This document shows, piece after piece, positions 1-64,000 of a stretch of DNA of 64,000 bases (its first letter is position 1; the number at the start of each line of letters is the position of its first letter). The position numbers were made by a program, and so were the translations under genes. Under the pieces are notes generated by a model. It made no database searches. It was not told where the DNA came from and saw only the letters and a program-made list of their open reading frames with translations. Source of the DNA: Polymyxa betae A26-41 (lineage: Eukaryota; Protista; Endomyxa: Phytomyxea); the NCBI GenBank assembly GCA_003693705.1, contig RBZT01000633.1, positions 62,001-126,000 on the forward strand, given 5' to 3'.

Positions 1-2617
<2,617 letters not shown>

Positions 2618-2761
2618 TTCCACAGCATATATAAACTATCAGCTCTTAATTCTTAATGTAAAACCGTTCTTTGATGGCTCGTGCCGTACACGCGTCTGAT
2701 GTCCCATTATCGTTGCTTACTGGACGCACGCAGCGACTTCATTTTGGTATCTTGGGAGCGC

Positions 2762-5700
2762 ATGACGAAATCGATCTTCAAGCTCGGAGCGTCGAACTCG
2801 CTCTCGTGCGCTTCGTTAGCATGGGTATTCAAGCTATTGAGGATTTTTTTCTTCAAATCGCCTGAGGATGTAATTTTTTCGATCGAAGATGATTCCAAGG
2901 CGGATGTCTGCGCCCAGAAATTACAAGCAGCGTGGTCCAAACAAGAAAAACGACCCAGACCTTCTATGCTTCGGGCTCTATTTGACGCGTTCGGCACGAG
3001 ATATCTCCTGCTAGGAATATGGAAGCTGGTATGGGCAGTCGCCACATGGGGTAGCGCCTGGTTTTTGCTGAAGAAGCTGATGGCCATCTCCACCCGTACT
3101 ATGGACTATGCATTGATTCTGCTTGGAGCTTCCGTTCTAGCTGCCATGTCTATCCAAGCCCTGTATTCAGGAGCCTTCAAAACCAGTCTGAAAGGTAATG
3201 ACACAGTCATGACAATCGCCACTGGAAGCTAACGTTACATTGTAGTGAGATCTGCCTTGACCATGTTGGTTTACAACAAGTCATTAACACTCCCACCTCA
3301 ACATGTTAGTATCGGAGGCATTGTCAATATGATCTCGATCGATGTTGAGGCAGTGGCGTCCTCGGCTCTGCACTTCCACTTCCTCTGGTCTGGAGCTCTT
3401 GAGATCGTCTACATCATCTTGCTGCTGATCTGGGAGGCTCGCATGTCATCTCTGTTCCCGATTTTGGTTGTCATCGTGACTCTGCCGATACAGTTATATT
3501 TGGGAAAGAAAGTGAGCGACTATTCTGCTGCTTGGATTAATACATCTGGGGAGCGACTGCACTTGATGACTGAAATCCTAACTGCTGTCAAGCTTCTCAA
3601 GTTCTACACATGGGAGCAACACTTTACCGACCGTGTCAATGAAGTTCGCTCACGAGAAGCCAGGGCAGCTGGAGCTCAGATTCTGGCTCGTGCGGCCAAC
3701 TTCGCAATGGTTTTTGCTGTTCCAGTGTTGGGTGCATTGGCGTGTCTAGTCTCGCTACAACTAACAGACCCGCGAGGACGAATCGACCCAAGTTTGGCGT
3801 TTATCATCGTTTCTCTGTTAAACACGCTGCGGTATCCACTTCTGATGATGCCAATGGCTGTAAAATCTTGTGCCTCTGCGGCGAATGGTTTGGCTAGCTT
3901 GAATAAGTTCATGAAGCGACCGCAATTGGTAGGCCAATGCTTCTTTTGTACTATCTAATCTTACCCGTTACCATTAGGTGGACTACCGCCAAAGCTTACC
4001 AATGAAATCTGACCCCGTTGGTAAAAAAGGGATCATTGAAATCGTCAACGCGGATCTGGCTTGGGGTGACAATGCAAACCCGACATTAAGCAATGTCAGC
4101 ATGCACGTCTACCCAGGAGAAGTTGTCGCCGTTGTCGGAAGTGTCGGGTCCGGAAAATCGACTTTGATTGGTGCCATTCTTGGACAAACCAACATTCCAT
4201 CTGGGAGCGTTCGTGTTGTTGGCAAAACGTCCTATTGCCCTCAAGAAGCGTGGCTGATCAATGCCAGCATTCAGGACAACATTCTATTCGGATCTCCAAT
4301 GGATCGAACTCGCTACACCAAAGTTATTGACGTTTGTTGTCTCGCGCGAGACTTATCTTTATTCGCCGAGGGCGATCAAACTCTCGTCGCTGAACGAGGT
4401 GCAAACTTATCGGGTGGACAAAAGCAACGTGTTTCCATGGCCCGCGCTGTCTACAACCAGAGCGATATTGTTCTTCTTGATGATCCCCTGTCAGCGCTGG
4501 ACCAGAAAGTTGGAAGAACAATTTTTGAGAAATGCATCAAAGGATATCTGAAAGATCGCGCCGTGGTCATGGTGACACATGGTCTTCAATACCTTTACCA
4601 GGTATATCATCGTGTTTAAATGATTTCAAACGTGAAACGAAATTAGATCGATCGTGTGATTCTAATGGGTGAAGGCGGTGTTGTCGAATACGGCAAATAC
4701 ACTGAATTAATGGCCAAACCTGGTGGTAAGCTTCGAGCATTGATTGAATCGCACAGCGACATTGTCGGAGAACGCGTTGATGATGAAACTGATGATGCAA
4801 TCCAACGATTCAATACGATCCAGATTCCAGCTGACGGCGAGGACGATGATAGCGACTTGGTGTCTGTTCAAGTCAACCAGGCACGACGTGGTGATGATCA
4901 GGAAACCGATGAGCGTGTTCTCAACCGAATTTCTCAGTACAACCACGGTCAGCTTGGGTATTTATCAGTTCTCAGCGCTGTCTTGATAATATTGGAACAG
5001 GGATGGAAGTTGATGATAACACACTGAAACAGAAAGCTGAATATGATCACTCGACAACAAACGGCCCTTATCACCCGGCTCATCAATTATCCAATGTACC
5101 TTCTTTTGCTCGATCGGTTGCTCGTAACGAGCTCAGCATTCACACTTATCGATCTGATTCGGTTGAGCATGAGAGAAGCGTCAGCCATCGTCGCCCAGCC
5201 ACGCGTAAACAAGTTTCTGTCGGTCCATTGCGGTATATGAGGCAAGGCGCTGGGGGTCTTGTCGCTTCTATCAGTATTGCTGTGTTATTCTTTGCTGTCC
5301 ACAGCATTCGAATGACGTTGGATGTCTGGGTCAAAATCTGGACTGCCAATTCGAGCGGTTTATCGATGGGCTGGAATGCCATTATCTTCTGCATTTTCTG
5401 TGTTTCTTTCTCGTTGGGCGTTGCTCTTCGTGGGTTTATTCTTGCCAGAATGGCCGCCGCTAAATCTCGAGCTTTGCATGAACGCATGCTCGATTCTCTC
5501 ATGCATGCACCTATGGCGTTCTACGATCGTATCCCTTTGGGGAAGATCCTGCAGACTGCCAGTGAACACCAAGGCGACGCAGATGACCGTCTTCCAGATG
5601 CGTTATTGCAATTCCTTCAATATGCCCCGTTAGCTGTTGGGTCGCTGATCATCGCTTGCATTCAGTCTCAATGGTATCTGACTCCGACGTGCATCGTCTT

Positions 5701-7012
5701 GGTCATCCTGGCTATTCTTGTGTTCATTTTCCCCCATCGCATTGGCGCCCTGAAGTTCTTCCGCGGCAAGTCAAAGGTTGCTAAACCCAAGTTGTATTCT
5801 CACGTCGCTACTTCTTTGGAGGGACTCTTCTCAATCCGAGCATTTAATGCCCAGACTAGATTCCGTCAACTGACTCTTGCAAATTTGGACGACGCCAATA
5901 CCTGGGAGATTGGTTCACAGAATATTCGCTATTTCGTCGCCCTCTATGTTGATGTTGTCTGCTCATTGGCAATCTTCGCTACAGCTTATTTCTTCGTTAT
6001 TCAGACTGATAAGGCTATGCCTGCCCAAGTCGGTCTGGCTATCGCTAACTCACTTCAGCTGTTAGTTTTTGTCCAATGGATGCTTCGTATGTTGGAGGAA
6101 TCTGCTACTTCGTTTAAATCCATTGTTGAATTACAATCCATGGGAGAGAACATCAGCCCGGAAGCACCATTCATCATCAAGGACCGTAAACAACCTGACG
6201 ATACATGGCCAAATCGCGGTGAAATCGTTTTCCGAGATGTCGTTCTGCGATATACAGAATACGGTGTCGCTGTGCTAAAGAAGGTGAACTTTACTGTTCA
6301 GCCAAGGGAAAAGGTCGGAATCGTCGGCCGAACAGGATCCGGAAAGTCCACGCTTCTGATTGCATTGCTGCGTATCACTGAACCATGCGGTGGACAAATC
6401 GCGGTCGATGGCGTCGATGTGCAAACTCTTGGGCTTAAGATGCTACGTAGAAGAATAGCGATCATTCCGCAAGAGCCAGTACTGTTTGCTGGAACCGTCA
6501 GATCTAACTTGGATCCATACGAGGAATCGAACGACACTGACATCTGGAAATCGCTGGCAGCCGTCCATCTCGACTCCATTATCAAGGCCATGCCAGGAGG
6601 ATTGAATGCTGAAGTCGTTGAAAACGGTAGAAACTTCAGCGTTGGTCAACGACAACTGTTTTGTGTTGCTCGTGCGATATTGAGCAAATCCTGCATTGTT
6701 GTTTTGGATGAAGCCACAGCTGCCGTCGATGCAGACACAGATGCTTTGGTACAAACTGCTATTGCCGAGAACTTTGAGGAATGCACTGTCTTGACTATAG
6801 CTCACCGGCTAAATACCATCATTGACAGTGACAAGATTTTGGTCATGGATGCAGGAAAAGTCCAAGAATATGACAAACCGCTGGCGTTACTCGAGAATCC
6901 GAAAGGATTATTCACCAATTTGGTTAGCCAGACCGGTGAACAATCAGCTCGAAAGCTACGGCAGATTGCTGAAGAAAAAGTAGCTCGTGACCTGGCTGCC
7001 GAGAAGAAATAA
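2762..7012 (+). CDS. ABCC/MRP-family ABC transporter, short type (TMD1-NBD1-TMD2-NBD2)
   Basis: NBD1 GSVGSGKS, LSGGQ, LLDDPLSALD; NBD2 GRTGSGKS, FSVGQRQ, VLDEATA, IAHRL; two TM bundles. Start ATG 2762 inferred. Confidence 0.96.
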
Positions 7013-7116
7013 TCAATCTCTTAGAAAACGGATTCTGCTCTGGTTCGTGAGGTCACCTTGCTGACGATTGATCCATTATTATAAAAGATATAGATTAACT
7101 GATAAGACTGAGGGCT

Positions 7117-7389
7117 TCATTCATCGAATTGGTCATCCGCATCTTCAAACGAATTATCATCATGCCAAGCGCTGATCTGATTTCTAAGGTACGTCAGTAT
7201 TTCTTCACTGTCTTTCACGAACAGATAGCCGTCATCGAGTATCTCCAGGATGAACGACGTCTGGGTCTTGTGCAGATGGATCAAATATTGCCGTAATGCT
7301 ACATCGCTGTAGAACGTCTCAATCCGCTCTGCTAACGTTCTGAAATGATCTCACCATTGTATGAGGTACCCTCTCATCAGACGCACCAT
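7117..7389 (-). CDS. TFB5: TFIIH subunit TFB5/TTDA (two exons; absent from the ORF track)
   Basis: Spliced: MVRLMRGYLIQC|DVALRQYLIHLHKTQTSFILEILDDGYLFVKDSEEILTYLRNQISAWHDDNSFEDADDQFDE*, matching the G-x-L-I-x-C-D ... FI-x-x-LDD-x-x-LFV pattern of GTF2H5. Confidence 0.88.
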
Positions 7390-7739
7390 GGCATGCAATC
7401 AGCCAGCTTCAATCATTAGAGAGAGGCTACGGCAGTCGAATAATCCGCGAATATCGTCTTCATTTGCCAATCTCCTGTATTTAATTGTATCTACATACAA
7501 TATTTATCTTTATGGCTGTTCTATCTTATATTGGATCAATGCTGAGGAATCATGTTTATCGCAATGAACGACATGCCAGATTCCCAGCAACAGAAAGCAA
7601 CTTCCAAAAAATAATGTGCACAAATGCAGAAATCCGGCGAATTTTTTTCCAATTTTTTTGTTTTCGGACATGATCGGAGTCCGTGAATGACTCGGGGAAC
7701 TTTTAAGGCAGAAACCCCAGGTCGTTAATCCAGTCAGAA

Positions 7740-9457
7740 ATGGGTCGAAAACTCGCAGGGAAATCTCGCAAGACCAGCAAGCGTAAAAGCTGTGAAGGCA
7801 CATTGACCGCCGATCAATGTGCCAAACAATTTCTTCGTGGTCTGCAACCATCGACCGATGCGAAACCGGCCGATCCCATTGATGACCTCGATTTCGAGGA
7901 CGATGAGATCATTGAAGAAGTGCCCGAGGAAGTCATCATGAACGACGATGGGGATGACGATCGTATGGAAGACGGAAGTGATGATGATGGTGATAAAAAT
8001 GTATCGAAGACAGTATGGGACCCCCGTCTACACAAGCTTGAAGAGGGTGAAGAGCTCCAAGTTGATAACAGCGCCTATACAGTCTATCACTCGCTAAAAG
8101 TAGAGTGGCCCTGTCTCACTTTCGATATCATTCGCGATCAGCTCGGTGCTGTCAGAGTCAAGCCGCCCTATCAGCTAACGGTCGCGGCTGGCACACAAGC
8201 TGAGCAAGGCGATCAGAATAAAGTGTGTATCTGGCGGGTATCGAATCTCTGCTCGACCCAGCACGACGATGATTCTTCGAGTGACGAAGATGATGATGAT
8301 GCTGAGGACGAAGGAATGGATGGCGGTCTGCCCATCATTATCGATAGAGAGTTCGCTCATCCAGGCGCTGTGAATCGGTTGCGATCGTGCCCTCAGATGC
8401 CCCATATCTTGGGAACATGGTCAGAGAAAGGCTCTGTCTATCTCTGGGACGCCAAAGAGTATACCGACTCTCTAGATAACGCTCCCAAGCAGCTGCTTAC
8501 ATCCAAACTCTCACCATTGTTTCAGTTCAGCGGTCACCGAGATCAAGGTCTGCTAGAATCTGCCTAAAAGCATCTATAGCTCTAACAATTCGGTTTAGGT
8601 TATGCATTGGACTGGTCTCCAGCTGTTTCCGGCAGATTAGCAACTGGTGATTGCTCTAATCTGATTCATGTCTGGAATCCACGCGAGTCTACATGGGACG
8701 TCCAACAGGCGCCATTCAAAGGGCATCAGGCGTCAGTCGAAGATCTTCAATGGTCACCAAACGAGCAAGGCGTTTTTGCTTCGTGTTCCGTTGACAAGAG
8801 GTCTGTTCCTCTCATTGTAACTTTGCAAATCTGCTTATTGCTTCGCAGCATCCGTATTTGGGATACTAGAAGCAGCGCTAAAGCTATGTTGGTTGTTGAC
8901 AATGCTCATGATATGGACATTAATGTCATGTCCTGGAACCAAAGTGTTGCACATTTACTCGCATCTGGCTGCGATGATGGTTCGTTCAAGGTATATTTCT
9001 TGTGAAGATTTTATTAAGCATTGCTGATTATTTCATGCAGATTTGGGATCTTCGACAATTCCGATCGGGAAGTGCAGCTGGATTCTTCCGGTGGCATGAG
9101 AAGCCAGTGACATCGATTCAATGGCATCCGACCCAAGATTCAGTACTCGCGATTACCAGCGAGGATGATAGCTGCACTATCTGGGATATGTCGGTCGAAT
9201 TAGATCGTGAGGAGTTACAGCAAGGCAAAGGCGCTGGCGGTGCCGATCTTGGCAATCTCGACATTCCGCCTCAGTTAGTCTTTGTCCATCGTGGTCAGAG
9301 TCAGATCAAGGTCAGTTTTAGATTTTAGAAGCGATGGGTCGTTGACTGATTTGTGCTTCAGGATATTCGATTCCATCCTCAAATTCCATCGCTGATTACA
9401 ACCACTGCGTTTGATGGGTTCAACTTCTTCAAACCAGATAACCTCGAGGCTCTTTAA
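7740..9457 (+). CDS. GRWD1: Glutamate-rich WD-repeat protein, ribosome assembly factor RRB1/GRWD1
   Basis: Acidic N-terminus, D.SAY...H.L.VEWPCLTFD, AGTQA, GHQASVEDLQWSP, IPPQLVFVHRGQ, TTAFDGFNFFKP; stop 9455-9457. Confidence 0.95.
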
Positions 9458-9511
9458 ATACAAAAACATAGAAATCTTCCGAAAATGTGTGACTGCTGCC
9501 AGTCCTTATAA

Positions 9512-10168
9512 ATGGCTGTTCATCTGAAGATTTGTGTGGCTGGCCCTAGCAGGGCTGGTAAGACGTTGATAAGCAATCTAATAGCTGGACATCATGGTGA
9601 AAGTCCCGTACCATACGAAGAAACGATCGGCTGCCGAATTTTGGAATCCGAATTCAATGTCGATGGCAGAAGCGTTGATAACCGCAAGGTTGGTCTTCCA
9701 TTGGAATCCAATCTTGACTGATAATCGACTTTCAATAGATCGAGAGAAATGTTCGCGTTAGTGTAGAAATCTGGGACCTTGGCGATAGCAGATTTGAGAA
9801 ATGCTTCTTAGCTGCATCTAAATCCGCACATGGCCTGATCATCGTATACGACCCGACCAAGGTGAGCGTTCACTCCAAAAAATGATATCTATGATATTAA
9901 ACCAATCAAGGATCACGAAGCTGATGTACATTCGTGGTATCGTTGGGGCCAACAAAATGCCAAGCTCGATAATAGGCAAGTATTGCTGGTAGCGAACCCA
10001 GGCCCGGATGGGAAAGTATCTGGAAATGGTCGTCTATCGCCACCAATGGATAAGCTGTCTATGATCAACTTCCTATTAGAAGACTTTTCCCAACTTCGCC
10101 ATGCAATTTCTGAGTTTATTGGCGTTCTATTCGGATTTCATCCAGATGCCGAATTTCTTGATGACTGA
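9512..10168 (+). CDS. IFT22: Rab-like GTPase IFT22/RABL5
   Basis: LKICVAGPSRAGKTLISN, YEETIGCRILE, VEIWDLG, no canonical NKxD G4 box; typical of RABL5. Confidence 0.85.
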
Positions 10169-10737
10169 TTCAAAGACGTATCTACCAGGTCAACGAAGTG
10201 AATGCCTACAACAGCATTCTCAGAATATGTTACAAATCGATATAAAGTTTGATAAAATGAATAAGTGACTCAGACAAATGATTATCAGCAAAGAAATTCT
10301 GATAGAGCTAATACAAAAAATAGAGTGTCATCATAGAAAAGTTGAGAGTGTTTAATCACGTACCATTCTCTACCTCACAGCCACGATATTGCTCAACATG
10401 GAGGTGCTATCAGCACAGTTCTAACACCAGCTGAAAGAACACAAGGCACAGGACAGTTATCTCAGCATAGTTTCCATTTCGACACGAACGAGAAGAATGG
10501 ACGAGCGTGTGAGGCCATGGCGGAAATGCCGTGTCGGACTCCGGAAGCGATTCCTGATTCCATGAATTTTATAGCGAGGCTCATATACTGATATACAGAC
10601 TCGAAAGCCGAAACGTTAAGCAAATCAGAAAAGCAGCATAAGCTGCATCTTGACCATTTATATGAATCAATTCACTTATACAGTGATGTCGATCAACTCA
10701 GGTATCAGAAAAAAAATAGATACATATTGAGCTTCGA

Positions 10738-10793
10738 TAGTGTATTAACAATCGGGTACTTTTTTTAGTGTATTAACAATCGGGTACTTTTTT
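10738..10793. repeat. Direct tandem duplication, 2 x ~28 nt (TAGTGTATTAACAATCGGGTACTTTTTT)
   Basis: Two near-identical adjacent copies. Confidence 0.9.
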
Positions 10794-11035
10794 GTTGAAT
10801 ACAATCAACGTCTAGTGCTGATACACTCCGATTTTGGCGTTCCACTTTCCAGCAGTTCCAAAATTAGAATTACACTGTACAACTGCAGTGGAAAAAGTTG
10901 ATAGAAAAAACTCCTTTTCGTTGCATGAGTCACGGCTATTCGGCCAAAATCGAACTTTCACGTTCGTCTGGTGCTGCTTGTCCTCATAAAATATTTTCGG
11001 ACATTCTAAAAAGACCAAGTTCGTAAACGCCCTTC

Positions 11036-11824
11036 ATGGCGGAATTCGTCCCCTATATAACCCTCTCGACATTGGCCTTTGAGGGCATCGCTAAAATCTT
11101 CCAATCGGTTGTCAAATCGCAGCCTATTCAGTATTCGGTGTCGGCTGTCCAGCTCGGCGCCTATGTCACCTCTCTGATTCATTCGACGGTCGCTGTCACC
11201 GGCGCTACCTTCATCCTGCTGCAATCCATCCATTTGCATTCCGATCGGGTATTCGCTGTAGAGAGCTCGGCGTCGTATCTGCTGGCGTTCTCAGCGGGCT
11301 TCTTTCTGCACGATTTATTGGATATCATCCGGAGGTTGAAGACCTTCTCCGATTTCTGTTATTTTGTACATCATGCGATTTGTTTCGGTTTGTATGCCAC
11401 AGCAACATTACGGCCGATATGCCAATGCTGGGCTCTAGTTTTCCTGTTATACGAAGCCAGCACACCGTTTCTCAGTTTACAAAATCTGATGCGATCCATG
11501 AAACTGGGAACGCCAACCGCTATCAGTATCGTGCGAGGCACTTTCGCTTTCGTGTTTATCGTGGTTCGAATCATATTGGGTACGATCGCCAGCATCTATG
11601 TCTGCAATGATTTGGTACCTTTGATGTCGCTGCAGCCCTCGCATCCCGAGCTGCTTCTATCTTTCCCACATTATTCTGCCACAGCCCATCCCCATATCGT
11701 CATTCCTGTCCTGATTTTAATATGCTGTGGTGTGTTCCTTATCCTTAACCTATATTGGGGACACCTAATCGTAGTGAGGGTGAGGAGGGCACTTTCTAAC
11801 AAGTATTCCCCTAAAAAGCTATAA
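11036..11824 (+). CDS. TLC (TRAM/LAG1/CLN8) domain membrane protein, TMEM56-like, intronless
   Basis: SLIHSTV, FSAGFFLHD, FVHHAIC, LLYEASTPFL, FIVVRI, LNLYW motifs; multiple TM segments. Confidence 0.9.
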   Translation: MAEFVPYITLSTLAFEGIAKIFQSVVKSQPIQYSVSAVQLGAYVTSLIHSTVAVTGATFILLQSIHLHSDRVFAVESSASYLLAFSAGFFLHDLLDIIRRLKTFSDFCYFVHHAICFGLYATATLRPICQCWALVFLLYEASTPFLSLQNLMRSMKLGTPTAISIVRGTFAFVFIVVRIILGTIASIYVCNDLVPLMSLQPSHPELLLSFPHYSATAHPHIVIPVLILICCGVFLILNLYWGHLIVVRVRRALSNKYSPKKL

Positions 11825-11861
11825 TTAAAAACTCCCAACATCATTTCCACTACCTGGCTTG

Positions 11862-11937
11862 GTGAGAAAGTTTTTGTTAAGCATTCTCCTAAAAGATCGT
11901 GAGAAAATTTTCGTTAAGCAATTTTTGAAAAAGATTG
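11862..11937. repeat. Degenerate tandem duplication, 2 x ~37 nt
   Basis: GTGAGAAAGTTTTTGTTAAGCATT...AAAAGAT / GTGAGAAAATTTTCGTTAAGCAAT...AAAAGAT. Confidence 0.7.
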
Positions 11938-12102
11938 AAAAGTGATTACTCGGTCAGAAAAGTTGAATGCTGGCTGTGCCATAGCCCATAAAACATAGGC
12001 CATAAGTTTGTCCGAAAGTAGAAAGTTTTATGAGAAAAAAATGGCGCAATCTCTTTGCATGGCGGAAATGTTCAGATCTGTTGTCTTCTCTATGATCTCG
12101 AT

Positions 12103-13695
12103 ATGATGGCCGGCTCTGATCTCAATATCCAACTGAATGCAGACAACCCGGCCCAGGACGCAGCTCGCTCCGTTCAGCGTTCGGATGGGCGTTTGCCGTT
12201 GGTACCGTCCGAACGGCTGGAGTTCAGCCCCAGCCGTGCGGATGGCATCAGCGCCGAAGAAGAGACACGACTCCGGGCTACAGCATGCTCGTTTATTGCC
12301 CGAGCTGGCAAGGAGCTGCAATTGTAAGACAATTGATTTGCTTACTAACTTCATCTTGTGGCAGACTTGTGGTTTTTCAGTTTTCTTATCTAAATTGCTG
12401 CATTATGAATCGTTCTCCATCTCAAATATGTACATAGTAAACAGCTTGCCATCGCAACCGCTTGTGTCTACTTCCATACCTTCTTCATCCGGTTTTCCTT
12501 TAAGTATGAGGACCGAGGAGATTTGTTTTTCGAGTTATTCAGTTCTCGTCGTCTAGAGCTTACGACCGGTTCGAAACTGCTGCCGTGTGCTTATTCCTTG
12601 CTGGGAAGGTCGAAGAGCAAAGAAGAAAGGTCAAAGATGTTGCTGGTGGGTTTTCTGGGTCTGAATCGATTATAATTCTTACGCTGTGTTGGCTTTAGAG
12701 ATCTGCTTAATGGTTAGAAATGGAAGAAGACGAGGTCCCACAGATCCGAATGTATCATTCCTTTCGTTCTTCTCCATAAGCTAATGCTGGTTTAGGTACT
12801 CAAGACAGTTTGTGATTCGATTCTGGACAGGGAGCTGCTTCTGCTTTCTGTCGTCGAATTTCAGTTCCATCCAGCCCATCCGTATCAGTATTGCATGATG
12901 GTTCTTAAACGAATATTTCAATGTATGGATGAAAAAGATTCTAACAATCCTGAGCTCTCCAATGAATCCTTGTCGAAAATGGTCCAGAAGGAGATTGCCC
13001 AGTATGCTTGGCTTATGATCAACGACGGGTAAATTAAGTTCTCCCATTTTCGTCTTGGCTAAAGCATTTTTCAGTCTCAAAACTACACTTTGTTTGCAAT
13101 ACAAGCCAGAGCCTATAGCATTAGCTTGCATAGATGCTGCTTTTCGTGTCATGAATCTGGATCGTGAAAAGCCGATCAAGCTTCGACCTGACTGGTTTAC
13201 TGAATATGTTTCCACCGTTACAGCAGCAGATTGTCTGCATATTTGGTCGGTCCTACTAGAGGTTGTCGAGCTTGAATCGGCAGGTCCTACCGGTCCGTTT
13301 CAATGTTGAACCATTCTGTTTCCTGAATGATAACTGGCATAGGGGATCAAGTCCTCTGGGGAAAGTTCAGGAAAGTCGTTTCAATGTCCAAAGGCGGTGC
13401 GATTTGCGAAGACGCTGCTGATATACAAGAGCAAGGGATCCGGCCCGACAATGGGTTGGAAGCCGATATGCAAGAAAGCATTTGGGAGGAAAACACTCTG
13501 GAGAAAATGGAGGCGAACCAAACCGGTTCGGATGTTCTGCAAGAGGCCGGTGGCACCGAAATGAAAGAAAATGATGCAGTATGGGCCAGGTCACAACAAG
13601 ATGATGAGGGTCCAGCGACCAAAACTGTCGAAAACGCTACTGATTCCAAAACCTCTTCTCAGGAACCTTTGTTAAAGAAGATTCGGACTGAATAA
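12103..13695 (+). CDS. Transcription cyclin (cyclin K/T/L family)
   Basis: SPSRADGISAEEETRLR, QLAIATACVYFHTFF, CLFLAGKVEE, FQFHPAHPY, AWLMINDG, LCLQYKPEPIALACI. Confidence 0.9.
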
Positions 13696-13713
13696 ACTGT
13701 TTGATATCCACTC

Positions 13714-15240
13714 ATGATGAGTGATCACTCCTCTGCCTGTGATGACATGTCAAGTTTTGTGAGGATGCGGCCTCCCAGAGGGCTGCTTCATGCTTATCAG
13801 CGAGACGTGGCTTACGTTTCAGGGGATCTCCCATCTGTCATCCTGGAAGATAACAATGACAATGAGGGAGAACAAATGCCTTGTTTAGGAGATCCGATTG
13901 ATGTGTCTAGGTGATGAAAATCATTTACATGTGATGAACACGAGCCCGTAGTCATAACGAATACTTTAATAATCGTTGCCACACGAACATCATGACGGTG
14001 ATATAAACGGCCACCATCATGATGACGAAGACGAAGATGAAGATCATCATAGGAGATCCGATTGTTGTATGTAGATGATAAGGATACGATATTAGGATCA
14101 TAATCCCATTATTCCGATTACTAATGATCGTAATGGCACTGCAATGCTGATCAGTTCCTGGGAACATGGTCTTGGTGCTGGACGTCTATTCCGTCAGAAT
14201 CGCTTCAAACTTCAACTTCTACGTTTTGAATCTGATCAACAATGTGACCGAACCCTAACGACAAATGATGTGTCCTCCCTATTCCTACTTATCACTTCTA
14301 TTTATTGCCATAACAATACAGAGCTGGATAGCCCCATGGATAAACCGTATAGTTAGCTGGTGATGATAATGGTCATTGCAGGGTGGGTGGCAGTATAGTT
14401 CGTTGACATGAATGGTATCGTAAGAAGATCGCCGCCACTGGGAAGCAGTCATGGCAGGCCTGTAAGACGACGTCACCCTGAGTGTGCCCCACGTCAAAAA
14501 GAGGCTGACGGGATTGCAGCCTCTCTTCTGCCTTCTTCTGTCTCCCAATCGCTTTCCGATCTGTCCGTTTGTGGCTCTGCCTACACAGCATGTCGGCGAT
14601 TAGAGACGGCATGGAAGCTGATGATGAAACTCCTCCCATCGTCACCTTCCTAGGATCGAAAGCTGAGGTCATTGATGATCATCGAAAATCTATGGAATAC
14701 GTGGACTCACACTCATCACTCGCGTTTGTCACGATGAAAGAGTGAGAAATGTGTGCGAGGCGATTCCGGATCAAGTTGAATTTGAAAGGGTCACATGAGA
14801 ACGCATACAGGTAAGTTCCATGCTGGCTGCCCATTTGCTATGATCCCAGACTCACACAATGATACACGATGACCTCGTAATGTCATCATCATGACAATCG
14901 CTCTGGCTTTTCTCATATCTTTCTGTTCGTGGTCGGCCATCACAGCCACCACTCTGACGGCAATCACGGCGACTGCAGCCATCACCAGCACGACGACGAA
15001 GATGATCACGGTCATCATAAAGATGACGAGGACCATGACTATCACGTTAATACCGCCTCAAACCGATATCATCATCGATTAGGATTTCATCAGATCACGG
15101 CAGGCATGAGCATTCACATAAAGACAACGGCGTCACGAACATGATGTTAAGCACCACTCTGGGTTTCGCTTCCAACCATTCAGTTCATTCATCTGAATTG
15201 TTTACATCGTTTGAAGCTGGTCTCGGTGAAACATGAGTCA
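13714..15240 (+). pseudogene. Fragmented His/Asp-rich low-complexity coding-like region (no coherent gene model found)
   Basis: Two His/Asp tracts (~13980-14050 and ~14930-15130) interrupted by stops and frame changes that ordinary GT-AG splicing did not resolve by eye. Confidence 0.35.
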
Positions 15241-15314
15241 TGCCAATGTTGGTTCCGAGAAAACTGATCACTGGTCCTGTTGCATCTGGTCCCTACAAAT
15301 AGAAAAATGGCTTG

Positions 15315-17525
15315 ATGACATCCAAGCACTCTATCGCTGACGAATCATTATACGATGATGCATCATCGACTTGGCAGCATGCTGATGGTAGACGCTCTTA
15401 TGAAGCTCGAAAACGAAATAAGCTTGTTCGCCGTCGTCTCATTCGTACTGGTGCTCAGAATCTACCAATTCGGATACTTTTCGCTGCCTTGCAGCTTATC
15501 CTTGCTTTCGTCGTAATCTTGACGATCTGGTCTTCATGGTATGAGAATTTTATAAAGTCTCCTCAAAGATTCAATCAAAGACTATTAGGGCGTTTATATA
15601 TCAACGTGACATCGCTGATCCGACATCGAATCCCATCAACGGAGCAAAATGGAAAGCGCCAGAATATCGTCGCAGCCTAGCCGCTTCCTCCGAATTCCTT
15701 TCAACAATGATTCAAACCGTCATCTTTCATTTTCCAGACGAACATCTACGGGCTGAGATCAACGACCTGCTGTTTGATCTTGCAAGTTTGTTGCCTCCAT
15801 TGCACTCGTTGTTCCCGCTGATTTTGCTCGCAGAGAAGAGCTCATTCATTCAAAGACGGTTTTTTGTACATTTTGCGGAATTGCAATTGAAACCAGAGAT
15901 ATCGGAGCCGAGAGTCGAAGGCAGAAAATTGACAGAGCCAGTATACCAAAACCTGACCCCATTCGTATGCGATATTGAAATAATGCTAGCATTTTTGAAT
16001 TAAGATTTTCTTGCTTAGACTTTCATCCCAAAACTTGTCGATATCGCAACGGGAGATTTCGAAATGTTGGTGTTGGGCAAAATGGAACATGCTAAAGCTG
16101 TCGCGACCATTGCTTCTGGTCGATTCGAAGTTAGCAACATCACTGCCGCAATGTCATTGACGTGCAAATTTCCAACTGGAAATCAACCGATGGAAACGTT
16201 CAAAATGAGATTTGATCGGATTTTAAAAGCAGTTGAGAATCCTTCTCCTCGGATAAGGCTTCTGTTAACTGTCCTCAATGCTCTGTTTCGATGGATCGAC
16301 ACTTCGTTCGAACCGATTCCTGTAACTCCCGCAGAAGTGGTGAAATTGGAACGTTTGGAGAATTTCTTAGATCATGAGCAATCAAAGAGGTTCCAGCAAG
16401 GTTATGAGCCTCTGGTTTCTGAAGACAAAAGAAGTCCAAAAGCTAAGTACTTGGACACGATCAAGCAATTGGCAGCTGACCAAAGCCGTTGTAGAAGAGG
16501 ATCTGAGAAAGGTATCATTCAGACGCATCTGTGCGAGATCAAATTTAAAGTGAAAAATTCAGTTCCCATATCATATCGAAGAGATACAGAAGGAATTGAG
16601 CTTCCTTCAGTGATTGCGGAACTAACTCTTTTGGAGTTACAAGAACAGATGAAGATGTGGAGAACACTCTGGAAAGGAGCCCTTCAGACATTTGTCCTGA
16701 ACAAGAAAATGCAGACTTTGTTCACAAGAACTATAACAGAGATTTGCGAAAGGTCTGCATGAATTAAATATCTCGATTGTCGCTCTTATTTTCCCTGCAG
16801 TTGGTTAACGTCACTTTCACTTGGACTAATTGTATACAAGTTTGAATTTGGAATTGACAGCGCTGAAGATGGACCTTCCATTACAATGTCTGCAGCTCAA
16901 CCTGTTGATCCATTTACATATGCAGTATCTTGTAGCTGGGCATTGCCTAAGTCAAAGTTGAGCTTTGGCTTGCAGGGTCCAAGCAACACATCGTTTCTTA
17001 AAATCGATGTAACTATTCTGCATATCTCGGTCGATCCTTCTAACTGCTCGACAGATTTCCAAGTTGAAACTGGTTTTCAACGCCACTATCCATGTCCCAC
17101 ACCCAATGCTTGTAGATCGGTCGTTTATATCATTCAGCTTCGCCCATGATCCAGTTGTCGATTTTGATTTGTCAGTTGACGCCTCTAAATCTCATATATT
17201 TCAAGCAGGGCTATGGACTGTCGATCCATTCATTCGCTTCACTAGGTAATTAGAGAGGAATGGAAAGTTGCTGGATCCTGAACTTTTGACCGCAGCAAAT
17301 ACGCTTTAAAACCGTTTCTCCTCAAATGGGTTGAAAGATTCCTGCAGATGATAACGTCACCAGGGAAGATCCACATTCCGTGGTTCGACAAGCCAACTGA
17401 GTTCGTCTGCTCAAGAATTGAAGCTGAGGTATGCAAACGCGTTTACAACCTCTCCCAGTTTGTACTTACCTCACAATCAGTCATCGTTTTCTTTGCTGCG
17501 TTCCAAGATTAGCACATTCTGGTAG
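15315..17525 (+). CDS. Membrane-anchored protein with probable SMP/TULIP lipid-transfer domain
   Basis: N-terminal TM (ILFAALQLILAFVVILTIW), then SSEFLSTMIQTVIF (SMP helix-1-like) and a C-terminal FAHDPVVDFDLSV...LKPFLLKWVERFLQMITSPGKIHIP resembling the end of SMP domains; stop 17523-17525. Confidence 0.5.
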
Positions 17526-17576
17526 CAAACCTGATGATTTGACAACATTAAAGCTTATAAACAAAGCACCTTTAAT

Positions 17577-17903
17577 CTATTTTGCAAATGCATCGAATGC
17601 ACGGACCAGATGCAGTATTCTGTATTCCAGTCTCTTGTTTTCAATTTGACATTCACGCAATGCATCTTGCAGATTACTTGAATTGTTTGATGTCATCGGC
17701 GCTTTGTTCTCTTTCTGAAGAAGCTCGGATCGGATTATCTCCAGGTCTTTGAACGATTCCTGCTTGAATTGCTCCACTCGAGCTCTGTTCTCTTCAATGA
17801 TTAGCACTTGCTGCTCGAGCAGTCCGATTGCAGATTCAGCTTTCTCGGTGCGCCTTTCCAGCAACGCGATGCGATCGTCCATGCCGGAATCAGGCATAGG
17901 CAT
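17577..17903 (-). CDS. Small coiled-coil protein with ArgRS-N-terminal-zipper-like motif
   Basis: Single ORF, heptad-rich, ending ENKRLEYRILHLVRAF. Confidence 0.7.
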   Translation of the reverse strand: MPMPDSGMDDRIALLERRTEKAESAIGLLEQQVLIIEENRARVEQFKQESFKDLEIIRSELLQKENKAPMTSNNSSNLQDALRECQIENKRLEYRILHLVRAFDAFAK

Positions 17904-18037
17904 TGCGGTCAAAAAGTGACGTCTGACAAACAGCAGTGCGCATCTCGGTTCTCGCAACTTCATTCCACGCAGATTTTTCCTTTTCTAGATTGAAATTGTT
18001 TTATTTATGATACTGTATTTTTGCCTATAATAAATGT

Positions 18038-19203
18038 CTAAGGTTGTTCTTCCACATCATCAGGTATGTCCACTTTTGGCGATACTGGAGGCTCGACAAA
18101 TTTTGGAATGTTTACGTTAACGGATTTGGCATTTTCCAAATTCTGATCGATGGCTTGAACTCGCTCCTTATGGGTCCCAGTTTCTAGATTACGATTTGCT
18201 GACATGATAATCTGCTCGATAACCTCAACATGATCGATTTTCTCCATCACTTCAGCCATGTCCCTCATATCATCTGTAAAGAAAATCAAAACCTTATCAA
18301 GGTATTGCACGATCGACATACAGCTTCTGTTTGCGATAAACGAGGTCTCGAATACAATGTATTTCCGCAAGGCTGCTCTAAGACACCGAATTCGTGCCTC
18401 CTCTGAACAACTAAATGAAAACAAAACCATTACGATTGTATCACCCATACCATTAGATTGGATGCCCTCATATACTCCAGCCATGACATCTGTATACAAT
18501 GTTTCCACTGCTTTCAGCCTACTTTTCGGATCCATAGTTTCCGATGTCTTAGGCGCGTCTTTTGGCTTAAAAAGCGTCGCGAATCCAGTAAACTTTCCGG
18601 TTGAGTCTATTTCGGACTCACTTTTGTCAATAGCTTTTTCTCTAGCTTCTGCAAGAGCCTAGCAAGTTATAAATCCAACCAATCTCATAACAGCATTCAT
18701 GTTCACTTTTGATATCTTTTTTCCTTCTTGGACAAGTTTTCCATTCATTTTCTCGTACAGAGAATTCATCTCGCTCACTTCGGGTAAGACGTCCGTTTCC
18801 AGTATACTTGCAAAAGCCAAACGCTCATTTGAGCCTACAAAACTGTTATTTTTACCAAAAAGCGCTCAAACATAGCAAATCTGATACTCTGTGCAACATC
18901 CACCTTCAATCGCTCCATTGCATTCGCGAGCGTCCCGAGCTCGAATCTCCCGCTAATTTTCTGGGACAATTTCGCTAGATTTTTGCAATGGACTCGCTCT
19001 AGACGGATCCTTTCCTTAAGAAAATTGGAGAATTCGTTCAGCGACTTATGCCCCTGGCAGATACTCTAAGGTCAAGCTATGACGATTCGCGATATGCCAA
19101 ATACATGATCGCAGGTGGCAACAACCGTGTCGAAATTCGTCCACAAGTGATCTGAAAAGTTTGGATGCGCCTGATCCACTCGTGAATCATGGCTCATGAC
19201 CAT
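18038..19203 (-). CDS. F-BAR (FCH) domain protein
   Basis: Spliced 5' exons missed by the ORF track: FSDHLWTNFDTVV|..GHKSLNEFSNFLKERIRLERVHCKNLAKLSQK..ELGTLANAMERLK; C-terminal EEARIRCLRAALRKY and MEKIDHVEVIEQII match F-BAR helices. Confidence 0.8.
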
Positions 19204-19794
19204 TTTAAAGATGATGTGAGACCAGAAGAAGCGTCTGTTGTTTAGCGACTTGCAGTCATAACATGGGCGAGGATACGATGTCGTTATATCGGAGTTAGGA
19301 TTCTAAGAGGCTCCAAGGACAAGAGCTACTACCAGTACCATTCGGCCCGGGACCCCATCACCCCATTTCACTTATTCATATTTCTGTCTGCTGCTAACAA
19401 CAAACTAGTTGGCTGTCCTTTCGTATGGGGAACCTAATTCTTTATTACATTGTGTTTATCTGAAATTCAACCATATTTCTGTCGTTTGAGCAATATTTGC
19501 GATTTGAACAGCCCTAATGCCCGAACTGCAAACTGTTAAAGCCTAATTTAACTCCAAGTATTGAATCCCTTGAATTGTTTAAAGCTTTCTAGCGTCGCAT
19601 TTAAAATTGCCTGCAGATCAACAAAACAGTGGCGGCATTGCTGCTTGGACCCACCAATACAAAACAATCTTCAAGGGCAAAATTGATTGGATACGTTACT
19701 GTAGCACAAAATGATTGAAGGCTTTCCACAGCAGATCGCGACATGTTTTCGATTTACCAGAACAACTGCCGTTGAGACGTTTCAACAGCCGATT

Positions 19795-21600
19795 TTATTC
19801 AAATATTGGTTGACTTCTCATTGCATTTTGAATAGCATTGCAATAAGCTCGAAAATCCGGCCGGTTTTGAATGGATTTGATGTAATTAACGAGGTTCTCT
19901 TGAATATAAGTTGGGTGATTTGGGCAGTTGATGTCAGGGGCGGTCGCGATCAGATTCTGGAAATTCCAGACACGGTTCATCACATAAAGAACTGACGTCA
20001 ACCTTGAACAGAGCTCTGATTGAAGGAATGTAAAAGCGTGTTTCGTCCACACAGATTCAGAGCAAGGAACTGCAATTATCTGCTAACAATTTCATTCATA
20101 GCAAACGTGGATTCAGGTAACTTACGAGGCTTGGGAATTCAAAACGAACGACGGGAGGGTTCTGCGGCTCAGGTCGTACAGGGATTTTTAAAAAGCTATG
20201 CCCTGCAACTTTGAAAATCAGGTGAACGCTGCACCCGTCCTCACAGTGCAGATAGAGCAAGCCCTGCCCAAAATCGTTCCATGCAGTTGCCTCTGACTCA
20301 CCATTCACACTCGATTGTGCTATCCTCATTCTTGCTGGAATACCATCCTCTTGGGAAGAAAGCAGGATAGCGTTGATCGCTTGCGATGTTTTGTTGAGGT
20401 TTTGCCGGTCTTGGGAGATTGTAGGAGCCTCATGCGTGAGAGCAGCTTCGCTCGTAGAGGAGGTCGTAGCCGACATTTTTGCATCGTGTTGCTTGCCCAG
20501 GCTAGGTTGTTCTGAGTTTTCTGGATTGTCATAACTCTTGTCTTTAACAACGCAACCTGCAGATGATTCCGATATGTTCTGAATCGCAGCTAACAGACTT
20601 TTCTTATTCCCATTTGAAATCGGTTCTTTGTTTGACTTCTTGATATGAATCCAGATGCCAGATGATAAAGGGAGGGAAGTAGGCGAGTTTTCTACTAGGT
20701 TTACGGTTTTGCTGCTGCCAGAACTCGAGGATATCGCTGGTCTTTTAGGGCGGTTGTGAACTTTGACTGAAATCTTGGCACCGCTATCAGCTCGTTTCCT
20801 TGTCTTTGTCTTAACTTTAAGTTCTAAAGCATACATTCAATTCAAACATAAATAGTGCTGTCCGCTACAGACGCTGTCTGCTCTTCTTCCGCTTATCTTT
20901 CGTTGATTGTCTCGAATAGGAGTTAGAAGCAGCAGGAGCAGAATCTAACCGTAGATCGTAGCTACAACTAATATCATCTTGGAATCACAGACGCGAATTG
21001 CTCAAATACCTCGAGCATTCGGTTGATTGGTCGACCGCTGGATTTTCGATTCCAGAATGATTCTTAACACCCGCATTGAGGTCAAGTGGCTTGTTATGGG
21101 CATCCTCAGAATGGCACAGGTAACATTTCCAGGCTTCCATATTATCTATCAAACTACCCAAGCATTATTAAACAGCATAAGCATGCACAGTTTTGTACCT
21201 TTTATGGCAATTAATGTGAAACTGCTTCGAGCATAAAACACATCGAATCTGAAACGACAGTGAGTAAAGGCTACAACAGGGCCTTTGTTTGAATTACGGT
21301 ATCGGCCCATTTAGATTCCGATTGGCACCAGCACATAATCACCTGTAACCACATCAAACCGAGCAAGAGAAACCGCCACTAATCAGCTTACATTCCGCCT
21401 CGTTGCTGACCTGGTCATTAGAAAATTTGACGAAACAGCTATCAAGCAAACCAATAGAGCAGTAGGACAAAATGGAGTACCATGTCAACATAGCGCTACT
21501 AAAATGAAATGTAACGAAACCATAGTCGCATCCACTCTGCTGATTGAAACAGGCTCAAAGAGATCCGTTAACATAACGATTTCTGTTAAACTTCCGGTTT
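19795..21600 (-). CDS. PHD-finger protein with Ser-rich linker and C-terminal PH/RanBD-like domain (boundaries approximate)
   Basis: Short exons splice to MCWCQSESKWADT|IRCVLCSKQFHINCHK|..EAWKCYLCH (C4HC3); downstream AWNDFGQGLLYL..VHLIF and HAFTF..ELCSRLTSVL resemble PH-superfold strands and helix. Confidence 0.65.
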
Positions 21601-22124
21601 CGGATGGCTTCATCATAATGCGACACAGAGAATGACGGCTTACTCCTCAGTTGTGTGGTATCCAGTTTGGACAAGTGCGGCTGCTGTCGCCGACCATTTC
21701 TTCAGCTGACGAAAGGGATTGTATCACAATTGACAGAAAGGTTCTCTCTGGTTTATTGTAATTCAATCTAGTTTAATAGAGAGCATAGCAGCGGCAATCA
21801 TTAGTTCGAGATAACTCAGAGTTTCTATCAGGAAATGTGATACATACTTAAAAAGGCCTGGTATTATCAAGGCCGGGATCGGTGCTTTTCCATTTCAATG
21901 CTCATCGTGTCCAGCAAAAACAAAATGGAAATGACAAGAGGCCGCGCCGGATGTTTCGCAATTATGTTGTTCGCTTGCAGGCTTCGTTCTGTCCAGTAGC
22001 TGCGCTATTGGCAAAAGCTTGGCGAAAAACTCGAACATTGGTTCGGCCGCCGCGCCCGAATCTGTCATCCGTCGATAGTTGAATTGGGATCTTTGATCTC
22101 TAGCTCGGTTTCGGCATTACAGCG

Positions 22125-25100
22125 ATGAGCACCGCCAATCCTTACATAGATGAGGAGGCTGAAGTCTCATCCGACGACGAGAACTTCCAAGTTTCTGAGG
22201 ATGAAGTTTCTGAAGATGAGGAAGAAGAAACAGAACGTCTCAACAAAGAAATGATCGCTGACGACGAAGAAGTCGAAGAGGAATTAAAGCGGGCCAGGGC
22301 TGAAAGGAGGCGTCAAGGCCAATCGACAGAAGAGCTTGTTGATGATGATTACTTATTACTTGAAGACCATCATGGTGTCAGATTCAACAGGAAACGAAGA
22401 GCAAGTGCAGGTAACTGTCCTAATACTTCCTTGTCAAATTTGTTTATCATGTGTTAGTCGAGGCTGCTGTTGATGGAAAAAGAAAGCGTCTGCAAAGGCA
22501 CGTCGAAAGCGATGAAGAAGACGTCGCTGAGGATATACCACGCCTGAAACAATCTGAACAATTTGAAGAAGACGATTACGGTCTATCGGATGATGAACCA
22601 GAACAGGGCAAAGACGATTGGCTGGATGACGATGTTGGAGCACGAAGAAAACAAAAAATGACGTCCGATCGCAGATCGGCGTCATTGTTCGGCGAGGCTG
22701 GCAGCATTTTCGGCGATATGACCGAGTTTTTGGCACAGTCTCAGATGGACAAGGAAGACGCTGATGAAACGGCAGTGGTAATTCAAGTTTGAATTCTTGC
22801 AGGATATATGCTAATGCCTTTGAAAGGCGCATCGCGATAGTCATGTCGAACCTTCTCTTGCTGCTCGACATATGGTTACCGCTGCCGATGATGTTATTCG
22901 AACGACAGATCAGCCCGAACGCCTGCAGTCTCGCATAGCGAATCGGGTTGTTCCTGATGAAGACCCGAAGGAGTTCCTCTTCCAGGAAGCTGAATGGATT
23001 CATCAAACGCGATATTCATCATTGGTATGACGTCAAACGGCTTTTTTCGCCGGTCTTAGATAAGAATTTAGCCTCCCGATACAACTGTTCCTTTGATTAT
23101 GACGGTTTTGGAGATGATTCGCGCCCATAATCTTGATGTGCCTTACATCCAAACTTATCAGAAGGACTATTACAGTCCTTTAGTTCCAGATGACATTTGG
23201 ACGATCGACCAATGCGATGAGAAATGGGACCATATTGTCGCGAAAAGGATCAATGTTTCTAAGCAAAGTATGCCGGTTTTTCAAACGACCTAATGCATTG
23301 ACTTGGAGTGTTTAGTTGAAAAGCATTTGCCGAATGATACTGAGCTACTCAGCCAAATAACCTGTGCTGTGGATGACGATGAGATCGAAGATATTCGTAA
23401 TTATGTTACGACTCGGACTTCAGCATTATCAGGCAAGAAGGTTCTACGTCGCGGCAACGTTCCCGAATCGCTGGATGATTCTTTGATGGAATCGCTTGTT
23501 CGTACCCTGTTCCTAGAGCCTCGTCAGGTCGGGCAGAATTTCCGCGCCCGATTCTTACAAATTGGTCCTACCGACCCTGAACAATCACCTGAAACCTTCT
23601 CGCAAGGTATTTTGTTTTGTTGCAGATTATGGATGTATCTGACAGCTCTTAGGTCTCGTGTCTGATAAATATAAAACCCCGGAAGAAGTGCTGGCAGCCG
23701 CCAGGCTGCGATGTGCTGCTGCTGCGGCCTGTGACCCCTTCGTTCGATGCGCCATCCGAGAGCGGTTCATGGAAGCCGCTGTTATTTGCACGAACCCGAC
23801 TGACAAGGGTCGACAAGTTATCGACTGGGCTCATGAGTGCGGCAGATCTCATTTTTCGTGCTTGCTGATCGTTTAACTGTTGTTGTAGATATTATGAAGT
23901 GAAACATTTGGTTGATAAGCCTATTCGGATGTTTTTGGCGGAACCATCTGTACAATTTGCATTGCTGACACGAGCGGAAGCGGAAGGCTTCATTACATCG
24001 ACAATTCGCATTCCTCAAGGCGACACCGCTTCCAAGCCTTTAATCAACGAATTCCAGGATCTGTTCCAGTCGACGGGATTGAGCTTAATCTGTCAACAAT
24101 GGAACGAACAACGTCGTTTAGTGTTTCAAGAAATTGTGGATCGTTTTCTGTTCAAAACTTTGGATTTTTGCACTCGGCGCAAGCTCCTGATGGTTGCACA
24201 TGAAGCCTTACTTGACCGGTGCATGAAGAGGTAAGGTTTTTGCTGCCTTGAGTTTACAGTTAGCATTAATGGTTGACAGGCTTCAAGATATATTGAGTCT
24301 GGCTCCACAACCTCGTGACAAGCTCATCTGCGCTTGCAGTGTCGGCGATCGTTCTGATCCCAGCTATGTTGCGATCATTGACCGGCAAGGCCTCATGGTC
24401 GATCACATCTCGTTGCCCTATATGAAGCTGTATTGTCGGAAATCAAATAACAAAAACTTTAACGGTTTGACTATCTGGCTGCGATTGCCCTTCTTCCATT
24501 GACGATTGTTTTTCAGATCTGAAGAGTAAAAAGGGGCAAGATGCTCGAAGATTTCGATCTTTTATTGAGCGGTACTCACCTGGGTTCATTGCCGTTTCAG
24601 CAGATTCGCTGGATGCGCGAGAATTCCATTCTGAGGTGCTCCTGTAATTTGCTGCTTCCTCAATAGATGGCTTAGCACTAGTGCAGGTAAAATTAGCCCT
24701 TCAAAGTCGAGCTGGTGACATCCCTGTGGAATTTGTGGATCCGTTCTCTGCCAGAACTGCGATGAACTCTCGAAGAATGACTGAAGAGCTCAGCGAGCAT
24801 CCACCGCTGTTACGCCACGCTGTTGCTTTGGCAAGATACGTACAAGACCCGTTGACCGAGGTATTGTAATACTGTCTCAGTCACTTTTGTCTCAGTCGTC
24901 TTCGTTCAGATTTGCAGTGCCTCTGTCGATCCCACTGACCTGGCGAGCTTGCCCCTTGATCCTTTGCAGAACTGTGTTCCTCAAACGATGCTGTTACGTG
25001 GGTTGCATCGCGTTTTAACCAATTTCGTCAATCATGTCGGAGTCGATATTAATCTTGCCATATCCCAAAACCATCTACAGGGTGATAGTACCATCTCTTC

Positions 25101-27172
25101 GGAGAATCCATTGATTTGATAATATTTCGCTCAGGTCCATTGCACTTTGTGAGCGGTCTAGGGCCACGAAAAGGTAAAGCAGTTGTTGACTTTATCAAAA
25201 GGAACGGGGCGATGTCATCCCGGGAGCACCTGAGCAAGATTCTTGGTGAATGCGTCTATCGCAACTGCATCGGATTCTTAAAGGTTATTGCTCCACCCTT
25301 CTCTCAGGTTGTTATCAGCATCGTCAATTAGCTTATTTGGATATTCACTGCACTTTATCCAGATGAGTATTAGCCCGCTTGATGAAACCAGGATTCACCC
25401 TGAACATTATCTGCTTTCTGATCGTGTCGTCGTGAACGCCCTCGATCTCGAAAATTCAGAAGCCAACCCCGATGCCCCACGATTCTCGCTGATCACCCAG
25501 CTTCGTACACCAGCAAAGCGGTACAAACTGGACGAGTTGGATCTGCAGGCATACGCCGAATCGATGGAGAAGGAAGGCGAGGGCCGATACCTTCAGACGT
25601 TGTTAATGATCAAAACTGAGCTGAAATCTGCTTTTGCCGACCAGTTGAGGCATCCCTTCGAGTAACTTTATCATTTGTGTGGTCGTAACATTTATGACTT
25701 GTTGTTAGACCTGAATCGCTTGAGTCTCTATTTCGGCTGCTGTCCGGTGAACAGCCAGATGTCACTTTGTATCGCGGGCAGATTATTGATGTTGTCGTCA
25801 CTAGCGTCACACGAGCTGGGATGATAGCCAGACTTGATTCGGGCTTACAAGCGTGGATCCCAAGCTCAGCGTATCCGGAAGGCTTTGCTGATCGTCAAGG
25901 TGACGAAGACATTGAGAAAACACTTTCCGATGCCTTCAAACACGTCAGAGTCATAATTACTCGAATTGATTTCGTCTGATGCTTGCTTAGAGGGGTACTA
26001 TTCGGACCCGATTGGTTTCGATCGACTATGAAAGGCTTCGGGTGGAGCTGACAGCTTCTGAAAGAGATATATCCAATAAGGAGTAAGTTTTTTGGTTTTC
26101 GGCACTCTTTTTGATAACAGACAATTTTGGTAGAATGTGGGAAGTTCCGTTTCGTAACGATCCATACAATGAGCCGATAACCGAAGAATCTGTTACCGGT
26201 GATGACGGATTATCAACCAAGCCAGCGAAGCCGAAATCTGTTCGCAAATTCATTCCTCGAAATATCGACCATCCTCTGTTCTCAAACGTCGATCGAGAGA
26301 CTGCTGAGAGCATGCTGAATGAAGCTGTAGGTTATTCGTTTTAGTTGATCGTTTCTAAATATAGTTTAGCCTGTGGGTGATGTTGTTATCCGACCGTCGC
26401 GTTTGGGCACCCATCAGCTGACGATAACGTGGAAATTTGCAGAGGACATATATGCTCACATTGCTGTCAATGAGTATGATAAACCCAATGATGTGGCTAA
26501 GGCGTTAGGGCGACGTCTTACTATCGAAAATGAACATTTTGAAGGTAATTACTGTTCTGTCTGACAGTGTAAATATAACCAGAGCTCAGATTTGGATGAA
26601 ATTTTGGCTCGATATATCAGGCCCTTAACAAAGTACGCGGAGGCCATCGTACAGGAGAAATGCTTCCGATATGGTACTGAAGAGGAAATCGATAGGCTGC
26701 TTAAAGATGAAAAGGAGGATGAGGTTGATTCTTTTGCACATGTTTGGACTCCCAGCTAATGTTCATATAGCCTAAGCGAATCCCCTATTTTTTCGGATAT
26801 TCCTCAAAGCACCCAGGGTTATTTGTATTCTCATTCCTGCCAAGCAAGCATGTGGTTCACGAATTGGTAAAGCTAACTCCAAAAGGATATCGATTTCAGA
26901 AGCGAAACTTCACCAAGGCGAGCCAGATCATTGCTTATATAAAATCAGATTTTGTCAAGCAACTCAAAGAACGCTCGAGAAAGGTACTGGTTTGAATGAG
27001 CTCTGTTTCACCAACTGCTGATTGCGGGTTTCGTCAGGCTGCTTCATTGAAAGCTCAACAAACCGCTACAAGCCCATCGAAAGGCCATTCTAGATGGGGC
27101 GAGCCTATAACTCAGGCATATGGTCGACCTCCTACTCATCCTGATCGCAGGCCCAATCTTCGCTACGAATAG
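22125..27172 (+). CDS. SPT6: Transcription elongation factor SPT6
   Basis: Acidic N-terminus, DVPYIQTYQKDY, ALARYVQDPL, FVSGLGPRKG, LDETRIHPEHY, S1 domain, tandem SH2 (RNIDHPLF, IRPSRLG..LTITWK, RIPYFF); stop 27170-27172. Confidence 0.97.
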
Positions 27173-27492
27173 TCGCCTTATTCTTGATGTAATCTGCACT
27201 AGACATACATTTATATAAAATCTTAATCAAAGCTATCGTTGCATTCATTCGGTGATTTTTCATCTGTAACTGCAAATCGAAACCGGAAAAAGTGATAAAA
27301 ATCGTGAGGGCTGCGCTGGATCGGTGGTCATCACATTTGACGGTGACGACGATCTTTTGTGAATTTCCACTTGGCGGTATAGAGGCATTGCCTCGTTATC
27401 GAACAGGCGATTGCAGATAAGACTATCCTGGGTCGTTGGGGCAATTTTCTGTTGCATTCAGCCAGTTTTTGGACTGATCCCCAGCGGCCTGA

Positions 27493-29553
27493 ATGGCTGA
27501 TCCGTAATCACTGCAATTTTACTCTCTTTCCTAAGTTCCAGCACTATATATCTTTGCCCTCGCTATCGTTCTTAACATCTTTCGAAATCTTTGAAGTAAC
27601 ATTTTATTGAATGTTATTGTGGTCATTAGGGAAGTGATCAGAGACGATGAGAGCACACAAGGTTCTAACGCGTTTGGCCCCTTTTTGCGCTCGTTTATGT
27701 AGCTATAGACGATGAAGAAATTACCATAAAGCGAGTCGCTCAGCATCTTTGTGATTACTGTCGGAAAGACATCAGCCAACAGATTCGTATTAAATGTTGC
27801 CAATGCACCGATTTCGTTCTATGCGTCTTTTGCTTTGCTGATGGCGTCGAACTTAATATTGACGATCAAAACAGCCATGTGAAAACCCATCCGTACTCTA
27901 CTGAAATTTCTCTTTATTCTTTATTGATTGCCCTCGGTAGGTATCGGGTCATTGATCGCATCAATGCTCCAATATTCGATGAAGAATGGACTGCTGATGA
28001 TGAGGTGACTTTGCTTTCACAGTTCTAATACGCTTTTATTGACTTCGCTTTAGTTAATGTTATTGGAAGGCTTAGAGCGATATGGAATGGGTAACTGGCA
28101 AGAAATAACTAATCATATTGGATCGAAGAGCAAGAACAAATTGAAAATCGAACAGCATTACTGTGGCGTTTATCTGAATAGCAATATGAAACCACTTCCA
28201 GTATTATGAACATGTTTCTGCTATTCAGACCGTTGTTCACGTCTTCCAGGATCCCAATACGGTCTTAAACCCATCGCTGTATGGTAAAGATTCAACGAAT
28301 TACGGCTTGGTGACCACTGATGGAAATTCCATGACGCCCGATGTCACTATGCAATCGGCACCAACGAAACGAAAATTAACGGCAGATGCTCAAGCTGCTG
28401 GATACAGGTTATTAAACTTCTGCTGAATATATTTAGCGTTCTTATTTAGTGCTAGGGTGAAACGACGTGATTTTGATACCGAATTCGATAACAGTGCTGA
28501 AGAGCTTTTAAATGACTGCACTCTGTATGACTATAAAGACGATGCTGTCAAGCTACGATTGACATATAGGATGCTGGACGTTTTTAATCGAAAGGTTCGT
28601 ATCGTTTGAGGAGTTCGTTGTTTTATCATTCAAGCTCAAATTAGTTGGATGAGCGTGTTGAACGGAAGAAGTTCCTGATCGATCGGGGTTTGTTATGGGT
28701 TCGGTCGCATTCCAAGTATAAGCACAACAAAGAATTTAAAGCCTTCTATCAGCAAGCCAAAGTTTTCAGTCGTTTCTTCTCTTCTGAAGATGAGTTCACA
28801 GAGTGGGTGCTTTTCGAGCAGGCTTAGACGGATTTCTAATATCGTCTGTAGGTTTGTTGAAGATTTACACAAGCAGAAAATAATCGTTCGTGATGTAGCT
28901 GAATTGTGCGAACATCGTCGTAATGGTGAGCTCGATGTCCCTTTTTGTTGTGAGTGCGGCTTATCAGCTGGCTTCAGGTATTCGAAGCTTTCAAGAAGAG
29001 TTTGTATATAAGGAGCAGTCGGTTTTAAGAGAGGCTCTGGGATCCACAGCTGAATCACAAGACACAGATTGCAGCCCTACCCGGATTGCTGGTGGAAGCA
29101 GGTTTTTACCTGTCGTCGTTAATGATCTGTTGGTGTTGATTGTTCGTGCTAGAGCGGACTTGGCAGCATCTGTTGCAAACGATCTTCTAAGGCGACGTCC
29201 ATTCATTCCGGAAAATTGTATTGCTAGTCCTGATGGATTCGACATCTCGAACATGGAATGTGTCGAATTGTTGGATATGGAAGAGCGCGCGATTTGTACC
29301 AAATTTCATATGCTGCCGCGACATTTCAATATGCTAAAGCAAAAGTCAGACAGTGTACTACTTCTGGCTATTATTTGTAATGATTGTCTGATACAGAATT
29401 TGTTTGCAATCCTACGCTCAAGGTTACATCAATCTCAAAGATGCCATTCACGCTTGTGAACCTTTAGATCCCACTACCGTCACATCGCTCTATAATTTGT
29501 TTCTGAAGCGAGGCATCATCAATTCACAACCTGCAAGCGTACCGCCATCGTAA
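27493..29553 (+). CDS. ADA2: Transcriptional adaptor ADA2 (SAGA)
   Basis: ZZ finger CDYCRKDISQQIRIKCCQCTDFVLCVFCF, SANT WTADDE|LMLLEGLERYGMGNW, KRRDFDTEFDNSAE, LDERVERKKF, C-terminal SWIRM. Confidence 0.95.
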
Positions 29554-29698
29554 GGGAGACTGATTTTGTACTGCGGTTGATAATCAATAATGGCGTTCAG
29601 GATGATTTTCGCTGGTGATTCCTCAAGTCAGAAAAATTCACAACGTTATGGCAAGCCACCATTACCGAAGGCAAAGAAACCGAAAATCAAGAAGGAAA

Positions 29699-29836
29699 CC
29701 ATTGAACCTCAGACACCTATTTCTGGCCCATAATATTCAAATTGCAGTTCCTCTCCTACCATTGAACCTCAGGCACCTATTTCCGGCCCTTAATATTCAG
29801 AGGCTCTTTTCTATAAATCTATTGCAGTTCCTCTTC
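29699..29836. repeat. Degenerate tandem duplication, ~60-nt unit
   Basis: CCATTGAACCTCAG(A/G)CACCTATTTC(T/C)GGCCC(A/T)TAATATTCA...ATTGCAGTTCCTCT twice; second copy has an insertion. Confidence 0.85.
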
Positions 29837-30069
29837 TTTTGTTGCGAATCCTTTAATTCGTAACGGTTTCCGGCAATCGGCATGGTTTCGTACAGACAAG
29901 ACACATTGCACAGTTCTGCTTATGTTACCAATGCATTGCCTGGACTCAGTCACCCGCTTCAATGCTGCCTTGTCACTGGGGTCTCCTTCTCTCTATGTTA
30001 TGCTCCATTCATTCTTTTATTGAATAGCCGGTGGGGCACATGGCTTCGTTATTCCTACTGTAGTTAGAA

Positions 30070-30108
30070 GCGATGCCTATAGTTGGGCAGCGATGCCTAA
30101 AGTTGGGA
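30070..30108. repeat. Tandem duplication, 2 x 20 nt (AGCGATGCCTA(T/A)AGTTGGG)
   Basis: Visible adjacent copies upstream of the myosin. Confidence 0.8.
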
Positions 30109-30277
30109 GGTTTCCAGATCTAAATAGTGCCTGAAAGCAGATGGCTATGATCAGGTTTCAGAGAAATCAACAACTTTTAATTGAATGTCTTCGGGTACGT
30201 TCTTGCCGATCCGAAAATATCTCCTATTAGAGAAAACATTTCGGTAAGGCGGTAGTTGCTGGTGGGAGCGACGACCC

Positions 30278-33200
30278 ATGCAGGTCGATGACGAGTTCGC
30301 CGAAAAACTCGTGCACGGCGATGCAAACAAGCTCGCATCGCCTGAGCCGTTAATCGGCACTATTTATGTCCCAGATCTGTACCTTGTATATCGCCAGGCA
30401 CGAGGAGGGGCTTTTTGCCAAATTGCTTCTAACCAGCAATGTAGGTCGGTATCCTTAGCGTGAATGATGGGATCGCGACCACTCGATCTGGTGATGGGCG
30501 TATTGAGGCGTTTCCATTGAGCGATTGCCTGAATGTGCCAACGTACCCTGAATATGGTACGACCAACACAGTTCTTTCGAGGCATCGCTGAGCTCGATAC
30601 AGGATATAACGATATGATTGAGATGGAATCTTTGCATACCGCCTCGATTCTGTATAATTTGCGAATTCGTTTCGCGGCCGACATCATCTATACTTACATG
30701 GGCGGGATCCTGATCTCAGTAAACCCGTTTAAATATATTGACCTGTATTCGCAAGAAACTGTTGAGGCTTATATGGATCAAGGCATGCATAAAACGGCAC
30801 CACATATTTATGCCATATCCGATTCTGTATATCGAGCCATTCTTCGCCAGGAAGGCAATCAGGCGGTCGTGATCAGGTCTTCTTATATAACGCAATGCTT
30901 TTATGGAATTTGAAACATATTTGTTTGTTTTTCTCAACTCGTTGACTTTGAGAAGACTTCTCCGATATGTAGCTTGTTGAATAAGGACAGAATGTAATGT
31001 TACAACCCCCACAGTTCGGGTTTCATAGACAGTGATTTGGATTTTTTGTCAAAGCTGCGTCTTCGTGCTTCATCTCAGTTACTGTTTAGTGGTGAGAGTG
31101 GTGCTGGCAAGACTGAAGCCGCCAAAATCGTTTTGCAGTATGTGGCCGAGGCGGCGACCCGGATCCATCCTCCCGAAGGTGCGACAACGGATGCGGAGAT
31201 GTTTCCCGTCCATGAGCGAATTTTGGCGTCAAATCCCATCCTAGAAGCATTCGGGAACGCTAAAACAATTCGCAATCATAACTCGAGTCAGTGTCATCTT
31301 GATGGCGTCAAATACAGTCTGATCTTTCATTCAGGTCGATTTGGGAAGCTCCTGCAGGCCGAGTTCGGGCAATTTGGTGCACTGATAGGTGCTTCGTTTC
31401 AAACATGTAACTACATTTGCTGTGTTTTTCTATTCTGTTTTTAACGCCCTTGATTCAGTTTTGTTGGAGAAAGTAGGCGATTCGTGATTCCGCAGCCGCG
31501 TCTGATTTGGTTGTAGTCGCGGGTCACCAAGTTGAACGCCAACGAGCGAAACTTTCACGTTTTCTACTACCTTCTTGGCAGCATCGATAGCGGTGAACGC
31601 GGTATGCCATTTGCGCCGCCAACATTTCAGCGTCACGGCTGATGCAGTGCCTCAGAATTATGGCAGCTTGGTGAAGTCAGCAACTATCATTACCTGAACC
31701 AGGTCGTCGACCATGAAGCTGTTGGCGAAGATCGACCAATGGAGTTGGCTAGGCTCAAAGTGACACTGTCGCAATTCATCGCTCAACCTTTTTTTAATTT
31801 GCGACCATAGGCAGCGATGTCAATTGCGAATTTCTCTCCTGCTGAGCAGAATGCAATTCTTAATATTGTCGCCGCCGTCTTGTGGCTTGGAAATATGCAG
31901 TTTTCAAGTGAGGAAAACTGCCGAGTCGTCAGTCGCGACGGTTGGTCGACATTTGTTTTCACCCATTTTGTTCCATGACGCACGATCGCAGTTTTAAATT
32001 GGGTGGCGTATCTGCTTGGTTTCGATGCATCTCAATTAGAGCGTGGATTAACAATCCGAACGAATATCATTAAAGGTCAATCTTGGTGTTTGAAGATTCT
32101 ATCGGTATTAAGCGTTGCCTGCAGGTGAGAAATTCGTCGTACCACTGGATGAGTCTCAGGCGACGGATACGCGGGATACGTTAGCGCAGCATATCTACGC
32201 TAAGACATTCGATTGGATTGTTGCCAAACTCAACGTTTCGGTGCGTTAACTAAAGTTTTCCAGGAATATTTGCTTTTCTTTCTATGAGATTTACCCGCCC
32301 CTTTGTTCAGCCTTTTGCTAACTGATAAGAGTTTTTGTTGGATTATTGATTGTATTTGAATCAGCTTCAAAGCGCCCAAGGTCATGACAGCATTATCGCC
32401 CTGCTGGATGTGTTCGGCTTCGAAATCTTTGAGCATAATTCCTTCGAACAGATTTGCATCAATTACGCCAATGAACGCCTACAAATGCAGTTCAACGATT
32501 ATGTTTTTCGCCTGGAGCAGCAGGAGTATGCCCTAGAGGGCATCACAATTTCTGACATCAAATTCACCGACAATCAAGGCTGTATTGATCTGATTGAAAA
32601 GGTTGTTTACTGGCATTATGCTTCGATATCTCTGACTTGTTACTCAGGGGCCGGTTGGCCTGCTTTGGCTCATTAACGAAGAAGCGCATTTTCCAAAAGG
32701 CACTGATCAGACGCTTTTGCAGAAAATACAGAGCAATCATTCATCATCGGCTTTTTTCGAGCCCGATAAATTCAATGGCGCGTCGTTCTTCATAAATCAT
32801 TTCGCCGGCAAAGTGAAATATGAAGTCACTGGATTTTTGGCTAAAAATCGCGAACGGTTCACGAAAGACTTAATTGAATTGATCGCTGACAGCACCAATA
32901 CTTTCCTGGGTGAAACATTTGCGAAGGTTCTATCTGATTTGAAAGTCGTCGAAGATGGCAAAAAGCAGAAAACAGCGACAAAATCAACGTTGGCGCTTGA
33001 ATTTCGCCGCAGCTTGGTAGAGCTGTGCGACAATCTGGCGTCCTGTCAATCAAATTTTATCCGCTGCATTAAATCGAATGATGGATGCCGGCCAAACGAT
33101 TTCGATAACGTTCTTGTCAATCGTCAGCTAAGGCATGTTACCGAATGCTACTTTAGATATATAATTAACATCGATTAGATACATTGGGGCGCTTGAAACC

Positions 33201-36200
33201 ATCCGGATTCGTCAAGAGGGCTTTGCGCAACGTCGCTCAAAAGGTAGTTTATGTACGTTGTTAGATCACCAACATTTTGCTGAAGTTTTCGAAGAGAATT
33301 TTTTGGATCGGTACTGGTGTGTTGTGCCGCTACATCTTCGTGGGAAAACTCCTGATCTTGGAATTATTCTCCAACAATTATCGGCTACCGACAAAGAAGG
33401 AATCGTTGAAGGTGCCACGAAAATTTTCATCAAGTCGGAGATTTTTGAACTACTCGAACGAAAGCGTTTCGAGACTACGGTTAGTCGTGGCAAATCTTGT
33501 TTTCACTGAAGTTAACCAAGGCATAGGCAAATGCTGCTGTTTACATCCAGACTCGTGTCCGGTCTTGGCTAATGCAGCGACAATATCGACGCTTGCGATC
33601 AGCTATCCAGACCGTACAGGCTGCACTTGCCGTGTATATTTGCCAAAACGATTGCCGGAGGGAGATTGCAACTGCATTGGAGAACATCTCAAGTGCATCC
33701 TCAATCGAGTCGCTGCGTCTATGCATCAAGGTGAAGCTGATTGAAACCGATTGAACTTTGAAAAGACTGCTTTCAGCACTTGGCAGTCGCTGGAGTTAAA
33801 AATCGCTGACTAAATTGCAGAAGAGCCACCGGGCAGTAGATTTCGTAATCGATTCAGATGGAATCGACCGAATTGTCGGCGCATTGCTAGCAGCACGATC
33901 GCCAGTGCAACGCGGCGATCTTATTTCGCTATTATCGCTGCTGATGAACGACTTTTATAGCGCTAATCTGATCGCGTCCAGGTGGTGACACCGCTTTTTT
34001 CTTGTCTGTGTGCTGAGTCTTTAGCAGGCATGACTATGATCCGATCTTGGAACACATGAACCGGGTGCCGGCTGGAATACTTTTATTACAGAGACTTGTG
34101 GAATTCCTGCCGAACATCGCACGGATTGCTAGTTCGAAGACGAATGCCGCTAACTCCTCTGTGTAAGTTGGCGCTTTCGGTTTGATACATTATTTGAATG
34201 GGCTTCAGATTGGCAACGGTTCTTGAAAAGGGCGGAAAGGGAGCGGCAGTTGCATTCGGGCGCGACGCCAAGCTGATTTTTGATCTGGTCGCCGAGCTTA
34301 ATGGTGCTAAATTTGCAGCCCACAGCGTATATTTGTTACATTGCCTCGCGAAGCTCGCAGACATCAAGAACAATCATCAGGTCTGCCAGACCATGCGTTC
34401 CGGAATTTGAGGTTCATTATGAGTAGGCGCTGTTGAACGCTGGAGTGATTGAAGCCGTACTGGGTGCTTGGGGTGACAATCAGCAATACGGTGAAATCGC
34501 CTGCACGCTGTTGGAACGCCTCAGCACCGTTATCCCAGCCTCGCTAATTCCGAGCTTGGCTCTGGTTGCAGAACAGCGTCCCCAATTCGCACCCAAACTG
34601 CTTCGCATTATCTCTGAACTGATCCAACGAGACCCTGGCACTCAAATCGATCGGCAAACCATAATTAGAGGGGTCACCACTTTCTCCGACCCAGGTAATT
34701 TACTGCATCATGACGATTGGACTTTAGTCTGATACTTGCAGAATCGTTGCGATCATTGCTCGCAATTATATCGACATCGTATGAATCCCGGATCGATGAC
34801 GAGTTGATGCAAGTCGCAATCTCCTCAGCGCTACGTGTGCTAACAGATTTTATCAACTCGAAAGCAGCAGTCGCCGCAGCCTTAAACAGTCTGCTTTTCT
34901 TCGTAAGTTTCCGTTTCGCATATCCATCAAGCTTTCGATCTGAACTGGAGCTTCTAGCTGGGCAACGATTCCAACCACACCTTTCGGTTGCTCTCTGAAA
35001 ACAACGCCCTCGGACCGCTCTGCTCCTGCGTTGCGTTTCATCACGGCGACGGTGATATCATTCCTAAAGCTCTCCGCCTCGCAGAATCGATGATGAGCGC
35101 TGATGATATCGCCGACAACATACATGAGATTTCGGACGCTCTGCTGTCAGGTGCCGAATTTGATCGCTCCGTTCGCGTTATCGCTACCGCCTCTTACCTC
35201 GAAGGCCATGTTGATAATTTGATTTCCGCTAATGCCGTTTCAGTAATGCTGTCCATTCTACAACAGTACCCTCGAAGAATAGATGCTTGTCTTAACGCCA
35301 TTCGGTGCTTAACCAACCTGTCAAGGTTCTCTGAAGCGGCTCGTAAACAAATGGTAACACCGCGTTGCTTTGTCAGTAGACTTTTCAAGCATGTTTTTCT
35401 CCAACTTAGCTCATTTGTCGCATATTACCAATGTCGGTTTTATTTAGGAACATTTGAACGGAACTGGAATTATTAGGAATGCCGTTCACTTCTCGCCAGC
35501 CCTTCTCGAGGCATACTTCGATTTTCTCGGTACGCTTTGTTTCATCGGATTCGATACCAATTTCAAAATATTGGCCTTCAGAATTCAATCATGTACCAAT
35601 GGCCAGTGTTTTCGCAATGCCTGGCATTATTGAGCAAATCACGAGGAATCCGGCAACAGCGAGCGCTGCGATTCGGGCTATTCTGCGATACAATTGCGCT
35701 GATATCTCTGGGGTGACGCAGGCTATTCTAGCTGCGATTCCACATCTCGACCAGGGCCAAATTGCTGATGTCCTACAATTCATTGAGGTGTGATATCATA
35801 TAATTCACTTTCGATTCGCTGATTACATTCAGTTGCATGGTGACGCTATCGATCACGAGCTCACGACGGAGATTCTCAACGTGCTACTGAACATGCGTTC
35901 CAAGGCGTCATTGCAAGATATGGCATTCCTAAAGTTTGTTCATCGGTCAATTCGCGCGACAGCATTTGGAGATGTGCAGCTGAAGTCCATTTGGAATCAG
36001 GTTCTGAAAGGCAGTGTGTCGAAAATCCTTATTTTTAAATTAATTGCAGATGGTTGCCTTGTTACCAAAGTTGAATTCTCAAGAAGCATCTATGACACTC
36101 ATGATTCTTAGTGAATTGTGTGATCAATCAGCTGAGTTTCTTATTTTCAATCCGAAACGGAAAGGAAAATTGCAAGCTCCTCTTGCAAATCATCCATCTT

Positions 36201-39200
36201 CGTCGCTGATTTCTGTGAGCTAAATTGCATTCTGATTTTTATGTTAATATGGCATTTGTGCCATTCCGCTGGCATTGGCACTAATTGACTTTTCAGTCGT
36301 GCCTACAGCAAATCGCCGATACAGCTGTGGATCTTCTGACTCTTCTGGCCAGCTCTTCTGCACCGAGAAAAAGGCACGTTTTGATGGCCCAGGATGCTTC
36401 CTGTAATCATATAACGGAACCTGCTTCGATTTTGTCTTCGATTGCTCAATCTGATGCCGTCCTGTTTGCTCAAATCCAAGGGATGGCATCATTTGATTCA
36501 GCGATCGCCTCAGCGCTAAAGGTCTATAACGGCTCTTTCTTTGCCGAAAATGTAATTCTGAACCAGCACAGGCGTTAGCGATTGGCGAAGGAACTGTTGC
36601 GCATCAGAAAGCTCTTGATTCGCTCGGCCCTCTATTGACATCATCGATATTGATGAGTGACGTAATAGATTGTCTGGATAGATTTCCAAATTATGATCAA
36701 TTTATGTCATGTGCAATTCCTGTTCTGACGGATAATATTCGAGCACATTCAAAGAAGTTCGCCGACCCTGGATTGGACTCGAGGATTCTATCAAGTCTCG
36801 CTAATATTTTGTTCAACAATTTCGTATGAGGGGTTTGCTCGACAAGTTTTGGATATTGATCTGACTTTCGCAGCCTTCAGATCATGTGATAGATCAGACG
36901 TTGCAGCTGTGCGAAGCGTTTCTAATCGCTCCTGACGCTGATTCTCTGTACATCGCCCCGTTATTAACAATTCTGATATTCAAAGCTGTTACCAGGTTGG
37001 CTGATGAAAGACTTACTCAGTGTGTACTCACCGGAACCAAACGTCTCGGGATGTGGCATGGCGATGTTCTTCGAGCATATTTCATGATTGGAAATGTAAT
37101 TGAAGCACTGCCAGTCGATCAGCTGTCTACTATGAGCAACGCATTGTTGTCGTTCGTCGCAGAAGGGATGCTTCTGCATTCCGATTCCGTTGTAATTCAA
37201 TTAAATGGCCTCGATCTGTTGCGAATCATTGTCAGTAAAGCTGCAAATCCCATCACTTTGGTCACCAATGCGATGCTGCATTATGCTCTTGACAATGCTG
37301 TCGAATACCACATCATGGACAGCGATGTTTGCACGAAAGGTAAATAGTCGATCATTGACACTGTTTAATTGAGAATATCCTATCAGCTCTGGAAATTGCT
37401 TCTATTTGTAAACACATTGGCCAGTATCAAGTTTTGCAGCAGCAAATTAGCGAACATGATGCGTTTCTTTTAATGAGCTTGCCACGTGTCGCACGACAGA
37501 AACGCGATTACGGTCGCGTTCTGGAACAGTTGCCCAGCCAGAATGATGATCATAAACTCGAATTCCTTATGTCGGCTTTACGCCTGCATGGTCATAACAA
37601 AACTGTAGCGAAGCTGCTCCTTGATATGTATATTAAATTTTCTAGGATCTCGCGAAAAATTGAACTTCTTGTGTGTCAGGTTGGACGGAGCCGATCCTGC
37701 ACAAATCCTTCCAATAGAAGATGATCTGACGTACGATCTGTTGAGTAACTTTCGTAATTCGTTCTGACAATGAGAATAGATTGTTTGTCTTGCAGAGCTG
37801 GGCCGGTGACGAGGAACTTACTGGACCTGGACGTCACATCCTGGCCCGGATCACTGCTCATCGACAGAATACAGAAGATCAAGTATGGGCAGCTGTTTAA
37901 CACTCTACTTTGTGTGGTAACTTTTGCTTTAGGCTCTCAAACAAACTCTTTTGGATCATGATGCTATTTTCTTGATCAATTCCATGAAGTCTTCTCCGAC
38001 CAACAAACGTCTTGTAACTGTAGCGTTGAGAATGTAACGATTTGATCGGCCTTTTTAAATGTTCGCTTAATGGAATGTTGGCGCAGACTTAACGAAGCTA
38101 ACGATGATTATTTAAATGCTGCCGATATAGAAAATGAACTCTCGTACGTCAGCATGATTGAGCAACACCTGGTTTCTGAATCGGGTTTGACCGGACAGGT
38201 TTCTGATTCGATCACATTGGAATAATGATCAGGAATTACAATCTTTGGGCAACCACGTACTGGCGAAAATTCGGGTATGATGTTTCCGGTGAGAGTGAAC
38301 TTTGTGTCTTTGCTAATTCATAATAGGACTTGGATCAAATCATTCTAGAGCCGATTGGATTTGCTGACACTCAGGTTGAATCGAGGACAGTAACTGCATT
38401 CGTGCTGATCATGCCCATAGGAATCTGTGAAATCATTGATCAACGATATCAAAGACGCCGAGGAAGACAGTTTATGCGATTCCGATGCTAAGGTTCTACT
38501 TCGTTTATTGCAGGCCCTCAATCGGTATATTTAGCTAGCATTGCTGCGCTCATGATTTTAATGCTTCTTCTAAGGTACCCAGATGATGTTGAAATGAGCA
38601 GTGATATCGCACAAGGAATATGGCGCCTGAGTAGCGTAAGAATGTCGCGAGATAAGAAGAATGTTAGATATCACCAGCGTTTATGTAAATCAGTGAACTG
38701 ACTGGATCAAGGTTTGGAGAGGAACAGGAATCGTTATAATTATTCGCGCTCTGAGTGTCCATATATTTTCTCCGACAGTGCTCTTATGGTGATTGTTCAC
38801 CGCGCTGCTGAGAATCCTTTCTGATTGTCCTATAAAGGCTCTGCCAGATTTTGAGTCTGCTTAGTGAAGATGAACACTTGAAGTCGCTAATTGGCATCCA
38901 TAGTGGGATTCCTGCCGTCTTCAAAGTCCTGCGCCAATATTTCAACCCGGATCCAGATACAAGTGACCTGCAGAATGCCTGCGCGGAAACAATCGCCTTG
39001 GTATCGCATCATAACCCTGCTAATGTAGCAGAGATTGTTCAGGGTAAACGAAACGTTGTGCAACTAAGCTAATGCATATTCATTTCGTATTGTAGATGGC
39101 GGTATTGCCCTGATGATCTCGCTGATAGACTATGAAAGTGTCGGATCCGAGTTGTTGGTCAATATCTTAGTGATTTTGACAAATGTGGCACAAGTCAGTA

Positions 39201-41201
39201 ACGGCAACAAGGTGAAAATTGTTGAGCAAGGTGGCGCTCGTGTCGTAGCGCTAGCGCTGACTTCATCAGAAACGAGCGCCGATATCATCGCCATCCAGGT
39301 AATTTGACTTGTTTTAACCCTGCAGATGGTTTATTCGAGTTCAGATCACAATGCGATGCATTGCTTCGCTAGCTATGGTATCTCAGAACGCTGATAAACT
39401 CGTCGAGGATAACGTCGTTAAAATTATTGCCACGGTTTCCAAAACCCACATAGAAAACACTCAAGTCTCAGAACAGGTTTGATGCCTTGTTTCAGCAATG
39501 TCGCCATCTTAACACCGAATTCTAGGCTGCGCAAACTATGCAAAACCTGTCTGGATGCAGCGATAAATCGAAAGAATCGATTGTCCGACAGAAAGGTGTT
39601 CACACGATTCTGTCGTTATGGGATGCGCACTATACCAACATTGTGATTGTGAACTCATGCTTAACCTGTTTGCATCAGTTATGCTCTACAATGCAATCGA
39701 GTGCCATTCCGGCCTTAATCTGCAAGCTCGGTTAGCAAAAGAAGCTCAGCAACAGGACATATTTGAACATGTAACAGGTGGTCTTGACATGCTTCTAAAG
39801 CAGAGTGAATCATTGCTGAACAAGGAGACCCTATTCGCTGTATCAGTGCAGCTACTTGCCGATCTGGCTTTTAATGAACAGATCTGCAATGTGCTGGTAG
39901 ACAGATCGATTGTGAAACGAGTAATCCAGGCGGCCGATAAACACGCCTTTGACATGAACATCGTCAAATCTGTTCTAAGGCTGATCATCATTCTGGCCAA
40001 CGCATCCGAAGAATTGTGCATTGATGTAAATAATCAACTCCATTTCAACCTTTGTCTGACTATTTGTGCTAGGTAGCCAAACAAGGGGCGATGGAATGGC
40101 CCAAATTAATGATGTCAACTCGACCAGATTCAGTAGATCTCTGGTCAGAATGTATGCTTTGCTGGACAGCATTAGCAGGTCACGATGTGCTAAGCATTCA
40201 AACCGAATATAACCATGTTCTACAGGAGCAGCACAGAACATTCTTATCGCACTGCCATTCATTGAGTCAGTCAACGTCGGCTTAGAACGGTTCAAGCACA
40301 ACGTGAATTTTGTAAAATGTGGCGCAACGCTATGGTCGCGGCTATCCATGTATCCAGTTGGGATCAAGTTGATGATAGAGCAAAAATGCATTGCCACGAT
40401 CTTGCTAACACTAGCCGAACATTCCGATGTTGCATTCGTTATTGAGAAGTTAGTAAGAACTCTTACGAACATGGTATCACTGGTTTTAGTATGGAGCTTC
40501 AAGAAATCAAATTCGTCTTGGTTAGGTTACGATTGATATGTCATCATATTCGATTCTGATCCGTGAACGGGCCCCGAAACTGATCAAAGAACTTGTCAAT
40601 CGTCATTCGGGGAATAAAGTCACCGTTAAAGTTTGTCAAAAGTTCCTGAGTCGTATGGACGAGCTGGCTGCCATGGACGCTCATATTGGAAGCGTTCGCG
40701 ATCGTGTTCCTAAAGACATGCTTAACATGATCACCGGTAATCAGATGGTACATGGGTTATTGTTTGAGATTGACTTTGATAATAGCCGGTTCCATATTCC
40801 GAAAAATGCCCAAAGGCAACCGTCGAATCGTTTCGGTTTCAGAAGATTGCCAGTATCTAATTTGGCAAGATCCGAAAACATCACAGACCAAGTCGCTGGG
40901 TTTCTGTCATGTCAGCGAAGTCAGGTAAGACACATAAAAATGCATCAGCAAACTACTGCATTAAATACATGGAACCCATAGGCCCGGGGCCTGTACGGCA
41001 GAATTACAGCACAAACCGTTGGTTGGTCGACCAGCGGACCCATCGGCCAGTTTTGCCATCTTCAGCAGACGGCAGAAAAATCCGTTGTCGTTAGAGGCAC
41101 AGAGCCCGGAAGTAGCTCGAGCTTGGCTGGTCGCTCTGGAGCTGCTGCAAACTCTGAACCATCGAGGCAATGCCAAAGAGGCGTTTGACAGCAGTAAATA
41201 G
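30278..41201 (+). CDS. Giant unconventional myosin: motor + IQ + long ARM-like tail + C-terminal PH domain
   Basis: Motor motifs [64 protein letters not shown]; [12 protein letters not shown]; many ARM-like helical exons; PH ending [27 protein letters not shown]. No intergenic gap seen between motor and tail. Confidence 0.85.
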
Positions 41202-41478
41202 AAGATCTGAGGTGCCTGATAACAATAATAAGCTTTCAAGATAAAAGCAAATTTAAAGAATGAACACTGTCAAATCAATCAGCATCGTAGATCATTTAGA
41301 GCAATGACTTTTGAGACATTGTGAGCGGTTACCGGTACATACAGTACAGTGCGTGGATAAAAGTCGTGTCGCACTTTTTTCATCATCAAATCAGACTGTG
41401 GAAAATGGTGCGCAGTTAATACTGCGCACCGTGGAATCTGGATGCTTGGAATCAGTCCTGAGAAGGAAACAGGTGAGC

Positions 41479-42190
41479 ATGGGTTTGCTGCAGATTCTGA
41501 AGAAAGTCAAACGCAAAGAGAAGCAGATGCGTATTCTAATGCTGTAAACATCCCCCATATTAGAATATTTCTATATTGCATGTCTGAGATGCGATTTTGT
41601 GCAGCGGCCTGGATAATGCCGGCAAGACCACGATCGTGAAGAAGTTCTCTGGTGAAGATGTCACTACTGTTAGTTCAGCCATGAAATCATGGTGATAGTT
41701 CGTTGATTTTTATGCTGCAGATCAGTCCTACTTTGGGGTTTCAAATATCGACATTAGACTATCGAGGGTATACATTAAACATCTGGGATGTTGGAGGACA
41801 GACCACAATCCGTTCTTATTGGCGTAATTATTTCGAAAGAACGGACGGTCTGATTTGGGTCGTTGACAGCGTCGACGTTCTACGGTTGAAAGAATGTCGA
41901 GCACATCTGCACGAGATTCTTCAGGAAGAGGTCGTTGCACGGTTCACGACGTCGCTATCGCTTATGGTTTGTAGAGATTAGCTGGCGCGTCGTTGCTGAT
42001 CCTTGCCAATAAACAAGATCTGGATGGAGCTTTGAGCCAGGAGCAGATGGCCGAAGTCCTGCAGCTGGATAGGATCGTCTCACATCATTGGCAGATCGTT
42101 GCGGTTTGTGCAACATCCGGCCAAGGCTTGCATCAGGCAGTCGATTGGCTCGTTGAGGACATCGCTAATCGTATCTTTTTACTGGAATAA
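41479..42190 (+). CDS. ARL2: ADP-ribosylation factor-like GTPase 2
   Basis: [22 protein letters not shown]|[52 protein letters not shown]. Confidence 0.97.
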
Positions 42191-42385
42191 TATCTGAAAC
42201 GGGGACATAGAATTTATGCTAATATAGATCGTTATGGCAATTTCTAACGCTTCGTTTTGGTAAAAGATTATAATATAAAACGAATGGTTGAAAATTCCTC
42301 GGCAGAGAGGCATCTGAAACGAGATGAGCGAGAAGGACAAACAGCGGAGTGATTTACCATCTATTTACAGAAACTGTTTTGTGAT

Positions 42386-42732
42386 TCAGAACGTTTTTGA
42401 TGCCTCATCTTCTGAGCGATTTTTATTGTTTCTATTGACGAATACTTCCGGGTTGGATTTCGATAGCCCATTATACATGAGATAATTAGTTAATGCTCGC
42501 ATGGCACTATATTCACATAAGCAGATGATGGTCAGTATGGTATTGCTCATACATACTCTTGTTTGAGCTCAATGATACGATCCGGGCAGGTCTCGTGCAT
42601 ATTGGCCCGAAATTGGGTTACAATCATCGTCCGGATCGAGTCGTACTTCCGAGTCGATTTCGGGGCGATATAGGCGGCCAATCGCAGACAATCGCGATAT
42701 AGCTGCCGACTGGTTCGGTTCAGGACCGTCAT
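42386..42732 (-). CDS. LYR-motif (Complex1_LYR) mitochondrial protein
   Basis: QLYRDCLR..IRTMIVTQFRAN..ETCPDRIIELK then AMRALTNYLMY after one intron. Confidence 0.85.
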
Positions 42733-43035
42733 CGGGCTCACCAGATGGATATTTGTTATGTTGGCCCAATGTAGAGCGCAATCCGGCTGCGAGAGCGACT
42801 AATGGGCCAACATTCCTAAACACGTCCAATGGACAGGAGGGGCCTGGAAGCAAAGTTCCCGATTGGAACATTATCTTGATAATTTCAAACGATGGTAATG
42901 TTGGATAGAGAATTGTCAAATCAATGTTTGATAAAGATCTGTCAGATTCGATCTGATTTTATTTAAACCAATATATACAGCATGAATAGAATTGGTACAA
43001 TATGGAGACATATTATACAATGAGATGCCCGATAG

Positions 43036-44886
43036 TCATCTCTGAAAACTGAAACCGATGAAATGGTGCTGGTGCTCCTCGGAAATCGTGTGGGCGTCCG
43101 CCGGTGAATGCAGCGGCATGCCGGTGATCTCCGAATCGAAGTACCGGGTGTCGTACGGGCCCATCAAATCTGGGACGAATGGCGGCGGAATCAGTTTTTT
43201 CTCTGTCACCCAACCAAGGTGAGAAGAATGTGCTCTGACGAGTGCTCAGTAATCACCTAGATTGTCCCAGTTGATGGGTTTAAAGAACGGATGCGATCTG
43301 ATTTCTTGATCGCCTTTCGAGCCGAGACGAACCGATGGCTCTCGACACAGCATGCGCTTTAGAAGCGATCTGCATCCAGAATCAGCACCGACCGTTCGGC
43401 ATACGAACCGGACGTACTTTGCGTTGTTGGAAACATGTTTCGGATAGTTGATCTTTTGAGTGAGAATCTTTTTCTGGAGCACATTACGATCGGCGGAATC
43501 GAAGGGGATTTGCCCTGTCAGCATCTCAAATAAAAGGATTCCAAGACTCCACCTACAAAAACACTCTTTAATTTATAAAACACCTTGCTTGAAATGAGAA
43601 GATTGCAATGCATTCGGGGATACAATAATCCGGAAAGATCAACCAACGATAAAACATTTGAGCGCTCACCAATCAGCAGGTTTCCCATACGGGTTCTTCC
43701 TAGAGACGACTTCAGGCGCCAGATAGGCCAACGTCCCGCATAACGTTCGCGTCCCTTCAACGTTCAGTGGTTTCGCCAGACCGAAACTGAGCAGCCCGTA
43801 ATCAGTATGACAAAGAAGTATCAAGACGTTATAACAACTCGGTCAGGCAGATATGGCCATCAGTTTGGATCAGGAGGTTCTCGGGCCTAACAGCAGAGCT
43901 AAGTTTCGGTGAAAGGCGTTTGAAAGCAGCGCCGACTTCAGATCGCGATAGATAATGTTGCGAGAATGCAGATGGGAGATGGCCAGTACGATTTCGGCAG
44001 CGTAGAAGACGGCCATCGGCTCAAGAAAGAAGTTCTCGGCGTTCAGGCGGCTGAACAACTCGCCACCGGGGCTGTGAATCGATCAGCATAATATGCAGAT
44101 CATTGCTGTCATGATATCAACGCACATGAAATCAAGAATCAGATAGAGCTTGGCCGGTGTCTGGAACGCATATCGCAAATGCACACTGAAATGATCGGTT
44201 GGAAACAGCTCAGCAAAAACAGCAGAAATGGTCTTTAAGGAATAGAAAATCATACAGCTTCAACTTGATGGAATTCCAACTTAGGTGAAAGAGAGCACTG
44301 AATAAGATCCTTCAATGTATAATCGACTTACATGAAGGGATGTGAAGCAGCGACCAAGACGGATTTCTCATCGTGAACATAATTGATGCAGTTCTTTTCC
44401 ACCAATTCGCCTTTCTTCATGCACTGTTTCAATAATGAGACTGGAACACTCCTCAATAGCGGGGCGGGCTCTACCTTCATGGCGAAGATCTCTTTTGTCT
44501 CGGTGTTTTCAACTAAATAAACCTTGCCATACCCGCCTTGGCCGAGCACCGACAATACCATAAAATCGTCCAGATGCACCTTCTTGCCGGCATTCCTGAA
44601 AAGCCTTTAAAAGCGCATATTCTTTTGCAGAAAAAATTTCATACAGAAGCTGGGCAGGCTGACGAGGAGTCGACCCCAATGCCGACGGCCCATGATATGA
44701 TGATGACAACGGAATCAGATCAAGGTCGTTGGCCTCGGTCCCAACCTCGACCTCGACTGGCTCATGGGCCGACTGCTGCGAATCGCTGCAGGCACAGCCG
44801 AGATAAGGCGACGTCGATGACGGCGGCGAAAACTCGAACTGGAGCTGGGTCTGCGAGCAATCCGGGCAGGACCCGGTGTCCGGCAT
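43036..44886 (-). CDS. AGC kinase, ribosomal S6 kinase-like
   Basis: [64 protein letters not shown]-terminal hydrophobic motif FIGFSF*. Start codon uncertain. Confidence 0.92.
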
Positions 44887-45469
44887 TGGGGTGAACTGGC
44901 AGCGATCCAATTGAAGCTCCCGCAAACAGTACAGTACCAGCACGTCATTGCAGACATCAGGTTGCGCCCACGCAGTATTTTTGTTGCGTCTGTCACGCAT
45001 TTCTATATGTTTGTTGCAACTGTTTTGACATGGTGAAATACAGAGTACTAGTAAGGGCAGGCTTTGATGTTCCTGGGATGAGTTTTAGGACTCAATTGCA
45101 GAGCCATATCGTGACTTCAATTTCGTCACCATGTTCTGTCAGAGTCTGACTCTTGAAACCTTTCTTGTTCTTGTTGAGTTTATCCGTTTCTGGAATTTGT
45201 TCCAATTGGAGTATTCCGTTTCCTATTCTACTTAACAGCCAAATATGGGATCTCTACTGTAAGAAGCATTCTGATGCGAACCACACTGCTCTAGATAGAT
45301 ATATCATGGCATAACAACTGCAAGCACTTGTGATCCTAGACACCTGTTGCCTCTGCCAAACTTGAAACGCAGATCCTCGTGTTTGACATTGAGAAAGACG
45401 CGCCTTTCTTCAACTTAATCTGAATCTAGACTACGACAGGTTGCTTGTGATCTGAAATTATGCCTGTCT

Positions 45470-46291
45470 TTATGATGCTCGTCGTATTCTATTGATCCAT
45501 TGAACTCGCATATCGTCGCGGCTAACCGTACTGGACCTCTCACTTGGTCGCAAAGCGGAGGTCGACTGCACTCAAAATTCAGCCACGCATCACGAAAATC
45601 GAGACCTTGCCTTGGTATGCTTTTTCCAATTATCTGGCTGATACTGGGCCATCGAGGTCGCCGGTCGACGCCTTCTTGTCTTCTTTTCCCATTCTGTACA
45701 AGGACGTTAGAGACTGGAAGTCGTTAATTACATAATCAGTAAACACCATGGCTAAACTTCTTAAATAATGCCACCGGGTCTGAAGAACGAAAGGATGATC
45801 TAGGAGCCGGTCTGGAAGTCTTTGCTGCCTGCCTGTATTCCACATGTTGTTCTGACTTATTCTCTGCACTTTCAGGATCGTCTTCTCTTTCAAAGTAATG
45901 TAACGCTTCCTGTTCGATTCCATCTTGCTCATCCTCTGCCCAAGGCGTTTCCTTTCCGTATCTTAACAACCGGAAACAATATGCAATGATTTTTTGCTAC
46001 TTGACGGTGCGAGTTTGGCTCGAGTTTTTTCACTCGGCGTGGCGCTGGTAGGAAGTCTCGTAATGACGATCTTCTGGGCAATTCGGGAGATGCCTTCTCA
46101 CTGGTGCTGTTAGCATCGTCATCGGTGACAGGCCTAGGCGTTGATATTCGTTCGACAAATCGCTTGAGGACAACATCGTCGATGTCGGTAAAGCCCTGCA
46201 CTCATCACTCCGTAAACGATATCAAGCAACCTGAGCCCAGTACCAGAAGCGACAGCTGACGGCGAACGTCATCGATCGTGAAGTCGACCAT
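45470..46291 (-). CDS. HYLS1-like centriolar protein
   Basis: N-terminal FTIDDVRRQLSLL|GFTDIDDVVLKRF, central SDPVALFKKFSHEW and C-terminal RDDMRVQW..RI resemble HYLS1 motifs. Confidence 0.55.
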
Positions 46292-46821
46292 CTACAGCGA
46301 TGGTTAAGTACAAATGAACCAATCTCTCTTTGAAGGTGGTTGTCTCTTTCACATCAGACGTAACATTATTACTATAGGCTGCGCTCATCTTGATACATGA
46401 TTCTGCAACCTACCATTCATGATGGTTTGTTGGGGTCATGATGTTGGGTCGTCAGAAATAAGATCGTTGTATCTGCCATTTCTCAACGTCGCTGTTTCAT
46501 AATTTCAACCTGGTGGCTCCGAGTTTGATGGGCCTTTCAAGTCCAAGGAAATACTTCGCCTGGCCGCTCTCAGGTTCATAGACCAGAGTCCCACTGTGCG
46601 TCCAGAATATACAGTATCGATCTTGAAAATGGCAGTACGTTTGGGCAATATGTCGATCTCTATTTTCCGGGAGCCTTTTAGAAGACTTGATAATGGCGTC
46701 GTCTGCTATTAAGAGAGCATTGAGCCGTATCAATGATGTAACATAACAGATTATAGGACTACATTGCCATTGCAGGTAGTGCGAACAGAGATACCGCACA
46801 CACTAGAAGAGACCTCGATCA

Positions 46822-48603
46822 ATGGCGTCGCTCCTCCGGCGGTTTGCGATCCCGACCTGGGCGTCAACCTCGCGTCGCTTTTTGCATCTGGTACTGGCCA
46901 TACCCTCATCGAAAGCAGGAGCCGCGCTTAATGATTCGTTCAGCATGAATACCAGAGCAAGGCTATCATGGCGTCGTATGGCGTCAATGTACAGAAAGGC
47001 GATGTTGCAGGCAGCGTCCAGGAGTCTCAGAAGGTTGCTAAGAAGCTAATCGATGAGAACGCCAAGGATCTCGTCGTCAAAGCGCAAATTCTTGCGGGTG
47101 GCCGAGGCAAAGGGCATTTCGATAATGGATTCAAAGGTGCTGCAGTTGCAAAACAATTAAGTTGAGAATGTCGCTGAACGGCTTGCTTCGTTCAGGTGGT
47201 GTGAAGCTGTGTCGTACGGCCGAGCAGGTATCAGATGTGACCGCCAAGATGTTGGGGGCCAGCTTGATCACCGAGCAGACCGGCCCCCAAGGCCAGCCTG
47301 TCAGCAAGGTCCTCATTCTTGAAGGAATCAATTTCGATCGCGAGCTATATTTCGCTATTCTGCTGGATAGAACCCATGATGATGTCGTCGTCGTATGCTC
47401 TGAAATGGGCGGTATGGATATTGAAAAGGTCACCATACAACTTTTCACGCTTTTTGATTCGACTATTTTTTAAAAATATTTTTTTACCCTTTTACGTTAA
47501 TATTTATTTATTGGAAATGGCACAATAGGTGCCTTAATCTTCCTTCGGACAGGTGTCTGTCGAACATCCAGAGGCGATCAACACGTTTCCGATCGATATT
47601 GGGGTCGGTATGGACGACGAAGTCACCGACCGCATCGTCAAGACGCTCGGGTTCACGAACAACGCCAGCGCCGCCGACGCCAAGGCGCAGATGCAGTCGC
47701 TGTACAAACTGTTCATGGAGCAGGACGCCACCCAGTTGGAAATCAACCCGCTTGTAGAAACCACCGATCATAAGGTTGATGGGCCGTACTGACCCCCCAT
47801 CGATGTATCGCTCATCGTACTCAATGATTGAAAGGTGTTCTGCGTCGATGCGAAAATCAATTTCGACGACAACGCCTCATTCCGCCATAAGGTCAGCTGC
47901 GGCAGCGACGGGTAGTATCATACTTTGTTGTTCAGATCGCAAATAGGACCTTTTCGCTGAAAGGGACTTCTCAATGGAAGACCCTCGAGAGGTCCAGGCT
48001 GCAAAATTCAATCTGAACTATATCGGCCTGGACGGGAAAATTGGGTATGGCCTGAATCGAACCGACGACTATCTTGCCGATGTAATTTTATCGCCCAGGT
48101 GTATGGTGAATGGAGCTGGTTTGGCAATGGCCACCATGGACATCATTAAGCTGCATGGCGGTACGCCTGCCAACTTCCTTGATGTCGGCGGTAGCGCTGA
48201 CACGACCCAGGTCTGCTGCCGCTTGATTTTTGGATCCCTATCTTGTGGAAGAACAGTGTTCTGATTTCCTGTATATTAGGTTGCTGAGGCGTTCAAGATT
48301 TTAAACAGCGACCCGAATGTCGAGGTCATTTTAGTGAACATATTCGGTGGAATCATGAAATGCGATGTGATCGCTCAAGGTACGGCGCGGTCGCCGTCCC
48401 ATAATATCAATTTTTGAGCGTGTCATCTAGGAATTGTGGACGCTCTCAAATTAGCCAACTTATCGGTCCCGCTGGTAGTTCGCCTGGAAGGAACCAACGT
48501 CGACAAGGGCAAACTCATCATGGAAGAAAGCGGCCTGAATATCACAATGGCCAGCGATCTCGACGATGCTGCCAGGAAGGCTGTCAAGGCTCTCTCCAGC
48601 TAA
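46822..48603 (+). CDS. SUCLA2: Succinyl-CoA ligase beta subunit, mitochondrial
   Basis: Presequence, [79 protein letters not shown]. Confidence 0.95.
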
Positions 48604-48787
48604 GAAGACTCAAGGAATCGTCTTCTTCAATGTATTTAATTGTTTCAAATTTCACTAGGACTTAACAAGTACCGTTTACTCAATAGAATCATCCAAAATA
48701 TTGATATTTCGCTTCTTTATACCGAATTTTTTTCAATGTCGTGATTCAACGGTCGAATCATGTTCGACAGAACACTGTTAAGTTAAA

Positions 48788-50106
48788 ATGGGCCTATTAG
48801 GGTTCGACCCGCATCTCCTAACCGAAACTGTCAAGAACATGGCCTTGCCAGCTGCCAAGGCACAGGCCGCTAACCAGACCGCTCAGGCGCGGGCCGATAA
48901 GAAGGCCAAAGAAGATCGCGAGAAAGAGGTGAAATCATCACGAGGCGGCGACGTCGAACCATCGAACGGCTTGACTCCTGCCGATCTGCCGCCTCTGCCA
49001 AAAGAATTTCAGCCGACCAGCAACGGCACCGATTACGACGGCTGGGATCTAATATGGGAGGATCAGTTTGACGGGCATAAACTGGACCATAAGAAATGGT
49101 CAACAGATATTGATTGCAGACATAAGGAGCTGCAATGCTATACAAAACGACCTGATAATGTCTATGTTCGTGATGGGCGCTTATTCCTACACGCTCGGGT
49201 GCATCCGGATGGCTATACGCCATCACATTCAGATGAATGTACGCGAGAGAACGATTGTATAGCGACGAAGCTGTATACGAGCGGGCGTGTGAAAACCAAA
49301 GGCCTGTCCAAGTTCCGATATGGGAGGATCGAGATCCGGGCCCGAATGCCCAGAGGGCAGTTCCTTTGGCCCACGCTCTGGATGCTGCCCGAGGACGAAG
49401 TTCATGGTGACTGGGCGGCCAGCGGTGAAATCGATATCGTCGAGACGACAGGAACCGACCCAAGGGCGTTCTCGTCCACGATTCATTTCGGCGGCGTCGC
49501 TGTACGATTGAATATCTGCTTTTGGCAGTTTGTTGAACTTTAACGGGTTTAACGCACCTTTTTACGCACATTTCGTATATATTTTCCACAGAGCCATTTT
49601 AGTTATCCATTTCGCAAATTTCCTGATTTGCTCTGATTTTCCATTAAAAAATGATGTTGATTTTTCCCATTGTAGCCCGACAACAAGTTTATCAGTTCGG
49701 GTGTGCAATCGCTTGTCAACAATGATAACATTCCGATCGATCTATCTGCTCGCTTTCGTACCTATCGTTTGGACTGGACGCCAAAATACCTGAGGGTGAC
49801 TAACGCAGCTCTCTGCTCGATGAATATCGCTGATTGGATTGGTTGTAGACGTTCTTCGAAGGGCAGAAAGTGCTCGATGTTGATCTGCAGCGTAAATTTG
49901 GTTCGATGTATAAGAAGAATGGTGCTCCATTCGACGAGGATTTCTACCTGCTCATGAACATGGCAGTTGGCGGCGAGTTCTTTGGCGGCGACGATCGCAA
50001 TTTGACCGTCTCGATGGCGAAATCCTGGGAACGACCCATTCTTGAAGTCGATTATGTTCGCGTCTTTCGAAAGGCTGACGACGATGATGATGATGAGGAC
50101 GATTGA
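48788..50106 (+). CDS. Glycoside hydrolase family 16 beta-1,3-glucanase (laminarinase-like)
   Basis: WDLIWEDQFDG, ELQCYT, YTSGRV, FRYGRIEIRARMP, WPTLWMLP, WAASGEIDIVE (catalytic ExDxxE), PFDEDFYLLMNMAVGG, VDYVRVF. Confidence 0.95.
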
Positions 50107-50246
50107 GACGACGCCCAGTCATCAAACAGCACTTCAACCAGTTAGGTTCATTCGATGTCTTAACAACCGCTAGCAGTGATTCCGATCTTGGCTATAATAC
50201 ACCCTAACCTAACGCCTTAGAACGTTATCTTGTCTTAACGTACCTC

Positions 50247-50264
50247 GGCCAGCTTCGGCTGGCC
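50247..50264. other. Perfect GC-rich hairpin GGCCAGC-TTCG-GCTGGCC (cUUCGg tetraloop)
   Basis: 7-bp perfect inverted repeat around TTCG in intergenic DNA. Confidence 0.85.
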
Positions 50265-50546
50265 CACAGAGATCCGTTTGCAAATCAACGCACAAAACTG
50301 AGCTTGCAGCGAATATTCACGCACATTGTATTGTCAGTTGAAACTTTTCCAATTTGGCGCCAGTGCATTTATCTCTCCAACACACAGTTTTAAAACTCAT
50401 GTCACGAAAAGTTTCACAAATTTACGCAAATGCGATTTCGATTTCTGAAAACACAGCTGAATAAAGTACTAAAGGCGTTCCATATCTCATATTCCTTGTG
50501 TCTTTGTGGCAGATTCATAACATAAGTGTATTGTCGGTTATGCATC

Positions 50547-51792
50547 ATGGAGAGTCGGACGACCACGACCAATGACGCCCCCGCTGTGATCAGGGTTCTC
50601 AGCATTCAATCCAGTGTCGTCCATGGCTATGTTGGCAATAAGGTAGGCCGAACGCCTCGATGAATGCCGTCCTCACACTATCTACTCTTGCAGGCTTCCA
50701 TGTTCCCGCTGCAGCTTTTAGGATTTGGTATTTATTCGCGATAAAAAGTTTTTTCTTCTAATCTAATCGTTAGATGTGAGCCCAATTCATACAGTTCAGT
50801 TCTCAAATCATACTGGATATCGAACATGGACGGGCTATAAGTTTACAGGATCACATTTAAGCGATATCATTCGTGGTCTGATGGTCAATCAGGTCGCCGA
50901 TTACGATTATATCCTCACAGGTCCTCGTCGTGTTCATGATCGGAATCGGTCTCGGCTCATTTCTCGTACAGGCTATGTCGGGAATATCGATCTGCTGGAA
51001 TCGTTGGCAAATCTGCTTCCCGGTCTGAAATCAGATCCCAAGACGCGATTCCTCTGCGATCCGGTGATGGGCGATTCCGGGCGGCTCTGTACGTCCAAGT
51101 CGTTCAGCCTGTCACCATTCTAAACATTCTGAAAGATGTTCCCGAAGAATTCGTCGATTTATATCGCATCAAGGTGTCGAATCGCTCATTGAACGATATC
51201 TTGCTGATTTTAGGGAATAGATTGTTCCATTCGCCGATGTTTTACTGCCCAATCAGACCGAAGCCGAACTGTTAACCGGCAAGCAGATCGTTAACGCTGA
51301 TGATGCCGCCGAGGCCTGTCGAATACTCCACGAGCTCGGGCCGAAAATTGTCATTATCACCAGCCTCGACCAGCGCAATTCCAATCGCATCGAAACGTAG
51401 AAATCGTCTCATCGTTTTTCTCTTTTTTGAGTAATTCGTCTTCAGGTTTGTCTCTGAAAGCAATCGGGGCTGTTGGCGATTCTGGGTGGATCGTGTCGAA
51501 GCCGTTTATTTCGGGACTGGCGATACGATCGCCGCCCTCTGCCTGGCCTGGCTGCATCGATATCCGGTCGAGCTGGCCATCGGCTTAGCGTAATCCGATC
51601 AGTTGATGTCCCATTCTGTCGAATTCAACCTCGGTCAGGTTGAGGACGCTGCGTGCCATCATTAACAGGACACATGCGGCAGGCAGCCAGGAACTGCTTC
51701 TGATACAAAGCCGCGATGAGATTCTGGATCCGTTTCATTTGCCCGAAGTCCATTCAGAAGTGTATTGTAGGAATCAGGTGACCACCTCCTAA
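50547..51792 (+). CDS. PDXK: Pyridoxal kinase
   Basis: RVLSIQSSVVHGYVGNK, PIHTVQFSNHTGY, ILTGYVG, CDPVMGD, PNQTEAELLTG, FGTGD, ELLLIQS. Confidence 0.96.
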
Positions 51793-52587
51793 CTCGACAT
51801 GAATGAGGTTGGCGATGGTCGGCTGCGCTGTATCAAAAGCCCGGTTTAATAATGAATTGTTGATATCACTGGTTATGTAATCGTTGAACCAATCACATCA
51901 GCGTCGTTGCGAGCGACATTGTCGGCGGCTGCCAAGACCGCGTTTTCATTCTGGCCAAAGAGTCTTATCGTCATGCTGATTTGTAGTACTCCAGCCATAT
52001 CTATCTGGATTGTCATCTGTGATGTTCTTGCAACGCAGATCGACTGCTCGATGATATGCAGGTCGCCTTTGATCGATGGCTGGAAGCCAAGAACAATGAT
52101 CGCCTTTAGGGTTGATCATTATCGCCCGGAAAGGAGCCTTTCTACCTCAATTGTTAACGAAGCAATTCGTCATCCTATGAAAAGGTTGTCGTTCATGCTG
52201 ATAAACTCTCTCGGTCCAATGTGTCGTTGCCATCGTATACAGCTTGAACGTGCATTCAATCTACGGATTTGTCTTCTATACGAACTCGCTTTTCAGTCAA
52301 GAAATCATCATATTACTCAGCAGCAAGCAAAACGATACCAATGGGAAATATGAAGAATGGGAAGCTGTTCTTAATAGCCGAACAACTTCATTATAGTTAG
52401 AACCAGAACAACCATCTCTACAAACCTTTCATGAACGTTTTCTGTAACGATTTCCGAACGCATTGAGATCAGCAAATCCATCTGGCCTATATTGTATTTG
52501 TCTCTGATAGTGCAGATATGGCAGGATCATCGTTTCGAAAATATCTGCCGGATCTTGGCCACCGTGCCAGGAAAATCGCTTTTGGCG

Positions 52588-55500
52588 ATGATGATTGAAC
52601 CCGATGAGGATACGCTCATCAAGCCATCGTTGCAGCGCATCTCGAGTCTGGATCCGAACTCATTGCTGAACCTGGAATGGCAGCAGGAGATATGTGACGA
52701 TATCTCGAGATTTGGCAGAGAGAAATATGTTCGATTCATGGAAGTCGTCGCCCACGATCACTCGATGTTTGGCCGAGTGATCTCTTTCCTGGAACTGCGC
52801 CCAATCAGAAACTGGATATCCATCATCTCAGCAGTACGATTCGCTTCGTCTAACGGCTGCTTTGCTGATCTGCTGTTTAGATCTTCGGAGCATTGAGCGC
52901 CTCGTTCTATATCGGGTCAACTTATAGCGTGTTTGGCGAGGATTTGGACGCTCAGAAACCTCTGGAATGCGTCATTGGCGGGATCTATCTCATCGCCTTC
53001 GCCATTCGTCTCATGTTGGATGGCGTCAATTATATCTGGTCGCTGGAAGGCATTCTCGATTTGATCACGAACTGGCCCTCGGTGATCTCTATTGTGTCGA
53101 TGTTTCCCATCGCTCATAACCAGCTCTATTCTACAGGCAGGTCTGTGTATCATCTTAAGATGGTTTCAAATTGAAGCTGAACGACGAACGCAGATTGTTT
53201 CGTTTGCTGCGATTACGTTATGTGGTCGTCGTGGCCGATAAAGTGTCCCGAGCGGTCACGCGCCAGATTCTGATCATATTCGCCTCCATGTTGATGCTGG
53301 CGATCGTCACGGCCGGCGTCTTTCAGTACCACGAATTCTACAACAATGGACGCTATACGCCGTATCATGACGATATCTATCTGATGCTCATGAACATAAC
53401 AACGGTTGGCCCAGGCGATGTATTGTCCTATCAATGATAACAGAACCAAAAATCGCTGCTAACAAATGTATGACCAGATTCGGGTCGTACACATCCTATC
53501 GCGATTCATGATCTTGGCGACGGTCGCGATCTCGTTCTCGTTCCTGCCACTGCAGATCACGCAGCTGGTCCGGTTATGGCCGCCGAACAACAACCGGGCG
53601 TCGTCGTGGCGCCTGTCCGGCCATCACGTCGTCGTCATCCTGCCGCCGGAGATCACCGCCGACGAGATCGACGATTTCCTCGGCGAGCTGTTCCACAGCA
53701 ATCATGGCGGGACCGTATTCCCGGTCGTCCTGCTGACGTCGATGCGGACGAATCGCACCCTGATGCTGGCCCTGAAAGGTCGTACTTATTACAGGTGGGG
53801 GTGTTGTTGGCCCAATCGCGTCTGTTCAAGACGCTCAATGGCTGTTGATAGATATTTGACGTTCCTTACGGGGTCACCATACGAAGATCGCGATCTGCAG
53901 AGGTCGAACTTGGCGGCTGCACGCGCCGCCTTTGTTCTATCGCGACGTTCGTGCGAGTCGCTGGAACACGAAAACGACGAAGATATCCATACGATGATGG
54001 CGGCGGCATCGGTGAAGAATTACTGCCCGGCGATACCCACCATCGTCCAGATCAATAACCCGCAGTATGGGACCGGCGTCCTCTGGCAGAATCTGGCTGC
54101 ATTCCCGAATACGCAGCTGCTTTGTGTGAAGCAGGCGAAGATGTCGCTGTTAGCCGGCTCTTGCGTCTGTCCTGGTCTACATGTTCTGGTCGGCAACATG
54201 CTGCAATCGTTTGTTGCCAATGTCAATGTCCTCGATTCATGGCACAAAGAATGTGAGCTCAGCGGTTCCTAATTTCCTTCACATTTTTGTTCTTTTTTGT
54301 GGGATTTCAGACATGACTAAACGTTGATCTGATGCCTTTTCTCATTTAGATATTTGGGGTGCAACCAATGCTCTATTCCCGACCGTATTTGGGCCGTATT
54401 TTCAAGGAAAACGATTTCTGGACGCCGCCGTTGAGCTGTACACGGCGATCGACGTGATGCCGATCGCCGTGTTCAAGCGCCATAGCGACACGAACCAGGT
54501 CGAGATCTTGTTATGCCCAACCGATTACCTGATTGGCGATGGCGACCTCGTCTATGTCCTATCTCGCGATCTCGCATCGGCCAGTTTCGTCCCGCGCTAT
54601 CCCGATCATCATGGCCGCCCCAAAACCTCTCTCGCCTCAAAGCTGATGAAATGCCCGGACCTGGCCGCGTCGTTTCAGATGTCCCGCCAGGTCGTACTTC
54701 GTCGGCGGCGTGCTGCCCCTTTGGTTTGGAATTCTGAAATCGTTTGCGTTTAGGATTCAGCGATCGCTTCGAAACCTGTCCAGGAACCGTCTTCGGTATT
54801 GCCGATCTCGAGTTCGGTTTCGTATCAAGGGCATGTTGTAATCTGCGGCTATATCGATAGCTCGGTGATCGATCTGATTTCGACGCTTCGTAAGCAAGCG
54901 CTGTCGAAATCCGTCCCCGCCGTGGTCGTGTTCGAAACCGCCCCGAGCGCCGACCTGCAATTGGCGCTGTCCGGTTTCAGCGATCTCGACATCATGATGG
55001 GGTCGTTACAGGACCCCAAAGTTCTCGCAGCTGCGAATCTGACCGCCGCCAACCATATTCTGCTGTTAGCGAATCCATTCGCGAAAGCGCAGAGCGATGT
55101 TCACGATCAGGTTGATCGCACTGTGATTTCGGTGGCGGCGTTCTGAATCGTGATGTTCAGGTCGTTAAGGTCGATTTCGACAGCATCGTTTCACTGTTGG
55201 AATTGGAGAACTATCTGCACAGCCAAACGCATCGTGCAGATACGAATATGATGGTGGAGATTCTCTTCTTGAGCAATCTGCGCTTCATTCGCCCCAACTT
55301 CTCATATACGGCCGCGGCTCTGAACGAGCTCAGCAGCAGTTCCGAAGGCCTGCGCCTACCGCAGCTCGCCGCTGCCGATGGGAAAATCCACGCCAGCGGC
55401 ATGCTGCAATCGATCGCCGCCTTCTCCTTCTATTCACCGCACACCTTAACCATCATCGATACGCTCATATACGGTCAGGTCGAGTTTCAATGCAACATCG

Positions 55501-56277
55501 GAAATTTAAAACGTCATGATTAGGTAGTGACCATCGTCGTATCGTATTAGTTGAGATCCCAGCACGAATGGTTGGTGAAAAATACGCCGATTTAGTTCAG
55601 CGATTGGCGACCGAGTATGGCGTCCTGGCGATCGGGTTGTTTCGTGGCCGTTCGGTCCGACGTAGCCCTGTTCCTTACGTGTTCACGAAACCGCCTCCTG
55701 AGACGGTCATATCCGCTGATGATCGTGTCTATGTATTGGGTCCCGTTACGACCGACCATCAACGATCGTTCATTCGAAAGGCGAACAGGATTCCGACGTC
55801 GAATCGAGCAGAAGATCTCGAGCAAAGTTTGCCCATCGTCATGTCGACGTACAGCCGAAAACACGAGAATCTGGAAAGCGCCATTCACATGTTCCAGCAA
55901 GCTTTTCGATCGCCTACAATGGTATAATCACGATGTTGAAAAGCATCTCGTTCTGATCGCCGTTAATGCAGAGGAAATCGCAGCTGTTCGAACCCGATTC
56001 GCCGGCATGGTTCATGCGCATCAGATCGTGGTGGAGGTCGGCGACCCATGGAATGGATTTCACCTGGAGGGCGGAAAGGCGACATTGGGCTCACGAACCT
56101 CACGAATATCGCGAGTTCATGAAGGAACGCAATCAGCGTTTGGGCATAACAACGCAGGTGTCCAGAGAGGGACAGGACGCGAAACGTTCCTGGGAGCCGT
56201 TTGATTACGATGACGTTCATCAAATCGAGCTGAGTGGTGTCAACTCTACACAGATGCTGTCTGAATCAGTCACCTAA
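52588..56277 (+). CDS. Slo/BK-like 6TM + two-RCK cation channel with atypical filter TTVGPGD
   Basis: S1-S4 (LFRLLRLR), S5, pore helix, S6, RCK1 (HHVVV, GSPYEDRDLQR, SCVCPGLHVLVGNML), RCK2 (GHVVICG, MMVEILFLSNLRF, YVFTKPP..DDRVYVL). Start approximate. Confidence 0.9.
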
Positions 56278-56419
56278 TTGACAACGTCATCTGCCATAAT
56301 GAATCCATATGAATCACTATGCGAATAAATCCAGCAAAACTTATATAAGGTTTCAATTGACAGATAACTTTTGTTATGGTTTTACAGCCGAACTTGACCG
56401 TCGTGAAAAAACAGCCAAC

Positions 56420-56632
56420 ATGAAGACATTTCAGCAAAAATGCCATGAAAAGATTTTCAGCAAAAACGCAGAGAGTCAGCGCGCTTTTTTGAAAATGTTC
56501 TCAGCAACGTGCGTTAAAAATTTTCAGCAGACAATGCCGCGCGCCCTGCACCTTTTTTTGAAAAAATGTTTTAGCAAATCGCCGCGCGTCTACGCACCTT
56601 TTTTGAAAATGTGCGCGGACACTTTTCGGCAG
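56420..56632. repeat. Degenerate minisatellite with core AAA(A)..TTTT(C)AGCA and GCGCG..TTTTTTGAAAA units
   Basis: Five to six imperfect copies in the intergenic gap. Confidence 0.7.
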
Positions 56633-56695
56633 TCGTTCAAATCATTTCATGCAGGATCCAGCGTCCTCTGTCAATTTATCTTTTGAATGTGATCT

Positions 56696-59582
56696 ATGAT
56701 GACGTTAGATCGTCTGCTATTATCATCATCGGTGGAATCGAAGGCGTTCGACCACCTGCAGGCCGCTCTTCACGACCCCAGCCTAATCGCTTACCAGGGA
56801 TCCCTCTCTGTCAATTCCACGCCGCCCCTCCCATGCCTTCTAGTCCTACCATTCTTCTTCGTCCTGGAAGACTCCATCACTGCCAAAGTCGGCTTAAACA
56901 CATTTTACATCTCTGCTTTCTATTTGCTTTTCGTTTCTGTCGAATATTTTCTCATAATTTTTTCAGGTGATTCGTTGGGAACGAATTTGTCCAGATTTAA
57001 GCGAGATTAAACTTACCAATGACCATCTTATAATGCAATCGTCTCCTGATCATGAGCCATTGTTTCTGGTTGCCAACAACGCCGACGAGATTCAAATCTG
57101 GTTCGATGTCCTGCATGCAGCCTGTCGCCATCGACGATCCAGTAATTCGCATCTTGATTACTTGATAGACGAGACGACTCCCAGAAGCAGCCTGGATTCG
57201 TCGCCCTTCGAATCAACCTGCGAATCTCTGTCAGCCATGAGCCTTCGATCATCGGTAGTCGATTCATTGTGCACGAAGTTGTTGTCGTAATGGCGTTTTG
57301 TAGAGCTGCAGCACAGATGGGTTCTCAGTTCGGTCCCGAATCTTCGTGTTCTCATGGAATATGGCCGCCAGGAATCACGACTTCACTTCCGACCTTCAAC
57401 TCACTGACGACTATCACGTCTATGTGAGTTGATCGCCCCCGATAAAGCGGAACATGGTCCTTTACTGACCACATTTCGCCTTCTGTTTCTCATTCTTTCT
57501 TATTAAGCGATCGGCGATCAAGTTTGTTTGTTTCCTTTTACAATGGTTGTTACAGTTCCAACGTTTTAGCAGAACGACAAAATTGCAATAAAAATTTTAG
57601 CATTCACAACGTTTTATTAAAATTTTTAGCATGTTTTAAATAAAATTTTTAGCATTTCACAACGTTTTTCCTGACACCCTCTAAATGCAATGCAGGTGTT
57701 CGGCGTGCAGGAATGCCCGAACGGGTCGTTTTTCCGCGCCATCCATCGCCAAATGAAACGCATGGATTGTTGCCGATTACGATTGAATGGTTGCGTTGCT
57801 TGCTGTTGTTGGCTCATCTCTTGATTGAACGCATCATACAGAGAAGAAGGAGCGCATCTACGGGCGTGGTGATGGTGCCATCTTCCATCCGAAATTCACC
57901 GGCATGCTCGTGTATGTTCGCCGATCTCAACAGAACAATGTGAAGATCGTGAGATCGGCGTCCTGTTCCACTGGAAAAGTGAACGCATTCGCTGCAGCGC
58001 CAATCGGGCCTGACCACGCTAGTTCAGGGTTCGAAGGGCGGCGTTGCTGTCGTACTGGACGTGTTCGGCGTCTCCGTTGCTATTGTCTGCGCCCATCTAT
58101 CGTCGAAAAGCCTGCATAAGCGACGCCGCGACTGCGCCGAGATCTTCCGTTCGTTATCCTGGAAACTATGTAGGGTTGCTTAATTGCATGATAATCTCAT
58201 TCTCATCATACAGAATCTGATGACCATTCAACATACAGGTCTTGGAGATGCCCAACATTTCGATCTCACCGATCAGTTCGATCACTGCATCTTCTTCGGT
58301 GATCTCAATTACCGTGTTACGGGGCTCTCCGTTCCCGATGTCATACTGGCTCTGCAAACGTAACTCCTGAGCCCGTACCTTAGAAGGCATCTCTATCTGA
58401 TCATCACTCGAACAGGAATTCGATCGCGACTTTGGCCGATGCCGACGAGCTTCTGTACGAGCTGCGTGACGATCGATCGTTCTTCGGGTTTGCGGAGCCG
58501 CGTCGCGACTTCCTCCCGACCTACAAACTGAATCCGGAACGTCCCCTGCACCCCGATCTGCATCGGTCGGACTGGCCCATGCTCAGGTACACCCTGCACT
58601 TTAAGGGTTACTGGTCAGTGTTCATGCACGGTCTGGATTTTGGTAACAATTGAATGACGACCCCAGGTATAAGAGCCCGAATCAGGATCCGGTCCGAATT
58701 CCATCTTGGTGCGATCGGTAAACAAACCGAAAACGGGTCGTACTGGCCGCGAAACTCCCGTCTGACCGTCTGAGCACAGGATTTTGTTCTCGAACTGCAA
58801 CTGTGCCAACTCATTGCTGATTCCGGCGGTCGATGCGCAATCTGGCAGTGATTGCTATGGCGCCTGTATTGACGAGAACTGCATCGGAAGTGATCACGAG
58901 TGAGTGAGCCGGGCCGTTACCGGGTCTCGTCGCGAAATCGTTGCGCTAATCAGGGCTGTGTTCAGATCAATTTACGCCGGGTTCGAGCTGTTAAGGATAT
59001 CGTCAAGGTTATCGAGAGCTCCATCCTTCTCCATCTTCATGTTTCAAGTTACCATCCATAACCTATCTGTATGTTTCAATGTTTGACGAACTGATTTTTC
59101 GTATTTTTATTTCCAGCGTTTTGGTATTTGTATTTAACAGCCGAATTGACTTCGGGTTCAGATCCAGGAGAACACTCGACATCAAAACTCTGTTAGTATT
59201 GTAGAATGTTACACGATGCTAAGGCGATCATCTCTACTGCCATCCACCTCCGAGCGATTCTCATACCAGGCGCGCCCATTCCACCTTTACTACGCTTCGC
59301 AATCGGTATCCGAACCGATTCAGCTTCTGCTGAAGGTCGGTTCTTAAATTACGACCATCTCGGTCCAGTACGGTTCTGATAAGCTGGCAGGTGGTGCTAT
59401 CAGATGGATCCAGCGGATCATGTCGCCTGCTGTTGCAGAATGCCGATAGTGACGGGAGTCAGATGAGGGTGTTGGGCCCACAGCTTCTATCGTCGTGGGG
59501 ATTCGCGCTCAGACATTCGACGACCGACGCGATCTTGTCGCTGAAGGCGCTCGTATCATTTAGCTATCATAACATCAGATAG
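56696..59582 (+). CDS. Inositol polyphosphate 5-phosphatase with N-terminal PH and probable C-terminal C2-like domain
   Basis: PH ending LFLVANNADEIQIWFDVL; IFVFSWNM, YVFGVQEC, GSKGGVA, CAHL, FFGDLNYRV, FLPTYK, PSWCDR|ILF, SDH. Confidence 0.88.
57560..57670. repeat. Intronic AT-rich tandem repeat (AAAATTTT(T)AGCAT(T)CACAACGTTTT)
   Basis: Three to four imperfect copies in the ~270-nt intron 57424-57695. Confidence 0.75.
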
Positions 59583-59675
59583 CACAACCTTGTCCTACCT
59601 TTACTTTAATTAAATTAATGGGCTGTATTGACGTATGGAATCTGAGCGTACCCGAATGCGATCTATGAGCTGACA

Positions 59676-60526
59676 ATGAGTGATCCGATAGCGTCATCTG
59701 AGCGATTCTATTCTGCGGCCGAAGTCGCCCAGCATAACGTTTATAACGATGCCTGGGTGTCGTTGTTTGGCAAGGTGTTGGATATCACGCCCCTGATTCG
59801 GGAACATCTCGGCACAAGATGTACGTTGATGATCGCCGACATCCTGTTCACTGATTGAATCAGCGTCGCATCTAACGGCGCCCTTGGTGCGATTCGCTGG
59901 CGAAGACATCACGCATTGGTTCGACCCGAAAACTCTGATGCCCAGGACACACATCGATCCTGTCAGCTCGTTGACGATGCCCTTCACGCCGTACGGCCGA
60001 TTCATACATGTGCCGCCCAACGAGCCGTCATCGAGATGGAGCACGAATTTTCGTGTGCCTTGGTGGCTCGACGAACAGTATATGATCGGTAATAACGGCG
60101 GATTCGAATTGTCTTTTGGATTGAAATTCGATATGATTTGGCAGGGACATTGACAATGAAGAGCCGTCAGATTCGGATTGTGAACATGTTAACCCATCAG
60201 ACGCATGTGCTGGAGGTATGCTCAGAGGAGAGCCTGAGACAAATCCAGTCACGATATCTGGCTTATAACGCTCATTGCCAATCATATACATGGAAACGTC
60301 TCGGTCGTGTTCTAGGTACGAATTCCAGTGATTTTGAGTGCTTTTAGCAAATTGTGTTGGCGGAATATCTAACGGCAGCTGATAACAAATTCCAGATGTG
60401 GATAAAACGCTGGAGGAGAACGGCGTTAATGACGAGTCGAAAGAGTTCGAGGATTTGGGTATCAACGAGCAGCACCATCTGCCGTGTTTACAGATCTATT
60501 ACAATGACGACCTAACCGTGGCATGA
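59676..60526 (+). CDS. CYB5D1: Cytochrome b5 domain-containing protein 1 (flagellar)
   Basis: EVAQHN..DAWVSLFGKVLDITPL, AGEDITHWFD, TPYGRFIHVPP, PWW, RIVNMLT, EVCSEE, YNAHCQSYTWK, YYNDDLTVA*. Confidence 0.93.
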
Positions 60527-61052
60527 CCCTGTCCCTTCATCGTATTAAACTGGGATTGACATCCTCCTCCGACTATACGCCAACTCGGTTGTGTAATAGT
60601 TTCAATCGTTGTCATAGTTTTGGTTGCCTAGAAACCCTTCCTTACATGTTTGAGCTCATTGCTAATGATAATGATGCTGGGCTAGGTGCAAATGATACAG
60701 TTGAAACCTTGATCAGCCACGACATAACCTGCTGTAGCAATTAAGTGAGAGTTCATGCGGTTGGCATCTGATTGGTAGCATCAGGAGTTGGCTCCCTTCC
60801 CGGTCGACTTTGTCCTAAATGTTCTTCCTTGTATCCGTCATTGCCATTGCTGGATTCACCTTCGTCACGCTTTCGTAATTAATGGATATTAATCCAGCTT
60901 TGAATCAAAGCTAAGCTGAGTTTGAGCTGTCTGCAATACACTTTGACAGGAATGAACAAATTGAATCCGAGATCGAACAGGTTGGATGGCAATTCAAAAA
61001 GTCAACGAGCGGAATATTCTACAGAATTACAAGTACCATAAAACTGTTTATA

Positions 61053-63312
61053 TCAGACGGAAGAAGTTTCTGACCTCCATCTACTACACTGATCTTTCAA
61101 ATCAGGTATGTTCAGATTCTGAACGTGGCCAGCAAAAGCGGAAACTTGCTCGATGCTTTCAGCGTCATTCTTAATTGCCAATATCGCATCCGGCATGGAA
61201 ATGATTGAGAAGATTTGCTGCGCGAATACTTGGCTGTATGGTGGTCCGATTCGTTGCAACATCTCGGTGATGAAGAAACGAACCAATGAATGATCCATTC
61301 GTGGAACATTCTCTTTGACCATTTCCGTAACTTCTAATAGCAACCCGTGATGAACTGTAATGACTGTCAAAAAACAGATGCAAGCTGCGAAATATTTTTA
61401 CCCAAATGAATCAAAACGCGAAGAATCATTTTGCGGAACTTGATCACGGCCAAATCGTTGATATCCGTTTTCAAATTGAACGTATTGACCAGAAGCTGGA
61501 AGACAGGAAATCTCTGCAATTCGTGCAGAGTCGAGATGATCCCTAAAGATAAATTCGATGAAGTGAGCAGATGTTGCCACTGAAAAACCGACCCAATAAT
61601 CGAATGAGGACAGGCGTACAAACCGATTGGTACGTTGTTGTATAGTACGCCGGTGAAAGAAGTGATAGTTTGATCCAGTGCAGAACAGCGGCAGCACAAA
61701 CTGGAATGACGAGATGCGCTCGAATAGTGGGTTCGTTCTGGCCGATATTGAACCCGAAATCTTTATTTTGACAGATCGATGAGATCTGTATCCAGAATAA
61801 ACAACCACGAAACAGAATATCGTGTTTTCTACTGACGTCGTTCAGCGCCGCGATTGTAGCGCTCATTTTCGATTTGTCAACTGTTTACATAGAATGTTAT
61901 TTTCAACGGCAATGAAGGCGAGACTGTGCCCAACCGAGCATGTCTTCAATTGAAGCATTTATAGAATGGGTGGAGTACCACACTCGGTGATCACGAACAC
62001 AAGATGCATAAGCTAGCAGCGAAATGTTATACTAATAAAAATATCAGGGGTTTTCTCGAAGTGCAAAAGTCAATTACTTGTTTGGCAACCGGTTCTGAAG
62101 GGGGTTTGTTGTAGTCAAGAAGAGCTTCTATCAGCGAGATGTAAATTGAGTTTTCGCGTAACAACGACACAGGTGGAGGATCATTGCCGGAATATAGCGA
62201 GTAAATATTCTTAACATCGGTGGCCGTCAAGCGCGAACCTTTCGCGACTGCGTTCAACGCCTGGTACATTTCTGCCAGCAGATCAGCGAGTCAATACATC
62301 AATTGATAAAAAACCATTCGACCGGTATATTTTGGTGCGAGAGTTAATAACAAATTGACAGATTGGACTCGCGAACCGTGCTGCTCTTCAGCATGAGCTG
62401 AAATGGCTTGCGACAGGTTCTGGAACAGGACGCCATGTGAGGGATGCTGAGCCAACGCAGATAGAATCAATTGAGCGAACACGTAGGCACTAAAGAGAAA
62501 ATGCTTTCAGCATGTATGCAAACATAAGAAGATTGTACAGTATTACTCCTGTGTTTGACAACATAGTCTCTGTAGTTCAAGCACCGATCGTTGAAAATGT
62601 TCTTGGTCGGATTTCGTCAGCGTCAACAGAAGAGCATCACGAAAAACGCTCTGAAACATCGCAAACTTCATATCGCCGGGCCTGAAAGCGAAGCACAATC
62701 AACGAATGTGACACATGAAGAACCCTCCAACCTTGCAGCAACCGGTAGCTCATCTCCATGTCCTTCCTCACTGATTTTTCGTATAGCAAAATTTAACAAC
62801 AGGCAGTTAGGATGTTCATGCGATAATGAATACAGAACCGATCGCCACGTGGAATCGCGAATCATGAAGCTCAGCCATTCGGGTTCTCCCTTTGAAAAAG
62901 AAACTGTTCATAATTTTAATCTGCAGCAGTTGATGGAACCCAAACCTTGGTCGGGGCGCTGAAAATCGAATCGGCTTTTGTGACATCAAATTGCTGAACG
63001 GCAAGGTCCTTTAAATGGTTCATGACGATCTCATTGATCTCCTTTATACAGCATTTGTAAAAGTTTGCAATATCAACTGGGCAAACATACATCTTCAGAA
63101 TCGCCTAGAATGTCGGTGGCCCATGTTCCAAGTATATTGCAGATCTGGGCTCGGCCCTGATATGATTCGGCCAGCTGACGAATGGCTTCTTTGACCCGTT
63201 CTGGCTGGCTGAGAGGGCCACCGCCGCTGGAGATGAACGCCTTCAATTCGGCTAGCACGCCCGGCTCCATGATCGAGTCCGGCGCCGATAGCGCCGATCC
63301 CGACGACGTCAT
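61053..63312 (-). CDS. NELFCD: Negative elongation factor C/D (TH1-like)
   Basis: DSIMEPGVLAELKAFISSGG..AIRQLAESYQGRAQICNILGTW, WRSVLYSLSHEHPNCLLLNFAIRKISEEG, IPVCAAAVLHWI, DHSLVRFFITEMLQRIGPPYS. Confidence 0.92.
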
Positions 63313-63558
63313 GGTCGCCGGCACGAGCTTCGACGACGGAGTTGCCGGAGACGATTCAACAATGACATTGATATTGGGACTCGACAATGTCTAAATGACT
63401 AATTGTCACGTATTATAGATCTTAGGGCTGTTTGTCTGCATATCTATAGTGAGGGATTTGCCGCTTGGAAATGGCGCCCAATTCCCAACTCACAACATCA
63501 TTCAGTGATGTAATGTTACAACATGCCTATGGAGGAGGCCGTCGTCAGTCTGGGCCAT

Positions 63559-64000
63559 TCAATCATCTCTACATTTCGGGGAGCTTGCTGGCCTGACTTC
63601 GGAACGTTCATACTTCACAGATTCAGGTTCAGATGAATAGAAGACTATGATATCAGATTCGAATCGATTCTGAAACATTCGTTTTACACGAGTGACCAAA
63701 TGTCCATGGATATCAGAACTCTGTTTGATCGGTTTTTTGACAACCATTGTGCTGGTGCCTTGTTCTCTGATGAAGGTACGGCGCATAAACCCATCCAAAT
63801 CTGGTTCGAAAGGAATCAACACGTATGCAATTCGATGAACGTGGCAAGGCGTTTCCGCACGCGGGCAAGCTGGGACACCAAGACAAATTTCCAGCTATGA
63901 AGAATAAACACCTACAGTAAAGTTCCCGATACGTTTGATAATATCAAGTTCTAATGATTTTTGTGCTTTCGACGGAGAGAACGACTACAAGACAAAATTC
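63559..64000 (-). CDS. Partial hypothetical protein (3' exons; continues beyond window)
   Basis: Open frames separated by intron-like GT..AG segments; no recognisable motif. Confidence 0.35.

What the first reader, a model, noticed from the sequence alone, without database searches (positions are those of the whole stretch)
30278..41201. Myosin motor fused to a long ARM-repeat solenoid plus terminal PH domain (glideosome-connector-like tail)
Seen: a motor with intact P-loop, switch I and switch II, one clear IQ (about 33540), then ~7 kb of exons encoding armadillo-like helical repeats (e.g. [54 protein letters not shown]) and a C-terminal PH domain. I estimate roughly 2,700 aa in total. Known: the apicomplexan glideosome-associated connector (GAC) is a giant ARM protein with a C-terminal lipid-binding PH domain that links F-actin to adhesins, and it is separate from the myosin. 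Inference: motor and connector-like scaffold may be one polypeptide here, a self-contained membrane-anchored force generator possibly used in motility or host-cell penetration. I do not recall a standard myosin class with this tail.
Basis: partly seen in the sequence, partly recalled or inferred. Interest (0 to 1): 0.9.

Follow-up and report, generated by a model that had tools for sequence, protein, structure and literature searches.

The report
Plasmodiophorid myosin with ARM-repeat/PH tail
This is one real, expressed gene of a plasmodiophorid root parasite (almost certainly Polymyxa betae) that encodes a roughly 2,700-residue myosin whose tail is a very long armadillo-type helical solenoid ending in a PLC-type PH domain; the design occurs in three plasmodiophorid species, I found no description of it, and its likeness to the apicomplexan connector GAC is an analogy, not kinship.

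Summary
The + strand at 30278-41201 carries one gene of about 50 exons (CDS about 8,151 nt, about 2,716 aa, introns mostly 42-59 nt).

- **Domain order:** N-terminal extension, complete myosin motor with intact P-loop and switches I and II, one IQ motif, about 1,850 aa of ARM/HEAT-type solenoid, a conserved helical linker, then a C-terminal PH domain.
- **One polypeptide:** a spliced RNA contig runs from inside the motor through the tail. Full-length collinear orthologues exist in Spongospora subterranea (2,666 aa, from a transcriptome) and Plasmodiophora brassicae (2,790 aa).
- **Tail fold:** AlphaFold models of the orthologue's tail match beta-catenin, importin-alpha, Vac8 and designed ARM proteins (Z 19-28).
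- **PH domain:** it is the PLC-delta/gamma type (Pfam PH_12). The sequence evidence is weak but consistent.
- **GAC:** no sequence relation was detectable. GAC is Foldseek's nominal top hit for the mid-tail, but level with CAND1, mTOR and HUWE1, and it is absent from the 50 rows shown by Z. The resemblance is architectural.
- **Motor class:** outside plasmodiophorids the motor is only about 40% identical to anything, so this is a lineage-specific (orphan) myosin.

I infer a single-headed motor anchored to membrane and cargo. This is not tested.

The parts
30278..41201 (+). Whole coding region: 50 exons, CDS about 8,151 nt, about 2,716 aa. Introns are 42-213 nt, mostly 42-59. Exon borders in 37680-38700 are the least certain.
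   Evidence: Model built from 15 RNA-defined joints plus orthologue-guided dynamic programming, then corrected by hand. One stop only, at the end, and exon-by-exon collinearity with P0001 and P0002.
30278..30556 (+). Exons 1-2: N-terminal extension before the motor. It carries the motif IGTIYVPD, which resembles the start of the SH3-like N-terminal subdomain of other myosins (my inference).
   Evidence: Collinear matches to P0002 residues 33-40 and 72-86. No Pfam hit.
30603..33479 (+). Exons 3-15: myosin motor domain.
   Evidence: Pfam Myosin_head 2-679 across the pieces. 60-95% identity per exon to P0001 1-677.
31091..31114 (+). P-loop GESGAGKT, directly after the 213-nt intron 30877-31089.
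   Evidence: Sequence read. Splicing gives ...[14 protein letters not shown], as in the orthologues.
31459..31472 (+). 14-nt micro-exon encoding LLEK, within the conserved F-LLEK-SRV stretch.
   Evidence: Needed to keep frame and to match P0001 ...GASFQTFLLEKSRVTKLN. Not seen in RNA because it lies outside the stretch I laid reads on.
32407..32424 (+). Switch II, DVFGFE.
   Evidence: Aligns with P0001 LLDVFGFE.
33133..33178 (+). GC-AG intron (donor GCATGT) inside the motor.
   Evidence: Model. The RNA contig depth in bin 32994-33190 fits these borders (my arithmetic).
33527..33730 (+). Exon 16: neck with one IQ motif (from 33545) and the junction to the tail.
   Evidence: Pfam IQ E 0.0045. 46% identity to P0001 679-746. 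Covered by the same RNA contig as the motor end and the tail.
33821..38662 (+). Exons 17-39: N-terminal and middle tail, a poorly conserved ARM/HEAT-type alpha-solenoid (20-50% identity to orthologues).
   Evidence: Splice joints from RNA for 33981 to 37680. Orthologue model all-alpha, pLDDT 74. First 500 tail residues match beta-catenin and importin-alpha at Z 17-19. Pfam Arm E 0.0038 in P0001.
38712..40482 (+). Exons 40-47: the best-conserved block, canonical three-helix ARM repeats (about 11-12 repeats). Identity to orthologues is 47-75%.
   Evidence: Orthologue model pLDDT 84-95. Designed ARM, importin-alpha and Vac8 at Z 24-28, rmsd about 3 A over about 400 residues. Foldseek 4rv1 TM 0.85. 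Pfam Arm 22.8 bits, above the cut-off, and ARM_ARMC5 E 8e-12 in P0001. Importin-alpha by sequence, E 1e-3.
40526..40736 (+). Exon 48: highly conserved helical linker (76% identity to P0001) leading into the PH domain.
   Evidence: (helices 553-619 of the model).
40786..41198 (+). Exons 49-50, interrupted by the intron 40925-40981: C-terminal PH domain of the PLC-delta/gamma type. The stop TAG follows at 41199-41201.
   Evidence: Pfam PH_12 covers profile positions 4-129 of 131 in both orthologues, E 0.0014 and 0.0027, below the cut-off. The profile of three species hits the PLC-delta1 PH (1mai, E 0.0045) and PLC-gamma PH domains first. The AlphaFold model is of low confidence here.

Best explanation
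**What it is.** A plasmodiophorid-specific unconventional myosin heavy chain, made as one polypeptide. From N to C:
- a short N-terminal extension;
- a catalytically intact motor;
- a one-IQ neck, so probably one calmodulin-like light chain;
- about 40 ARM/HEAT-type repeats forming a solenoid of about 1,850 residues, whose last 11-12 repeats are a canonical, well-conserved importin-alpha/Vac8-like ARM domain;
- a conserved helical linker;
- a PLC-type PH domain.

I saw no coiled-coil segment by eye and ran no predictor.

**Shown:** the gene, its splicing, its expression, the domain order, its conservation in three genera, and the ARM fold.

**Inferred:**
- The PH domain, with the basic RK..K...R stretch at its start, holds the tail end on a phosphoinositide-containing membrane.
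- The conserved ARM groove next to it binds an extended peptide of a partner, such as the cytoplasmic tail of a membrane protein or an adaptor.
- The long, less conserved solenoid acts as a spacer or elastic arm.
- The single head pulls or tensions actin relative to that membrane. In principle this works like a membrane-tethered class I or class X myosin, but with an ARM scaffold in place of TH1 or MyTH4-FERM.
For: **Motor.** Domain and motifs.

**Single transcript.** In one search, runs X1 and X3 hold intron-less contigs with GT..AG skips.
- Position 644 of X1's 6,332-nt contig lies at 33819, and no loose end is listed there.
- The depths of 10.7-11.2 in bins 32994-33781 equal 14.7 times the exonic share.
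- The contig therefore starts in motor exon 13 and runs past 38500.

**Orthologues.**
- P0001 (Spongospora, 2,666 aa; named) is collinear with the window from 30614 to 41198.
- P0002 (Plasmodiophora, 2,790 aa) is 46% identical to P0001 over its whole length.
- Both carry Myosin_head plus ARM hits plus PH_12.

**ARM fold.**

**PH domain.**

**Lineage restriction.**
- The tail has no paralogue in the genome.
- No other relative appeared among 1.84 billion representatives, although that query was short.
- The nearest other motors are about 40% identical, and the plasmodiophorid pair sits on its own long branch.
Against: - No functional data of any kind.
- PH evidence is below Pfam's cut-off (19.5 against 27 bits), and AlphaFold gave pLDDT below 50 for that part.
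- Structures were predicted for the Spongospora orthologue with alignments of only 2-3 species, not for the window's own protein.
- pTM of the mid-tail model is 0.44, so the overall shape of the solenoid is unknown.
- Monomeric state is inferred only from my not seeing a coiled coil; no predictor was run.
- Exon borders in 37680-38700 are modelled; I did not see them in RNA.
- The part of X1's contig upstream of 33819 was not printed in the output. Its placement is deduced from depths and the lack of a loose end.
Confidence: 0.72

Rival explanations
1. Functional counterpart of the apicomplexan glideosome in one chain. The ARM solenoid plus PH does the job of GAC, linking a surface adhesin tail and the plasma membrane to the actomyosin system. 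The protein would drive substrate-dependent movement or host-cell entry of zoospores or plasmodia.
For: - The gross design is shared: a giant ARM/HEAT solenoid of some 40-50 repeats ending in canonical ARM repeats, a linker helix and a C-terminal PH domain (GAC features from PMC10125020).
- TgGAC (8bt6) is Foldseek's first hit for the mid-tail model, with 8c4a third.
- The organism is an obligate intracellular parasite that must enter host cells (PMC6328671).
Against: - No sequence similarity to GAC even at E 10.
- The Foldseek margin is trivial: 5.7e-9 against 9.0e-9 for CAND1, with TM 0.32/0.17 and rmsd 35 A.
- GAC is not among the 50 rows shown by Z for either model.
- The PH domain is PLC-type.
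- GAC binds F-actin through its own N-terminal ARM region and has no motor.
- To my knowledge plasmodiophorids are not known to glide.
- No adhesin partner is known.
Confidence: 0.1
2. Organelle or vesicle transport motor. The conserved ARM block is a built-in cargo adaptor, as Vac8 is for yeast Myo2 or the ARM domain for plant ARK kinesins. The PH domain adds coincidence detection on an internal membrane.
For: - Vac8 is among the best structural matches, at Z 26.2 and rmsd 4.1 A over 475 residues.
- Conserved ARM H3 Asn positions (ALTNIS, VQNLSG, TLTNMV) suit binding of an extended peptide.
- ARM-tailed kinesins that move organelles exist (preprint 10.1101/2022.07.08.499237, listed).
Against: - A single IQ and no coiled coil that I could see argue against a processive two-headed transporter.
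- This rival overlaps largely with the best explanation and differs only in which membrane is the target.
Confidence: 0.12
3. The ARM tail folds back on its own head. It would act as an in-built regulator or chaperone-like element, as the ARM-built UCS domain of UNC-45 binds myosin heads, rather than as a cargo scaffold.
For: - UCS domains are ARM repeats that bind myosin motors (PMC9331494 and PMC11272940, listed).
- GAC itself closes into a ring through N/C contacts.
- The low pTM leaves the overall shape open.
Against: - No UCS or UNC-45 hit in Pfam, PDB sequence or fold searches.
- The tail is far longer than regulation would need.
- The C-terminal PH domain points to a membrane.
Confidence: 0.04
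4. Two adjacent genes (a motor and an ARM/PH protein) wrongly read as one.
For: - X3's contigs break between 33585 and 33781.
- Contigs across two close genes do occur.
Against: - X1's contig bridges the gap.
- The reading frame is open across every junction, with one stop at the end.
- There is no stop or start signal between the IQ exon and the tail.
- Two other species have the same fused protein, one of them assembled from RNA.
Confidence: 0.02

Closest known systems
Uncharacterised orthologues: Spongospora subterranea A0A0H5RAS0 / CRZ11265.1 (P0001) and the Plasmodiophora brassicae 'Myosin motor domain-containing protein' (P0002)
   Same: The same gene.
- Collinear over the full length.
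- Motor 60-80% identical, tail 20-75%, PH and linker 65-80%.
- Same Pfam content.
   Different: Only species-level divergence. Neither has a published description that I could find.
Apicomplexan glideosome-associated connector GAC (TgGAC, PDB 8bt6 / 8c4a)
   Same: A giant ARM/HEAT solenoid whose C-terminal part is canonical ARM, followed by a linker and a C-terminal PH domain. It is the nominal top Foldseek hit for the mid-tail.
   Different: - GAC has no motor and binds actin through its own ARM region.
- No sequence similarity.
- Not distinguished from other solenoids by structure.
- A different PH subtype.
- A different supergroup lineage (Alveolata against Rhizaria).
Membrane-binding unconventional myosins: class I (TH1/PH-like) and class X (PH domains plus MyTH4-FERM)
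   Same: A motor, a short IQ neck and a lipid-binding PH-type module, so the probable working principle is a membrane-tethered motor. Class X, VII and VIII motors are among the nearest, at about 40% identity.
   Different: - No TH1, MyTH4, FERM, SH3 or coiled coil detected.
- The tail is an ARM solenoid.
- The motor falls outside the VII, X, XV, IV, VIII/XI and II groups in my limited tree.
ELMO proteins (ELMO_ARM + ELMO_CED12 + PH_12)
   Same: ARM-type helical region followed by a PH_12-type PH domain. Nearest clusters by protein-language-model features. Weak ELMO_ARM hits.
   Different: - The scores are only 0.79, which the tool rates as a lead and not as evidence.
- No ELMO_CED12 domain.
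- ELMO has no motor and is about 700 aa.
Importin-alpha, Vac8 and beta-catenin ARM domains
   Same: The conserved C-terminal ARM block superposes at Z 24-28, rmsd about 3-4 A over 400-475 residues. Sequence-level hit to importin-alpha at E 1e-3.
   Different: These are stand-alone ARM proteins of 10-12 repeats. Here the block is the end of a much longer solenoid fused to a motor.

Membership tests
Myosin superfamily (Pfam PF00063) | Full-length match to the motor-domain profile | tested here: met
   Window pieces cover profile 2-679 in order. Orthologues match at E 1e-210.
Myosin superfamily (Pfam PF00063) | ATPase motifs: P-loop GESGAGKT, switch I NxNSSRFGK, switch II DxxGFE | tested here: met
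   All three are present after splicing.
Myosin superfamily (Pfam PF00063) | IQ light-chain-binding neck | tested here: inconclusive
   One IQ at E 0.0045 and 17.1 bits, below the 20.3-bit cut-off. The motif [12 protein letters not shown] is visible, and the orthologue gives E 0.05.
Armadillo-repeat fold | Tandem three-helix repeats of about 42 residues forming a right-handed superhelix | tested here: met
   Tested on the orthologue.
- Pfam Arm 22.8 bits against a 20.6-bit cut-off.
- Model pLDDT 84-95.
- Z 24-28 and rmsd about 3 A to designed ARM and importin-alpha.
- The first 500 tail residues reach Z 17-19.
- The middle 700 residues are shown only to be an all-alpha repeat.
PH domain, PLC type (Pfam PH_12, PF16457) | Sequence match over the whole domain at or above the family cut-off | tested here: inconclusive
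   - 19.5 and 18.6 bits against a 27-bit cut-off, but over profile positions 4-129 of 131 in two species.
- The profile search of PDB puts the PLC-delta1 and PLC-gamma PH domains in the first seven places, E 0.0045-0.28.
PH domain, PLC type (Pfam PH_12, PF16457) | Seven-stranded beta-sandwich capped by a C-terminal helix | tested here: inconclusive
   The AlphaFold model has three strands and the C-terminal helix but pLDDT 26-50 there.
Glideosome-associated connector (GAC) | Sequence homology to GAC orthologues | tested here: not met
   No GAC chain was returned from PDB sequences at E up to 10, whether with the tail, the tail profile or the PH profile.
Glideosome-associated connector (GAC) | About 53 consecutive ARM/HEAT repeats plus a C-terminal PH domain, without any motor | tested here: not met
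   Solenoid plus PH is present, but it is fused to a myosin motor. Structural similarity is not specific.
Glideosome-associated connector (GAC) | F-actin binding by the N-terminal ARM region, phosphatidic-acid binding by the PH domain, and binding of adhesin tails | not testable with these tools
   These are biochemical properties (PMC10125020).
MyTH4-FERM myosins (classes VII, X, XV, IV-like) | MyTH4 and/or FERM domains in the tail, and a motor that groups with the class | tested here: not met
   No MyTH4 or FERM hits. The plasmodiophorid pair lies outside these groups on a stem of 0.89 (FastTree, long myosins only).
Rhizarian myosin classes XXXV-XXXVII (Krabberod et al. 2017, PMC5455982) | Motor groups with the class in a reference phylogeny | not tested
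   - I held no labelled reference sequences.
- That paper did not include plasmodiophorids.
- The one unlabelled MMETSP myosin in my tree (taxon and class unknown to me) did not group with the pair.
ELMO family | ELMO_CED12 domain between the ARM region and the PH domain | tested here: not met
   No ELMO_CED12 hit at E up to 1.

The most novel reading that the evidence does not exclude
Plasmodiophorids have merged, by convergence, the two halves of an apicomplexan-style invasion machine into one chain. A myosin head would be joined to a GAC-like elastic ARM connector whose end grips the plasma membrane (PH domain) and the tail of a surface protein (conserved ARM groove). The result would be a self-contained force generator for zoospore attachment or entry, or for movement of the intracellular plasmodium.
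Probability: 0.1. Interest if true: 0.8.

Novelty: new variant of a known kind. Interest (0 to 1): 0.5.

Why it matters
- **A new tail design.** Myosin tails decide where force is applied. A tail of about 1,850 residues of ARM solenoid ending in a PH domain is not among the tail architectures listed in the three myosin surveys I could search. The nearest mention is a diatom orphan with HEAT repeats.
- **Lineage and hosts.** The gene is conserved in all three sequenced plasmodiophorid genera. These are obligate intracellular parasites of crops (clubroot, powdery scab) or, in Polymyxa, a vector of rhizomania virus. I found no paper dealing with plasmodiophorid myosins beyond a qualitative annotation.
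- **A ready hypothesis.** The gene is a defined, lineage-specific candidate for work on how these organisms move or enter cells, and its parts (PH domain, ARM block, motor) can each be expressed and tested. The parallel with GAC, if functional, would be a case of convergent design between Rhizaria and Apicomplexa.
- **Limits.** Orphan myosins with odd tails are common: Kollmar and Muhlhausen count 287 unclassified sequences (up to 160 potential further classes). The orthologues already sit unnamed in public databases. The surprise is therefore moderate.

Tried and rejected
- **Pfam on single tail exons** gave only sub-threshold ARM-like hits, because the exons are short. The answer came from the orthologue.
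- **The one representative-library search** used window:39597-40064. I later found that about a third of this query was in the wrong frame, because the true exons are 39526-39730 and 39778-40025. It still found P0001 through the correct part. Its finding of a single hit is a weak statement about distribution.
- **The word-indexed tail search** found only P0001 itself and missed P0002, so its blank means little.
- **MAFFT scattered short window exons** along the orthologue. I kept only well-placed exons in the alignments used for folding (A2, A6).
- **The first gene-finder runs** wrongly kept two in-frame introns (31293-31334 and 33244-33294) and put the acceptor of the long intron at 31014 instead of 31089. 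These were corrected.
- **A 'quick' IQ-TREE run did not return.** FastTree was used instead, so support values are local only. The sampling is biased to myosins of 1,466-4,665 aa.
- **Raw RNA runs X16 and X11** gave no reads on the stretch. The tool says this is no test unless another stretch shows the organism in the run.
- **Protein-atlas feature searches** pointed to ELMO at 0.79. This is kept as a lead only, and the ELMO domain itself is absent.
- **Joined protein left out, as instructed.** The joined (spliced) protein of the window was never sent to any search or fold tool. Exons were searched one by one by reference, and the Spongospora orthologue stood in for the whole protein. Inside scripts the exon chain was only translated or read codon by codon to count stops.
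- **Not used or not triggered.** I did not use complex prediction.

Full report
**Source organism.** The window is an intron-rich eukaryote with 42-46% GC in the gene region.
- The assembly has 27,085,814 bases in 1,001 contigs.
- The gene's nearest relatives are from Spongospora and Plasmodiophora.
- I therefore take the source to be P. betae or a very close relative. It is a plasmodiophorid (Phytomyxea, Rhizaria) and an obligate root endoparasite.

**The observation.** Open + strand pieces between 30533 and 33506 cover Pfam Myosin_head positions 2 to 679 in order. The catalytic motifs are intact after splicing:
- GESGAGKT at 31091-31114, directly after a 213-nt intron.
- NHNSS|RFGK, split by an intron.
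- DVFGFE at 32407-32424.

An IQ motif starts at 33545 (Pfam IQ E 0.0045, just under the cut-off). Single tail exons gave only sub-threshold ARM-like Pfam hits, because they are short.

**One gene or two.** Two public runs (X1 and X3) hold this stretch as contigs that skip 45-94-nt GT..AG segments, so they are spliced RNA.
- The share of 31-mers they hold (0.55-0.62) is what full splicing of about 26 short introns predicts (my arithmetic).
- With the 15 printed joints, the exon chain 33819-37627 is open for 1,016 codons in one frame and has 54-64 stops in the other two.
- X1's 6,332-nt contig has its position 644 at 33819, and no loose end is reported there.
- The depths in bins 32994-33781 (10.7-11.2) equal the contig's depth (14.7) times the exonic fraction of each bin.
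- The same contig therefore starts in motor exon 13 and continues through the IQ exon and the tail beyond 38500.
- Caveat: those upstream pieces were among the rows the tool did not print, so this step is deduced.

**Independent support from orthologues.**
- The only hit of a tail exon in 1.84 billion representatives is a 2,666-aa Spongospora subterranea protein (P0001; CRZ11265.1 / A0A0H5RAS0). I recall the CRZ accession series as belonging to the Spongospora transcriptome study.
- tblastn of P0001 against the window is collinear from residue 1 to 2661, window 30614 to 41198.
- A 2,790-aa Plasmodiophora brassicae protein (P0002) is 46% identical to P0001 over the whole length.
- Both have the motor at the N-terminus, ARM hits near the C-terminus and a PH_12 hit at the very end.

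**Gene model.** I fixed the RNA joints and modelled the rest with a small dynamic-programming gene finder. It used codon log-odds, splice and intron-length terms, and a bonus for positions aligned to the orthologues.
- Three corrections were made by hand. Two in-frame introns had been read through (31293-31334 and 33244-33294). The second fits both the orthologue length and the X1 depth of 10.9 in its bin. The long intron ends at 31089, not 31014.
- The result is 50 exons, a CDS of 8,151 nt and 2,716 aa, with the only in-frame stop at 41199-41201. Almost every exon maps collinearly and contiguously on P0001 and P0002.
- It includes a 14-nt micro-exon (31459-31472, LLEK) and one GC-AG intron (33133-33178).
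- Borders between 37680 and 38700 are the least certain.

**The tail fold.** I used P0001 as a proxy, aligned with P0002 and well-placed window exons.
- *C-terminal segment (P0001 1930-2666).* Mean pLDDT 71.7, with 84-95 over about 400 residues of regular three-helix repeats. Foldseek puts designed ARM proteins (4rv1, TM 0.85, rmsd 3.1 A) and beta-catenin first. VIA-align gives Z 24-28 at rmsd about 3-4 A over 400-475 residues to designed ARM, importin-alpha and Vac8. A shape search of the ESM Atlas gives SPAG6/PF16, ARMC6 and plakophilin. By sequence the same block hits importin-alpha (E 1e-3) and passes Pfam Arm (22.8 bits against 20.6).
- *Mid-tail segment (P0001 740-1939).* All-alpha, with about 70 helices, pLDDT 74 and pTM 0.44. 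Its first 500 residues align to beta-catenin and importin-alpha at Z 17-19.
- *Conclusion.* The tail is an ARM/HEAT-type solenoid of roughly 40 repeats. The ends are demonstrably ARM. The middle is shown only as a helical repeat.

**The PH domain.**
- After splicing exons 48-50, the three species share a well-conserved module of about 115 residues.
- Pfam PH_12 matches it end to end in both orthologues (E 0.0014 and 0.0027, below the cut-off).
- A profile of the three species searched against PDB sequences puts the PH domain of PLC-delta1 (1mai, E 0.0045) and the N-terminal PH domains of PLC-gamma2 and gamma1 in the first seven places.
- Visible shared motifs include EDCxxIWQ, EVRxGxxT and a C-terminal helix with the invariant Trp.
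- AlphaFold did not fold this part with confidence.
- I rate a PH fold at about 85% likely. Its ligand is unknown.

**GAC.**
- TgGAC has 53 ARM/HEAT repeats, the last 16 of them canonical ARM, followed by a linker and a phosphatidic-acid-binding PH domain. It has no motor (PMC10125020). The gross plan of this tail is indeed similar.
- HMMER finds no GAC chain at E up to 10 with the tail, its two-species profile or the PH profile.
- GAC (8bt6) is Foldseek's first hit for the mid-tail, at E 5.7e-9, TM 0.32/0.17 and rmsd 35 A. CAND1, mTOR, HUWE1 and karyopherins lie within the same order of magnitude.
- GAC is absent from the 50 rows shown by Z for both models.
- The likeness is therefore one of design, not of demonstrable descent.

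**The motor's class.**
- In both length bands that the word-indexed search allows, the best non-plasmodiophorid motors are only about 36-42% identical. They are myosins X, VII, 'XV', IV-like, plant VIII and class I.
- In a FastTree of 69 long myosins, the two plasmodiophorid proteins form a pair on a stem of 0.89, outside those groups.
- The genome has about ten myosin loci. Neither half of this tail matches any other locus.
- Another first-stage note reports a different myosin with a long ARM/HEAT-like tail elsewhere in the genome (s1-658253). No locus other than this one matched either tail half, so it is not detectably related to this tail.

**Literature.**
- The myosin surveys do not list an ARM-plus-PH tail.
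- P. brassicae myosins were annotated only qualitatively in Kollmar and Muhlhausen 2017.
- Krabberod et al. 2017 defined rhizarian classes XXXV-XXXVII without plasmodiophorids. I could not test membership of those classes.

**Mechanism (inferred).**
- One head and one IQ, with no coiled coil that I could see, suggest a monomer.
- The PH domain and the adjoining conserved helical linker would sit on a membrane.
- The neighbouring canonical ARM block has conserved H3 asparagines, as in importin-alpha. It would hold an extended peptide of a partner.
- The long, fast-evolving solenoid would be a spacer or spring.
- The motor would then tension or move actin relative to that membrane.
- Which membrane, which partner and which life stage are all open.

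**Verdict.** It is an analogy as regards GAC, and speculative as regards function. I file the gene as a new tail variant of the unconventional myosins, restricted so far to plasmodiophorids, and of moderate interest.

Noticed in passing
window 28054-28606 (+): The upstream neighbour is an ADA2-like transcriptional adaptor: Myb/SANT (E 3e-5) followed by the TADA2A-like third domain (E 8e-10).
   Followed up: partly
window 41685-42187 (+): The downstream neighbour, starting about 250-500 nt after the myosin stop, is an Arf-family small GTPase (Pfam Arf E 3e-29 and 1.5e-16 on two exons). By eye it resembles ARL2.
   Followed up: partly
window 30278-41201: The introns are very short and uniform (median 49 nt). 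The exceptions are 30877-31089 (213 nt), 32241-32364 (124 nt), 35354-35447 (94 nt), 33731-33820 (90 nt) and 36215-36296 (82 nt). Two in-frame, stop-free introns (31293-31334 and 33244-33294) are easy to read through as coding.
   Followed up: yes
window 33133-33178: GC-AG intron (donor GCATGT) in the motor. Its borders fit the RNA contig depth.
   Followed up: partly
G000 contigs C12, C232, C535, C596, C617, C663, C675, C709, C830: About nine further myosin-head loci lie in the same genome. Other first-stage notes describe PTEN-C2-tailed and other ARM/HEAT-tailed myosins among them. The myosin repertoire of this small genome looks unusually inventive in its tails.
   Followed up: no
runs X1-X6: Runs listed with kind '?' hold only the spliced form of the gene (55-62% of the 31-mers). 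They are therefore RNA-derived, although they are not on record as RNA.
   Followed up: partly
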